Source: Octopus vulgaris
Lineage: Eukaryota
Direction: 5' to 3'
DNA length: 64,000 bases
Assembly: GCA_951406725.2 (NCBI GenBank)
Contig: OX597814.1
Span: 31,000,001 to 31,064,000 of the forward strand
Position 1 is the stretch's first letter. The number at the start of each line of letters is the position of its first letter. The notes beneath the pieces are model-generated. The model was given only the letters and a program-made list of their open reading frames with translations. It did no database searches and was not told the origin of the DNA. The translations under genes were made by a program, and so were the position numbers. This document shows, one piece after another, positions 1 to 64,000 of the stretch.

Positions 1-299
1 GATAATACAAATAATATATATATGGATATATGCATACATACATGTACATACTTACATATACATGTATATACATATGCATATATGGGTACAGGACGTCCAG
101 AAACTTAAACAACCAGAAAAACTAGAACATAAACTACAAAAACATGGATAATTACCTGTTTTTGAACAACGAAAGAAGCAAATAGAAAAACAAGACAGGC
201 TATATTATATATATATATATACATATATATACATATATATGTATGTATATATATATATATATGTCTCTGTGTGTGTGTTTGTGTGTGTGTGTGTATATT

Positions 300-505
300 T
301 GTGGGTCTGTGTTTGTCCCCTCTCACCATCGCTTGATTCCCGATGCTGGCGAGCTTACGTTCCCATAACTTAGTGGTCCGGCAAAAGACACCGATGGAAT
401 AAGTACTAGGCTGACAAAGAATCAGTCCCGGGATCGATTTGTTCGACTAAAGGCTGTGCACCAACTCGGTCGCAGACAAATGATCGCAAAAATTAAAGGA
501 ATAAA
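300..505 (+). mobile_element. Octopod tRNA-derived SINE (OK/OR-type), 3' half
   Basis: Matches the 3' half of the full copy at 41318-41758 (gtgtttgtcccc...cataacttag...aataagtactaggc...gtcgatttgttcgactaaaggc). Confidence 0.75.
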
Positions 506-571
506 GGAATACATACATATATATACATATATGTATGTATGTATGTGTGTATGCATACATACATATATATA

Positions 572-608
<37 letters not shown>

Positions 609-839
609 GTAACATCCAAGGATCCAGGTGTAGGAAGTTAGTCCCTAGAACGTATAAAAGGTAAGGTTTTAGGAACAATAGTGGTTTATTGATTTAGAAG
701 GCTGTAAATTTTTTTCCGCATCGAAGTTCGATAAGCTGAAAAATGTTATTTCATAGTTCACGGTTAGCAACTGAAATTGCTGTATACGGGAATTAAGTTC
801 CAAATCCATCTACTCCTCTTAGATAATAAATCGATGTAT

Positions 840-2450
840 CCCCTGTATTCCATGGTCCCCTATCCCCCACAAATTTTACCAAGGTAGCAAACCTAATAGG
901 CACTCTTCCTACCCTGTGATTATGGATCCCAAAGCCGCCGCTACCGATCAAAATCTACACCAGAGCGCACCTTCAGACCCCAAGATATAGTCGGGTAACC
1001 TCCTAAACCGGAATAAACGAACCAGGACACGTGGCATCTGGTTCTTAATATTCAGATCAAAGTACCCAAGCTCTTCTTCACCTTACTTGAAGAGCATTTC
1101 CCTTAGTCCGGTTCCCTTAGAAAAATCTTCAAACCCCGATCTATTAAATTTTCGTATTTCATCACAACTGACATTGCTGGTGTAATCCGATATTTGAACA
1201 ATAAGAAACTTGAGAACCAACAGTTAACTTTAATCACAGTAATACAACTCACCCTAACCTCCAACCCCCAACCCATATCCCTAGGACATCCTTAAACTTC
1301 CTTACCCAAACTGACCCTCACACCACCTACCGTAATTCTTTTACTTATCCAAATCCGCTCAACCTACGTTACGATTCTGCTATACACCCTACAGAAATAT
1401 GGAATGATAGAAATAATATCATTTGATACGAGAACTACATCCCTCAGACGACTCCCTCGAAAGCCTAAAATATCAATTCTAACGCTGCGGCGGATAATGA
1501 ATACAACACCGGGCTAACACTAGATAACTATAACCCAGTAAACTCATCTTTAGCACCTTCTAGAACACCATGCAGCTGTAGACTCTCCACCTCCTGTCAT
1601 TCAGATAATAGATGCCTTGCAAAAATATTGTATACAAATGCTCGTTATCAGCTGAGAATTCCAATTATGTGTACATCGGCTCGAGCAGCACCATCTTCAA
1701 AGCCAGAGTGGGTAACCACTATTCTAGCTTCAAATTCCAAGCAAAGACTAACAACACTTCTTTATCTCAGCTTAAACCTAACCTAAAGCAAAAATTAATT
1801 CCATATAATTTAAAATAGTCCATAGTTGCCCATACCAAACAATATTTTTTTGGGAAGCACTCCGTCGCTTACGATGACGAGGGTTCCGGTTCATCCGAAT
1901 CAACGGAACAGCCTGCTCGTGAAATTAACGTGTAAGTGGCTGAGCACTCCACAGACACGTGTACCCTTAACTTAGTTCTCGGGGATATTCAGCGTGACAC
2001 AGAGGGTGACAAGGCCGGCCCTTTTGAAATACAGGTACAACAGAAACAGGAAGTAAGAGTGAGAGAAAGTTGTGGTGAAAGAGTACAGCAGGGATCTCCA
2101 CCATCCCTGCCGGAGCCTCGTGGAGCTTTAGGTGTTTTCACTCAATAAACAGTCACAACGCCCGATCTGGGAATCGAAACCGCGATCCTACGACCGCGAG
2201 TCCGCTGCCCTAACCACTGGGCCATTGCGCCTCCAAACCAAGCCATATAACGGTTATAACAACAAATGAAATCTATGCATCACCAAAGTGTTTTCTATTA
2301 TGCAATCCACCAACTGTTTGAATGAACGAAGCCATCGAATTTTTATTTGTAGACACCGATTATGCAACACATTCTCAAAGTACAAATAATTGCGCCCAGC
2401 CTTGTTATTCCCTAACTATTCCTCTGCCCCTACTTGCAGCTCTTCCATGT
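840..2450 (+). pseudogene. Decayed Penelope-like element (RT-linker plus GIY-YIG endonuclease), interrupted by a SINE
   Basis: ORF 1612-1818 reads NIVYKC...YVYIGSSSTIFKARVGNHYSSF (GIY-YIG). The reading resumes after the SINE at about 2236 with a KPYNG..N.C.LC-like segment. Frameshifts and stops are present. Confidence 0.75.
1855..2234 (-). mobile_element. tRNA-derived SINE inserted in the Penelope endonuclease
   Basis: Minus strand starts ggaggcgcaatggcccagtggttagggcagcgg...ggtttcgattccc (A and B boxes) and ends in an A-rich tail. Flanks show a degenerate duplication (accaaacaatat / accaagccatat). Confidence 0.75.
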
Positions 2451-3260
2451 GTTTATATCAAACAACTTTTTAACTACCTTTATATTTTTTATATTTTAAA
2501 ATATTTTTTAATATTTGATATTTAATATTTTTTCTATCCTTATGATCTCCCTACACCTTCCTTCTACATATGAACATACACAGGTGTTCACGCGCGCATG
2601 TACACCTACAAGATACTATGCGCTTGAATAGTTTTACTGTTAAGTGATAAACTACCAACTTACCAAGAACTGCTACCTTCCCCTATTAACTACCAACGTT
2701 ATGTTCCAGCTCCCCCTCCTTTCCCCTACTGCTAACAAATTCTAACTTACTATCACTCTTATATTTTCTCTCTCTATCCCCTCCTCCTAACATTCTACCA
2801 CTTTATTTCTCTTTGGCCTTGTTTAAATCTATTTACTGAGTGCCACAATATGCTTATTCATTTTGCTGTAGACACAGTAAATGATCTTAGTTTAAATTCA
2901 CAAAGACTTTCCCTTAGCCAGCTTCAATGGTACCAAAATTTTTCCCCTGTTCTTCCCCCTCTCTTTTTCTTTATTCATATTCTTTTTCTTAACAACTTTA
3001 GACATTTGCCAACTCCCATATGTTATTTCTTCACACATATACTTTCCTTTTGGTTCTCTCATTTCACTGCTTTTAACGCATTTTCGATCAAATCTCCAGC
3101 GAGGTAACATGGGATTCCTTGACGACAATGCAACTTTCATCTGACTAAGTATGTATGTACATGTGAACGTATGTTTATGTACTGATATGTGTCTATTCAA
3201 GTTGTATACATGACTATTACTTTGTTGAAGGTTGTGCACACACACACATAGTGAGAATTT

Positions 3261-3354
<94 letters not shown>

Positions 3355-3384
3355 GTGTGTGTGTAAATATATATAGTGAGAATT

Positions 3385-5210
3385 TGCAAAAAAACAACAA
3401 CAAAAGACGAAGACAGGTGGTGTAGACAACAAACAGATGTATTAGTTTAACGCTCGGTAAGTGAGAAAGTCTTTTACGTTTCGAGCCTAAGCTTTTCGAC
3501 AGAACGGAACACAGAAAGAAACAGGGAGAGAAAATAAAAAAATTATTAGTGGCTAGAGACCAATCATGGCGAATGCCGGACAGAGGGGTCACACGGATAA
3601 CGTTTAAAATTCAAATTTGCTTTTTAAAGATTTTTTTAATCTTTGATTTACAGACATATACATATACAATATATACATATATCTACACAATACTCATATT
3701 TGCATGCATGTACATACTCATACACTCACATACACAACACACAGCACATGCACAGACGTACACACACATACATCTACACATACGTACACACGTATCAATC
3801 TATGTACGCTCATACTGTTATATATAACTACATATATGTATTTCAGTATCATGCATCTCAACATGTATGTAAGGATTTCGACATGTAAATGAGAGAAAGT
3901 GGCGGTTATAGAGAGGTACTCCTGAGTGGAATATGGGTGTTAACCCATTCGGATTTACGGTTGAGAGTTTTGTATTCTTGTATACAGACAGCTTCAGTGA
4001 CTTGTCTCACCATTGCATCAGTGGGATGTGTAGATAAGATGTTTAACTTGAGTCTCCTTAAAAAGCCCTTGTGGCAGTCTACAGCATGCTGAAAGAAGAT
4101 GGATTTTGATTTCTTTTCAATGTAGTTGTCCAGGTGTTCTTTGAGCCTATCATTTATGCTCCTACAAGTCTCACCAATATATGACTCTTGGATAACGCGC
4201 ATGCTCCTTCTTGGTACTTAATTTGGTAAACAGTGTTCTTCGTTTTGCAGTTCACATGTGGGTTTGTAGAACGTATTGCACAATTATTCTGACACGTGAT
4301 TCTAGCAAATGGATATGATCTACTTAATACAGATTTGATAGTCCTACCCGTATATTCTACAACTTTGATCTTAAGGCCAGTTGTGCGCAGGATTTTCTTA
4401 AATGCCTTACTTACTTCGTTCTTAGGTGTAGCGTCAACAAACATTACAATGTGAAACTTCTTGTTATCATACCAAGTATTGTTTTTATTTCTTTCGTTGT
4501 TGTCCGTCTCCAACCTTTTCCAGAACTTGTTGTGGTATAGGGGGCATATACCGTTTTCGTCATCTCTTAGAATACGTTCGAATTTTGTTTTCGCTCATTT
4601 GTACACTCTGATTCTATCGTATTGTGTGTATCCGGAACGTTGCATTCGGAATATGTAGTGCTGGATGTGTTGTTGTCGTTCTTGTGGTTAGCATAGTGGG
4701 GATACATTCCTCATTACTCTAACTAAGTCTGCCACCAGGATGTTGATCTTGGTAGTACTCGACATCGCTGAGTCACTGCGGATTACCAGTGGATTAGCCA
4801 TAGGTTTACAATAGTGTGAGAGGATTAAACAGGGTTTAACAGTTATATTAATCATAGTATTTTCTATCCACAGCTCAGTATCGTGGACTGGCAATCTATA
4901 ACTGGGGCGTTTAGAGGGGTTGTCTACGGTAACCTATGCTATGGATAGAGTCAGCTGTGTGTCGTATAGCTGTCATCACCTGTTCTTCATTTAATAGTGT
5001 CCATACGTGTATTACTATTACTTTTCACAAGTTTATTATCGTCAACGTATCGAGTGTACATAGCTAAAAGTGGATGTTACGGGTCGCTAGGCACCGTTTA
5101 AAATGTCTGTCCCACCATACCATGAAGAGGTTAGCAACATCACCGGCGATCCAACAGTACCGCTTTTCATCCGTTTATACAATTTATTGTTAAATGTTCA
5201 AATGTAGTTT
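3385..5210 (-). pseudogene. Decayed Penelope-like element (RT C-terminus, linker, GIY-YIG, 3' terminal repeat)
   Basis: RYVDD is encoded at 5038-5052 (-). ORFs 4688-4894, 4154-4513 (CKTKNTVYQI) and 3906-4202 (YIGETCRSINDRLKEH) follow in order. A hammerhead-like terminal repeat lies at 3470-3507. Confidence 0.8.
3470..3507 (-). ncRNA. Minimal hammerhead-like motif (CUGUCGA variant)
   Basis: ccguu-CUGUCGA-AAAGCuuagGCUC-GAAA-CG-UA-aaaga. Same family as 43144-43181 and 57858-57895. Confidence 0.4.
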
Positions 5211-5284
5211 TTAAGAGTAGTTCTCAGCTGCAGCACGGAATTTTGTCAGTGAACAGGTCGCGGTCTCAAAGCGACAAAAATATG

Positions 5285-5344
<60 letters not shown>

Positions 5345-5890
5345 GCAGTACCAGACAGTGGCTCTCATGGCTTCTGATCTTAACTGATTGGAAGTGTTAT
5401 CATGTACATTGTTTTGTCTTGGTATAAAAGATGGGCTACAGCAAATATTCTGCTCAATACCACAGATTTGCTTGTCAGTTGTTTGACCTTAACCAGTTGA
5501 GCATGTCCCTTAGTGGCTGACGATATGTGCATCTCTAATCACGAGCAGAAGTAGTGGGTGAGCATCATAGCCATGTGTTGAGAGGGATTCTTTGGGGTTT
5601 GAATAATTCACCTCTGGAAACATGGGTGTTTCGTTCAACGTCCTTAAATAACCCTTATTCAGGGACCTTTTGAGCGGGATGGGCTACTCAACTTGAAGAA
5701 AATTCTAACTGGGCCCCACCTGCAAGGTCATGTGCTGTTTATCTTGATATGAGATCACCATGTCGCGCACATATGGTTGTGATGCATGTGCCTGGTGTAC
5801 CTTTATCAGACGGGTAGTCATGATGGGTATATTGGGCTTCGTATATTTTACCCCAGTGTCACTTTGATGGCATGCACTGCTCTCTCACTC
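5345..5890 (+). mobile_element. Interspersed element embedded in (AAT)n, possibly the 3' region of a microsatellite-targeting non-LTR element
   Basis: A 545-bp more GC-balanced block flanked on both sides by (AAT)n (5285-5344, 5891-5928). Family assignment is inference. Confidence 0.45.
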
Positions 5891-5931
<41 letters not shown>

Positions 5932-6289
5932 CAGTATAAAAAAAACCTTAGGAATGAGAACCTTCAAAGAATAAAGATAAATTCAGGTGTTCTGATGATT
6001 TCAGAGCGTTTAGAATGCTTTTTATGCTTTGATATTGGTGAAACATTTCCATCTTCAGTGTCTAGATCTTTGCAAACTTTGAAGACGAAAGTTCTGGCAA
6101 CGTTTAAAAATCAATATATTTCTAAATCGCTATGCTCAGGCTTTATAACCACAATAACAGCATGCCTCTACATTTCTTGAGTAAGCTGAGGGTCTGCCAT
6201 TATTATTTTCTGAAACATAGATTATACAGAGTTAGCAAAAAATGCAGCTATGACCATAAAATGGTATGTCCTCAAATACCTGACGCACC

Positions 6290-6291
<2 letters not shown>

Positions 6292-6358
<67 letters not shown>

Positions 6359-6395
6359 TATATATATATATTTATATACATATACATATATATAC

Positions 6396-6447
<52 letters not shown>

Positions 6448-6481
6448 ATACACACACACACACACATATATATACATATAC

Positions 6482-6531
<50 letters not shown>
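6292..6531. repeat. (TA)n/(CA)n microsatellite
   Basis: Direct reading. Confidence 0.95.
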
Positions 6532-6532
<1 letters not shown>

Positions 6533-6757
6533 AATTGAATAATAAGGGTAGAAATGGATATCAATCAGTTAAACCCAGTGGCTTAACGTATTTAAGAAAT
6601 CCGAAGATTAAAAATTGTCTGACATACATAATTAAGAGAAATGACCACTAAAGTGGACACCTAATGTGCTAAACATAGACGTCAAATCGCCATTACCACA
6701 ATATATATATATATTTTTTTCATAGATTTTTTTTTCATAGCATTTTCCTGATGGCCG

Positions 6758-6818
6758 GATAACTGAAGAGATGGCGGCGTGGATTTCCACCCGGATATCC
6801 GAACCTCGGAGTTTTATC
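6758..6818 (+). ncRNA. Degenerate type I hammerhead motif
   Basis: gauaa-CUGAAGA-(stem II)-GAAC-CUCGGA-GUU-uuauc. Stem I gauaa/uuauc pairs, but GAAA is mutated to GAAC. Confidence 0.35.
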
Positions 6819-6847
6819 ATGGCTACCGAATAATTGCCACATATTAC

Positions 6848-6912
<65 letters not shown>

Positions 6913-7474
6913 TACTTACAGACATATGTATATACATAAGCCTATGTGGGCACAGGACGTCACAGAATATAAAGAACATGAAATACGAAATCTGAATACA
7001 TGGAATATGAGCTTTTTTCGAACAACGTAAGAAACAAAAGGAAAAAAAGACAAGCAACATAAAGAACGATTCTTCATCAGTTATTGGCTGTTTTCTTATT
7101 CCGTATGTCGAGCAATTCACGACAAGAAACGCCTTCGTCATGGCATCTCGTTTAGGCTTAGCAGCCCTTCTTGTTTGTTTTCACTGTCCTGTTTTTGTTA
7201 CCAATTTTGACCGTCCGCAAAATCCCAAATTTTATTTAATTTGCTCCGTGGGAGCAACTGTTTTGTCGGAGGATATGTGCATCTACGAACAACTATCCCC
7301 TTCGGACTAAACACAAACCTTTCCGCCTATTAACTGCCTCTACATTCTCTTGCAACAAAGCAACTTTATTTCATTTTTCATTTTTTGTTTTTAATCGCGC
7401 CATTTTATATTGTATTAACTTCTTTATCCCCTTTCAACCTATTTTTAAAATTTATATTATGAATTTTATTTCTA

Positions 7475-7478
7475 TATG

Positions 7479-7517
<39 letters not shown>

Positions 7518-8415
7518 ACGTATACACACACGAAAAATTACACGCACCCGTGCACACACATAAACGCACATATACTTCTCACACACACCACGCACATACA
7601 ACACACATACACACACATACTTCAACACACACATACACTCACGCACATACATAAGCACACACGCGCATAAACGCGCACACACATGCACACACACACACAC
7701 GCATACATACACATACACCCACGCACACACGCACAAACATGCGCGCACACATACACGCACGTATACAAGCGCACACACACATACACACGCACAGGAATGC
7801 ACAGATACCTAACCCACACAACCCCACGCACACACAGACACACACCTATACACACACACGCACACATAAACGTACACGCGTACACATAACCACATACTCA
7901 TACATACACAAGTACAGGCGTATACACGCAACAAAACGCACACATAACTCGACACATCTCAACGTTCACCCACACATATACACATGCACGCATATAAAAA
8001 CATGCACACGCACGCATATAAAAACATGCACACACGCACATGCACACACATATATAGACACTCACATACACATACATACACAAAATACACAAGCACATAC
8101 ACACATGTATACACGCACAAACACTCACAAGCAACACACATATATACACACTCACACACATACCCACCTACGCACACGCAAATAAACTCACAAATACCTT
8201 CCATACACACGCAACACACACACATACATACACGCACGCAATTATACATACATGGACACACATACACGCAAATACAAGCACACACACGCATACACACACA
8301 GTTACGTACATTTACTCCACACACACAACCGCACGCGTAAACCCTTACCCACACGTACACACATACATACACACACACAGACGCACACTGCACACAAAGC
8401 ACACGCACACACATA
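7475..8415. repeat. Long degenerate (CA)n-rich simple repeat
   Basis: Direct reading; source of the His/Thr and Cys/Val pseudo-ORFs. Confidence 0.95.
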
Positions 8416-8787
8416 CTTCAAACTACCAGTTAACACCTTTCTACTGATCATTCCCATACGCATATGTAGACAGACAACCACTCCTATTAAAATTCTTACT
8501 ATAAATTCTTCCAACGAACTTAAGGGACACTAAGTCAAACCACACACATACATAAACAGCCACAACTACACATGCACACAGACACACATGCACACATGCA
8601 CTTGCTATCATTACACACACAGACCTGCGCGCACTTACATGCCCACACATACCTCCTTCTCTTGCTCTCTCCTGTTTTAGAAAGAACTTATTCTTCACCC
8701 GTTCCCTTCCGGTCATTTCAATATGTGACCGCGTGTGTAACGTAGGCGATTTTCTTTCTCCGTCTTCTCTTCTGTGGACTTTTCTAT

Positions 8788-8822
8788 ATTTCTGATGAAG
8801 AGCTCCGTTCGAAACGTGAAAT
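8788..8822 (+). ncRNA. Degenerate minimal hammerhead motif in a Penelope-type terminal repeat
   Basis: auuu-CUGAUGA-A-GAGCuccGUUC-GAAA-CG-UG-aaau. The cleavage position is G, so it is likely inactive. The downstream sequence recurs at 59040-59090. Confidence 0.4.
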
Positions 8823-9304
8823 CCTTTCTTTTCTTTCCTCTCCTGAACGTCCAATAACACAGTACTTGTGCCACGTCCTCGCGTTGTTGTTTTTTCTTGC
8901 TTGTTCTTATATGGATTGAATATGCATGTATATATGATGTTGTTTTTGTGTCTCCTTTTGACTCAAAGCCGTAGGGCGCCTGTGTCATCCATGTTTTTAA
9001 CCGTTACTGTCTTCAAAAAAGTTTTTTTCGTTTCATGTTCGTCTCTGTTGCGTTGCATTCTTTCCTTCTGGGGCTGGCCGATTCAGAGCGGATCTCAGAA
9101 TTAAACAGCCGAAATCTGCGATGAGGAATCGGTTTCTGACTGAAGAACGAAGGCTTTGAATGACCCGTCTGTCTCTTATGTTCGTCCCTTCGTGTATTTC
9201 ACGTTATTTATTTATGTAAAGGTTTATTATTATATTTTATATATATATATGTATATATATGTATGTATATATATATGTATATATCTATATATGTATGTAT
9301 ATAT

Positions 9305-12300
9305 AACATAAGGGACTAAAGCCATCTGAATATGGCTAGGGACAGGGCAGGGTGGTGGGGGTGTTACTGTTGCATTTAGCCCCAGGCGAACATCGACGTC
9401 ACCAGAAAGGCTCGACACCGTCACGGTGCCCTAAACCTGCAAAGGGAGGTAATTCCCCGATGAAGCGGAAACCACACACGGACCATGGTTTCAAGGTGTA
9501 TTGCCTATCATCGGCGTGTGGTAGGCCTCCGCTTCCTCGACGAATTCTCTCTCTGCAGGATTTTCTTATATAGATTTTCAAGCAAAATAAATTTGCTGAT
9601 TTCGAAAATCTGTTCGAAAGCAATAATAATTCTCTAAAAGGAATATAGACAGTAACTGCTCGACAACATAAGGGACTAAAGCCATCTGAATATGGCTAGG
9701 GACAGGGCAGGGTGGTGGGGGTGTTACTGTTGCATTTAGCCCCAGGCGAACATCGACGTCACCAGAAAGGCTCGACACCGTCACGGTGCCCTAAACCTGC
9801 AAAGGGAGGTAATTCCCCGATGAAGCGGAAACCACACACGGACCATGGTTTCAAGGTGTATTGCCTATCATCGGCGTGTGGTAGGCCTCCGCTTCCTCGA
9901 CGAATTCTCTCTCTGCAGGATTTTCTTATATAGATTTTCAAGCAAAATAAATTTGCTGATTTCGAAAATCTGTTCGAAAGCAATAATAATTCTCTAAAAG
10001 GAATATAGACAGTAACTGCTCGACAACATAAGGGACTAAAGCCATCTGAATATGGCTAGGGACAGGGCAGGGTGGTGGGGGTGTTACTGTTGCATTTAGC
10101 CCCAGGCGAACATCGACGTCACCAGAAAGGCTCGACACCGTCACGGTGCCCTAAACCTGCAAAGGGAGGTAATTCCCCGATGAAGCGGAAACCACACACG
10201 GACCATGGTTTCAAGGTGTATTGCCTATCATCGGCGTGTGGTAGGCCTCCGCTTCCTCGACGAATTCTCTCTCTGCAGGATTTTCTTATATAGATTTTCA
10301 AGCAAAATAAATTTGCTGATTTCGAAAATCTGTTCGAAAGCAATAATAATTCTCTAAAAGGAATATAGACAGTAACTGCTCGACAACATAAGGGACTAAA
10401 GCCATCTGAATATGGCTAGGGACAGGGCAGGGTGGTGGGGGTGTTACTGTTGCATTTAGCCCCAGGCGAACATCGACGTCACCAGAAAGGCTCGACACCG
10501 TCACGGTGCCCTAAACCTGCAAAGGGAGGTAATTCCCCGATGAAGCGGAAACCACACACGGACCATGGTTTCAAGGTGTATTGCCTATCATCGGCGTGTG
10601 GTAGGCCTCCGCTTCCTCGACGAATTCTCTCTCTGCAGGATTTTCTTATATAGATTTTCAAGCAAAATAAATTTGCTGATTTCGAAAATCTGTTCGAAAG
10701 CAATAATAATTCTCTAAAAGGAATATAGACAGTAACTGCTCGACAACATAAGGGACTAAAGCCATCTGAATATGGCTAGGGACAGGGCAGGGTGGTGGGG
10801 GTGTTACTGTTGCATTTAGCCCCAGGCGAACATCGACGTCACCAGAAAGGCTCGACACCGTCACGGTGCCCTAAACCTGCAAAGGGAGGTAATTCCCCGA
10901 TGAAGCGGAAACCACACACGGACCATGGTTTCAAGGTGTATTGCCTATCATCGGCGTGTGGTAGGCCTCCGCTTCCTCGACGAATTCTCTCTCTGCAGGA
11001 TTTTCTTATATAGATTTTCAAGCAAAATAAATTTGCTGATTTCGAAAATCTGTTCGAAAGCAATAATAATTCTCTAAAAGGAATATAGACAGTAACTGCT
11101 CGACAACATAAGGGACTAAAGCCATCTGAATATGGCTAGGGACAGGGCAGGGTGGTGGGGGTGTTACTGTTGCATTTAGCCCCAGGCGAACATCGACGTC
11201 ACCAGAAAGGCTCGACACCGTCACGGTGCCCTAAACCTGCAAAGGGAGGTAATTCCCCGATGAAGCGGAAACCACACACGGACCATGGTTTCAAGGTGTA
11301 TTGCCTATCATCGGCGTGTGGTAGGCCTCCGCTTCCTCGACGAATTCTCTCTCTGCAGGATTTTCTTATATAGATTTTCAAGCAAAATAAATTTGCTGAT
11401 TTCGAAAATCTGTTCGAAAGCAATAATAATTCTCTAAAAGGAATATAGACAGTAACTGCTCGACAACATAAGGGACTAAAGCCATCTGAATATGGCTAGG
11501 GACAGGGCAGGGTGGTGGGGGTGTTACTGTTGCATTTAGCCCCAGGCGAACATCGACGTCACCAGAAAGGCTCGACACCGTCACGGTGCCCTAAACCTGC
11601 AAAGGGAGGTAATTCCCCGATGAAGCGGAAACCACACACGGACCATGGTTTCAAGGTGTATTGCCTATCATCGGCGTGTGGTAGGCCTCCGCTTCCTCGA
11701 CGAATTTCTCTCTGCAGGATTTTCTTATATAGATTTTCAAGCAAAATAAATTTGCTGATTTCGAAAATCTGTTCGAAAGCAATAATAATTCTCTAAAAGG
11801 AATATAGACAGTAACTGCTCGACAACATAAGGGACTAAAGCCATCTGAATATGGCTAGGGACAGGGCAGGGTGGTGGGGGTGTTACTGTTGCATTTAGCC
11901 CCAGGCGAACATCGACGTCACCAGAAAGGCTCGACACCGTCACGGTGCCCTAAACCTGCAAAGGGAGGTAATTCCCCGATGAAGCGGAAACCACACACGG
12001 ACCATGGTTTCAAGGTGTATTGCCTATCATCGGCGTGTGGTAGGCCTCCGCTTCCTCGACGAATTCTCTCTCTGCAGGATTTTCTTATATAGATTTTCAA
12101 GCAAAATAAATTTGCTGATTTCGAAAATCTGTTCGAAAGCAATAATAATTCTCTAAAAGGAATATAGACAGTAACTGCTCGACAACATAAGGGACTAAAG
12201 CCATCTGAATATGGCTAGGGACAGGGCAGGGTGGTGGGGGTGTTACTGTTGCATTTAGCCCCAGGCGAACATCGACGTCACCAGAAAGGCTCGACACCGT

Positions 12301-12583
12301 CACGGTGCCCTAAACCTGCAAAGGGAGGTAATTCCCCGATGAAGCGGAAACCACACACGGACCATGGTTTCAAGGTGTATTGCCTATCATCGGCGTGTGG
12401 TAGGCCTCCGCTTCCTCGACGAATTCTCTCTCTGCAGGATTTTCTTATATAGATTTTCAAGCAAAATAAATTTGCTGATTTCGAAAATCTGTTCGAAAGC
12501 AATAATAATTCTCTAAAAGGAATATAGACAGTAACTGCTCGACAACATAAGGGACTAAAGCCATCTGAATATGGCTAGGGACA
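9305..12583 (-). mobile_element. Tandem array of 360-bp hammerhead-containing units (putative non-LTR retrozyme), about 9.1 copies, ribozyme sense on the minus strand
   Basis: Exact 360-bp periodicity, with a single 1-nt deletion near 11707. Hammerheads at 9475-9520, 9835-9880, 10195-10240, 10555-10600, 10915-10960, 11275-11320, 11635-11680, 11994-12039 and 12354-12399. Confidence 0.8.
9475..9520 (-). ncRNA. Minimal type I hammerhead ribozyme (first of 9 minus-strand copies)
   Basis: CACACG-CCGAUGA-uAGGcaauacaCCUu-GAAA-C-CAUG-GUC^-CGUGUG. Confidence 0.75.
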
Positions 12584-13707
12584 CGAGCAGTTACTGTCTA
12601 TATTCCTTTTAGAGAATTATTATTGCTTTCGAACAGATTTTCGAAATCAGCAAATTTATTTTGCTTGAAAATCTATATAAGAAAATCCTGCAGAGAGAGA
12701 ATTCGTCGAGGAAGCGGAGGCCTACTCACACGCCGATGATAGGCAATACACCTTGAAACCATGGTCCGTGTGTGGTTTCCGCTTCATCGGGGAATTACCT
12801 CCCTTTGCAGGTTTAGGGCACCGTGACGGTGTCGAGCCTTTCTGGTGACGTCGATGTTCGCCTGGGGCTAAATGCAACAGTAACACCCCCACCACCCTGC
12901 CCTGTCCCTAGCCATATTCAGATGGCTTTAGTCCCTTATGTTGTCGAGCAGTTACTGTCTATATTCCTTTTAGAGAATTATTATTGCTTTCGAACAGATT
13001 TTCGAAATCAGCAAATTTATTTTGCTTGAAAATCTATATAAGAAAATCCTGCAGAGAGAGAATTCGTCGAGGAAGCGGAGGCCTACCACACGCCGATGAT
13101 AGGCAATACACCTTGAAACCATGGTCCGTGTGTGGTTTCCGCTTCATCGGGGAATTACCTCCCTTTGCAGGTTTAGGGCACCGTGACGGTGTCGAGCCTT
13201 TCTGGTGACGTCGATGTTCGCCTGGGGCTAAATGCAACAGTAACACCCCCACCACCCTGCCCTGTCCCTAGCCATATTCAGATGGCTTTAGTCCCTTATG
13301 TTGTCGAGCAGTTACTGTCTATATTCCTTTTAGAGAATTATTATTGCTTTCGAACAGATTTTCGAAATCAGCAAATTTATTTTGCTTGAAAATCTATATA
13401 AGAAAATCCTGCAGAGAGAGAATTCGTCGAGGAAGCGGAGGCCTACCACACGCCGATGATAGGCAATACACCTTGAAACCATGGTCCGTGTGTGGTTTCC
13501 GCTTCATCGGGGAATTACCTCCCTTTGCAGGTTTAGGGCACCGTGACGGTGTCGAGCCTTTCTGGTGACGTCGATGTTCGCCTGGGGCTAAATGCAACAG
13601 TAACACCCCCACCACCCTGCCCTGTCCCTAGCCATATTCAGATGGCTTTAGTCCCTTATGTTGTCGAGCAGTTACTGTCTATATTCCTTTTAGAGAATTA
13701 TTATTGC

Positions 13708-13708
<1 letters not shown>
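12584..13708 (+). mobile_element. Inverted block of the same 360-bp unit, about 3.1 copies, ribozyme sense on the plus strand
   Basis: Reverse complement of the left block, starting at cgagcagttactgt (12584) and ending in (TA)n at 13709. Hammerheads at 12727-12772, 13087-13132 and 13447-13492. A 1-nt insertion lies at about 12726. Confidence 0.8.
13087..13132 (+). ncRNA. Minimal type I hammerhead ribozyme (plus-strand copy), predicted cleavage after 13126
   Basis: Stem I 13087-92/13127-32; core CCGAUGA 13093-99; stem II AGG/CCU; GAAA 13115-18; stem III AC-CAUG-GU; GUC triplet 13124-26. Confidence 0.75.
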
Positions 13709-13783
<75 letters not shown>

Positions 13784-13789
13784 TGTATG

Positions 13790-13821
<32 letters not shown>

Positions 13822-13822
13822 C

Positions 13823-13894
<72 letters not shown>

Positions 13895-13980
13895 GTATAT
13901 ATATATACATATATATATATATGTATATATATATATGTATATATATATGTATGTATGTATATATATATATGTATAAGTAT
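13709..13980. repeat. (TA)n microsatellite flanking the array
   Basis: Direct reading; a similar tract lies at 9230-9304 on the left. Confidence 0.95.
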
Positions 13981-15164
13981 GTATATGTATGCATGCATGT
14001 ATGCGTATGTTTTGGGGTGTGTATGTCTTTGTGTTTGTATTGTGTTTGTCTCCCATCACGCTTTGGCAACCAGAATTTTCTGCGACAGTGATGTCGCACA
14101 AAAGAGAGCATTAATTGCAAGAAATGTACAATGAATTACATCAACTTCTTCATTTAGTATTTATTTTACTGACTTCTCTAATCAATGTTTTTCGAATCTT
14201 AAATTATGAACTGTGAAATCGATTTTGATCAAGTTTGAACTATGAAAGAAGCAGTAATTATTACATTTAAAGTTACATGACTCAATCAATCTCTCCAAAA
14301 ATATAATAATTGTTTCTAATTAAGGCGCAAAATTATAAATTTGAAAGATGGGTATAAGGGTTAGACAGCTGCCAATATCTGAACGGTACTTTATTTTGAT
14401 AAAATCCTGCAGCCATTTGAATTCAGAATAGGAAGAATACTTTAAACAGATTGTACGTTATTTACTATACTGCTATTCTATCATCCTTCTCGATAAAATT
14501 CTAATATTCAAAACCATCATAAACACAAATGAGACATTTTTAAACAACAAAAAGAAGAAAAAACAAAATAATAGCAACATAAATAACAAGAGCGGCAGCA
14601 GTACCACTAACCACAAGAATAACTACTGCAACCAAAAATTTATAATATTAACAGATCTGAAGTTTTATGCAAGTGAACTTGATCATATTAAAATATCTGT
14701 GGGGAATTTTCTATTTAGCCAATTCATTGGCCAAATTCACTGGTCGCCATTTTGAATGAAATGAAATGCTATCAAAATTGCCGCAGGATATAGTGTGTGA
14801 AAACTTCAGAAACCCGTCTTCATAACATTTAAATCACTCTCGATAAATGGACTAATAGCTTTATTATCATGAGATAACTACTGGAAAATGTTATTATTGC
14901 TGCTGAAGTTGTTTAGCCACAGGTGATTCTTGGTTGGGATAATCTACGATCAAAAGTGTTTTAATTGCAAACATCCTATTTTTTTTATGTAACTTTGTTG
15001 CATGTAAGAGACACGGTTACGGTTTGGAAGAGACTAGGCTACTATTTCAAGCAAGTAGGTAATTATGTGGAAGCTTTGTGATTGGTTGAAAAGGCTCTCT
15101 CATGGGTGGTCGAGGTCACCAGTTGTCGAGCTAGACTGACGAAAGTGAGAATGGTATCTTTATG

Positions 15165-15565
15165 TCTTCTCTTTTACTTGCTTCAATCATTGGCCAAGCT
15201 GGCCAAGCTTTGCAAAATTTTCGTCGAACGAATACTCCCCAGTACTTATTATTTTAAACCTGGTGCTTTTTCTGTCGGTTCCTTTAGACGAACCGCAAGA
15301 TTACGGGGATGTGAACACAACACCCCCGGTTGTCAAATGGTAAGGGGAAAAAAACATTTTAAAATCAAATATATGCACACACATTTTCACACACACACAT
15401 ATTCTTACACGACGGGCTTCTCTCGGTTTTCATCTACCATATCCACTCATAAGGCAAGGCATTGGTTAGCTCAGGGGTATAGTAAAATATATTTGCCCGA
15501 GGTGTCACGCCGGGGGACTGAACCCGAAACCATATGGTTGGGTAGAAAACTTCTTACCACAGAGC
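15165..15565 (-). mobile_element. Octopod tRNA-derived SINE (OK/OR-type), diverged
   Basis: Reverse-complement similarity to 41318-41758 (ggactgaacccgaaaccatatggttg...cttaccacacagcc). Confidence 0.7.
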
Positions 15566-15599
15566 CAATAGTTCCTGGACTAGCTCTGTAGCGGGTCAA

Positions 15600-15956
15600 C
15601 AGATAGTAGCGCACGGTTGCCTGAGTAGTGAGAGCTATCAGTGAACATCATGAGGCAATGTGCCGAGGAACATCATTGTGTTTACTTCACAAGTTGTGAA
15701 ATTTGTGTTTGTGAGATCACGTGTATTCAGTAGTCTGCGATTTGGCCATGGACAGGAAGTTGGATCAAAGAGCCAACGTAAAATTTTGCTTTAAGCTCGG
15801 GACAGTTTACTTACTGCCGTCAAGGAGTTGCGCTTGCGCGGTCAAAAGTTAGAATGTATAAGCACGGGGCATATACTGGATTGCCTCGTGTATATATATT
15901 TAATCTAAGGTGTACCTAGCTCTCACTGCGCACGCAACCGTGTGCTGCCATCTGTA
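15600..15956 (+). mobile_element. Non-autonomous mariner derivative (MITE)
   Basis: About 40-bp imperfect TIRs (acagatagtagcgcacggttgc...agtgagagcta / tagctctcact...gcaaccgtgtgctgccatctgt). Internal MDRKLDQRANVKFCFKLG from 15748 is a mariner transposase N-terminus. Confidence 0.75.
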
Positions 15957-16479
15957 TATATATATAAGTGTGCTGCCTTATGTACATACACACACATATA
16001 TATGAGTGTATAAATATGTGTGCGCATCTTTGTTTGTCCCCCCACCCAGTGTTTGACACCAGTGTTGGATGTTTTGCGTCCCCATAACTTAGCAGTTCGG
16101 TGCCAGTAACCGATATAATAAGTACCAGATTTAAAAGATTAGTATTGTGGTCGATTTATTCGACTAGATCTTTCAGAGCAGAACCCCCAGATTGGCCACA
16201 TTTAGAGTATTAATGAAACCGTTTTCTAAATTTGGCCTTTCATAGGAATCCAAAATTTAATAATTTGTTAGAGACGCTTAATCTTTCCCGTTTCTTTTAA
16301 GCTTTACATAATCCCTTCTGAAATAGCCACAAGGCCTGAAATTTTGGGGGAATGGGTAGCTAATTACATCGATCCTAGGATTTGAGTGGCAGTTATTTTA
16401 AAAACTAAAAAGCAAAGACGATCTCAGAAGAATTTGAACATAGAACGTAAAGCCTGTAGGGATGCGCTAAACATTTTGT

Positions 16480-17475
16480 CCAATAGCCTTGAATACATGC
16501 CTAAAGAAGTTGTACGACATGCCATCAGAGGGTGTATATCAGCAGAAGACTATCCATGGATATGTTAGCAGAAAGCTCTAGGATAGTAGTAACATTGATA
16601 ATCAAAGCAGCCTATCATGAGCCAACAGCAGGATTGCTAACCGTTACTTTGAAGGGTATGCGTTTGCAATCTATGTACAGGAAATAGCAACAAAATACCT
16701 GCTGCTCAAAAAGGACAGAGAGGCAGGAAAAACACCAAAATAGGATAATCCATGCAAACTCTAGCAGTTAACACCGAAGATAACACACATATCATACGCA
16801 GTTATCCAAAGATGTCATCGCGTTATCTACAAATGAGATATGATGTTATAGCTAAAAGATTGTATAATGAGATTCGTCAGAAGGATAATTCTGAGGCCAA
16901 CAGATAAGAACCCAGAGTATGGTAGAGCCATAACCACTCATAATATGAAAGGATTCCGGTGAAATATCTCAGTGAAAGCCTTAATAAAATGTACACACAA
17001 TAGATCTGACAGTCGTTTGGAAATCAGTTATCCAGCGAAGGGTAAAACTGCGACAAAAATTGAAAACACCTACTCCGATTGCAAGTTCAAGTATTGGGAA
17101 ACTAGGATATGTAACAAATTACCTAAGTCCCAATCTTGAGAAATTAGGTTTCTCAAAATCAAAAAGGAGAAAGCTATTTAAAAGATTAGAGATTCAAGCC
17201 ATCAAAGAAACTGTCTAAATTTGTAAAACTTACCAGAAGTTTAGTATTTAAGTATACATGTGCATGTCTGGATATGCAACTGTATTCCTATAAATACGTA
17301 CATAAAACGAAGCACACAAATCTGCACATGTAGACTCCAGATGTTGCACACATACACACCAACATGTAAAAATACCCTGCTAATGTTGAAGTCCAATGAA
17401 GGAGTCTTGGATCTAGGTTAGAAATCACTTCTTTCATTATTGAAAAGAAATCTTGGAATAAAATTGAATAATAGC
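16480..17475 (+). pseudogene. Decayed 3' end of a restriction-like-endonuclease non-LTR retrotransposon (R4/Dong/NeSL-like)
   Basis: Hand translation gives EGYAFAI..QEIATKYL, a CCHC-like segment (ED.THII.S.PKM...YL.MR.D), HNRSD (cf. RPD) and LGFSKS..RKL...ICKT. The 3' end is repeated at 53745-54065. Confidence 0.6.
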
Positions 17476-17499
17476 ATACATATATATACATACTTTTAC

Positions 17500-17699
<200 letters not shown>

Positions 17700-17700
<1 letters not shown>

Positions 17701-17892
17701 TTACTTGTTGCAGTCATTTGACTTCGGTCATGCTGGAGAGCACACCCTTTAGTCGAGCAAATACACCCTAGGACTTATTTGTAAGCCTAGTACTTATTCT
17801 ATCGGTCACTTTTGTCCAACCGCTAAGTTCCGGGGACGTAAACGCACCAGCATCGGTTGTCAAACGATGTTGAGGGGACAAACACAGACACA

Positions 17893-17935
<43 letters not shown>

Positions 17936-17964
17936 AAACACACAAACACGCACACACACACGCG

Positions 17965-18018
<54 letters not shown>

Positions 18019-18201
18019 CACGCACACACACACACACATATATACGACGGGCTTCTTTCCTTTTCCGTCTACCAAATCCACCCACAAGGTTTTGGTCGGC
18101 TCGAGGCTATAGCAGAAGACACTTGCTCAAGGTGCCATACAGTAGGACTGAACCCGGAACCATGTGGCTGGTAAGCAAGCTACTTGCCACACAGCCACTC
18201 C
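17700..18201 (-). mobile_element. Octopod tRNA-derived SINE (OK/OR-type), near full length with an internal (CA)n
   Basis: Reverse complement of 41318-41758, including the A/B-box head (ggagtggctgtgtggcaag...ggttcagtcc). Confidence 0.85.
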
Positions 18202-18220
18202 AGCATGCATGCATACACGA

Positions 18221-18396
18221 TCTCAAATTTGAATTGCTATATAGTAACAAATTACATATGCACATCGCATACACGCTAATGTATATATATATATATATAT
18301 ATATATATGCGTGTGTGTGTGAGTGTGTCTGTGTGTTAGCGTGTATGCGATGTACATATGTGTAATTTGCTACTATATAGCAATTCAAATTTGAGA
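18221..18396. repeat. About 60-bp near-perfect inverted repeat around a TA/TG microsatellite
   Basis: tctcaaatttgaattgctatatagt...catcgcatacacgctaa / ttagcgtgtatgcgatg...actatatagcaattcaaatttgaga. Confidence 0.85.
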
Positions 18397-19177
18397 CCTT
18401 GCCTTTTCGATAATGGACTTTATATTAAATTTTAATTTTCCTATTCATTTCCTGTTCAGTCGAACATCTCTCTCTCCCTCTCTCCCTCTCTTTGTCTCTC
18501 CCATTAACTATCGCTTCTGTCATACTGTCTGTGTCTTTCACACTCACACACTCCTTCTTTCTTTTTCCTTTTTCTCTGCCACTATCTTCTAGCACTCCAT
18601 TTCCATTGTAAGTTCCCTTCTCCTAGTGAATAGCATTTACTAATGCCTGGAAGGTGACTTACTTAAAGATACGTCATAAATGGTCTTAGCAGATATCTGT
18701 GCATTGCGCTGTTGTTTAGAGTTGAAAAGAAACCACCAACGTTCAATATACAACCGTCAAAAACAAACTAAGTATAATGTCTTACACGTAAAAGCGAATT
18801 AGAGTTTATACATACTTGTACACATGCATAAGTATATATATATACATACGCATGCGTACACAAATTTACATGCGTATGTGTAGATGAACTTAGCCTATAT
18901 ATATATATATATATATTTAGGCACGTAGGTATTTTTATTGTATATGTATATATATATGTGTGTGTGTGTGGAAATTTAGATTTATGTATGTTTATATATG
19001 TGTCTGCATGCACATAAGCTTATACACACACCCACACACACGTGCACAAACACATGTATTCATGTATAATTATGGATGTGTACGTGTGCACGTGTGTGTT
19101 TGCATGTATATAATCTCTCAGCCCGTGGTTGCGTGGTATGTATATGAATATTTGTGAATATATACATACATATACAA

Positions 19178-19232
<55 letters not shown>

Positions 19233-20447
19233 CACATATATATATATATATACTCGTATATATGTATATATACTTATATATACATCTATGTATGTCTGTA
19301 ATTTCTTGTCACTGATCCATCTTAATTGTAGGCTTGCAAATAGTGACACTTGTCCTGGAGGTGAGAGTGAGCCCGGATATTAGTTCACGAAATAAGCAAA
19401 TCCTAACCATTGAAATGCCAAAATTCCAACAAAGAACGTAATGTGTATATGAGGGCACAACAAAGTGGAGCAGCTAACTGGTTGAAATAACAGTTGTACA
19501 CTGAGGCATGGCATTTAGTTAACTGCCTAAAGTAACGGTGGACGGACGACAACGTATTTTATTCTCCCTCTTCGCCATCGTCATGGACATCATGATCATC
19601 ATCATCGTCCTTTTCGTCGTATTTATCATGATCATGATCATCGTCATCTTCCTCCTCCTCCTCCCCTTCCTTGTCATCCTTCTCTTTTACATTTTCTTTC
19701 GATCTACTTTTTACTCCTACTTCTCGTTTCGGAGCACTGGGTGAAAGGATAAGTGGTAGCTAGGAGGCTAAAAACAGCAGACGATTCGAAGCGGGCACAG
19801 AGAATAAAAGTAGAAATGTAAAGATTCGTATACGTTAACTGTAAAAGAAAGTAAGTGAAAATAACATAGCATTTTAGATAAATAGGAAGAGCAATAGACA
19901 GTTGGGGAAAGAAAGTGAGTGAGTAAGTGAGAGAGTGAGGAGATGGAGGGAGAGAGATTTAAAGAGATGGTATATAGAAAAAGATAGTAAGAGTATAAGA
20001 GCGGGAAAATTGGAAATGAGGAAAGTAATAGAGACCAAAAACAAGATGAGAGAAGTAATATAAGGAGAAATAAAGCTAAGAAAGAAAGAGAGGGAAGAAA
20101 ACGTGATGTATGGTACAATGTAAATGTAATAAGTTGCAGAAAGATTTGGTAGATATAGCAAGTGGTTGAGAAAAACATTTAGAGAAAGAGAATGTGGAAC
20201 AAATGAAGGGAGTAAGGGGGGAAATGTAGATAACAATATAGAAAGACGAACTGCAATATATATATATATATATATATATATAGGGAGAGAGAGAGGGGGA
20301 GAGAGATGCATAAAAGGAGTGATTGAGAGAGAGGGAGAAAGAGAACAAAGCCAGAAATATAGAATGTTTATAATAGGTTAAGATGAACATAGTAATATAA
20401 AAAACAATAAAAAATTGCTGTAAGAAAGGAAATATAAATAGAAAGTT

Positions 20448-20832
<385 letters not shown>

Positions 20833-21440
20833 AATAAATATAGATAAACAAATAGAGTGCGTATATGAAGAGCAAGGATGAATGGAAGCGAAGAGAAATA
20901 TATGTTTGGATAATAATAAATAGTGTCAAAATATAATGTTAGGATATGGCAAACTAAAGCGGAATCATGCATGGGAACTTTCTCAACATTCTGCTAGAAG
21001 CAAGTTCCTCAACAACGCGGTGTTATTTTCGAACAACACTTTACTCATGCTACTTTGAAGGATTTATTTCTCTCCTTGCACCAACACCAGCCATCTTAAA
21101 TACGCCCCTGCCTTCTAAGCCATTATCTTACTTCCATTATCGCTTTTGTTTTAATTCGGCTGATTTCTTCTACTTTTCCTACTTTCTTTTCTTCTTTATC
21201 ATTTTTCGCTTGATCATTTATTTATTTTTTACTTTCCTTCGTCTTCTTAGTATCTTTTTTCCCTTTCTCTCCCTTTATTTTTCTCTCTCTTTCTCTCTCT
21301 CTCTCTCCCTTTACTATTTACTCTATCTGGTTCACGATTATTTAGTCTTAAAGCTGCATTCCAAGATGGCGCCGTTATTGCTGTTTTCATATATGTATTT
21401 ATGTACTGTAGCGTAAGTTCAGAAGAATAATGTATTTATG

Positions 21441-21530
<90 letters not shown>

Positions 21531-22073
21531 TGTATATATAGGAGTGATAATTCGACCTGAAAGTGCGCTTTGTTCCTCCTCTGCCATAAACTGATCCATT
21601 TCTTCTCTTCTGCCTTAAAACCAGCTATGCAATAGAATATCTCTCCCTTTCATTACAGCAAAGAAATCTAAATTCCTATAAATATAATGCCCTCCACCCG
21701 ATACACACAATAAAGAAAGAACACAAATACGAAAAAAAAATATAGTAGATAAAAAAACAACAACAACATAGTTTAAGAAACCAGAAATTGGAAAAAAATA
21801 TATTACAGAAGATTTGTTAGTTCTTTATATCTAATCACTTCCTCGAAGGACATGTTCATATATTATTCATCAGGTGCAGTAAGAGTCGCTGTGTTTCTGG
21901 TTCTAGAACTACACTAATAGAAAAAAATGTAAGAAAAGATATAAGCTATGAAACCACTTTGGCGCCTTCCTTATGCTCTGTGCATTCAATTTTCGTACAC
22001 AGTAGCAAGAAATACTTAAAGCAGAAACTTATTATTTTTTTTAATGAGTGAGTTGCCATGTTCAAAAGACAAC

Positions 22074-22139
<66 letters not shown>

Positions 22140-24361
22140 ACATTATTTTGTTTTATTTTTCTAAAGATTTGATTGGGAGAAATGACAAGTGCTGAACAAA
22201 ATAGAAACAGAAACAAAACCTGCACTACTTAATTAAAATATTGGTTTCTTTTGAATAAGCATAGTGTCCCTAGAGGGGGAAAAAAGAAGAGTTGTTACAA
22301 TCATGCCCTTCCCAATAGCATTTGAGCATATGTAAACTGAAATGGCTTCAATGAAGAACACAACTTGCGTTGTGGACTCGATTCACTGAGCACTTATCCC
22401 CTATAAGTGTCATAATCCATTTCTTTCTCTTCGCTGTCAGTATGCGAATCTTTTCACTTTCTATGCTAGCTCTATCTCTCTATCTATGTCTATCAGAGCT
22501 GTCTAGATAGTTCTGTAGTTAATCTTATCAATCACAGAGTTGATCATACTTACTCAGGTTAGCTATGTAGCACAGTATATATTGATTAACCACAAGTAAG
22601 ATATTTTCTGAGGAAGTGAGAGAAAATATATGACGTCCATGCATTTTGAATACATCGTTAAAAATAAAGGCAAATGATTTCGAACTGGAATCGAAATTGA
22701 GATGAGATTTTTTTTTTGTCAATAACTTATACCTTGTTCTGTGACACACACCAACATTGGCATAATATTAAGTAGTACATACCAGACAGTATAACAAATC
22801 TAATACATATTTCGCATAAGAGCTGCTTGAGTTAATAAAATGTAAGCTGTAGATAGACAATATAAGCTGTAGATAGAGGGAGAAAATATTCTATTATCTT
22901 CTACTCAGTGCCCATAGGGAACACACATAACTGTGATTAAGTATCATAGTTTGATGCTGTACAGAGTTCAAATATAGTCGTATTGCTGCTATAAAAAAAC
23001 TTTCCTATGACATACAAAGAAGGAACGTACTAGCACAGCTTCGACCTAATGTTATGGCAATCACTGTTCAAACACTTTATATAAGTCCTATACCTGTACG
23101 GCAAATATATACAACAATTTCTCTATATCTATAACAATTTCTAAATCAACAGTAAATAGTATTGCGGTTGTCATATTAATTTCTCTTGATGTTAAAGCTG
23201 ATAGAATAGACAAATCAATAAAGGTACTCTAATCGAGCCCAGCCTATATTTTTAGAGGCACTTAAGATCACATTATTTCATACCTCGTTCCTTTTTTAAA
23301 AGGATTTATTTGAAACTTGGATCCCTATAAGCAAATGAAATAGTAGTTTCTGATTTAGGCGCAAGATCAGCAATTTGATAGTAAGGAGTTAGTCGATACC
23401 ACCGACCACAGTACTTGACTGGCTCTTTATATTATTGGCCACGAAAAGTTGAAAGGCAAATTTGGCGGTAATGTAATATGGACTCAGAAAGAAAGGATCC
23501 GTAGCAAATTTTACAAAGCTATTCTTCCAGTGCTCTCACAATTTTACCAGCTCACCGCTCTTATAATTATATGAAATAATGTAATTTCATCTCAATGTTT
23601 CACTTTTCTTATATACATTACAAAAAGATCTAGGATTCTTTACCCATAACACCGGATAGCGAGCAGGCATTCTCAGTAATTTAATGAGAAAACGTAGATA
23701 ATTGAGATAGGTAGGTATTACTAACCTGCATAGCAAATGATATTATGAGGAAGGGACTTGGGTCCACTGATTTAAACTGGGTAATCAAAAACATATTCGA
23801 CCGTTCGATGAATGTAATTCAAAGGGCTGATCTTGACCCACACTAAGTCTCACCGATTCTGTCAGAAGTTTTGATTAGGAGAAAACATGTCTGTGGAATA
23901 CTCAGCAAATAAGTAGTCGCTTTAGTCGATCGGATAATAGGAATACTTTTCGATGAATTATTTTATTCATTTATTCGTCTGAGTTTGTAGGTTTCACTTA
24001 TGCTAAGGAAATTCTCTCAATAATTTAGTCTTTGATTTTAATATTGATTTCAATCTGACACTTATTTTATTGATTCTATTAGTCAAAATGCGGGATAAAA
24101 GAAGACACAGCATAATCGCGCTTACATACATATAAATGTATCCATTCATCTATCCGTCCACCAGCCCATCTATCCATCCATCCATCCATCCATCCATGCT
24201 TACATGTATTCAAATATAAACAGAAGAACTGTTAGCGAATACATACAGGTATATCAACATAAGAGATGTTGGATAAAATATTCCCATCAAAATGCCTATC
24301 CAACGCATACACAATAAGCTTAATTTAGTTATTTGGAACATATAAATAAATCAGATATATG

Positions 24362-24428
<67 letters not shown>

Positions 24429-24439
24429 ATGTTTGTGTG

Positions 24440-24628
24440 TCTGTGTTTGTCCCCCCAACATCGCTTGACAACCGATGCTGGTGTGTTTACGTCCCCATAA
24501 CATAGCGGTTCGGCAAAAAAGATTAAGTATTAGGCTTATAAAGAATAAGTCCTGGGGTCGACGTGCTCGACTAAAGGCGATGCTCCAGCATGGCAACAGC
24601 CAAATGACTGAAACAAGTAAAAGAGTAA
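24440..24628 (+). mobile_element. Octopod SINE 3' half
   Basis: Near-identical to 41548-41745. Confidence 0.85.
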
Positions 24629-25876
24629 CAGAGCAAAAGAATACATTCTCAAACACAGCCCCCCCCACCACATATGAATATATATGTATATATGTTTATC
24701 TATTAAAGCTTAGAATTTATCCTACCCAGTCTATTTTCATTTCAAGACTGACGTAGGCAGAAATTTCCTGGCCTTTATAGAGAAACATTTTCCAGATAAC
24801 CAAAGAAGTAATTTTTAATACACCTTCAGTGAGTTTCATACAACTGCTGACCTAACATGAAAAATATTGTGACGCGTAGTCACACCAGGCGGTTACTCCA
24901 AATTGTAACTATAAACACCGACATATTTTCCCTCTCATCAAGACATGATGATTAGCTCAATGATTTTTGAAGATGAAGTCACATCAGCGTCCCAAAATAA
25001 CGAAACTGAAAAGTAAAAGTACATTGGTATATGCGAAAGTAACCTTAAAAAAAGATATGCCTCTTTTTCTACATGTGAATGAAAAGAAAACTACGAAGTC
25101 TGGGACGTGAAGGCCAATAATACACTACACACCATCAAGTACAGTATCGTATAACGATCACGCCATACGTTAACGGATCAAAGAGGTGCAGGCTTTGCAT
25201 AATCTAAAAATTTCGTATCCCTTTTTGTAAATGTCAGAACTCCACTGACCTACTGCATTTTCGAGTAGAGATTTTGATTAAATGTAACCATCTAGACAAG
25301 TTTCTATTACTGAACTGGAAAAAATCACCCGCCTCGGATAGGGCATACAGACTCACAAATTTCAACCTTTCGCTATTAAATTAATTATACCAACCACGTT
25401 AATTCCAATTCTAACGGACGAAAGGAACGGAATTCTTGGTTCCTTTACTTCCAAGTTTCTTTTTCCTTTTTCTAATTTCACTTTTTTATTTTACTTTTTC
25501 TTCTTATGCTTTCTAGTTTCTTCTCGTCTTCTCAAAGAGCAGTCATGTATTTTCAGTCTGAATGATTTCCCAGGAAATACACGGCTTGTTGTACAAGCTT
25601 TTCCGATCATTGTATCTTATATTGCATCTTCCTAGCACGAATTAGGAAACCTCGAAAGTGACAATATTTCATTGTTGCAAGAGTGAATGACGCCCCAATA
25701 ACCCCGACCAGATATATCTACTGTCTGTTTGTGATTCGAAAAATGTTGAATCTTGACATTCATTAGAAAGAAATGTGAATATTGTGATAAAAAAGGTATC
25801 ATGAAATCAAATATTATATTGGGAAATGCTTTTGCCAGACAAGTGTTACTCTATAAAAGATTGAAGTCATTAAAGT

Positions 25877-25960
25877 AATAATAATAATAATAATAATAAT
25901 TATATGAAGAAGAAGAAGAAGAAGAAGAAGAAGAAGAAGAAGAAGAAGAAGAAGAAGAAA
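25877..25960. repeat. (AAT)n and (GAA)n microsatellites
   Basis: Direct reading. Confidence 0.95.
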
Positions 25961-27203
25961 AAAAAGGAAAAATTAGTGCATTCTTCTCCGATGCGCATTA
26001 TACAGCAGGTATAAATACACACATATATGGACTTACAAACATAGACGTTATGAGATGACCGTGGACTCTCCTGGCTTCTTCGCATCTTTGAAGGATTTTC
26101 CCTTCCATTTCGCAGGGTATCCATAATAAAACTCCTTCATTCAGCTACAAGGCTTGAAAGGCCTACTGGCCTAAATGCTGATGACCCGAACATACAATAG
26201 GTCGTACAGGGTTACATGTTATTTACACTTAAACGGTGGAAGTCATCAACTGATGCTTAAAAATTTTACATGTATACGGCCATCATCAAAGGAAAGTGAA
26301 TATTTCACGGCACTTGTCGATAATGAGAATTTAATTGTTTTTTATCTGAGAGACTAACTATTTCACATGTTTTTGTATTTATTTAAAGTGAAAATATGTA
26401 TAAAATTTACTATTAAGAAAAAGAGATATTTTTTTCATTTCTCCCCGATTGGCACACATTCATGAAACCCTTTCCCTCGATTTAAGGGTTAATTGTTCTT
26501 ACTAGTAAACTGACAACTTGTAATCTGACAACTAGTAAACTGACAACAAATACTCACTTAAACGCACATACACATTCATGTAAGTAAATTTATCTTCACA
26601 CACACGTATATATGTATGTATGTATATGTACATCTATCTATATAGATATACATATATATACATATGCATATATATATTTATGTGCACCTGTGATTTGTGT
26701 GTGTAGTGCTGTATTCTATTATTAATTATTTAAATTCTTCCTATAAGGAAGAGCTGACTTCTAACAGATACAATGGAATGTAGATGACAAAAGCAAAGTC
26801 ATGTTTTGAACTTAAGAATAGTCTTGCATATTTATGCTGATATATGTGTATGTAAGTATCTAAGTATGCATGCGTGTATTATCTACTTACATATAATCCC
26901 TTTATGAATTTTGAAATATTAAGACTGGAAATAATGGCATATAAACCTCCTGATACCAGAATAAAATCATAATTATCAATAAAATATCATACAAAAGCAA
27001 ATAACAACATAATGTAGAGAAGTAGGAAGAACGGAAGGAAACAACTAATAGCAGATGCTTTCAGCTTCATTTAATTTAAATATCAAATAATTGTAATTAT
27101 ATATTTGTCACTTATATTTTTGGTTTTAGAACTCTTATTTAGGTAAATAAGAAATATAATTTGATTTTTAGCCTCTCCTTGATATAAAAGTATAAAAAAT
27201 ATG

Positions 27204-27238
<35 letters not shown>

Positions 27239-27320
27239 TATAATATATATATATATATATATAGACTATATATATGAATAAATATAAATATAGACATATA
27301 TAATGCACATATATGTATAT

Positions 27321-27399
<79 letters not shown>

Positions 27400-28681
27400 A
27401 ACTATTATTCTTTTGTTTAAAACGCCAAAAGAATAGAATTTGATTTATCAAAAGCATTTTAAAATGTCTTTTTTCTTTGTTTTACACAAATTAATTTTAC
27501 ATTCAAACCAATCGTTTAAACTTGGGTTTAAAGAAGAAAAAAAGAGATGAACAGAAAATACAAAAAAATTAAAAGGAAAAGAACGCAAGACAGGAATATA
27601 TTTATTTCTCTTGAGCACATAACTGTTGAAATTTTGGAATGAATGAATGACAATAAAGATATTTAATGATAATAAGAAAATTCTATTAAAGGAAATATCT
27701 TGGAGATATTATTCTTTTATCATTTGAATATTTAATAAATATCTGTAATTAACAACAAAAACTGCGACACCCGAAATTATAACATAAAAAATGTCAATAA
27801 TTGCTTGTGTTTATGACGAGAGCTGTTTTTAAAAAGCCTTCAGTGAAAATATTTCAGAACTATTTTCATTTTTATTTGATTGTTATTTCATGATTGGAAA
27901 AGAAATTTAATTTTGGGCATGAACGAATATAATTTCTGAAAATGTCATTCTTTCAGGTGAAATCTCTGTTTCCAAAGTAAACTGGTTTAGATGTTAAAGA
28001 TGTTAATAGGTATATTGCATTATATGTACTTGCCGTTTATATCTAATACATAACTTATATAACATTAAGGCTTACATAAGAATGGCATCTATAAAGAATT
28101 AAATTAACTTTTGAAATATTTTTAGCTGCTTTAATTTCATGATTATAGCATACTTATTTGGAAATCAAATCATTTTATAGGGGATATATTTGCTTTTAGT
28201 TGTTAGAGGTATTCAAATTTTTCACCAAATCAAATGTTTACTTTGACTTAATCTATTAATGCCCTTAAGAAAACGATTAAATGTTACATAATCTCAAGAC
28301 CAAAATCAATGTTATTTCAACGTCTGTAATAAACAATATAAGGCGGAAAATAGGCAGAGCTGTTAGGCTGTTAGATGAAATACCTGCTCTCTGAGTTCAA
28401 ATTCCGGTGTAAATTTTGCTTTTTCATCCTTCGTGGATCGATAAAACATTGTAATCGAAGGGTCGTAAATTTGGGAAAGTTTCAGAAAGACAGGCAATAT
28501 AACATGCCGTATTTGTTCCGGGTATTTGAGATCTGAAAGGAACGCCTACGATGGCACTTAAATCAAGCTGTATCGGCCCAACATGGAAACCTTTCTCTTG
28601 GAAATGGGAAACTCGGATGTGTTGGTAACAGCCATTCTTTCCCCAAAGTACACACATAGATACACTCACAGACATTCACAC

Positions 28682-28816
28682 ATTTTATAGACTAGCAGAA
28701 ATTACTTATAGGCATATATTTGCCAATGTTTCCAAAGATAAACGCATTTATCGTTGTAAACATTGGCAAAACATACATTTAAGTTCCTATAAGTAATTTC
28801 TACCAATCTATGAAAT
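28682..28816. repeat. 135-bp fold-back palindrome (MITE-like)
   Basis: agaaattacttatagg/cctataagtaatttct, tttgccaatgttt/aaacattggcaaa, gataaa-cgca-tttatc. Confidence 0.8.
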
Positions 28817-29199
28817 TCGACTTTAACCGTCTTCTTACATTTAATTTCCACTACATATATCTATTTCCACGCTTTTAAGCTTTGTTTCCATTCATCTCTC
28901 ACACTATATTTCTTCACTCTTAATTTTCTGTTAATATATTTCCTTTCTTCTCCTCTAAATTACCCTTGACGTTAAATCTGTCAACGGTTTTTTTTTTAAA
29001 GATAACTTGCCAGCGTTCTCTTTCATCATATACACAGTAATCACATTCAATGAAAATGGCTTATTGATGTGTTTTGCTTCTCTTATGTTCCCTAAGAAGA
29101 TGATTGCATTGTTTTACCTCATTTTTATTCTCTCCGAAATAATTTCAATGCTTTTTTCGAAGCATATGCTGGAAGTATAAATGACTTGAATAACACCTT

Positions 29200-30060
29200 C
29201 GTTTGACTCTATTTCTTAATTTATCTATATGATACAAAAACATTTCACTCAACCCTGGAATTTCTACCTTTATTAGTAGGCTGTAACATATCCATATTTT
29301 TCCGTCCAAATTATTTTGTGGACTGTGGAATAAATGATAATCAGACGACGCAAAGTCCGGCGATATGGTGGGTGGAGTATCGTTTCCCATTCAAACTACT
29401 CCAGCCTTTGGAAGGTCGTCCACGCTGTATGTAGCCGAGCATTATTCTGATGAAAGAACACCTTTCGTCTTGAAAGCAAAGATGGTCGTTTTTCTTCTAG
29501 CGCTGTTTTAAGCCGCTCAAGCTGCTCGCAGTAGATCTTCTTTGTTGTCGTTTAGTTTGGGTTTAAAAGTTCTAAGTGGACCAAACCTTTCATATCCCAA
29601 CAGATAAGAACACCTTATGTAGGCGAAAACCTCCTTTAGCCTACGGTGCCGGTGTTTCTCCTTTGCCTCCCCAGTGTCTTCGGTGCTTGATATTTTCATA
29701 GAGAACTCATTTCTCGTCACCAGTCACTATTTGGTCAACGAAATATTCATTCCTGAGACATGACAGCAAAGAAGAGCACACATTAACTCTCTGTGCGCGA
29801 TTAGACTAGGAAAATTTGTGAGGAACCCATTAACCCAATTTGATGAATTTTCCGATGGCACGCAGGTGTCGATGAATGGGTTAATGACTAAAGCTAAGAT
29901 TTTCTGCTAGTTGCTCAACTGTTACGATGAGGTTTTGTTTTACCAGGGTTTGCAAGACGTCCTTATCGAGCTCTATAGATCTTCCAGGACGAGACTCTCC
30001 TAGACTGTAGTTTCCAGCTCGAAATTTCTGGAATCGCCGTTGACACTGGCAGGTTGATGC
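29200..30060 (-). pseudogene. Decayed mariner (DD34D) transposase
   Basis: Minus-strand motifs appear in order: WVP (about 29825), VTGDEK (about 29715), HQNNAR (about 29445), HPP.SPDFASSDYHLF (29335-29380). Confidence 0.85.
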
Positions 30061-30559
30061 AGGTAGCTTATCCTGTACCCCTCCGACTTTAGCATATGCA
30101 ATAAAAAAAACCTATTATTTATGGGATGACACAATATATATACTCACACAATTATTTATACATATGTACATGTGTATATATATATATATTATGTATATAT
30201 GCATAAATGCATTAACCTCTATGTGTCTATGCCTGTGTGTGTGTGTCGAATCTAAATAATAGGGAAGAAATATATACCAACACAAGATACATATGCGATG
30301 AGACCGTAGTACAATGCAGTAGAGTAAGATGGGGATGCTAACCAACATTCAAAGGGGAACAACGCTAGAAAATCCTTCACAGGTATGGAAATTAAAGAAC
30401 GAACCGCCAGAAAGAGCAGCACTGAAATTAATATCCGTGAGGAATTCAGAAATAATACCGGACCGGAAGTAGGAAGAAAAGGAGAGATTTTTTGTGAAGT
30501 AAATGACGCAATAAATAATACAAATAGAAAAAACAAGTGTATGCAACTGTGCAAGAAAT

Positions 30560-30935
30560 AAGATATGCCCATTGCATTTAAGATGTAAAACTAGGAACCT
30601 TGGAAGTTAGAGAATACTTTTATATAGGTACCAGCTTTCTGTCTTTCGGAAAAAGAGTGGCCAGTCATTTAAATTCCTTTAGAGATAGAAAAAATATTAA
30701 TATAAGCCTAAGTAAACTAATTTGGTCAATTAAAAACAAAAACAATAGCTATTCTTTCGATTCGGAACTAATTAGTACTACTAAGCCTTATCAATTAGAG
30801 GGAAATAGATGCGACCTCTGCGTAGAGGAGTTTTACCAAATATTTACATCAAAACACGCATTAGTTTATACAAGACACGAACAAGCCTTGAGATGTTTAC
30901 ACAGGCACATACTGACCTTTAAGAGATATAGATAA
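30560..30935 (+). pseudogene. Penelope-like GIY-YIG endonuclease fragment
   Basis: YFYIGTSFLSFGKRVASHLNSF...LSKLIWSIK...PYQLEGNRCDLCVEE...CLHRH. Confidence 0.8.
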
Positions 30936-31687
30936 TTGTAGATAGCCAACGCCCCAGCAAGAATTATGCTTAATATAATTAATAGTAGTAACATAACGTA
31001 AAAATAAAACTAATTTAATAACAATCGTTAATGAAAAGAACAAATACCCTACACAATATGCAACACCAATAAAGAAGCAACGCAATCAAAAAATGAATGT
31101 AAACAAACAAGTACCATTCAATAAAAATGTTACACTCGAAGAGCCTAACAAAAACAACCTTTTTGACCTAATCCTATTTTAAGAACTAGACCAAACTTTG
31201 GACAGCGACTGGGGTAAAGGTGAGGCCAACAACACATACCTAGAACTAACAATATCCCAATTTCCCCACAGAACACTAAATAACGAAAATTTACTTCAAC
31301 CAGTTCGCATATAGGATATCTAAATCAACGAACCCTGATTCTGTTGCCTGCACCAATAATATTGGATTCATTTGCAACAGTGGGTAGTCGCTGCAGCGGA
31401 AAAACGTGTAGGTCATTATGAAATGCAGTATATAACTATAAAATAAATTCTGCGGATGTATAAGTCTCTATACTCATTATTACTATTGACATCATTTTAT
31501 TCCAGACAACTTTTTTTACGTCCAACATAGAGTATACAGAATTACTCACCAGAATTATTTACGGATTGACTAACAACTAAATGTAGACACAGACGTTGAA
31601 TACTGATCGTTGTGGCAAGCCGTCAACTGGAATCCAACTGAGAGCTAATGCGTTATCCGTCCGGATAATATATCCCTCCAAACGCAC

Positions 31688-31765
<78 letters not shown>

Positions 31766-31904
31766 GTGTGTATGTTTATATATAGATACATTGAAATGTC
31801 TATATAACAAGCACATACACACATGCTATCAAAATTCCTTCTGTCAATCTATCTTTATTTCTACCTATGTATGCATACTCGTACATATACATGTTTATAC
31901 ATGT

Positions 31905-31945
<41 letters not shown>

Positions 31946-33629
31946 TACATATATATATAGTATAGGTATGTATACATTTATAAATAGTATACGTATGTAT
32001 ATATATAAATGTTATACGTATGTGTGTATATATATATATATATATATGCGCATGTGTACCTACATGTATGTTTGTGTGTGCATCTATATGTGTGTTCTAT
32101 ATCTCATTTGGTATTTATGTGTATGTGTTCACGGGTTTATGTGAAAGCATGTTTTGTGTGTGTATAAAAAAGTATTGAAACACCGGAGATGAATGCAAAC
32201 GTTTGTTTTATCTAATATGTTTGTGAATACATGCAAACATGACAAAATTTATTTGTGGATGTAAAATAACACAAAATTACGTTAGAAATTAAAGAAATAT
32301 TTAACATGGAAATTTCTTGAGTTTTCTTTTCTTCTTCCTTGTTAATTTGTTGTTTTTTTTTCATTTTATTATTAATACTATATATTTCACTATGTATTCC
32401 TAAATAGAATGAATGGTAATATTAACAGAAATTTAATAAAAAAAAAATGAATTTGTGAAAAGATAAATTGAGGAAACAAGAACAACAAGGAGAACACCGA
32501 GGTAGCACGAAGTATTTATATTTTGTTTTCATATTTTCAATCCAATTTATATTCTATTTATATTTTCTATTCTCTCCTTCACTCTTCGCCGTTCCAATGA
32601 ATGGATGTTTGCGTATTAGCTCAGATACAGACTAAAGAAAAAGATAAATGTTTCTTTACCGTCTTTAATTCGTTGGTCACGTACAACGTAAAAATCTTGC
32701 TGATTTCATAAAAGAAATTCTATTTTCAAGACAAAAGTTCCCTTGAATGGTAAAAGAAACACAAAGTTTCCAAAGAGTAATTATTAGTAATGAATGCCAC
32801 AAGAAATAGTCAAAATTTTAAAAATTATATCGCAAGCTCTTTAAAAAAAAATATACATAAAGCAAGTAGAAAGTGAAGGAGAGAATAGAAGAGAGGAAAA
32901 CTAATCACTGAGTGAGTAGAAAGGGAAATTAGATAAGATAGAAAATAACTAAGAATTTCAAAGAGGGAAAGAAATATTAATAGAATAACTAGAAATGATA
33001 CCAATACGAGATAAACACGAACAGAGAAAAAGAATTCAGAGAAAATGCATGAAAATATTATTTAAAAAATAGGCTTCTCAATGCAGGAAAGATGTAATTT
33101 AATTTGTTTTCTAATGTTTTTGGCATTATTTTATAAACAAATATTTTTTCCAATGACTAACCAATTAGAAGATTTATTTTTATGCCGCAAACTTTATAGA
33201 AGAATACTAAATATACATTATTACTCTTCAAAACTAAAGTCATATCCTGTTTAGGCATTTGTTGTCATATATATTTCATGAAGCATAAATAGTTGGTTTT
33301 TCGATTCTTTTGCGGCTGTTTGATAAATATTTCTAGAAATTATTGCCCCAAAATCAAAAGTCTGAGACGTGAAGAGCGCTTTATTGCAAGTGTCGAGCAA
33401 CTCACAAAATGACCCGTGTGGTGCAGTCTCAATTTCTAGCCGAAGGTATTTAATTTACATAGCTATTATAATTTTTTATACTTTGGTGAAGATATGAATG
33501 TCACACGCTCTGATCTACATTCTACAAAAATCTCACTTCTTTGTATCTCATGAAAAGAAACTCATATTAATATTAAAGTCTTATGGAGGCCTTGTACCAA
33601 AATTTGGAACCAAATATTAAAGTTTTATG

Positions 33630-34420
33630 AAAGGCGGCAAGCTACCAGATTCATTTGCAGGCTAGGAAAAGTGCATAGCGACATTTCGTCCGTCTTTAAT
33701 TTCTGAGTTCATTCCGCCGAACTTGGCTTTGCCTTTCATACACTTGGGGTCGATAAAATATGTACCAGTTGAGCAGTGGGTGGATGTAATCGACTTCCTC
33801 TCTTCCCCGAAATTGCTGGCCTTGTGCCATAATTTGAAACCAGTCGATTAGATCAACCCCAGTACGCAACTGGTGCTTAAGTGTTCGACCACGAAAGGAT
33901 GAAAGGTAAAGTCGACTTTGGCGGAATTTGAACACAGAACGTAAAGACAGACGAAATACCTATTTCTTTATTACCCACAAGAGACTAAACATAGAGGGGA
34001 CAAACAAGGACAGACAGGTAATAAGTCGATTACATCGACCCCAGTGCGGAACTGGTACTTATTTAATCGACCCCGAAAGCATGAAAGGCAAAGTCGTCCT
34101 TGGCGGAATTTGAACTCACAACGTAACAGCAGACGAAATACCTATTTCTTTACTACCCACAAGGGGCTAAACACAGAGAGGACAAACAAGGACAGACAAA
34201 CGGATTAAGTCGGTTATATCGACCCCAGTGTGTAACTGATACTTATTTAATCGACCCCGAAAGGATGAAAGGCAAAGTCGACCTCGGCAGAATTTGAACT
34301 CAGAACGTAGCGCAGACGAAATACTGCTAAGCATTTCGCCCGACGTGCTAACGTTTCTGCCAGTTGGCCGCCTTAACGTAAAGACAGACGAAATACCGCT
34401 AAGCATTTCGCCCGGCGTGC
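33630..34420. mobile_element. Cluster of a second tRNA-derived SINE family (OR1-like, Nin-type central domain): one + copy then several nested - fragments
   Basis: Repeated tcgaccccgaaaggatgaaaggcaaagtcgacctcggcagaatttgaactcagaacgta, the reverse complement of 46135-46310. Confidence 0.8.
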
Positions 34421-35844
34421 TAAGGCTTTATATTAAAGCTTTATGTATCGCTATGATAGCCTTCTTAATTTATTGCATGTGCTATTTCTTAATTAAGGCA
34501 GTTCAGCTTTTTCTATTTAAAGACAATTAGTTTACCTCGGATTGTCTATCATCAGCAGTTTCCTAAACTTCCAATAGGCTCTCGTTGTTTCGCAGCTGAT
34601 CGTTGTGAATTCAGTATTTACGTTGCTTCAAATAATAGTACCTAACTTTTCGAACTTCTTTACGGGGTCTGTTGACGTTCTTTATGAGAGATGACATCCA
34701 TTTTGGTTGTATGTTAGTCATTCTGTCGATTTTTGTTATTTTCATCTTTTGGTGAATGGTAATTGCAATACAATACAGCAAATAATTCGGTGTCTAAAGG
34801 CTCGAAACTTCCATTTTACATATGTTCGTTAGTACCCGGCTAAATCACTGATAATATCAAGTCAATAGTTTTCTTATTGATTCGTGTCATAGTGCTTCCA
34901 TTTGAGCGCTATCGACATACACAGTTCTTTATCAATATAAGAACTGCATTTAGATTTTGCCTCTCTCACACATTTCTTTATGTATGTAAGAGACTACCGC
35001 AAGCTCTTGAAAAAAACCGTAATCCTGTTTCAGAGTTGTTGCTATCGCTTTCGTTTTGTTTGTCTTTATGTCTTGAGCAACTTTACTGGAGCACAGTTCC
35101 TCCTGGAGTATTGGAATTATTATTTACTACATTTTTTCATGCTTGATTCAACTTAAGTAGAGCAGCAGTTTTCTTATTAACGAAATGAACGTTTTGGTAA
35201 AATCAATTTTCATTGACATGTGAATAGTTGGGACAGTTTACATCTCAATGGCTCTTCACCCCTTTCATGTAACTAAGGAATCTTTCCTCACCAACTTTTG
35301 TAGAATTGATACAAGTCTTGATTCACTTCAAAATCTTGTAGAATTACTCTTGATAGATCCACGTCTTGGGGTCTAGAATGCCGGACTGACACGGTAAACT
35401 GTTTCTTTGCACAAGTCTTCTCAGAAATAATTTTTGCGGCATTTGATTCCTGCATCCACAGAGGACATATATTCTTTATAGGCTGAATCTTCTGGAAACA
35501 AAATATTTGCATTTTATAATTGAACTTTGTCAGGATAATGACAAAACATTGCAAAATGTTAAAGTAAATTTTGGACTTTCATGTTATTGATATAAATTTC
35601 TAATTATATCAATTACAAAAGGATTGATGAAAAAGCTAAGTGATTAAAGAATGAATAATAGTTGAGGAAAATGCTAAATAAGTAAAGCATCACTTTAACT
35701 TAAAGGAATTTGAGTTTTCTTTTAAATAACATAACTTCAATTTATCCAAGTTCTAAGTTGTGCAGTGACATTCTTTTAACCACATCTGCTCATAGTTTTT
35801 ACGCACACACTCACTGACATATACACAAACACACACACAAACAC

Positions 35845-35914
<70 letters not shown>

Positions 35915-38294
35915 GTAAATATACACCTATAGCTGTCCTATTATTCACAAATTAACAACAGCAGTAACAAATGGTTAATCAAATGAAAGACTAAAAAGTA
36001 TTTTAGTAGATGAAAGTATTTCGCGCGTTAAAATATCCTACATATATTTCCTTACATTTTCTTTAAATGCAAGGAATCCTTACAAATAAGATATCATTTA
36101 CTACATATTTTGAGACCTTGAAGCTGTGAGTATATAATCTAATAATTTATTTATATGTTACTTTTAGAAAATAGAATTGTAACAATAACAACTGTAGGAC
36201 TATAAAATAAATATTCCATTAAACGTAATTGTATATACATATATGTTTATATGTACATAAACCTGATATTTTCTTTAATTTATAGTACGTGTTTATTTTG
36301 AAAGGTTGTTTAAAGAATATTTCACTGGAGGGTATTGTATGACCTTTCTGTATTCTAGAGATGTGGATATTCATGATCCCTTATTGAGGCTTCTATGAAG
36401 CACTTAACACTACTTACCATTCTGTTGAGATGTAGGTAGACATAGGGAGGAGAAACTAAAATTTCTGATGAATATGTCTTTTAAATATAGGAACTTAGAG
36501 ATGTTAACAAATGTGGGGAAAACAGTATTTTACTGAGAATCGAAACCTGGATCTTACCGGTTCATTACTAAGCCCAGTTAATTTCTGCAAATGAATTGTT
36601 TATTAACTAGGTGATTAACTGATTAAAGAATTCCTTCAATTTTATTGACTCTTCGGGTTTAAGCTTTTGAACACTTAACACAACTCTCTTAATGTTTCTT
36701 TTAGGTAGTTTAGAAATAAAGCACTCGAAAGACAGGTAACTTTCTTCAAATAATTTGTTCCGTCTAATCGATTATATCCAGCCCCGCAAATTTGAAACTT
36801 TTGTCTGTGTTAATAATCAATATTATATTGTCATATGAGTGTGTATATTAAGAGAATCGATAAAGAATTGAACAAAATACCACGTGGCACTTAAGTACGA
36901 TCCTTTACGATTCAACTTCTATTCCCCGTGAGGTAAACTCGGCCTTCTATCCTTCTAGGACATATAAAATGAATCAACTGTCTAGCAGTATCGTTGATTT
37001 AATCGACTATACTCCTCTCACCCATGCCTATGTTATGTTGTTACATACGCCGCACAATGTTTAAGTGAAATATCTACATCCTGGGTTAAGTTTAAATTTC
37101 ATTACTCCTGGCTTGCTCGAATAAAAATGGCAATTATGCACATTACATAGGATCACTTGCTCCGTCCATTTCCAAATATCTTTGTTGCATGAGTACTGTA
37201 ACCTGTAAGAATGTCTTAAACAATGCTAATACCACAAAAATTATGGATATAAACGTTTTAGTCTTTTCCCACTGCTAAACGTGACAGGTTGGCGCAGAAT
37301 CAATTGCTGGTTTGATCATCATCTTCGAGCAATTTTACTGCAGCCCAGAACAATGTTTATTTAACGAAATAACTAGCATTAGAATCTCTACATTTTTGGC
37401 AATAAGAAACCCGTCTATTTACTCTGTGAGCATAGAATTCTGAAGTCTAAGAAACAACGATTTCGTCGAAGGCATTTCAATCATTGCTTGATTGTTGAAG
37501 ACATGTATGAAGTTAGGTTGCCTTATAGAAGCTATTGTTCCTCATATACCGTAATATTATCAAGAAATGAGTCGTTTTCTTTACAAAAAATTAAACACAC
37601 AACAGACTTTGTAACTACAGTTTATAAAATTTTAGTTCAGCTTGCATGATATCCAACTATCAAGAAGTTTAAACGTGCCACAATTAGACCAATTCTGAAT
37701 AAATTTTGAATAATGAATATCTAATCCATTCTGCAAACTTTTTATTTTTTTGGTTATTTTGTATAAATGAGCTTCATTGATAACCCCCAAATCGCAATCG
37801 CTGAATGTCATACGTAACCTGTATCATCTAAGAGGGCTTTCGACATAATTATAAAACTTTTACAACCATTCTTAATCTTATTTGATAACCTTCTTTGCTA
37901 CTTTTGTTGGCACACTTGTGGTCAAATTCTTGATTGTTTTGCTTGTGGATTCCACCGTATTTTTGAACAATTTTTTTTTAAACAATATAATAGAATTCCT
38001 ATTTTTGAACCGTACATTTGAAAATGTTCCTCTTTTCCTATAGTTACTTTGACAACCTAAAGAAAAATAATTAACGCAATTTAAAATAAAGAACAATTAA
38101 CGCAAAGCCATTAGCAGCAATCAATATTTCGAAATCTGCGAATTATAAAAATAAATAAATAAATAAATAAAAGATAAGGCATCTTTCTCGAGCCCTTCTC
38201 CCAGTTTCTGTGGCATCTACATATTTACTCGCAGGACGGGACGCCGGTTTGTCGCTGGGTCACTGTTTTAGCGGCTGAGTGGGCTGAAGTAACG

Positions 38295-38340
<46 letters not shown>

Positions 38341-38564
38341 AGCACACACATATGTCTATACACACACACACATATCTATATATACATATATATTCTCATA
38401 TATATACATATATATACACACATATATATATGTATATATATATATGTATACATATATATATATATATATTTATATATATATGTTTTTTTGTCCGTGTTTT
38501 TTGTATCATCTTCTAAGTGTTTTGCGTTCTTGTCCCAGTTTGTATTTTTTTCTACATATATAAT

Positions 38565-38625
<61 letters not shown>

Positions 38626-38728
38626 TATGCATTGTACATTTAAACACATAAGAGATATATAATCGGACATCGAAACCGCTAGAAGGATTAGTTTCTAGAT
38701 AATATTTTACTACCCTAAAATTTATTAA

Positions 38729-38842
<114 letters not shown>

Positions 38843-39091
38843 TCATATGAGAAAAAGGAAAGGTAAAGAAAAAGGAGGCAAAAGAGAGTGAAATGAAATT
38901 TATTATTTTTTCGGGGGTGGAACTCAAATACCAAATTGCTTAGGTATTGTGTTTCCATTTCTCTAGATTTTGAGTCCTTTGTGTGACAAATAGTAAAATG
39001 TAATTTGTTTTAAGTTGTCAGCTAAAAAGAACCATGCTATAAACTCCAGTTCTCTCTCTCTCTCTATATATATGTATATATACATATATAT

Positions 39092-39146
<55 letters not shown>

Positions 39147-39870
39147 TATATGTAGTAATATTCATATATGTATATCTACCTATATTTATATTCGCACATG
39201 CATAATATATTAGGTCGCGCGCGCACACACACAAACTCACGCACATGCACACACACGTGTATGTATGTGTGTATGCATACATATATTCATGTAAAGATAG
39301 TAGATAAGTAGATTCAGAAAGATAAAGAGATAGCAAAAAAAAGAAGATATAGAGAGAAAAGCGAAAGGATACTTAAATAGATATTTAGTAGAGAAACAGT
39401 TGGTGATTGAAAGTGTCTGTAATCTCTGCATTTAACAGGTTTTTTCGTCCATCAACGATTTTCACGTGTTTATTCTATCATGTGGTGGTTCTTACAGTAA
39501 TTACTGATACCCATATTTCAAATAAAATATCACGTGTTGTATAATATAATATACAGTTTGAAATTTACACATTTACAAAAGAACCTATGTGATATCGTTT
39601 CTCAAATTTTAAAGATGAGTCAGAAACTGAAATAACATAATCGATCCGTGTAGCTTGCTAATATGTTAAGTAGTATTCTCTAATGGCCACAGGGAAAATA
39701 CAATTTATTTTACTTACATGCCATTTTGAATTGTATTTTGCTGTACTTTAAATTTACAAAAGCAATGTTCGTTGGGCGTCTAAACAAAATATTTTATGTA
39801 TTCTTTAAAGATAAACTATCTTCTTTAAACTATCACGCAACATAAATAAATAAATAACTAAATAAATAAA

Positions 39871-39953
<83 letters not shown>

Positions 39954-40759
39954 ACAATCTTTGACAAGCAGTACTCGAAGAAATTCTGTGGTTATGTTTT
40001 TAAAAAACTGTGTCATTAAAATTATTGAAGATGTGCTGGAGCTAAAATGTATATTAGGAAATGTTTTAAGTTATCTTAAGTGTGGATGGATATCCAAGAT
40101 ACAAATTGCCTATATTATTTTGCTACGGTACGCCTACACTGGGAACCCATCAACAAATATAAATATATTGTACTACGTTTGTATTTTCATATAAGAGAAA
40201 CGTGCATATGTTCTCTACGTAAACCAGCAGTTAAGAGGGACGAAGTAGAGTAGCTAACGTACTAAACCCTCTCGGCTTGTCGGTGCCCTACATCCACAGT
40301 CTCTGATGTCTGAGGATAAAGAAGGTGTATAAGGATAAAGAAGTTCTGTCGACCTCTCTTCGAAGTTAGCACTCATTATGCTATGAAATGTGTACTTGCG
40401 GAAAAATCGAAAGCAGCCTTGAACTTCAGGGCTCTGGTATTGTCATTTAGCACAGCTGTTGCTACCATCTTTTTTCCCCATTTTACCTTTAATGTTGAGG
40501 AGCACCTGAAGCCCTTTTCTTTTAACAACCGCTGAGCAGTTTGTCCTATCTTCTCCAGAATTAATAATGCATACTTCCGAGAAAGGTTTATGGTCGTCCA
40601 GATACATGACGGGGAGGGGGAGCTGGTTGTGCACGCAAACCCTCACAGCATCGGTTTTTGCTCCTGAACAAAGACGAGATCGTAAGTACTTTGGCACGAT
40701 TACATTTACGAACAAACGGTCTAAATAGAGACCTATTTCTCTAACTTTCGCATATAATC

Positions 40760-40899
40760 TCAGGCATAACTGTGTGGCAAGAAGCTTGCTTCCCAGTGAC
40801 ACGAATCCGGGTTCAGTCCCACTGCATGGCAACAAGTATCTTTTACTTATACTCTCGGGTCAACCAAAGCCTTGTGAGTGGATTTGGTAAGCGGAAACT

Positions 40900-40900
<1 letters not shown>
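40760..40900 (+). mobile_element. Octopod SINE 5' half
   Basis: ctgtgtggcaagaagcttgcttcc...gggttcagtcccactgc...gccttgtgagtggatttggta. Confidence 0.75.
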
Positions 40901-40942
<42 letters not shown>

Positions 40943-41317
40943 TTTGAGGTGAGGTTTTAGGAGATATAATTAATGTCAGTGCTTGTCTGGTACTTTGTTT
41001 TATGGACTCCGGAAAGACGAAATGCAAAGTTGACCTCAGTGGAATTTCAACACAGAATTTGGTGAGAGGTCACAATACTACCATGCATTGATACGACAGT
41101 TAATTTTATTCTGCTATATCCATTGCATAATTTGGTGTTGGTACAATTGAAATATTACACAGCCACTTTTGTAAAGCATCTAGATATATATTGTTACATT
41201 TAGACCTGAGCAATATTTAGACCTATAAATTTTGTAAGAGTATTGTTACAGTGCATTTGTTAGCCTTATACATTTGCATGCGTCTGAAAAAATAATTGGA
41301 TTTAAAATAACTACTAG

Positions 41318-41478
41318 GCGTAGGAGTGGCTGTGTGGTAAGTAGCTTGCTTACGAACCACATTTTCCGGGTTCATTCCTTCTGCGTAGCACCTTGGGTAA
41401 GTGTCTTCTACTATAGCCACGGGCTGACCAAAGCCTTGTGTGAGTGGATTTGGTAGAGGGAAACTGAAAGAAGCCCGT

Positions 41479-41518
<40 letters not shown>

Positions 41519-41758
41519 TATATATGTGTGTGTTTATATGTTTGTGTGTCTGTGTTTGTCCCCCAACATCGCTTGACAACCGATGCTGGTGTGTTTACGT
41601 CCCCGTAACTTAGCGGTTCGGCAAAAAGAGACCGATAGAATAAGTACTAGGCTTACAAAGAATAAGTCCTGGGGTCGATTTGCTCGACTAAAGGCGGTGC
41701 TCCAGCATGGCCACAGTCACATGACTGAAACAAATAAAAGAGTAAAAGAGTAAAGAGT
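41318..41758 (+). mobile_element. Full-length octopod tRNA-derived SINE (OK/OR-type)
   Basis: tRNA-like head with A/B boxes, internal (TA)(TG) tract and (taaaagag)n tail; about 10 related copies in the window. Confidence 0.85.
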
Positions 41759-42424
41759 ATTAATGCACTTCTCAAACTAGTTTATCTATTTCTCAATTTC
41801 CTAATAATTAGGGATTACATTTACTTAATTATGAGTTGTCAACTTTTTCTTTCAGTGAATTGAATATAAGTCAAAAAGGAATAGGTGAAATAGCTAGGTG
41901 CACAAAAGGACCAAGTGGTGGCATGAAACAGGATTTAGAATTAAGTCAACCACCCAAGAACATGAACGGAATCTATCGAAGTTTCACTACTAGATTTCTC
42001 TCATAAGACTTTAAATGATTCAAATTTGTTGCGGAAGACTTTTACACAAGCTTCCACTCAGTAGTGGAAACTAGCAACTCATCATTGTGAAGCAAACTGA
42101 AAATAACAAATCCTGACTAAATGTATTCGGCGAGTGGAACACACGATTTAATTTTAAGACTTGTACTATTGGATCTAGTTGAGTCTAAGTGAACTGCGAT
42201 GATTCTGTCATTTATGACATGATGAAGCGAAAGAACTACAACTCGGTATCGAGTTTGAATAGAAAACTTTATTCACTGTGAACGTGTCTATCAGACAAAT
42301 TTGAAAGAATCCACAGAGAAATTTCTGAACGATTTCGGCTGATATAACAATAATTGTAACTTATTTATTATGTATGTGTGCATACATTTATTGTATATAC
42401 ATCGCTCTCTATCTATCTCTTTAA

Positions 42425-42545
<121 letters not shown>

Positions 42546-43143
42546 TATTTGTATGTATTGTATTTCGGATGGCAAATATTTTGCCAAATAAACATACACG
42601 CTATACGTTCGTTCTTCACTCGTTTATTACTGTTCTAATTCGAACTCATGTCCATTGCCCGGAAATCTTTCGTCACGCATCTGTGACCACATCAGTGACA
42701 CATCCCGTCTTCGTTCGTACTCTTGCCCTTCTTATTCCATTCTATTCTTCTAGGATGTATATCATTATATGCTCGTGCGTCTGTGTATGTGTGTGTCGTT
42801 GTTCTTAGTAGCACTATGACCCTCCACTCAGCCCCGTCCCCTACCTCGTTACCGCTCCTACTGCCCTTGAATCCGATTTTGGTACCGCTCTTGTAACACA
42901 ATGTGGTTGTGTGTTCGCCCATGCTGCTGTAATCGTGATAGCTGTTAATGTCGTTGTTGTTGGTTTGTTTTCATGTGAAGTTATGACAGTGTTTGTGTGT
43001 TTGTGTGTTTGTGTGTTTGTGTGTGTGTGTATGCATGCATACATATATAGGAAAGATATATATATATATATATATATAACGCCATGTTAGATCGTTAGCT
43101 CCTACACGCATTTTTTTCTCTCCTTGTTTTTTTTTTCTGTGTA

Positions 43144-43181
43144 TCTTTCTGTCGAAGAGCGTAGGCTCGAAACGTAAAAGA
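43144..43181 (+). ncRNA. Minimal hammerhead-like motif (CUGUCGA variant) in a Penelope-type terminal repeat
   Basis: UCUUU-CUGUCGA-A-GAGCguagGCUC-GAAA-CG-UA^-AAAGA; stems I and II pair perfectly. Confidence 0.5.
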
Positions 43182-43277
43182 CTTGTTCTATTTCAATTCC
43201 TGAGCGCCATACTAATACATTTGTTTGCTTGTACTCCATCTGCCTTCGTCTTGTGTTTATTTTCGTAAACCTTCCCG

Positions 43278-43322
<45 letters not shown>

Positions 43323-43324
<2 letters not shown>

Positions 43325-43540
43325 GGAGTAGCTGAGTGGGAAATAGCTTGCTTACCAATCACATGGTTCCGGGTTCAGTCCCACTGCGTGACACCTTGGA
43401 AAAGTGTCTTCTACTATAGCAAAAGTAACCGATAGAATAAGTACTAGGCTTACAATGAATAAGTCCTGGGTTCCATTTGCTCGACTAAAGGTGATGCTTC
43501 ACCATGGTCGCAATCAAATAACTAAAACAAATAGAAGAAT
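43323..43540 (+). mobile_element. Octopod SINE with an internal deletion
   Basis: The head is joined directly to the 3' part (ctactatag|caaaagtaaccgatagaataagtactaggc). Confidence 0.8.
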
Positions 43541-43546
43541 AAAATA

Positions 43547-43616
<70 letters not shown>

Positions 43617-43681
43617 TGTATGTATGTATATTTCTGTGTGAGTCGTATGTCATTTTTGTTTCCTCTTCATTTTCTTACTTA

Positions 43682-43718
<37 letters not shown>

Positions 43719-43729
43719 GCACTCACACA

Positions 43730-44608
43730 CAAGATGTGATCAATAAATATCCAGACTATCGTCATAGTAACGAAGCTAAAGCACGCAGATTAAACTCACT
43801 TGGCACAGATAGACCGTTGATTCTGCTGTGCATGCGCACTAGGTTGTAACGTTCTAGCTCACTTCCGCTGTTTACAGCAGTGCTTGGAGAAGAGTGTGTA
43901 GCGTGTGATAGTCACATTGACTGTGGTCCAGAAAGTTATCAGTGCGATACCTGCTCAGAAACCTACGCAAAGTTTCAGAAACAGTTTGGAGAAGAGTGTA
44001 TGAGCCTTACACAAATGTACGAATGGTGCAGATGTTTCCAAGATGCCCAAAAATGTGTCGATAGTGATAAACGTTCTGAGAGACCCGCAACCAGTTGAAC
44101 TGAGGAAAATATTGTAGATGTGCGTGCCGCTGTGAGGGGAAAATCTTCGAATTACCATCCGTGAGTTATCAGAGGATGTTCAGATTATTTACGGTTCAGT
44201 TGAATCCATTATCACTGACGATTTGTGTATGAGACGCGTCTGCAAAGTTTGTGCCAAAACTGCTTTTAGCTGATCAAAATGACACTCGGGTTGCAGTTGC
44301 GCAAGAGCTCCTTGATTGTGTCCAGAATGATGAAGACTTTTTTGAAAAATTGCACAGGCCTCTGAGCAAGTACCGCCAAACTTTTGACGAAATTTGATGC
44401 AGATTTTCTGCTCAATTTTCTGTTATGGCCAATGCTACAATCACACGCTATACACCTTTATTCCAAACACCGTTGTAAGCAGCAGAAGTGACCTAGAACG
44501 CTAAACGTTAGTGCGCTTGCACAGAATAGTTCATAGTCAATCTGTGACGAGCGGCTTCACTCTGCATGCTTTAGCTTCGTTACTATGGCAATAGTCCGGA
44601 TACTTATT

Positions 44609-44612
<4 letters not shown>
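43730..44612 (+). mobile_element. Internally deleted mariner element with long (about 190-bp) TIRs
   Basis: tcaataaatatccagactat..catagtaacgaagctaaagca / tgctttagcttcgttactatg..atagtccggatacttattga. Internal HTH fragment QMYEWCRCFQD...DSDKRSERP. Confidence 0.85.
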
Positions 44613-44665
<53 letters not shown>

Positions 44666-46132
44666 ATAAGACCGTTAATTTAAATATCGATCTTATCAAG
44701 TGGCCAGCATAGGAATAAAAACCTTCAAAGGTAATAATTATTATTAAAATTATAATTTAGGGTATCTAAGAGATACCACGACGCTGGAAATAGGAGTTAA
44801 AACATTATATATATATATAGTACACAAATGCATTCCTTGAATGGCTTCTAAGTAATATCGCTTCGTGAAATGTTTAAGTTATTGTAATATATTTGCCTAA
44901 GGATATATCATGCCGATGATTCGAAGCTAAGATAAAATGGCTCTATAATTGGCTACTAGAGAATAAGAGATATTTAGGATCTTCCTAATGAGTACAAAAA
45001 TATAATTAAACATGTATATTCTATATATCTTTTTCGTTACTTATTATTTAAGATTTATCTAGAACTGATTACCTCCCTTACAATAACCGTTGCCAGTGCT
45101 TTTCGACTATATCTGAGTATATGTGTACGTGTGTGTGTACGTATGTATACATATGTTTGTATATACTAGTATGTATGTGTATATGTGTATATGTGTGTCA
45201 GTGTATGTGTGAATGTATGTGAATGTGTGTGCGTTCACATGTGTGCGTGTATGTGTCTATGTGTATTTGCATGAAGCAATAATACTATTTCTATTTTTAC
45301 TTTCGACCTCTTTACTTCATTACAGTAATTATTTCATTCAAGATAATATATTTTGAGAGGATAACTAATTTTTATCAATAAAGAGAAAATATGAAGAATG
45401 CATTAAAAATGTATGGTAGAAAATGCTAGAAAATGCCTAGGTGAAATATTTCAAATTCTAGAAGCAAGAAATTCTCATACAAAGAATATGTTTTTAGAAT
45501 AAGTTAGGAAAGAAAAATGTAAGAGAAAAAATGACAATACTTTCCGTAAATGGATAGAGGCATGTCACCCAAGATGTGCTTTTGTTTTGATTAATACTAT
45601 GTTCATATATTGTGAATATAATGCAACACTGATGTAAATAATATTCTGTGCATGAAATTACATCGAATCCTTCATTTTATCCGTAAACTAAAAGTTGTAA
45701 TGATTTGTAGAATTCTGCACAACGGAACCGTTATATTGCGCTTAAAAAAAAAAATCCTAGTTTCTTTCTCTCTCCCTATGATGTCTATTATAATTGAAAC
45801 AGACATGTGTATAAAATGATGTACTGTCTAGTGAGAGAGCTTTGTCTCTCATTCATTTAACCCTATAGAAGCTGGTATTTGTCACAGTAAATTACAGTGA
45901 ATTAATAGAAATGGGTATTTTAAATATTCTTTCAAATAGAGGCAAAATTAGGTTCCTTACACCGAACCCAGAGGGATATAAGACACATTTGGCGTTTGTG
46001 GGATTTGAAACTAGAGCTGGAAGAAATGCCGTAAAATATTTTTTCGATGGTCTAACGATTCTTACATCCAAATGTCTTAAGAAACCAGAAGAATTGAAAC
46101 ATCCGTTACCTTGCTCATTATTTGTTCATTAT

Positions 46133-46315
46133 AAGGCGGCGAGCTGGCAGAAACGTTAACGCGCCGGGCGAAATGCTTAGCGGTATTTCGTCTGTCGCTA
46201 CATTCTGAGTTCAAATTCCGCCGAGGTCGACTTTGCCTTTCATCCTTTCGGGGTCGATAAATTAAGTATCAGTTGCGTACTGGGGTCGATCTAATCGACT
46301 GGCCCACTCCCCCCT
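46133..46315 (+). mobile_element. tRNA-derived SINE (OR1-like)
   Basis: ggcggcgagctggcagaaacgtt...gagttcaaattccgccgaggtcgactttgcctttcatcctttcggggtcg; related copies near 28340, 33630, 41000 and 49550-49990. Confidence 0.8.
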
Positions 46316-46416
46316 AGAATAGAAAAGATTATCATTTACTTAGTTAAAAATACGCGGATTATTGGGAAAAGAACGACAAAATTTCTATTATAACCTCTCA
46401 CTCATTCACACTCTCT

Positions 46417-46496
<80 letters not shown>

Positions 46497-47333
46497 CTAT
46501 CATGTGTGTGTGTGTGAGACGTTGTATTTGCTTCGAATACTCGTGTGTTTTATTAACTGTAAACCTAGGTTTACTAGTTATGGGATTGGCAACAGAAAGT
46601 GCATCCAACTTAAGAAATATCTGCTCCAACACTCTCTCGTCTGACACAGGCAAGTATGTAGAATTAAACTTGAAAATAATTAAGCTGTACGTATTCATTT
46701 CACTTCCAAAACTTTTCCAGTTTTGTATTTTAATTCAATTAAGTTATAAAGTGTCTATGAAATGTGGGTGTCCACTACTCTGATATTCTACTGCTATATG
46801 TCGTCAAAATTTGTAATTTTGAGCAAGTTTGACTGTGTATGGGTGTTCAGCTTTTACTGAGCAACCTACACAAATGATTTGTTCATTGCGATCAAATGTA
46901 TGCGCTGCACATTAGCCCACTCTCTCCATCAAATCGACGTTTCTTGAACAGTTGCTCAGTGTACCATATGACAGTTGTGGAAGTGATCAGAGAGTAATGT
47001 GAGATGAAATGCTTTACTGAAGAACTCAACGTAGCACCCAGACCTGTAATTAAAACCAAGATCGTAATACAACATCCTAACCCCTAGACCAAGTGCTCTT
47101 ACGTATATATATATATATAAATATATATAAATAGGTGAATGAATTATCCTATGTTTATCGTCAGCATGGAAAATTCGTTTAACCGAAACCTGGGTAGCAA
47201 ATTCACGTCAGAAACACGGTTGAAGCGACCTGTCCAAAGGTAGAAACTCAGGGTTCATATGCAGAAATTTGTGTGTTGTATATGAATAAATGAAAGAATG
47301 GAGTCGAACGAAGATGGTAACAAAATTCCTTTA

Positions 47334-47415
47334 CTCTCGACATATGTTTCGAAGACAACATGGTTTCATTCCAAAGGAATAAATGGTGCATTATGCAATC
47401 TTCTCATCAGGAAAG
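47334..47415 (-). ncRNA. Canonical minimal type I hammerhead ribozyme
   Basis: CUUUC-CUGAUGA-GAAGAUUGCAU...AUGUUGUCUUC-GAAA-C-AUAU-GUC^-GAGAG. The core is intact and loop III is palindromic. Confidence 0.85.
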
Positions 47416-47869
47416 AAATTCTAGATATAATTCTATTATCAATTCCCACATAGTCAGAATCGCTTTCTCTAACACTAGAAATCTTTCACAAATTATATCT
47501 TCTCACAATAACAAGCTGCTAAACAAAGATTCTTCACCCGGGAGTTCCAACACTAATCTTGCTAATTCCAACCCATCATACAATCATAATAATAGGAATA
47601 GTATTAATAGTAACAGCATTGGTAGCAGCGAAAGTGTTAACAATGATAATATTAATAATAGTATTAGTCGTGTTAATAACAATGGTAATGTTGATGGTAA
47701 TAACAATAACGGTATTATTGACGGTGGTATTACTGGTTGAATTACCATTAATAATACTAATAATAATAGAAATAGTGTAGTTGTTGGCGCTAATAATAAT
47801 AGTAACAACAATCACAGCAATAAAAACTTCGTTTCGATCTCGGAGGACAACCCCGACAGAATTAAATTT

Positions 47870-48259
47870 TTGTCTAGTAATTCTAAGATTAAGAATTCTA
47901 TTTACCAGTGTAGAATTTCTTCCGGTACCGATGTCTTCTTCTATATAGGAGCGTCCACTTCCCAGTTATCCAAGAGAATTTCAAACCATTATTCAACATT
48001 CAGGGATAGTAAAAAACGACATAGTACAGGGCTAAGTAAATTAGTTTGGCGGTTTAAAGACAACAATATAAATTTCAAGTTAGATTGGTTCATACTGTCT
48101 GTATCCTTTCCTTTTGATAAGGGCAGGAGATTTTGTAACATTTGCAACTCTGAACTCTTCCATATTCTCTTCTCTAAGGTTCCCCTTGTAAACACACTCA
48201 GAGAAAAATCATACAAATGTAAACACTGGCAGAAACATACTTTCTACTCATATAAATGA
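47870..48259 (+). pseudogene. GIY-YIG endonuclease domain of the Penelope-like element
   Basis: Open 129-aa frame with GIY-YIG and C-terminal Cys/His motifs; the upstream RT is missing. Confidence 0.85.
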
Positions 48260-48536
48260 TAACGATAGTCACTGTGGTTTGAACAATTAGCTTAACGTTC
48301 ACCCCACTTCAATAGCAAAATTCTTTCCTAAGCCTTCGAACATTCTTTCAATCAACGTACCCTTCCCTCTCCACTTGTTCCCTACCTATTATTCCTTTAA
48401 CCCTTCTCTTCCTAATATCTATCTTTGAAGTCAATTCTTCTAACGGTTTTTTAAAAAACACTCATTATCGTTTTGTTTACCATGTGGGCAGTCATCGAAA
48501 TTTTTGTTTGTCTTGTTGTCGAGAGAGGGTCCCTTT

Positions 48537-48618
48537 CTTTCCTGATGAGAAGATTGCATAATGCACCATTTATTCCTTTGGAATGAAACCATGTTGTCTC
48601 CGAAACATATGTCGAGAG
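48537..48618 (+). ncRNA. Minimal type I hammerhead ribozyme in the 3' terminal repeat
   Basis: Same as 47334-47415 with one extra stem II mismatch. CTGATGA at 48542, GAAA at 48602, GTC at 48611-13. Confidence 0.8.
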
Positions 48619-48660
48619 TAAAGGAATTTTGTTAACATCTTCGTTCGACTCTATTCTTTC

Positions 48661-48708
<48 letters not shown>

Positions 48709-48855
48709 AGAAATTAGAGAAGAACCACCATGAAGCAATTGAACAATGATATACTTAAATCATACCATATAGAAAAGAATTAAAGATACGAAGAAACATT
48801 TACCTAAAACTAAATAAAGTACTGAATAATAAATAAATAGTATATAATTAGTAAA

Positions 48856-48940
48856 TAGACTACACGTGTTTCGTGGCTATATTTTCAAATTGGTAACAAT
48901 AAAATCAATTCAATTTAAGTATAGTTACTCATCGAGTCTA
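48856..48940 (-). ncRNA. Degenerate type I hammerhead (UCGAUGA core)
   Basis: UAGAC-UCGAUGA-GUAACUAUA...UAUAGCCAC-GAAA-C-ACGU-GUA^-GUCUA. Confidence 0.6.
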
Positions 48941-51061
48941 AGATAAAAACAATAAGATAATTAAATAACTGTACGTGTATTATCTTATAAGAAAATGTAA
49001 ATATATATAAAAACACTACAATATATCTTAAAATAAAAGCACGGCTTATCTTACTGAATATATTCTAAATCTTTAAACTTAATACGTAGGACTTAGTGTT
49101 TAAAATAAATTTATCTCGTTAAAAACTTGGTGTAAATAAAAGTAGAATAAATAGATAGAAATATTTATTTTATCTCTAAACATATATTTTAGCTTTTAGA
49201 AGAAATGAACAATCTATAGTATATCATTACTGGAAAATTAAAGTACACGTAATTAAAACAAAATATTTAAAACAAAATATTTAAAATACATAATATACAT
49301 TAACTGAAGCTAAATTACTATAACTTAATCTATATCCATAAAATTATTTGTTTATGTATTTATTTAATAAACACCTAAGTTTAATCTTATTCTAATTATG
49401 TAATATATTGTAAAATAACTTCAAGCTAACATATAAATAATATCAGTTATATATAATTCAATAGTATATGAAATAATGGCCTCTTGGAAGGATTCTCGTA
49501 AATTATGTGATCGTTGTTGCACCATGATCAAATCTTGGTTTCAAATTTTGTCACAAGGCTACCAATTTCGGGTTTAAGGTAAATCGATTGCAGTACCCCC
49601 AGTGCTTAACGGTAAAAGGCAAACTCAACCCTGGCGTAATTTGAAATCAAAACACAAAGTCGGACAAGATGTCGCTAAGCATTTTGTCCAATGTGCTACT
49701 GATTCCGCCAGCTCACCGTCTTTCAAAGTCTTGGTACAAAACGAACAATTTCGAGGCAGTAGTAAGTCGATTATATCGAAACCAGTTTTCTTATTTTATC
49801 GCCTCCAAAAGGATAAAAGGCAAACGCGACTTCGGCAAATGTACGTGGGGTGCAAGTCGATTACTCAACTGGTACTTATTTTATCGACCCCGAAATGGTT
49901 AAAGCAGAGTCGATCAAGGTTGAATTTGAACTAAAAAACCTAAAGTCGGAAGAAATGCCGCTAAGCATTTTTTCCGATGTAGTAACACTTCTACTAGCTT
50001 GCCACCCTACTGTGATCAAACATCAACACGGGAAAATACTACGAAAAAAACGCCTATGGTTGATACTATTGAGATTTGAAATCAGAAACAGTGAACCATC
50101 AACATTATATTAATGTAAGAAAAACAACAAAGAACAAAAAAAAAACTAGCTTGTCTCTCTCAAACTGTTTTACATCACTGCAGCTAAATATGAAACATAA
50201 TATTAACAATAGAAATAACAATGCCTGTAGGGAGACAATTTTAGGGAACACAGATAATTAGTAAAGTAAGATACGAAACGGACACTCTCACAGCGAAACT
50301 ACATCCTGCTGAGGACGGTATAACATTTAGCTTATGTTTACGGATTACATTGAGTCATAAATCCATTCAGACGCGGAAGAAATACTTCCTGTATTTTCAA
50401 CATTTGTCGAGCAGGTATTAAACTAAGTTAAAATTTTAAAAAATCTTTTCAATTTTCAGTGGGGAAAAACTGTTTTGTCACATCAATAACAGCTTATTTG
50501 TTGGTGAATGGCGAATGGCGAACGGTGCGCGGAAAATATCACGCAAATTCTCCCCCATGCCTGAAAGCCATACATTTGTAATGCATATGGTTAAATGAAT
50601 CAATAACAGTTGAACTGAATATTAAAATTCCTGGAAGAAAAGATCACGATAAAATATATTCTTCATAATTTTTTCATCCTTTTCACAAATACTTTAATAA
50701 TTTCACCTCTATATGCAATGATTCAACATAAATTTTGTCAATAAGTCTGAGTCCAAAAGAGGACATAGTTTCGTTGGCTGGGAGACATAAAATATAGCAA
50801 ATAGTCTGTTTGGTTACACACATAATTATTTTCCAAACATGTGTGCATGCTTTAAATCGATTGTTAACTATTCAGTTTAATCTGTATTATTCTTGTATCT
50901 TGGAAATATAAGTGAAACACGTATACGCACAGAGGTTAATACATATTACACGTATAGAGTCACTCATTTATATGTATAAATCTATATGATATAATAGTAT
51001 AATATTATATAGTGTAATACAATATAATATATATTTTATTATATTATATAATATACAATAT

Positions 51062-51112
<51 letters not shown>

Positions 51113-51209
51113 TTATAAATAAGGATAATATCGATATTTAAATATCGATATTATCAAGTGGCCAGCATGGCCTCTGCATATATATATCTGTATTTATGTG
51201 CTTTGATAT

Positions 51210-51268
51210 ATTCAACCGATGACGGCAAAGCTTGTTTAAAGCAAAGCTAGAAATCCAGGATCTTGAAT
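51210..51268 (+). ncRNA. Type I hammerhead-like motif with a CCGAUGA core
   Basis: AUUCAA-CCGAUGA-cGGC...GCUa-GAAA-UCCAGGA-UC^-UUGAAU. Confidence 0.6.
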
Positions 51269-52883
51269 TATTCAGTAATATCTTTTGCTAGTCTATTTTG
51301 TCTCTCTGTCTTATCTCATGGTGCGATATGAACATTTAACGTGGTTTTTAGAGTCAGGGATTTGACTGCTATTTCGACATGGTGGTACCTCTCAGACACC
51401 CTTATTTTTAGTTATATATATATATATATATATCTTTTATTTGTTTCAGTCATTAGACTGAAGCCATGCTGGGGTATTGCCTTGACTAATGTTTAATCGA
51501 ATGTATTGACGCCAGTGCTTACTTTTAAAGTCTGGTACTTATTCTATAACTCTTTTGCCGAACCGCTAAGTTACGAGCAGGTGTGTAGTTATATAGAAGG
51601 AGAAAAATAAAGAAAGATTGAAAGAAAATATTTTGTAGAATGTGTATTAAAAAAATGTGTAGTGAAGTTGTAATTTTGATTTGATAGTGAAGTTTTTACT
51701 GCTTATATTTCAATCAGGAATAAAACCAACGGAGTAAACAAGTACGTTATATGCAGCTCCTGATTTATGTTGGTTAAAGCTTTTCTTGTATCTAATCAGG
51801 ACTTTTTTTGTTTATAAGGTTGGATATTTGCTATTTTATAATACATAAAGTAAGGTGTGTGACTTGTCAATGTTGTAAATATTAAACTTGGTACTTTCTA
51901 CAGGTTTATAATAAGAAGTTTATGTTGCCATACAATATTTGGGGTACTCTAATTTGTTTCTAGCATGTCTATTGACAATCAACCGAGCTGAATGCCAAAT
52001 GCGTAGCTCTCTGCTGCCACTTGTCATATTCTTTATGTCGCACTGGTTATGACTGCTTGCAGTTATTTAGGAATCTAAAATAATTAGGGAAAGTGTCGTA
52101 AAAGTTACGATGCCATACTCGCTTGTGAGTAACATCTACAGATTTTAGTTATTTATTGACAGGGTAGTCACGTACGAAACTTTTATTTTCTTATGTTTGC
52201 CCTGACATAGCCATTAACGTTTTAAAGGATATTGGGAAGTTTCAGGAAACAAAAACTTAATAAATATATTAGGCAGTAAATTTCATTAAATATCTACAAA
52301 TTTTCTTAAGAGCAATGTAATATTTTTAGCAATACAGTTCCCGTTTTCTAAAAGTAGAAAACTGTAATTCTAATTGGAGTTAAAGAGTCGTGGACCAGAA
52401 GCGACGTATTTTCTCCATATTTTTCGTATTGAAAACTTTAGCACTTTATCGTAAGAGGCATTTGTTTTTCGTAAAAAAATAGCCAAACGCAGGTGATATG
52501 TTAAAGCAGGCGACCGTAGGGAATATTTCTGTATTATCTGATAAATGATAGCGACTGAATAATGCTTAACTATAGATAGCTGATAGTAATGTTTTTCAGA
52601 GAATGCCTCGACGCAAAGTTTCATGTCACAATAGGGAAAACGACCGTAATCTATGTTATTGTTAGAAAAATGTAATATGATAAGTGTTAGGGGAGGAAGT
52701 ATATGAGTGATATACACGTGGAAGTGTTCTTTCGTTGTAATTACGATTCTCAGTAGGTATCAACATGGTTGGTGGTCGAAATGTACGTAGATTGAACAAG
52801 AAAAAAATGAACAGTTAAGTTTGGCTACTAACTTGGTGAAAGAACAAATAGAAAATGTTCCTAGTACATCGTGCATGGATTTT

Positions 52884-53001
52884 CATACATACATACATAC
52901 ATACATACATACATACATACATACATACATACATACATACATACATACATACATAAATACATACATACATACATACATACATACATACATACATACATAC
53001 A
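52884..53001. repeat. (CATA)n microsatellite
   Basis: Direct reading. Confidence 0.95.
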
Positions 53002-53744
53002 TGATGGCTGATCACTCGTTATCGAGTATGGTCATTGCACGAAGCTTAACTGTTATTGGTGCTGTGATCGAATGTGACTTTTATTTACTTTTTAAGGCTA
53101 CAACCAGCCATTCAGTTGAGACTCACAGCACCATCAACAATCATGAACAATGTTGTTATCGTGCAATGCCTGTGCAAGAAGATTTTTTTTAAGTGAGGAA
53201 AGGCAGTGAACTGAGTCAATTCCATTCACTAAGCAACAGCAGCCATAATCCGAAAAGAAGAACAAGTGAATATCATCGGTAACTACTAAGCACAGGTTTT
53301 ATGTCGGAGTTATCCCAGTTACCTGAGTTACCTTCTTCTAGAAGGATGCCCTAACAAAGGCTAGGAGTCCTTCACTCCCAATGGTTTAACCGCGCGATTG
53401 GGTATTCAGTCCGATTATTTCTATGTCCCCGCGCATGATACTGCCTTAAGCCTTAAGAGAAAAAAAACCCCACATTTATTGGATGGCCGTTGACTCTCAA
53501 GAGTTCCTCCGCCATTTGAAAGGTTTTATTTTTCCTCCCGCAGGGTGTCCAATAAACACCCTCCTCACCAAGCAAGCTTGGTGGGGTTGCCGGTTTAGCC
53601 GCCGACGGCCCGACCATGCAACAGATTATACTGGGTTACATGATACCAGTAGCACTCAAAAGTGAACTGACATACATACATACATACATACATACATACA
53701 TCACACTGCTTAAGAATTACATACATACATACATCACACTGCTT

Positions 53745-54065
53745 AAGTCTTGAGAATTAGGCTTCTCAAAACCAGAAATGAAAAAGCTGATTCGAAGAGT
53801 ACAGATCCAAACCATCAGTGGAACTGTAAAACCTGTAAAGCTTTCCAGAAGTTTATCATTTAAATATATATGAATATGTCTAGATATGCGAGTATGTGCA
53901 TGAGAAGACATACATAAAACAAAACATACAAATCTGCACGTATGCATACATGCACACAAAATTACTTTGTTGGTGATGTTGAAATTGTAATGAAAGAGCA
54001 TTGGATATAAGTTAGAAAGCGGTTCTTTCTCCATTGGCTAGAAATCTTGAAATAAAACTGAACAA
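53745..54065 (+). mobile_element. 3' end of the same RLE-type LINE family as 16480-17475
   Basis: cttgagaattaggcttctcaaaa...ccagaagttta...aaatcttgaaataaaactgaa aligns by eye with 17135-17470. Confidence 0.7.
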
Positions 54066-54186
54066 TGATACATATACATACATACATATATATATACACA
54101 TACATGTATATATCTCATTGTTATGTGTGTGTATGCCTGTGTTTACCTTTCTGTCTATCTATTTACCTATCTTTGTTTTCTCTGTG

Positions 54187-54235
<49 letters not shown>

Positions 54236-54289
54236 AAGTAACAAGAGACGGATTTTGGTTCGCTCACTATAGCTGTTTCAGACAAGTTT

Positions 54290-56280
54290 TTATTAATGAA
54301 TAGAATTATTACATCATGCGAAGAAAAACGTGAATGCATGCTTGAATTAATCATTTCAAGAGATTTTGAAATACAAGTAGGTGCCAAACCTTGTATAACA
54401 ATGATCTACTACACTAAATCTGACTTGGTTCGAATTAGTAAGTGCATTATCAACAGAATTCTACCCCTAGTTAAGTCTAAGGTTAAGCTTCCGCTTTGGA
54501 ATTGCACTGGTGACGTTATCATCTTTCTGAAAAACAGCACACCCATTTCCTCCAGTTTGACACCTCCAATTACAGTTGTTCCATATCACCAATTCTCTTC
54601 AATAAAGCCTTAATCTCGCTCGAAACTACGAACCTATATCACGATCTGACATTGATATCATCCTGGCTGCTAGGAAAACTCTAATCCACTTCAAAGATAA
54701 TTACTAGACCTGCAACGCATCTACCGATTTCTTCGATATAACCATGGTCTCCTCTGACTCAGCTTATTTGACTTAACCTATTCCTTCTTTTCCCAATTAA
54801 ACAATACTCCTCTAAATCTCTTCGGAGGACACTGGAGTGATGATGCACTCCTTAAACCCTTTGAATTATCTCGACCTTCTGTGGAACGCATCAATAAAGC
54901 CCTACATAATCTCTTTAAAAACTACAACCTAAGTATCTCATTGGAGAACGACACTAAGGTGGCCAATTTCTTAGACGTTACTCTGGACTTCAATGCAAAT
55001 CTATATCCCCATTTCAAAAATCCCAGTCAATCTCTAAAATACATAAACGTCCTATCAAATTACTTTAAACTTACCCTTAATCGTGTAGTCACAGGCATTT
55101 GTATCAGAATCTCCAATAAAGAAATTTTTATCAATCATGCCCCGTATCATAACCAGGCTCTAAAGATAAGTGGCTTCTGCGAAAAGATCTCATATATCCC
55201 CAATACTATGCTTAAAACAAAATTTGCTCATCTCTTGCCTAATACTGACCCCGAACCCCCACTGATCTTTCTTCCACTCAACGACAATCCATCAGCTCAT
55301 AAAAAAAAAACTATGCATCGCACTCGACAGCCCCACGAGCCACCTCGAACCTATAATAACTATAATCCTCCCTATCTAGACTCACTCTATCCACACGCTC
55401 TAAACATTCTAAGGGCAGGAAATGAGAGATCAAATGGTTCACATCACCTTACTCACTTTAAGTTAAATCTCTACCCAAAATTTTCTTTAAAATCCTAAAA
55501 TCTAACTTCCAACCACAGCATAAATTCTACCTTACTTTTAATAGATCATCTGTTAAACTCTTCTATCTACCACACCTAATTTGGGATCTATAATTGCTTC
55601 CTCTAACAGACAAAAACTACAATTTGTCCGGCTGAACATTGCTGTCACCCATCTAGTGGCAATAATCCACTCGACTAAATAATAACAGATCGAAGGCATC
55701 TTCCATACAATACTACCTATATGACCACATATACTAATGATCATACCCCCTCCTAATTCAAAACTTATACCGATGATATCTCCAGTTCTTCTTTACTAAA
55801 AACGGACTATTGGAACTTGACCTTCTCAGTGGTAAACTCCAACCAAAGAGCAGGTAGGAAAACTTGCAATTGTTGGGTAACTCATAGTCTACATGTACCG
55901 TGTAGACTACATGTAGACACATACTCTACATGTGCTACGCTCCCTCAAAGCAAAGGTCTATATCAGTGGTATAATGTCAATTTCAAGCGACGCTATCGAG
56001 CACACATGAATATATCTGTAATCCAAATTCTAAATTATCTATCCCCTTAGAAACTTACATACACACCCTCAAATCCCAAAATGTTCTCTATACACTATCC
56101 TGGTCCATCGTAAGCGAGGCACCCCGATACAACGCAAACATCTGTATTTGTAAATTGTGTGTAAGGGAATTGCTAACCATCCTTCGCAACCCCTCATTAA
56201 TTGATAGATTCTCAGATGTAATACTCTCTTTTATACATAAGTGCTACTCATCATTTGCCCATTTTATTAAATCTATGTAA
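54290..56280 (+). pseudogene. Decayed Penelope-like element (RT and GIY-YIG remnants)
   Basis: KSDLVRISKCIINRI, an xxDDAL-like segment at about 54835, VANFLDVTLD...KYINVLSN (ORF 54881-55498), and C-terminal WSIV...Y...CKLCVRE at about 56100-56170. Confidence 0.75.
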
Positions 56281-57410
56281 TCTCATTACTATAATTATCC
56301 TTAATCATAATTAACCACGGAGTATAAGCCTAGCAAATTACCCCCTCCTTTAATGCTAACATCTTATGAGATTACTCTCATGATTAGCATTGCAAATTCC
56401 TCTTATCCATCCCATCCCTCCCTCCTCACAGCCTCTTCATCGTCACGTGGTATCCTATCCCTATTGTCTCACTTCCTCATCAGCCAGAAACACTTAAAAC
56501 TTCCCCACTCAATTAGATACTAACCCATCAACCTCTCGCTCCGTTTCTATTCCCCTCCCTCTATTCAATTTCATACACCTCTGCATATCTCAGTACTCTC
56601 ACTCCTATACCAAACCACATTCAGTATTGGACTAACTACTACTATCTTCTCTCATACTTTTCTACATACCTTAGTAATCTCCCTCTATCACTGAATTAGA
56701 TACTTTCCCTCCCTCAAATAATTACCACTAATTTTCTTCACTGTCTTAAATTCCAATAATGCTATAGCTACTACTTCTAAACTTTGATACCTATACATAA
56801 ACCCAACACAAATGACCACCTTTCAATTACTATCTATCCTACCCCTCCCATTCATTTCCCATCTTTCCACCTCGAGGATCACCTCCCTTAATAGCATTGT
56901 TATTTACCCATTCCTACTTCCTGAAGTATCTCTCTTATCTCTTTTCACCATTCTCTGTCTTAAACCACCCCTATGACCGCACCAAACCTCCTACTTCACT
57001 TCTCTAATACAGTTAACTCTCCATATTTAATCATTCCATCTTTGAGGTTCTCTGCATTAAGATCTGAAATGTAAGATCTTCTATATCCAGATGACAGAAG
57101 CTCGTCTTTCCAATGTTGACCACATCCATATTGTGATGAACTGCATCTACCAACATTACCCTGGATCTCTGAGCCCCCAGAACAGCCGTTGGACTTATTA
57201 CATCTTTTACCACGCATTTGTAATCTCTGTCAGTTGGATCTATTAATATAAATATCTATATACATTTGCTTAAATATTCATCATCTGAAGGTCTCCGCCT
57301 TTTGCTTTCTTTCGATTAGCTTGTATACGAATATACATTTTTTTGTATTTCATGCCCAAACTACTATATTTAGTACATCTAATTTGTTTATCCGCATAAT
57401 TGCATCTCTC

Positions 57411-57443
<33 letters not shown>

Positions 57444-57469
57444 ACCTATCCATGTATGTATCTATTCTT

Positions 57470-57790
57470 TTATTCTTTTACTTGTTTCAGTCATTTGACT
57501 GCGGCCATGCTAGAGCACCGCATTAAAGAGCTTTAGTCGAAGAAACAGCCACAGGACTTACATTTTGTAATCCTATTACTTATTCTATTGGTCAGTTTTG
57601 CCGAACCCCTAAGTTACAGGAACATAAACACTTCAGTATCGGTTGTCAAGCGATGGTGGGGGAAGAAACACAGACAGACACACAGACACGCACATGCACA
57701 CATATACGACGATCCCCTTTCAGTTTCCGTCTACCAAATCCATTCACAAAGCTTTGGTCGGTCTGAGGCTATAGTAGAAGACACCTGCTC
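57470..57790 (-). mobile_element. Octopod SINE, 5'-truncated
   Basis: Reverse complement of 41400-41750. Confidence 0.8.
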
Positions 57791-57857
57791 AAAAGACGAA
57801 GGCAGGTGGAGTACAAACAAACAAATGTATTAGTATAGCGCTCAGGAATAGAAAAAG

Positions 57858-57895
57858 TCTTTTACGTTTCAAACCTACGCTCTTCGACAGAAAGA
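57858..57895 (-). ncRNA. Minimal hammerhead-like motif (CUGUCGA variant)
   Basis: UCUUU-CUGUCGA-A-GAGCguagGUUU-GAAA-CG-UA-AAAGA. Confidence 0.4.
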
Positions 57896-57933
57896 TATAC
57901 AGAAAAAAAACAAGGAGAGAAACATATATATAT

Positions 57934-58767
57934 ATACTTTGATACTTTGATACTTTGATAGGTTTCGGCCATTATTGGCCCAGGCCATGTCTAACTTAAT
58001 AGCATCACCTGGTGAAGTCTTTCAAGTCAGAATTTGGGCACTATGGCCCACTCAAGTAGAGAGTTATTGTTTACAGAGGCATATCCGGGTGTAGGGGGTT
58101 TATCCGGGATTTCTTGAAGGAATCTGTCCAAAGACTTCTTGAACCCTATAGGGTCAGTTTCTGTTTTAATGTGTTTTGGTGTAATGTTAAAGAGAGCGGG
58201 GCCAATTGAGGTGAAATAATTGTGCCGTATTGTTGTTATGAGATGAGAGTGCGATTTTTGTTTTGGGCGGATGGCACGGGGCCCAAGCCTTGGATGTACC
58301 TTAAAGGTGATGCCAACATCATTTGGGCAATGCTGATGGAATATTTTCCACATCATGCAGATGATGTAGCGCTCACGACGACGTTGGAGAGAATAGAGTT
58401 TTAGCTTTTCTAGTCGACCCCAATAGTCGAGGCCTGTCATGCCATCTATCTTTTTTGTGATTGCCCTTTGAGGTGCTTCGACTTTTTTGATACCTTGTAT
58501 TGTGTGGGGAGACCACAGTGGACAACAGTATTCAAGGTGGGGTCGGGCAAAAGTGGAGAAGAGAAGGATAATGGTGTGGATATCTCTCGACTGGAAAGTT
58601 CTGAGAATCCAGGAACACATTCTGCGGGCCATGTCAACTTTGGTGTTTATATGAGTGGCCCAGCTTACGTTGTTGTCCACAATTACTCCCAAGTCTCTGA
58701 TGTTGTTGGACGCCGCACTTACGTTGTTGTCCACAATTACTCCCAAGTCTCTGATGTTGTCTCTGAT
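57934..58767 (-). mobile_element. 5'-truncated CR1/L2/Jockey-group LINE (ORF2 C-terminus) with a tandem 3' tail
   Basis: Open frame RDLGVIVD...[14 protein letters not shown]...LKLYSLQRRRERY...FKKSLDRFL..IPD.P, a short 3' UTR and a (tcaaagta)n tail at 57935-57960. Confidence 0.9.
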
Positions 58768-58805
58768 ACATATATATACATACATACATATATATCTTTA
58801 TCTAA

Positions 58806-58812
58806 ATATCTA

Positions 58813-58879
<67 letters not shown>

Positions 58880-58894
58880 ATACATACGTATATT

Positions 58895-58982
<88 letters not shown>
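58806..58982. repeat. (TATC)n + (TA)n microsatellite
   Basis: Direct reading. Confidence 0.95.
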
Positions 58983-59084
58983 AAGTTAATCCAAACAAGG
59001 AAACAAAAACAAAAAAAACAACAACGCAAGGACTTCTTTCCTGAGCGTCCAATAATACTTTATTTGTTCCACGTCCTTGCGTTG

Positions 59085-59139
<55 letters not shown>

Positions 59140-60547
59140 TATTTGTGTATATATATATATATATACATGAAGTATAGTTTGTAGTTTGTATGATGCTTAC
59201 GTAAGGATTGGCACAAAGAGTGTAAATTCTTAAAATCCAACTTCTTAATCAGAGTAAAGTACTCTAGATGTAATAACTCATGCAAGTATATACCATGCCT
59301 CTAAAATGTTTCTCAAACATTCTTTATATAATGTATATGTATGCATGTAACCACTATCGAAGTTGAATACTTTTTCCATTGCTTCAAGTTTATCGCCGGA
59401 GACGCTTTCGTTCATGATATATCAACAAAGAGTTTTTTTTCAATGCTAACGAAATTAACGCCGGTATATAATGATCGTATTTCTTTTACCTTCAGTAGAT
59501 CAATAAATTATTTTCCTGCTGCAAATTCCTGGCTAAAATTCTTTTTTTTCTTTTTACTGTATTTTGACATCTCTGATTGTGATATCATTGTCATTTCACG
59601 TAACGCATATATGTGGATAAGGCTTTTGTATTTCCGTTTTTCTCATTCGAAAAAGTTAGATTCATGACTGACGAAAAAGCTTTTAAAGATGCCTTCGTTC
59701 ATACCAGTGGTAGATTTTTTTCCCTTGTTTCGTCCTATCTGCCTGAAATTTTACATTCACTTCGTAAATAACTGCCTTGATGATGAAATCTGAAATGCTG
59801 TTATATTTGTTTTCCTGGCTTTGTGAAAACTGAGCCTTGAGGTTTACTTGTTTTTATACTGTTGAAAATCTTTGTTCGGCTGTAACCGACATTGACGTCA
59901 TCTATTGGGTAATGTATAGTATATATGACTGGTTTGGTCGTGTAATTTTTTTAATTAGGGCTGAAAAAAATTAACTTCATTTTTGATATTTCTTGGGGTG
60001 AAATTGAACAAAATGATGCTATGCTTTCTACTTCTACTTTATTACTGTGTATTTTTTTAGTAGTTTCTATAGACTGATTCGACATGTATTTTATGATGGG
60101 GTTTAGGTAATAACTGGAACACGCACTGAAGATTGATGTAACTGACTATATATTAGTTATTCCTTTTATATCAATAACTAAACTTTTATGGTATTTGGCG
60201 CGCAGTTACAATCTTTATTTACGTACATCAGCTTATCGTTTAGCTTTCTGTAGTGTTGATATTTATCGGTTTTTAGCTTTAATATATCTCAATAGATAAC
60301 TATACTTATATCGGTAGTGACTATAATATGAATGCGATATTTTATAAAAGTACAAACCACTATTTTACTATATTCAATTAGAACATTCTGTTTGAATGTG
60401 TTTTTTTCTCTAGGCATGTCTGCACTGATTTTGTTTGTATTTTTAGTATCTTGTCAGTGTCATCGATTTCCAGATTACTCTTAAAATTTTATATGGAAAG
60501 AAGTATAAAAACAACACACAGCGCGTAAAATAATAGAGTGCTGTACT

Positions 60548-62092
60548 CAGCCACGTAGCCAGCTGATTGCAACTGGGGGTGCTATCTTGATAGCTGGAGG
60601 TGCTGAACGAGGGTACGGACAAAAGCCCCTACTTAAAGTATTAAAGTGGGCTAAAGCCTCATGCTTATATTTTTCGATTATTGTTTTCATTTTTTTTTCA
60701 CATTTCTTGACGCCTAGCCTGGTCAAAACTTCTGATATATTTCGTTTTTATTTTCATTTTACTTGTTGCAATCATTAAACTGAGGCCTTACTGGGGCATC
60801 ACCTCGAAGAATTTTAGTCGAATGTATCGACTCCAATATGTTTTTAAATGGTTTTCAATAAGCACATAGTTAAGCCTAATAGGTCTTTCGACATGCTAGA
60901 GATAACAGCCAAATCTTTAAACATTATTTTTTATATAATTTCAAATAAACATCGACCACGCGGCTGACAGTGTGTCTTCCCAACAATTCAATGATTTCGT
61001 TTTGCATTGCTGCTGAGGTGTAGGTCGCATTTTTTGGAATCGTGCTGTAACATTCCATTACCTTTGAGTCTTTATCTAATGTGTACTGGAATAATTTCAT
61101 AAAGAGACCACAAGGCTGTGTGTCATCTTCTGAATAAAGATCTTGAAAAGCTTCATTTCTGTTTCCTTGAAAAGGCAATTTATTTTCACAAAGAAAATGA
61201 ACAATATCAACAATGGAACTGATATAATAAACGATTTTTGTTCAACTGATCATTTTGCAAGTATGAAGACACGGATGTTGTTGTGGATAAACGCTGTTGG
61301 CATTCCTTCCATGTTACCATAGCTTGGATATGGGATGCAGCGTTTGCGTGCTTCGTTTTGTTTTCTTTTGCATGATGCCAATTAGAATATCCATGTTTGA
61401 TAAAACAATTATCAGCTTGAGCAGAAGTATTAAAGTGCCGGCAAGCAAAACAAAACAAGACTTTCTTTGAAAGAGAATACTCTAAACATAAACGACCAAT
61501 ATACCAGCTTGACAAGAAGTCATTTCTTTGATTTCCATAAATTTTTGGATCAAACTTTTCTAGAAATGGCTGCACTGGTTGGCACTCGACCTGTCCAAGA
61601 TCATCCAATGAGGGTGCCATGCAAGACCTCCCTTGAGCTGCTAAACTGCGTTTGCAATTCTCTTCTGTTTAGCATTATTAGGTGAATCAGATTGGAAATT
61701 CAGCAATGATTGCTTCAGTTCTCTTTTTCGGTAGTGATTCATTATTTTGGGGTACTGATATTTGAAATAATGAATTCTAAGGTAGAATATCGTTGTAAGA
61801 GTAACAATTTCTTAAAATTTATGTATTTTTAAACTAAACTCGTAAGAAATTTAAGTCCAAGTATTTTCCCCCTACTTCTTCATAGTTATGCTTTTTTAGT
61901 TAAACACAAAATGATTTCAGTATAAATTTTGTCCAAAGAAATAAGAAAAATTATTCAGTGAAAGTTCTCCCCTGAAAAATCCTTTCTGAATGTATATTTT
62001 GGGAAATTTCAAAAATTTTCTTTCCTTTATCGTGAATAATAATCCTCTTTGACTAGTAGATATAAAATGACTTTTTAATGTCCGTCTCTGTT

Positions 62093-62140
<48 letters not shown>

Positions 62141-62610
62141 CATGTGTGTGTGTAGAGAGAGAGAGAAAGAGAGAGAGATGCGTTTACTACCATAATTCTT
62201 CCCATATTTTTCAACAGCAACGACAATCACCAGCACCACCACTGCAGTTGACACCATGAGCACCACCATCACCACAACAACAGCAACTGACCCAGCGTCA
62301 CCCACTCCTTAACTCAACCCACAGTTGATGACCGGGTCAGCAGCCAATTCTGCGATAAAAAATTACAGCTACAACAAACACGTTCACCAGCTCTAATTTA
62401 ACCACGTTTTCATATCACTTAACTACTAAATGAAAAGAAATTCAATTTATAACATTTTTAACGACTTCAGATATTGCTTATGAGAAAAAGATGGCGGCGA
62501 CAATGTATTATTTCAAAAGTGGATAAAACAAATTCTCATACAGGGGGTGGGGGGTGAAATTCTAACTGGGGGTGCTGAGCACCCTAGAGCCCCCACGTGA
62601 CTAATGACTG
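60548..62610 (-). mobile_element. Internally deleted hAT DNA transposon (ZMYM1-like, TTF zinc finger)
   Basis: 8-bp TSD GCTGTACT at 60540-60547 and 62611-62618; imperfect TIRs cagccacgtagcca / tgactaatgactg; ORFs 61207-61620 (SWY..LEYS..FCFACRHF..GYSNW..H...H) and 60924-61178 (NATYTSAAMQNEII). Confidence 0.85.
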
Positions 62611-64000
62611 GCTGTACTACAAATTATACTAAAAGATTTTCTCCCAAACTTATATAGATTTTGTCCCAAATATATCATAGACATATGCAAACGTCTTGTC
62701 TTAAAATGCAACTTATTCGTAGGCTACTGTGGAAGGATGATGACTACCTCCACGTGACTAAAACTAGACTAACGCCTTGTGCCAGTTTAATATCGTAGTT
62801 TGGGGTACTACAGATTACGTTCTGTGTGAACATATTAATTCCGTGGAAGGTTATTCTAGATAACCATATCCAAACATTTATTTGGGTAATACTATTCTAC
62901 ACCCTTGTCACAACCCACCGGATTGGTTTCCAAACCTCTTCGTATTTCCTTTGTACCTGTGCATTTACCATCAAACTTCAACGCCTAAAAGCTTATGTAA
63001 AGGAATTATTTACGAACTATATATAGATTTCAATTGATCAGCAAGTCTTTTCGACGTGAAATCATATTCCGAGTGGAAAGTAAATAGTTCGAAGAGCTCT
63101 ATCACGAGGTACAGACGTAATGGCAAATTTCTTCCTAAACGTTTCAAATCTCAAATCAATTCGATGCGAAGTCATTCTATCGCTTGAACTCTAACTGCAA
63201 CACCGAAAATCTACTGGCGCAACCACAACAGCCACCACTAGGAATATTATCTTTGATTTTAGTGAGAATGAAAACCATATTTTTATGTCCAAATATTTAC
63301 GTCCAAAAATATGCCCAGTTTTATAAAATTAATGAATACCTATATCGTAGTTAAAATTGATAACTTAGTTAAAAAGTATAACAGAAAATTCCTCAATCTA
63401 AATATACTTTAGAATTAATTAAATAAATACCGATGAGTGTCATGTATTCATTTATGCCAATCACCTCACTTTATTTTGCCTCATCTAACTAGATGTAAGC
63501 TTTGTCACACCTACGACCCTCATTCACCTATTCAATAATTAATTTAATCATACGAATCACGAGTAAATCTTCAATTTAAGTTTGCTTAAATTCTAATTTA
63601 TGTTACTGTATAATAGTCAATAATCCTGGAATTTCAAACGATCAAACAAACAAATTCTCTTCTCAAATCTGAATAGCATTTAAAGAAAAAGTATTCCTAT
63701 TAAAGAACACCAATCTGTAAAGTTTATTCAATTCAGAGAAGACAGTTCCGAAACACGACTTTAGAAGAACCCCTATATAAAGAACCTACTTCATTGATTA
63801 TACAATTAACAAACATTTCCAGTCGTTCTTCCGAGAAATCTTTCGATCTTTGATAGGAAAAAAATGCATTAAGTTCTCAGTGTATAGCAGAATATATGAT
63901 GATATACCAGCCAATAATAGTGCTTCATGGTTGTCGCTCAACCTGCTAGAAATAGAAGTCAAATTTTTCTCAAACCACTCTTTAACTTCTTAAAAATGAT

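Follow-up and report, generated by a model that had tools for sequence, protein, structure and literature searches.

The array of 360-bp repeats at positions 9305..13708 of the window (64,000 nt of Octopus vulgaris contig OX597814.1, from position 31,000,001 to 31,064,000) is one insertion of a dispersed and young hammerhead-bearing family, an additional member of the non-LTR retrozymes whose mechanism is unusually readable. The insertion sits within a (TA)n tract, is flanked by a 10-bp target duplication and has its two arms head-to-head. By analogy this footprint is that of a Penelope-like element (PLE), i.e. an inverted copy plus a tail, the PLE reverse transcriptase (RT) starting at two internal sites. 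We consider two-site priming of the PLE type very probable, and think it probable that the repeat is a non-autonomous, non-LTR retrozyme mobilized in trans by a PLE.

The insertion and its family

The 360-bp unit has a GC content of 46.7% and repeats with 99% matches, in keeping with the period and near-identity of copies reported in the first-pass annotation. The two 1-nt indels reported there are a deletion near 11706 and an insertion near 12726, and the unit is non-coding as claimed, its longest ATG-started frame being 50 aa. The 12 units do not form the one tandem run that had been described: 9.1 units on the minus strand meet 3.1 units on the plus strand head-to-head. Neither this inversion nor the duplicated target site and its (TA)n setting had been part of the earlier description. 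The insertion reads as follows.

9295..9304, plus strand: left target-site duplication, 10 bp (12 bp counting ambiguous edge bases), terminating a (TA)n-rich tract
9305..12583, minus strand: left arm of 9.11 units with the ribozyme on the minus strand, running from unit position 321 at its inner 5' end to site A (unit position 360) at its outer 3' end
12583..12584, unstranded: head-to-head arm junction, blunt, zero overlap
12584..13708, plus strand: right arm of 3.12 units with the ribozyme on the plus strand, running from unit position 3 at its inner 5' end to site B (unit position 46) at its outer 3' end
13127..13486, plus strand: 360-nt monomer between two predicted cut sites, which would form the circular RNA
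13663..13708, plus strand: 46-nt tail from site A to site B, absent from the other end of the insertion
13709..13718, plus strand: right target-site duplication, followed by (TA)n up to ~13990

No Pfam-recognised host gene was found among the 106 frames of the 64-kb window, and no LTR arrangement was seen in the mapped loci.

Across the genome, exact junctions with TA number 541 for the A end and 444 for the B end, with 0 for controls, and many units are 99-100% alike. The expectation that dispersed arrays would have differing endpoints held for the dispersal and for the inner ends, which vary, but not for the outer ends, which are restricted to two sites, A and B, 46 nt apart. Among 104 loci, chosen by best hit or exact end pattern and so biased to young copies and standard ends, 80 complete two-armed insertions were found; A is paired with B in 78 of these, and neither A-A nor B-B pairs occur. 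Arms span 0.2-14.7 units. Since tail-to-tail junctions are absent from 81 loci, the ribozyme strand is always the template. Targets are AT-rich or (TA)n, with a staggered-nick footprint of ~10 nt, and a permissive search gave target duplications in 12/16 informative insertions, nine of them clean by eye. Dispersed insertions with fixed ends and target duplications, together with the hammerhead covariation described below, support the earlier reading of a recent non-LTR retrozyme arising by reverse transcription, not an ordinary satellite.

Metazoan non-LTR retrozymes have a non-coding tandem unit of 150-450 bp (350-390 bp in mussels), GC below 50%, a type I hammerhead per unit and a target duplication of more than 4 bp (PMC7229834). 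The octopus family matches the coral, mussel and axolotl retrozymes in unit size, GC, a hammerhead per unit, absence of coding and duplication of more than 4 bp. It differs from them in its U4C core, and while cleavage and circles were demonstrated there, the octopus family is known from sequence. Further differences from those retrozymes, as described in the main text of PMC7229834, are the head-to-head arms, the fixed ends, the tail and the (TA)n target; in that main text the words 'inverted', 'microsatellite', 'octopus' and 'cephalopod' do not occur. We found no report of such a retrozyme from a cephalopod in the literature; subscription papers, repeat databases or supplements may list one. 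A 2026 octopus repeat paper uses none of the terms ribozyme, hammerhead and retrozyme.

The predicted hammerhead ribozyme

The hammerheads are real. There are 12 in 12.2 units, the number counted in the first-pass annotation, and nine of the 12 lie on the minus strand because that strand holds 9.11 units against 3.12 on the plus strand:

9475..12399, minus strand: nine hammerheads, predicted cuts 12360, 12000, 11641, 11281, 10921, 10561, 10201, 9841, 9481
12727..12772, plus strand: type I hammerhead with its predicted cut after 12766 and a 1-nt insertion immediately upstream
13087..13132, plus strand: type I hammerhead, predicted cut after 13126; its 6-bp stem I is part of a long extended helix, the core has U4C, a U·U is followed by a 3-bp stem II, and the 2-bp stem III has a palindromic loop
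13447..13492, plus strand: type I hammerhead, predicted cut after 13486

The earlier description of stems I-III, of the CCGAUGA core and of the GUC holds good, and the predicted sites coincide with the plus-strand cuts at 13126 and 13486 named there, the third being at 12766. A hairpin reported elsewhere in the unit (CACCG-uca-CGGUG) had been read off the antisense strand.

Two features make the core non-canonical, U4C and U10.1·U11.1. The Rfam/Infernal hammerhead search that had been suggested gave no match, either at gathering score across the 64-kb window or at E<=10 across 12945-13400; judged by its sequence, this weak core variant (U4C, U·U) escapes Rfam. A U·U at the base of helix II is also present in axolotl HHR_Amex2, and axolotl ribozymes perform better as dimers (PMC7229834). 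U4C considerably reduces hammerhead activity in vitro, and 8/9 Xenopus retrozyme dimers failed to cleave in one study.

A relaxed hammerhead pattern has 2841 matches in the genome versus 7 for the reversed control. Conservation and covariation of the stems, looked for among genomic copies, were seen in four families: across 14 sequences 98.4% of cells are paired and both sides have changed in 9/13 pairs, as against 0/500 shuffles and at most 52% for slid controls. Core positions 3-4 differ among subfamilies (CC, UU, CU). The unit folds much better than its shuffles (z -7.4; circular fold z -5.3). In the monomer ensemble stem II has a probability of 0.08 and stem III of 0.0, and the minimum-energy fold of the dimer contains an 8-bp double-hammerhead stem III. 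The covarying stems and the palindromic stem III loop would fit cleavage as a double hammerhead, and we regard the ribozyme as likely to be active, chiefly as a dimer.

A probable one-unit template

Divergence is 0.40% (77/19063) between the two arms of an insertion and 3.3% between insertions, and arms are identical in 49/75 comparisons within insertions versus 605/5992 between them. Substitutions private to an insertion recur in all of its scored units, 22/22 at locus L048 and 8/8 at L100 (in both arms), 11/11 at L049 and 7/7 at L043; of the 29 private variants present in both arms, 14 stem from a single diverged locus. Because these substitutions fill every unit of both arms, they point to one unit-length RNA as the template of one insertion, most simply a circle. 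A-to-I editing, considered as the source of the private variants, found no support (outside L184, template-level variants comprise 6 A>G and 4 T>C).

We lean towards a covalent circle as the main template. A less probable account keeps PLE-type two-site priming and takes as template either a linear oligomer that remains because the ribozyme is weak or a cut monomer re-entered by template jumping. The weak hammerhead core agrees with this, as does the anole PLE, for which the ribozyme was dispensable for insertion in vitro and unprocessed RNA was the main substrate (PMC11167929). Positions mixed among units occur in two arrays (position 128 in L048, position 232 in L196), and these count against a circle because a single unedited circle would not predict them. 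For arms longer than one unit, 8/96 inner ends fall at unit positions 185-192, just past the cut site, versus 2.1 expected, in an interval picked post hoc and with a peak that is weak across all 181 arms; run-off at a ribozyme-made 5' end would give such a peak, which is an indirect hint of self-cleavage and suggests some linear templates. Against a linear template, the insertion-private substitutions occupy all 8-22 units in both arms, and for a linear source the parent array would have to be uniform over as many as 15 units and would itself need a single-unit origin. Template jumping sits poorly with the 218/327 hammerhead regions read that are letter-identical across the cut site, where no jump scars are evident. 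As to the earlier proposal of rolling-circle copying of a 360-nt circle, the private substitutions common to all units of single insertions speak for it indirectly, while linear oligomers are compatible with the data as well. A 390-nt contig joining the unit's end to its start, present in 3/4 runs that are not recorded as RNA, would arise equally from a circle or a tandem.

Probable priming at two sites and the Penelope-like elements

EN+ PLEs leave an inverted 5'-truncated copy, a tail at one end and 8-10 bp duplications in AT-rich or (TA)n targets, with two internal RT starts and both strands cut and extended (PMC11167929, PMC3846280, 10.1101/2021.04.23.441226). Anole Poseidon, Adineta Penelope and Naiad/Chlamys have the inverted copy, tail, target and duplication in common with the octopus insertions. 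The octopus tail measures 46 nt against the 30-40 bp published for PLEs, and the retrozyme is unlike PLEs in lacking RT and endonuclease and in having up to 15 whole units per arm. A young intact PLE of the same genome has the same geometry and the same target, with a tail of ~67 nt versus 46.

The inverted ends and tails of PLEs have been ascribed both to self-priming (PMC3846280) and to two-site initiation (PMC11167929). Fold-back self-priming of one cDNA, by which PMC3846280 explains the palindromic junctions of Penelope, would suit the several arm junctions that are perfect palindromes here, and the gap between the inner ends of the arms along the unit, which is at most 20 nt in 20/64 insertions versus 7.3 expected. 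By fold-back the A arm could be no longer than the B arm less its tail, yet it exceeds this length in 30/62 insertions, and the window insertion has an A arm of 9.1 units against a B arm of 3.1; insertions whose longer arm is the tail-less one favour priming from both ends. Fold-back is thus contradicted as a general mechanism, and we hold it very unlikely; it may account for some short insertions. Still less likely is LINE-driven twin priming of the L1 type. The head-to-head geometry and target duplications are compatible with it, and RT-like fragments are present in loci of the family. The B arm of the window insertion begins 2 nt from site A, which we rejected as a sign of twin priming, since B arms begin near A in 4/62 insertions, about as expected by chance; moreover the second priming site does not vary, and a poly(A) tract was seen at neither end of the insertion. 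Least credible are an assembly fold-back artefact, in-place expansion of an ordinary satellite, and a product of DNA-circle or Helitron type: near-identical tandem units, and mixed positions that could be polishing errors, would allow them, but they are opposed by the two fixed ends found at hundreds of dispersed sites, by the target duplications, by the single template polarity and asymmetric arms, and by the same architecture in a family ~75% alike.

A partner PLE was sought by sequence. The unit has no significant similarity to a PLE family of about 90-95% identity (29 loci), to a young 717-aa family or to 13 further PLE 3' stretches, several of them decayed, and no pLTR homology among the PLE families whose ends were read. 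No frame with RT plus GIY-YIG lies within the unit or is joined to any arm, nor is an ORF joined to the arm in another 20 loci, of which 19 are A ends for which no partner end is listed. The sole Pfam result was a weak GIY-YIG hit, and a homolog search returned 941 relatives, nearly all unnamed. The mobilizing PLE may recognise RNA shape, with no sequence in common with the retrozyme. Li, Clavereau and Pollet (bioRxiv 10.64898/2026.07.22.740005), studying vertebrates, three insects and a coral, propose that retrozymes are non-autonomous PLE derivatives; 'tail', 'head-to-head', 'mollus' and 'octopus' do not occur in the text of that preprint. A PLE enzyme for animal retrozymes was proposed there from co-occurrence and pLTR homology, whereas the link drawn here rests on the insertions themselves, which bear the mechanical footprint of a PLE.

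The following mechanism is proposed. (i) The ribozyme strand of tandem copies would be transcribed. (ii) Adjacent hammerheads would use their palindromic stem III loops to pair with each other and would cut the transcript to unit length, and a host ligase would circularise the monomers, as reported for other animal retrozymes. (iii) Staggered nicks ~10 nt apart, seen in the footprint, would be made in (TA)n or AT-rich DNA by a presumed GIY-YIG endonuclease. (iv) Reverse transcription would be primed by both 3' ends on one RNA variant, with starts at site A and, 46 nt downstream, at site B, as the footprint indicates. (v) Each cDNA would circle the template for 0.2-14.7 units and halt at variable points. 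(vi) The cDNA ends would be joined, often by hairpin microhomology, giving the head-to-head arms and one-end tail of the footprint; overlaps of at least 4 nt occur at 20/80 arm junctions versus 1.8% at random.

In its most specific form, which we put forward tentatively, a dimeric Penelope-type enzyme would act on a single covalent 360-nt RNA circle, carrying out two simultaneous rolling-circle reverse transcriptions, one from each end of a staggered cut, with starts 46 nt apart. Retrotransposition of circular RNA has so far been a hypothesis, and the variants filling all units of both arms support a one-unit template. If two rolling-circle reactions do run on one circle, the insertions would provide genomic evidence for circular-RNA retrotransposition in an animal and a general account of the head-to-head-plus-tail structure of PLEs. 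Because the family is young and the genome holds intact young PLE frames, the system could be rebuilt in vitro from the 360-nt RNA and its two predicted starts.

Architecture and genomic distribution of the 360-nt family

Although 9305-13708 had been read as a single tandem array of near-identical 360-nt units, and the 360-nt period and near identity stand (the two 1-nt indels are differences among the window units), Tandem Repeats Finder resolves two arrays of period 360, of 9.1 and 3.1 copies. Mapping onto one reference unit puts the 9.1-copy array on the minus strand and the 3.1-copy array on the plus strand, their 5' ends meeting bluntly at 12583/12584. In unit numbering, the outer end of the left arm lies at 360 (site A) and that of the right arm at 46 (site B). 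TA-rich sequence borders both sides, with a flanking repeat:

9295-9304: G-interrupted 10-mer, left of the array
13709-13718: the identical 10-mer, right of the array

Scoring 40 of 544 candidates gave at least 321 genome matches to the unit, many of them 99-100% alike, spread over many contigs of the 2.8-Gb genome; exact end junctions number 541 for A-end/TA and 444 for B-end/TA. The first-pass annotation had anticipated dispersed arrays with varied permutation endpoints; there are hundreds of dispersed junctions, but outer ends fall at two sites and only inner ends vary.

We mapped 104 loci (the window, 20 best-match loci, 58 from end lists C1, 22 from end lists C2-C3 and three from a relaxed pattern), a sample skewed toward young copies with standard ends. 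These hold 80 complete two-armed, head-to-head insertions, plus one cut by the locus edge. With unit positions 340-4 scored as A and 36-49 as B, 39 insertions pair A-B, 39 pair B-A, two have one non-standard end, and none is A-A or B-B. No tail-to-tail junction occurred in the first 81 loci. The remaining loci are single arms or fragments, whose outer end is mostly A or B. Arms (n = 181) exceed one unit in 96 cases and three units in 31, reaching 14.7. Among 16 insertions with flanks other than plain TA, a permissive search found a target duplication of at least 9 letters in 12, nine of them clean by eye.

A second family (about 355 nt, roughly 75% alike, core often canonical CUGA) has ends 44-46 nt apart, with both ends and geometry as in the 360-nt family, and additional families are also present. 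Four or more other families of hammerhead repeats share the unit's layout and have compensatory hairpins around site A; they lie in these loci:

L046:7930-8491
L141-L165, L167, L169, L175, L233
L036:1600-1850
L109:9280-9510

Two insertions are complex (L050:3331-6116; L204:5213-6001), one interleaved with other sequence and one two-armed, with a near-duplicate a short distance beyond it. The whole unit (window 13127-13486) also occurs at 95-99% likeness in runs X13 and X16, labelled as two other organisms.

Priming and template

A single template polarity, duplications left by a staggered cut and inner ends of variable position together indicate that the insertions were made by target-primed reverse transcription. 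The strict pairing of A with B implies that both target-DNA ends prime together, as a single coordinated event, at the fixed RNA sites A and B. Such coordinated two-site priming matches the behaviour of Penelope-like elements (PLEs), for which the sources describe an inverted truncated copy whose one end bears a tail of 30-40 bp (10.1101/2021.04.23.441226), target duplications of 8-10 bp (PMC3846280), and cutting and extension of both strands by an enzyme with two internal start sites, which bound the tail (PMC11167929). Fold-back is not the general origin of the inverted arm, because the tail-less arm exceeds its limit in 30/62. Palindromic arm junctions are enriched (20/64) and BLAST-measured junction overlaps of at least 4 nt occur in 20/80, as expected if the two cDNA ends, of like polarity, were to anneal through hairpins of the unit.

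Sequence difference is 0.40% between arms of one insertion vs 3.3% between insertions, so both arms derive from one template variant. Private substitutions, absent from all other loci sampled, fill every scored unit of single insertions (22/22, 11/11, 8/8, 7/7), the outcome given by repeated copying of one unit. As to the form of that template, two observations speak against a pure circle: long-arm inner ends peak directly after the predicted hammerhead cut (after unit position 184; 8/96, Poisson P 0.0016, in a peak window picked after the data were seen), and two arrays have positions mixed among units. The peak indirectly supports cleavage in vivo and the use of some linear or nicked templates.

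Among array-wide private changes of the youngest copies, four of six are A>G within the long helix extending stem I:

L048: unit positions 115 and 128, the latter mixed among units
L049: unit position 120
L046: unit position 212

The A>G changes could be fixed A-to-I editing; a wider count of variants showed no strand bias.

The hammerhead ribozyme

The type I topology first noticed by eye was found in every unit: a 6-bp stem I within a long helix, a CCGAUGA core (U4C), a stem II of U·U plus 3 bp, and a stem III of 2 bp with a palindromic loop. Rfam hammerhead models, the check proposed at that stage, gave no scoring match to the window or unit sequence. A relaxed pattern, fixing core and loop II letters and requiring no pairing, hits 2841 genome places vs 7 in the control, and there are 851 exact copies of the window hammerhead. 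In the loci scanned (27 overlapping ones excluded), the stem III hexamer is CCAUGG, CUGCAG, CCUAGG, CUCGAG or CAUAUG in 324/327 motifs, most being near-identical copies.

Covariation of the stems among copies, one of the points on which the retrozyme reading had been staked, is borne out: in a hand-picked set of 14 sequences covering four families, pairing holds in 98.4% of cells and 9/13 pairs change on both sides, with pairing down to 11-52% in slid controls. Two of the 13 scored pairs are self-complementary loop positions that can pair only between two ribozymes. Since relatedness among the sequences can be enough to beat the shuffle control, the case is carried by the slid control and the palindromes. 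The best predicted fold of the dimer contains the double-hammerhead stem III; in the monomer circle stems II and III are improbable. The literature describes a short palindromic helix III as the mark of cleavage as a dimer (PMC4209133), U·U at the stem II base as natural and tolerated (PMC3088659), and U4C as reducing in vitro activity while still supporting a viroid. We infer that the unit's ribozyme is active. At core positions 3-4 the youngest copies have CC, older copies UU, and sister families CU or CC (subfamilies in L031-L215), and therefore the latest active lineage has the variant core.

Core-like motifs in the left flank (8792-8825 and about 9140, plus strand) fail the stem filter and are possibly old PLE terminal repeats; one further weak motif, at 51216, passes it.

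Penelope-like elements and related retrozymes

A young PLE in this genome (at least 99 scored matches of 99-100% identity, many within 717-aa open frames) has a 2590-bp tandem unit whose 717-aa frame is RT plus GIY-YIG-like. It occurs at:

L216:609-7853
L217-L219
L198:3985-6001

Its insertions in (TA)n are head-to-head; in five loci most outer ends lie close to two sites separated by about 67 nt, which gives a tail of about that length. They show that this footprint belongs to PLEs here. It carries a hammerhead-like motif, likewise with U4C; no significant sequence is shared between it and the retrozyme, nor any by the other PLE families read. The young PLE is well suited to in vitro work.

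Every retrozyme feature tested at the DNA level was found, and our search returned no literature report of a cephalopod retrozyme. PLE mobilisation has been proposed for retrozymes (PMC7229834; bioRxiv 10.64898/2026.07.22.740005), but cephalopods, tails and head-to-head arms are absent from the main text searched of the former and the text searched of the latter; the part of PMC13282606 consulted leaves ribozymes unmentioned. The value of the present family is that its insertions record the mechanism clearly and yield exact bench predictions.

Elsewhere in the window lie decayed PLE fragments of other families, at 54232-56280, 47870-48256 and 30536-30932 (plus) and 3909-4217 (minus), the last with a weak GIY-YIG match in Pfam. 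A 256-aa frame at 58030-58797 (minus), without Pfam match, resembles the terminal part of a LINE reverse transcriptase, and a 182-bp repeat at 33842-34324 (2.6 tandem copies at 86%) has the look of a SINE array.

Follow-up and report, generated by a model that had tools for sequence, protein, structure and literature searches.

Two-armed insertions of a predicted hammerhead repeat in Octopus vulgaris and the probable role of a Penelope-like enzyme

The window, a 64,000-nt stretch of contig OX597814.1 from Octopus vulgaris, contains an array of 360-nt repeats that diverge as two unequal arms from an internal junction and meet (TA)n at both outer ends. The array is probably a single retrozyme insertion into (TA)n, for which a Penelope-like RT/GIY-YIG enzyme cut each target strand and used both nicks to copy the same circular RNA. 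Combining the window array with its relatives elsewhere in the genome provided insights into how such an insertion may arise.

The array and its unit

The features of the array are as follows.

9238-9304: left part of the (TA)n target
9305-12583, minus strand: left arm with 9.11 copies of the 360-nt unit; this is the ribozyme-sense strand
12542-12583: 42-nt unpaired spacer, the portion of the left arm without a mirror in the right arm
12584-13708, plus strand: right arm, 3.12 units
13303-13662, plus strand: one full unit, the reference for unit numbering
13445-13496, plus strand: type I hammerhead motif of one unit, from sequence and pairing, with the predicted cut after 13486
13663-13708, plus strand: 46-nt 'tail' separating site A from site B; only the right arm has it, at its outer end
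13709-13990: right part of the (TA)n target

The strand flip that the original prediction placed at 12583/12584 was borne out, and the junction reads as blunt, with neither gap nor overlap. So was the near-perfect inverted repeat: 11417-12541 and 12584-13708 are identical in 1123 of 1127 columns, separated by the predicted 42-nt spacer. The arm length of 1.1 kb proposed there describes this mirrored part and not the arms themselves, which span 9305-12583 and 12584-13708. As also proposed, the two ribozyme-sense strands point away from the junction, and (TA)n is found at both outer ends (9238-9304 and 13709-13990). The 3' ends lie at site A (unit position 360) in the left arm and at site B (position 46) in the right arm; the corresponding 5' ends lie at unit positions 321 and 3. 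Two single-unit indels in the array have no mirror in the opposite arm.

A fold-back read chimera or a misassembly could produce such a junction, and the one in the window was read from the assembly sequence. However, a different unique sequence borders the array on each side, and the two arms differ in length and in end site and carry the unmirrored indels. The rule described below is followed at about 100 loci, whose junctions and target duplications differ. In addition, contigs of two other studies join site B to (TA)n, and one run has a strand-changing joint inside a unit. An artefact is thus extremely improbable. Judged on sequence, the inversion in the window is genuine, and it is how the 360-nt element normally occurs, not a local accident.

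The unit is a predicted-hammerhead repeat of the non-LTR retrozyme kind. It occurs as tandem non-coding units within the range of ~150-450 bp at hundreds of dispersed loci, with a type I hammerhead motif per unit, strong self-pairing, and no LTR, PBS or coding region. The hammerhead core reads CCGAUGA...GAAA...GUC with the variant U4C, a U-U at the base of stem II and a palindromic stem III. Across subfamilies, 93% of the cells are paired, and changes on both sides are seen in 8 of 16 pairs, among them the core pair C3-G8/U3-A8 and the palindrome of stem III; the sequences compared share descent, and the shuffle count there is not a probability. The full unit at 13303-13662 has a predicted folding energy of -123.6 kcal/mol, with z -5.9 relative to shuffled sequences. 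Rfam gave no match in the window at the gathering score, and at the junction only hairpin-driven matches to miRNA models. The array itself contains no ORF of 120 aa and no tRNA, and no consensus match to the Pol III A and B boxes; one loose B-like word is present. An autonomous Penelope-like element, with an RT plus GIY-YIG ORF, was rejected as its identity since the array is non-coding. The 5' junction ends show no excess at the predicted ribozyme cut (position 185 ± 5), with 3 of 148 arm ends there in a count that left out loci L050 and L104.

Two fixed ends and the Penelope signature

In the survey of other arrays for inversions and TA targets that was suggested with the original prediction, 104 of 136 non-redundant loci are inverted with two diverging arms. 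In 99 of the 104, mostly in (TA)n, site A terminates one arm and site B, which lies 46 nt beyond it, terminates the other; two of the five that break the rule (L242 and L260) look A/near-A. All 30 close end pairs on contig C1 consist of one A and one B, diverging, and none is A-A or B-B. The A plus B combination was also found in 17/18 and 25/28 loci of the two sets picked by whole-unit similarity, not by ends. The genome as a whole has 751 junctions of B with (TA)4 and about 540 of A with (TA)4, the reverse matches in the latter search being mostly listed twice. A 352-nt sister family shares 68% identity over the 81 nt that surround A and B; its ends fall at the corresponding positions of the alignment, and it has A plus B in 10 of 13 inverted loci, three duplicate loci being left out.

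(TA)4 is present on both sides in 58 of 62 inverted loci on contig C1, one side having been chosen by this pattern. Since (TA)4 begins at only about 2.5% of positions, the (TA)n flanking is not due to chance. Direct repeats of 12-15 nt flank all six A plus B insertions with non-TA flanks, versus a maximum of 11 nt among 240 mismatched pairs, and three further cases were found by eye.

The family shows the features of Penelope-type insertions, namely a head-to-head inverted, 5'-truncated copy and a tail at one end only. The two fixed ends and the one-sided 46-nt tail are the Penelope 'tail' signature. The window also contains a Penelope-like copy, used for comparison only.

47134-47421, minus strand: inverted arm of the copy, with a hammerhead at 47339-47410
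47422-48665, plus strand: 5'-truncated Penelope-like (Hydra-type) arm

The longer arm has an Asn-rich linker, a hammerhead at about 48536-48618 and a short end in (TA)n; a GIY-YIG-like domain at 47852-48259 scores E 0.023, below the Pfam cut-off. The divergent layout predicted for this copy holds with its start moved from 47286 to 47134, and (TA)n lies not only at the 3' end, as predicted, but also at the left arm, whose ~150-nt tail runs into (TA)n at 47104-47133. Inverted pairs obey a one-short-one-long rule in three Penelope families of this genome (14/14, 5/5 and 2/2), with tails of about 150, 150 and 57 nt, compared with 46 nt in the unit.

These observations, namely the divergent arms, the two fixed 3' ends, the (TA)n targets, the ~12-nt direct repeats and the same rule in Penelope families, support mobilization in trans by a Penelope RT/GIY-YIG enzyme. 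That part of the original prediction is well supported. The neighboring copy is probably not the array's partner and serves as an analogy only. Its Hydra-type family has a tail of ~150 nt, not 46, is older and broken, and has no sequence in common with the unit. A young, intact 899-aa relative and a young Neptune-type family were rejected as well, with no homology and other tail lengths. No homology of the unit to the pLTR of an autonomous partner was found in the ~78 locus stretches (some overlapping) obtained with three Penelope queries.

In the mechanism we propose, units would be transcribed, self-cleave and be closed into 360-nt circles. An endonuclease would then nick both strands ~12 nt apart, a spacing inferred from the direct repeats of ~12 nt and the (TA)n targets. 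Priming would take place at site A from one nick and at site B from the second, as the geometry indicates. Both RTs would read the same monomer for several rounds, 9.1 and 3.1 turns in the window, as suggested by private variants common to both arms. The cDNA ends would halt at variable points and be joined bluntly or through a few common bases, giving the inversion. With a purified Penelope RT, synthesis begins at two neighboring internal sites, and both strands are extended (PMC11167929). The strict one-A-one-B rule is compatible with a paired enzyme priming both strands.

The second arm could instead be copied from the first cDNA, if the cDNA of a Penelope-like RT folds back or its RNA self-primes. 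Self-priming has been proposed for Penelope inversions (PMC3846280, in the part consulted) and accounts for a haplotype common to both arms. Arm lengths correlate (rho 0.54), and the two 5' ends lie within 10 nt of each other in 9 of 61 C1 loci versus 2.5 expected (p 0.0005). However, fold-back gives no reason for the second arm to halt exactly at the other site and meet the target with a duplication. Moreover, at 45 of 61 junctions the distance from a mirror exceeds 20 nt, and the two single-unit indels in the window are not mirrored. We consider this route unlikely.

One template per insertion

At diagnostic sites, the two arms differ at 34 of 3162 positions within loci, versus 26% between loci (L127 left out). 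Some arm differences occur in 14 of 73 loci, most of them near indels and in subfamilies that have diverged. A genome-wide search with seven array-wide variants placed each of them in a single array on its own haplotype background. Four of them match nowhere but in their own array (9/9, 8/8, 19/19 and 6/6 matches), and three of these four sit on both arms. The other three are confined to a single array on their own background; 120A>G is also present in 23 loci of another background. Variants in only some units are nearly absent: 27 arrays gave 12 calls, most of which are one-unit masks or indels that recur in simple runs. The confinement of array-wide variants to one array suggests that each insertion likely derives from one circular RNA. 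Such variants come near to being direct genomic evidence that a single monomer was copied by rolling circle. The window array has the commonest haplotype in the family; the one-template claim for it therefore rests on sister loci. A source copy carrying 'private' variants could be absent from a single assembly.

A long multimeric read-through transcript of a parent array, copied through two-site or L1-type twin priming, was considered as the template. It would explain why the right arm in the window starts 2 nt past the outer end of the left arm modulo 360 (positions 3 and 360). However, this coincidence is seen in 6 of 61 C1 loci versus 4.3 expected, and L1-type twin priming, which the window junction had prompted, was rejected on this count of abutments between inner start and outer end. 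Variants fixed across an array and absent elsewhere would need a single-unit bottleneck, and variants in some units only are nearly absent. This template is improbable.

Alternatively, an inserted monomer may have been expanded, inverted and homogenized as DNA by satellite turnover and gene conversion. Array-wide variants are also expected in this case, and local amplification has been proposed for pLTR-derived monomers (10.64898/2026.07.22.740005). However, DNA-level expansion leaves the fixed A/B ends with variable inner junctions unexplained, half-spread variants are nearly absent, and the array-wide spectrum is unlike that of single-unit mutations (see A>G below). The odds of this origin are, if anything, even poorer.

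On the sense strand, A>G makes up 9 of 22 array-wide variants versus 6 of 104 single-unit variants, which are dominated by C>T plus G>A; the count left out loci more than 4.5% diverged (20 of 121). The A>G enrichment hints at A-to-I editing written into DNA. As A>G is common to whole arrays, the hint points to the RNA template, not to read-through of the window hairpin that was suggested originally as an ADAR substrate. In a more speculative reading, for which we would put the chances somewhat below even, an insertion would combine one circular RNA, the two RTs of a Penelope dimer and ADAR edits that enter the germline, with editing as a main source of new retrozyme variants. The RT subunits, one per target strand and 46 nt apart, would read the circle simultaneously for up to ~15 turns each, and A-to-I edits made by ADAR in the circle would pass into every unit. 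Contigs of runs guessed to be RNA contain the unit and the unit-to-unit join with no A>G excess; circle and tandem are indistinguishable there, and these contigs count neither for nor against.

If the A>G excess is editing, the family would show RNA editing reaching inherited DNA by a route that can be counted. It has seeded hundreds of inverted repeats, a possible source of dsRNA. The dsRNA-hairpin idea may hold for about three quarters of its loci.

Comparison with known systems

How animal retrozymes move and what causes inverted Penelope copies with a one-sided tail are both given as open questions in the literature. The 360-nt family ties the two together, and a 360-nt substrate with mapped start sites is now at hand for in vitro work.

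Animal non-LTR retrozymes (Cervera and de la Pena 2020, PMC7229834; Li et al. 2026 preprint) have the same tandem 150-450 bp units, type I hammerhead and strong self-pairing. The axolotl HHR_Amex2 (350-bp unit) matches the 360-nt unit both in its short helix III with a tetraloop and in the U-U at the helix II base. Penelope-like elements have been proposed to copy retrozymes by rolling circle; in the passages concerned, this link rests on pLTR similarity, on co-occurrence and on ribozymes that the two have in common (PMC7229834; Li et al. 2026 preprint). The same passages contain no two-armed insertions, fixed alternate ends or single-template haplotypes. The 360-nt unit differs in that no pLTR homology was found in it.

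Endonuclease-bearing Penelope-like elements (Hydra, Neptune, Naiad and Poseidon) share the inverted 5'-truncated copy, the 'tail' at one end, the (TA)n targets and the two adjacent RT starts (PMC8557442, PMC3846280, PMC11167929). In those elements, the tail is described as optional or at either end, whereas it occurs strictly once per insertion in the 360-nt family, and target site duplications are 8-10 bp in rotifer copies versus about 12 nt here. The 360-nt family also lacks an ORF, and each arm is a multimer of one unit. Non-autonomous Chlamys PLEs such as MRC1 (PMC8557442, PMC9977147) likewise form head-to-tail multicopy insertions with microsatellite targets. Their 3' end resembles that of an autonomous partner, and their clade is without canonical hammerheads; no homologous partner was found for the 360-nt unit.

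Inverted insertions also arise in L1 by twin priming, in which two primers come from the two target strands. The second L1 primer can land at any position, which then adjoins the junction. In the 360-nt family, by contrast, the two start sites are constant, and it is the junction that varies.

Structure of the window array and its predicted ribozyme

The array of the 360-nt unit in the window is composed of two diverging arms:

9305-12583, ribozyme-sense on the minus strand: left arm, 9.11 units, bounded outside by (TA)n
12584-13708, ribozyme-sense on the plus strand: right arm, inverted relative to the left arm, 3.12 units, bounded outside by (TA)n

The original prediction of a near-perfect inverted repeat with a 42-nt spacer and (TA)n at both outer ends is borne out. 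Alignment of 11417-12541 with 12584-13708 gave 1123/1127 identical columns, with a spacer of 42 nt between the two stretches, and a (TA)n tract lies on either side. With window 13303-13662 (+) as the numbering reference on the ribozyme-sense strand, the outer end of the left arm is site A, at unit position 360, and that of the right arm is site B, at position 46. A blunt joint connects the inner ends, at positions 321 and 3.

An Rfam search of the window returned no match at gathering score. A type I hammerhead layout is present in every unit at positions 143-194, with a predicted cut after 184, and the predicted fold of the unit has a z of -5.9. C3-G8 is the core pair of the hammerhead, and a palindromic stem III can be read as a dimer. 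Among 19 distinct versions from the 360-nt family and a sister family, which are related to one another, so that the shuffle count is not to be read as a probability, 93% of the hammerhead cells are paired, and 8/16 pairs show two-sided changes, including the stem III palindrome and the core pair (C-G in 9, U-A in 5, U-G in 5). Dimeric hammerhead cleavage is described in PMC7229834. The unit appears to be of the retrozyme type, carrying a predicted hammerhead; its cleavage and circles are likewise predictions.

Inversion and end types across the genome

Inversion and TA targets, which the original prediction expected in other arrays, recur throughout the family. Exact junctions with (TA)4 number 751 for site B and ~540 for site A genome-wide. 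Both junction types are completely listed for contig C1 (59 B, 46 A), and each of its 30 end pairs less than 15 kb apart consists of one A and one B, diverging. The C1 set mapped here comprises 75 loci found by junctions, so that one end is pattern-selected, plus the window. Sixty-two are inverted, and 61 of these have one arm ending at A and the other at B (A+B; the script assigned 60, and exact mapping added L157); the remainder are 12 single arms and 2 stubs. The stubs (L096, L108) measure just 18-20 nt and terminate precisely at site B within (TA)n. Two sets picked by whole-unit similarity yielded 18 inverted among 24 loci (17 A+B) and 28 among 40 (25 A+B). With overlaps removed, 104 of 136 loci are inverted and 99 are A+B. 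Among the five exceptions (L050, L104, L242, L244, L260), two look A/near-A and none B/B.

A second, older family follows a similar pattern:

L210-L239, e.g. G000:C25:8521127-8522820; L082:3020-3360: sister retrozyme-type family, 352-nt period, hammerhead layout as in the 360-nt unit

Its ends lie at the same aligned positions as A and B, despite just 68% identity there. Of 27 loci examined, 13 are inverted and 10 are A+B, the other three having an eroded second end. Non-TA targets are commoner than in the 360-nt family.

Direct repeats of 12-15 nt, counting overlap with the element ends, were found at 6/6 A+B insertions with both flanks non-(TA)n; the longest among 240 mismatched flank pairs was 11 nt. 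Three further loci have direct repeats of 11-12 nt by eye, and one eroded locus with non-(TA)n flanks has no direct repeat.

It is unlikely that the junction is an artefact, given the unequal arms, the unique flanks and the family-wide rule. Site B is joined to (TA)n in contigs of two other studies, and contigs of one run contain a strand-changing joint within the unit. We conclude that the window inversion is a real feature of a retrozyme-type element whose insertions bear a Penelope signature, each probably copied from just one RNA template.

The inner ends of the arms are scattered over the unit and do not cluster at the ribozyme cut. Twin priming on a multimeric template was suggested by the junction of the window array, but coincidence was found in 6/61 loci versus 4.3 expected. 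Production of the second arm by fold-back copying has some support, as inner ends lie within 10 nt in 9/61 loci versus 2.5 expected and arm lengths are correlated. Two RTs travelling together would yield the same outcome, and the alternate A/B ends are left unexplained by folding back. At L052:4051-4219 the junction is patched from several short scrambled unit pieces, which suggests that the template jumped repeatedly during joining.

A probable single template and the A>G excess

In 27 arrays with at least three full units (196 units), variants occur in all units or in a single unit (94 singles). Twelve calls fall in between, most of them one-unit masks or indels that recur in simple runs; one, in L052, is arm-discordant. 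Arms of the same locus differ at 34/3162 diagnostic cells, compared with 26% between loci. No arm difference exists in 59/73 loci, and the 76 full arms represent 37 haplotypes. A genome-wide search covered seven array-wide variants. Four match nowhere outside their own arrays: 25C>A (9/9 matches), 78T>C (8/8) and 115G with 128G (19/19), present in both arms, and 288A>G (6/6). 212A>G and 30A>G each have one stray match on another background, and 120A>G is in a single array on its own background, yet in 23 loci of another. A change in all units of both arms that is absent from parent copies indicates that the whole insertion came from one monomer, although a single assembly might lack a parent copy. 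The simplest source of such private variants would be a circle read round and round, and we consider a circular monomer a probable template. The window array has the commonest haplotype, and the single-template claim there therefore rests on sister loci. The mechanism as a whole, a two-armed, Penelope-type insertion of a retrozyme-type unit from a single RNA template, is only slightly less probable than the circular template.

The mutational spectrum was taken from rare alleles that all copies at a locus share, in 101 young loci. On the ribozyme-sense strand, A>G accounts for 9/22 distinct locus-fixed changes (8 without position 115), versus 6/104 single-unit changes, in which C>T and G>A make up 46/104 (Fisher p 8e-5; 4e-4 without position 115). 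Fixed A>G outnumber T>C by 9 to 3 (p 0.04), and 5/9 A>G sites are in or adjoin the long hammerhead-bearing stem. One tentative reading of this excess is that A-to-I editing acted on the RNA before it was copied. The numbers are small, however, the test was devised after the first cases were seen, and three of the sites have a 5' G, which is disfavoured by ADAR. A-to-I editing was raised as one explanation of unmatched mussel circles (PMC7229834).

Comparison with Penelope-like elements and retrozymes

The relevant Penelope families and other features of the window are:

4154-4594 (-): Neptune-type Penelope fragment, related loci L190-L209
L170-L180, L186, L189, e.g. G000:C1:119516351-119524108: young Hydra-type Penelope family, 899-aa open frame, tail ~150 nt
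54758-55498 (+): open frame resembling another Penelope RT-thumb fragment by eye, no Pfam support
58027-58797 (-): 256-aa open frame, by eye similar to a LINE RT C-terminus, a short stretch being duplicated within it, no Pfam match
61207-61668 (-): 153-aa frame like a hAT/ZMYM-type transposase fragment by eye, no Pfam support
33842-34324: 182-nt unit in tandem, 2.6 copies, SINE-like by eye

The neighbouring Penelope-like copy has a geometry similar to that claimed for it, but begins at 47134 rather than 47286; the left arm carries a tail of ~150 nt and also terminates in (TA)n. One short and one long end were found in 14/14 inverted pairs of this family (38 loci, some overlapping), 5/5 of the young 899-aa relative and 2/2 of a young Neptune-type family, so labelled by eye, whose 1025-aa frame includes GIY-YIG. 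Read by eye, the DKT, RW, CxxC and CxH motifs given in section 11 of PMC8557442 are consistent with the Hydra clade for the window's family and the 899-aa relative. The 899-aa family has many near-identical copies and tandems of ~3.6 kb, and has probably been active recently. A short non-coding inverted element at L082:2665-3005 resembles the Neptune-type 3' end, and its two ends, a short and a long one, lie in (TA)n; it is likely a non-autonomous derivative.

Tails are ~150 nt in the window's family and the 899-aa relative and ~57 nt in the Neptune-type family, versus 46 nt in the 360-nt unit, and no sequence is shared between the unit and the three families compared; the partner is therefore probably not among them. 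The proposal that a Penelope RT/GIY-YIG mobilised the array is well supported as to type, on the A+B ends, (TA)n and direct repeats, and we regard Penelope-type mobilisation of the 360-nt family as very likely. The neighbouring copy offers an analogy and not evidence of partnership.

In the literature searched, subscription papers being largely beyond reach, retrozyme insertions with two arms, a rule of one end type per arm, haplotypes from a single template and edits written into retrozyme DNA are nowhere described (10.64898/2026.07.22.740005, PMC11167929, PMC7229834, PMC8557442, PMC3846280, PMC7761336, PMC9977147, PMC8490949). The model figure and TSD examples in the supplement of PMC7229834, and the supplementary material of preprint 10.64898/2026.07.22.740005, could bear on novelty.

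The unit matches animal non-LTR retrozymes, HHR_Amex2 of axolotl among them, in size, tandem layout and the stem II basal U-U (PMC7229834). In the window's Penelope family, RT and endonuclease are separated by an Asn-rich linker (window 47420-47850) similar to Asn-rich inserts in rotifer Penelope ORFs, and Penelope-like TSDs in a rotifer measure 8-10 bp (PMC3846280). At AT-rich sites, a purified lizard Penelope protein, a predicted dimer, cleaves both strands and extends them; synthesis begins at two adjacent internal positions of the RNA that delimit the tail (PMC11167929). Penelope-like elements have an inverted truncated copy, a one-end tail of 30-40 bp and (TA)n targets (PMC8557442), and the 360-nt insertions show the same signature.
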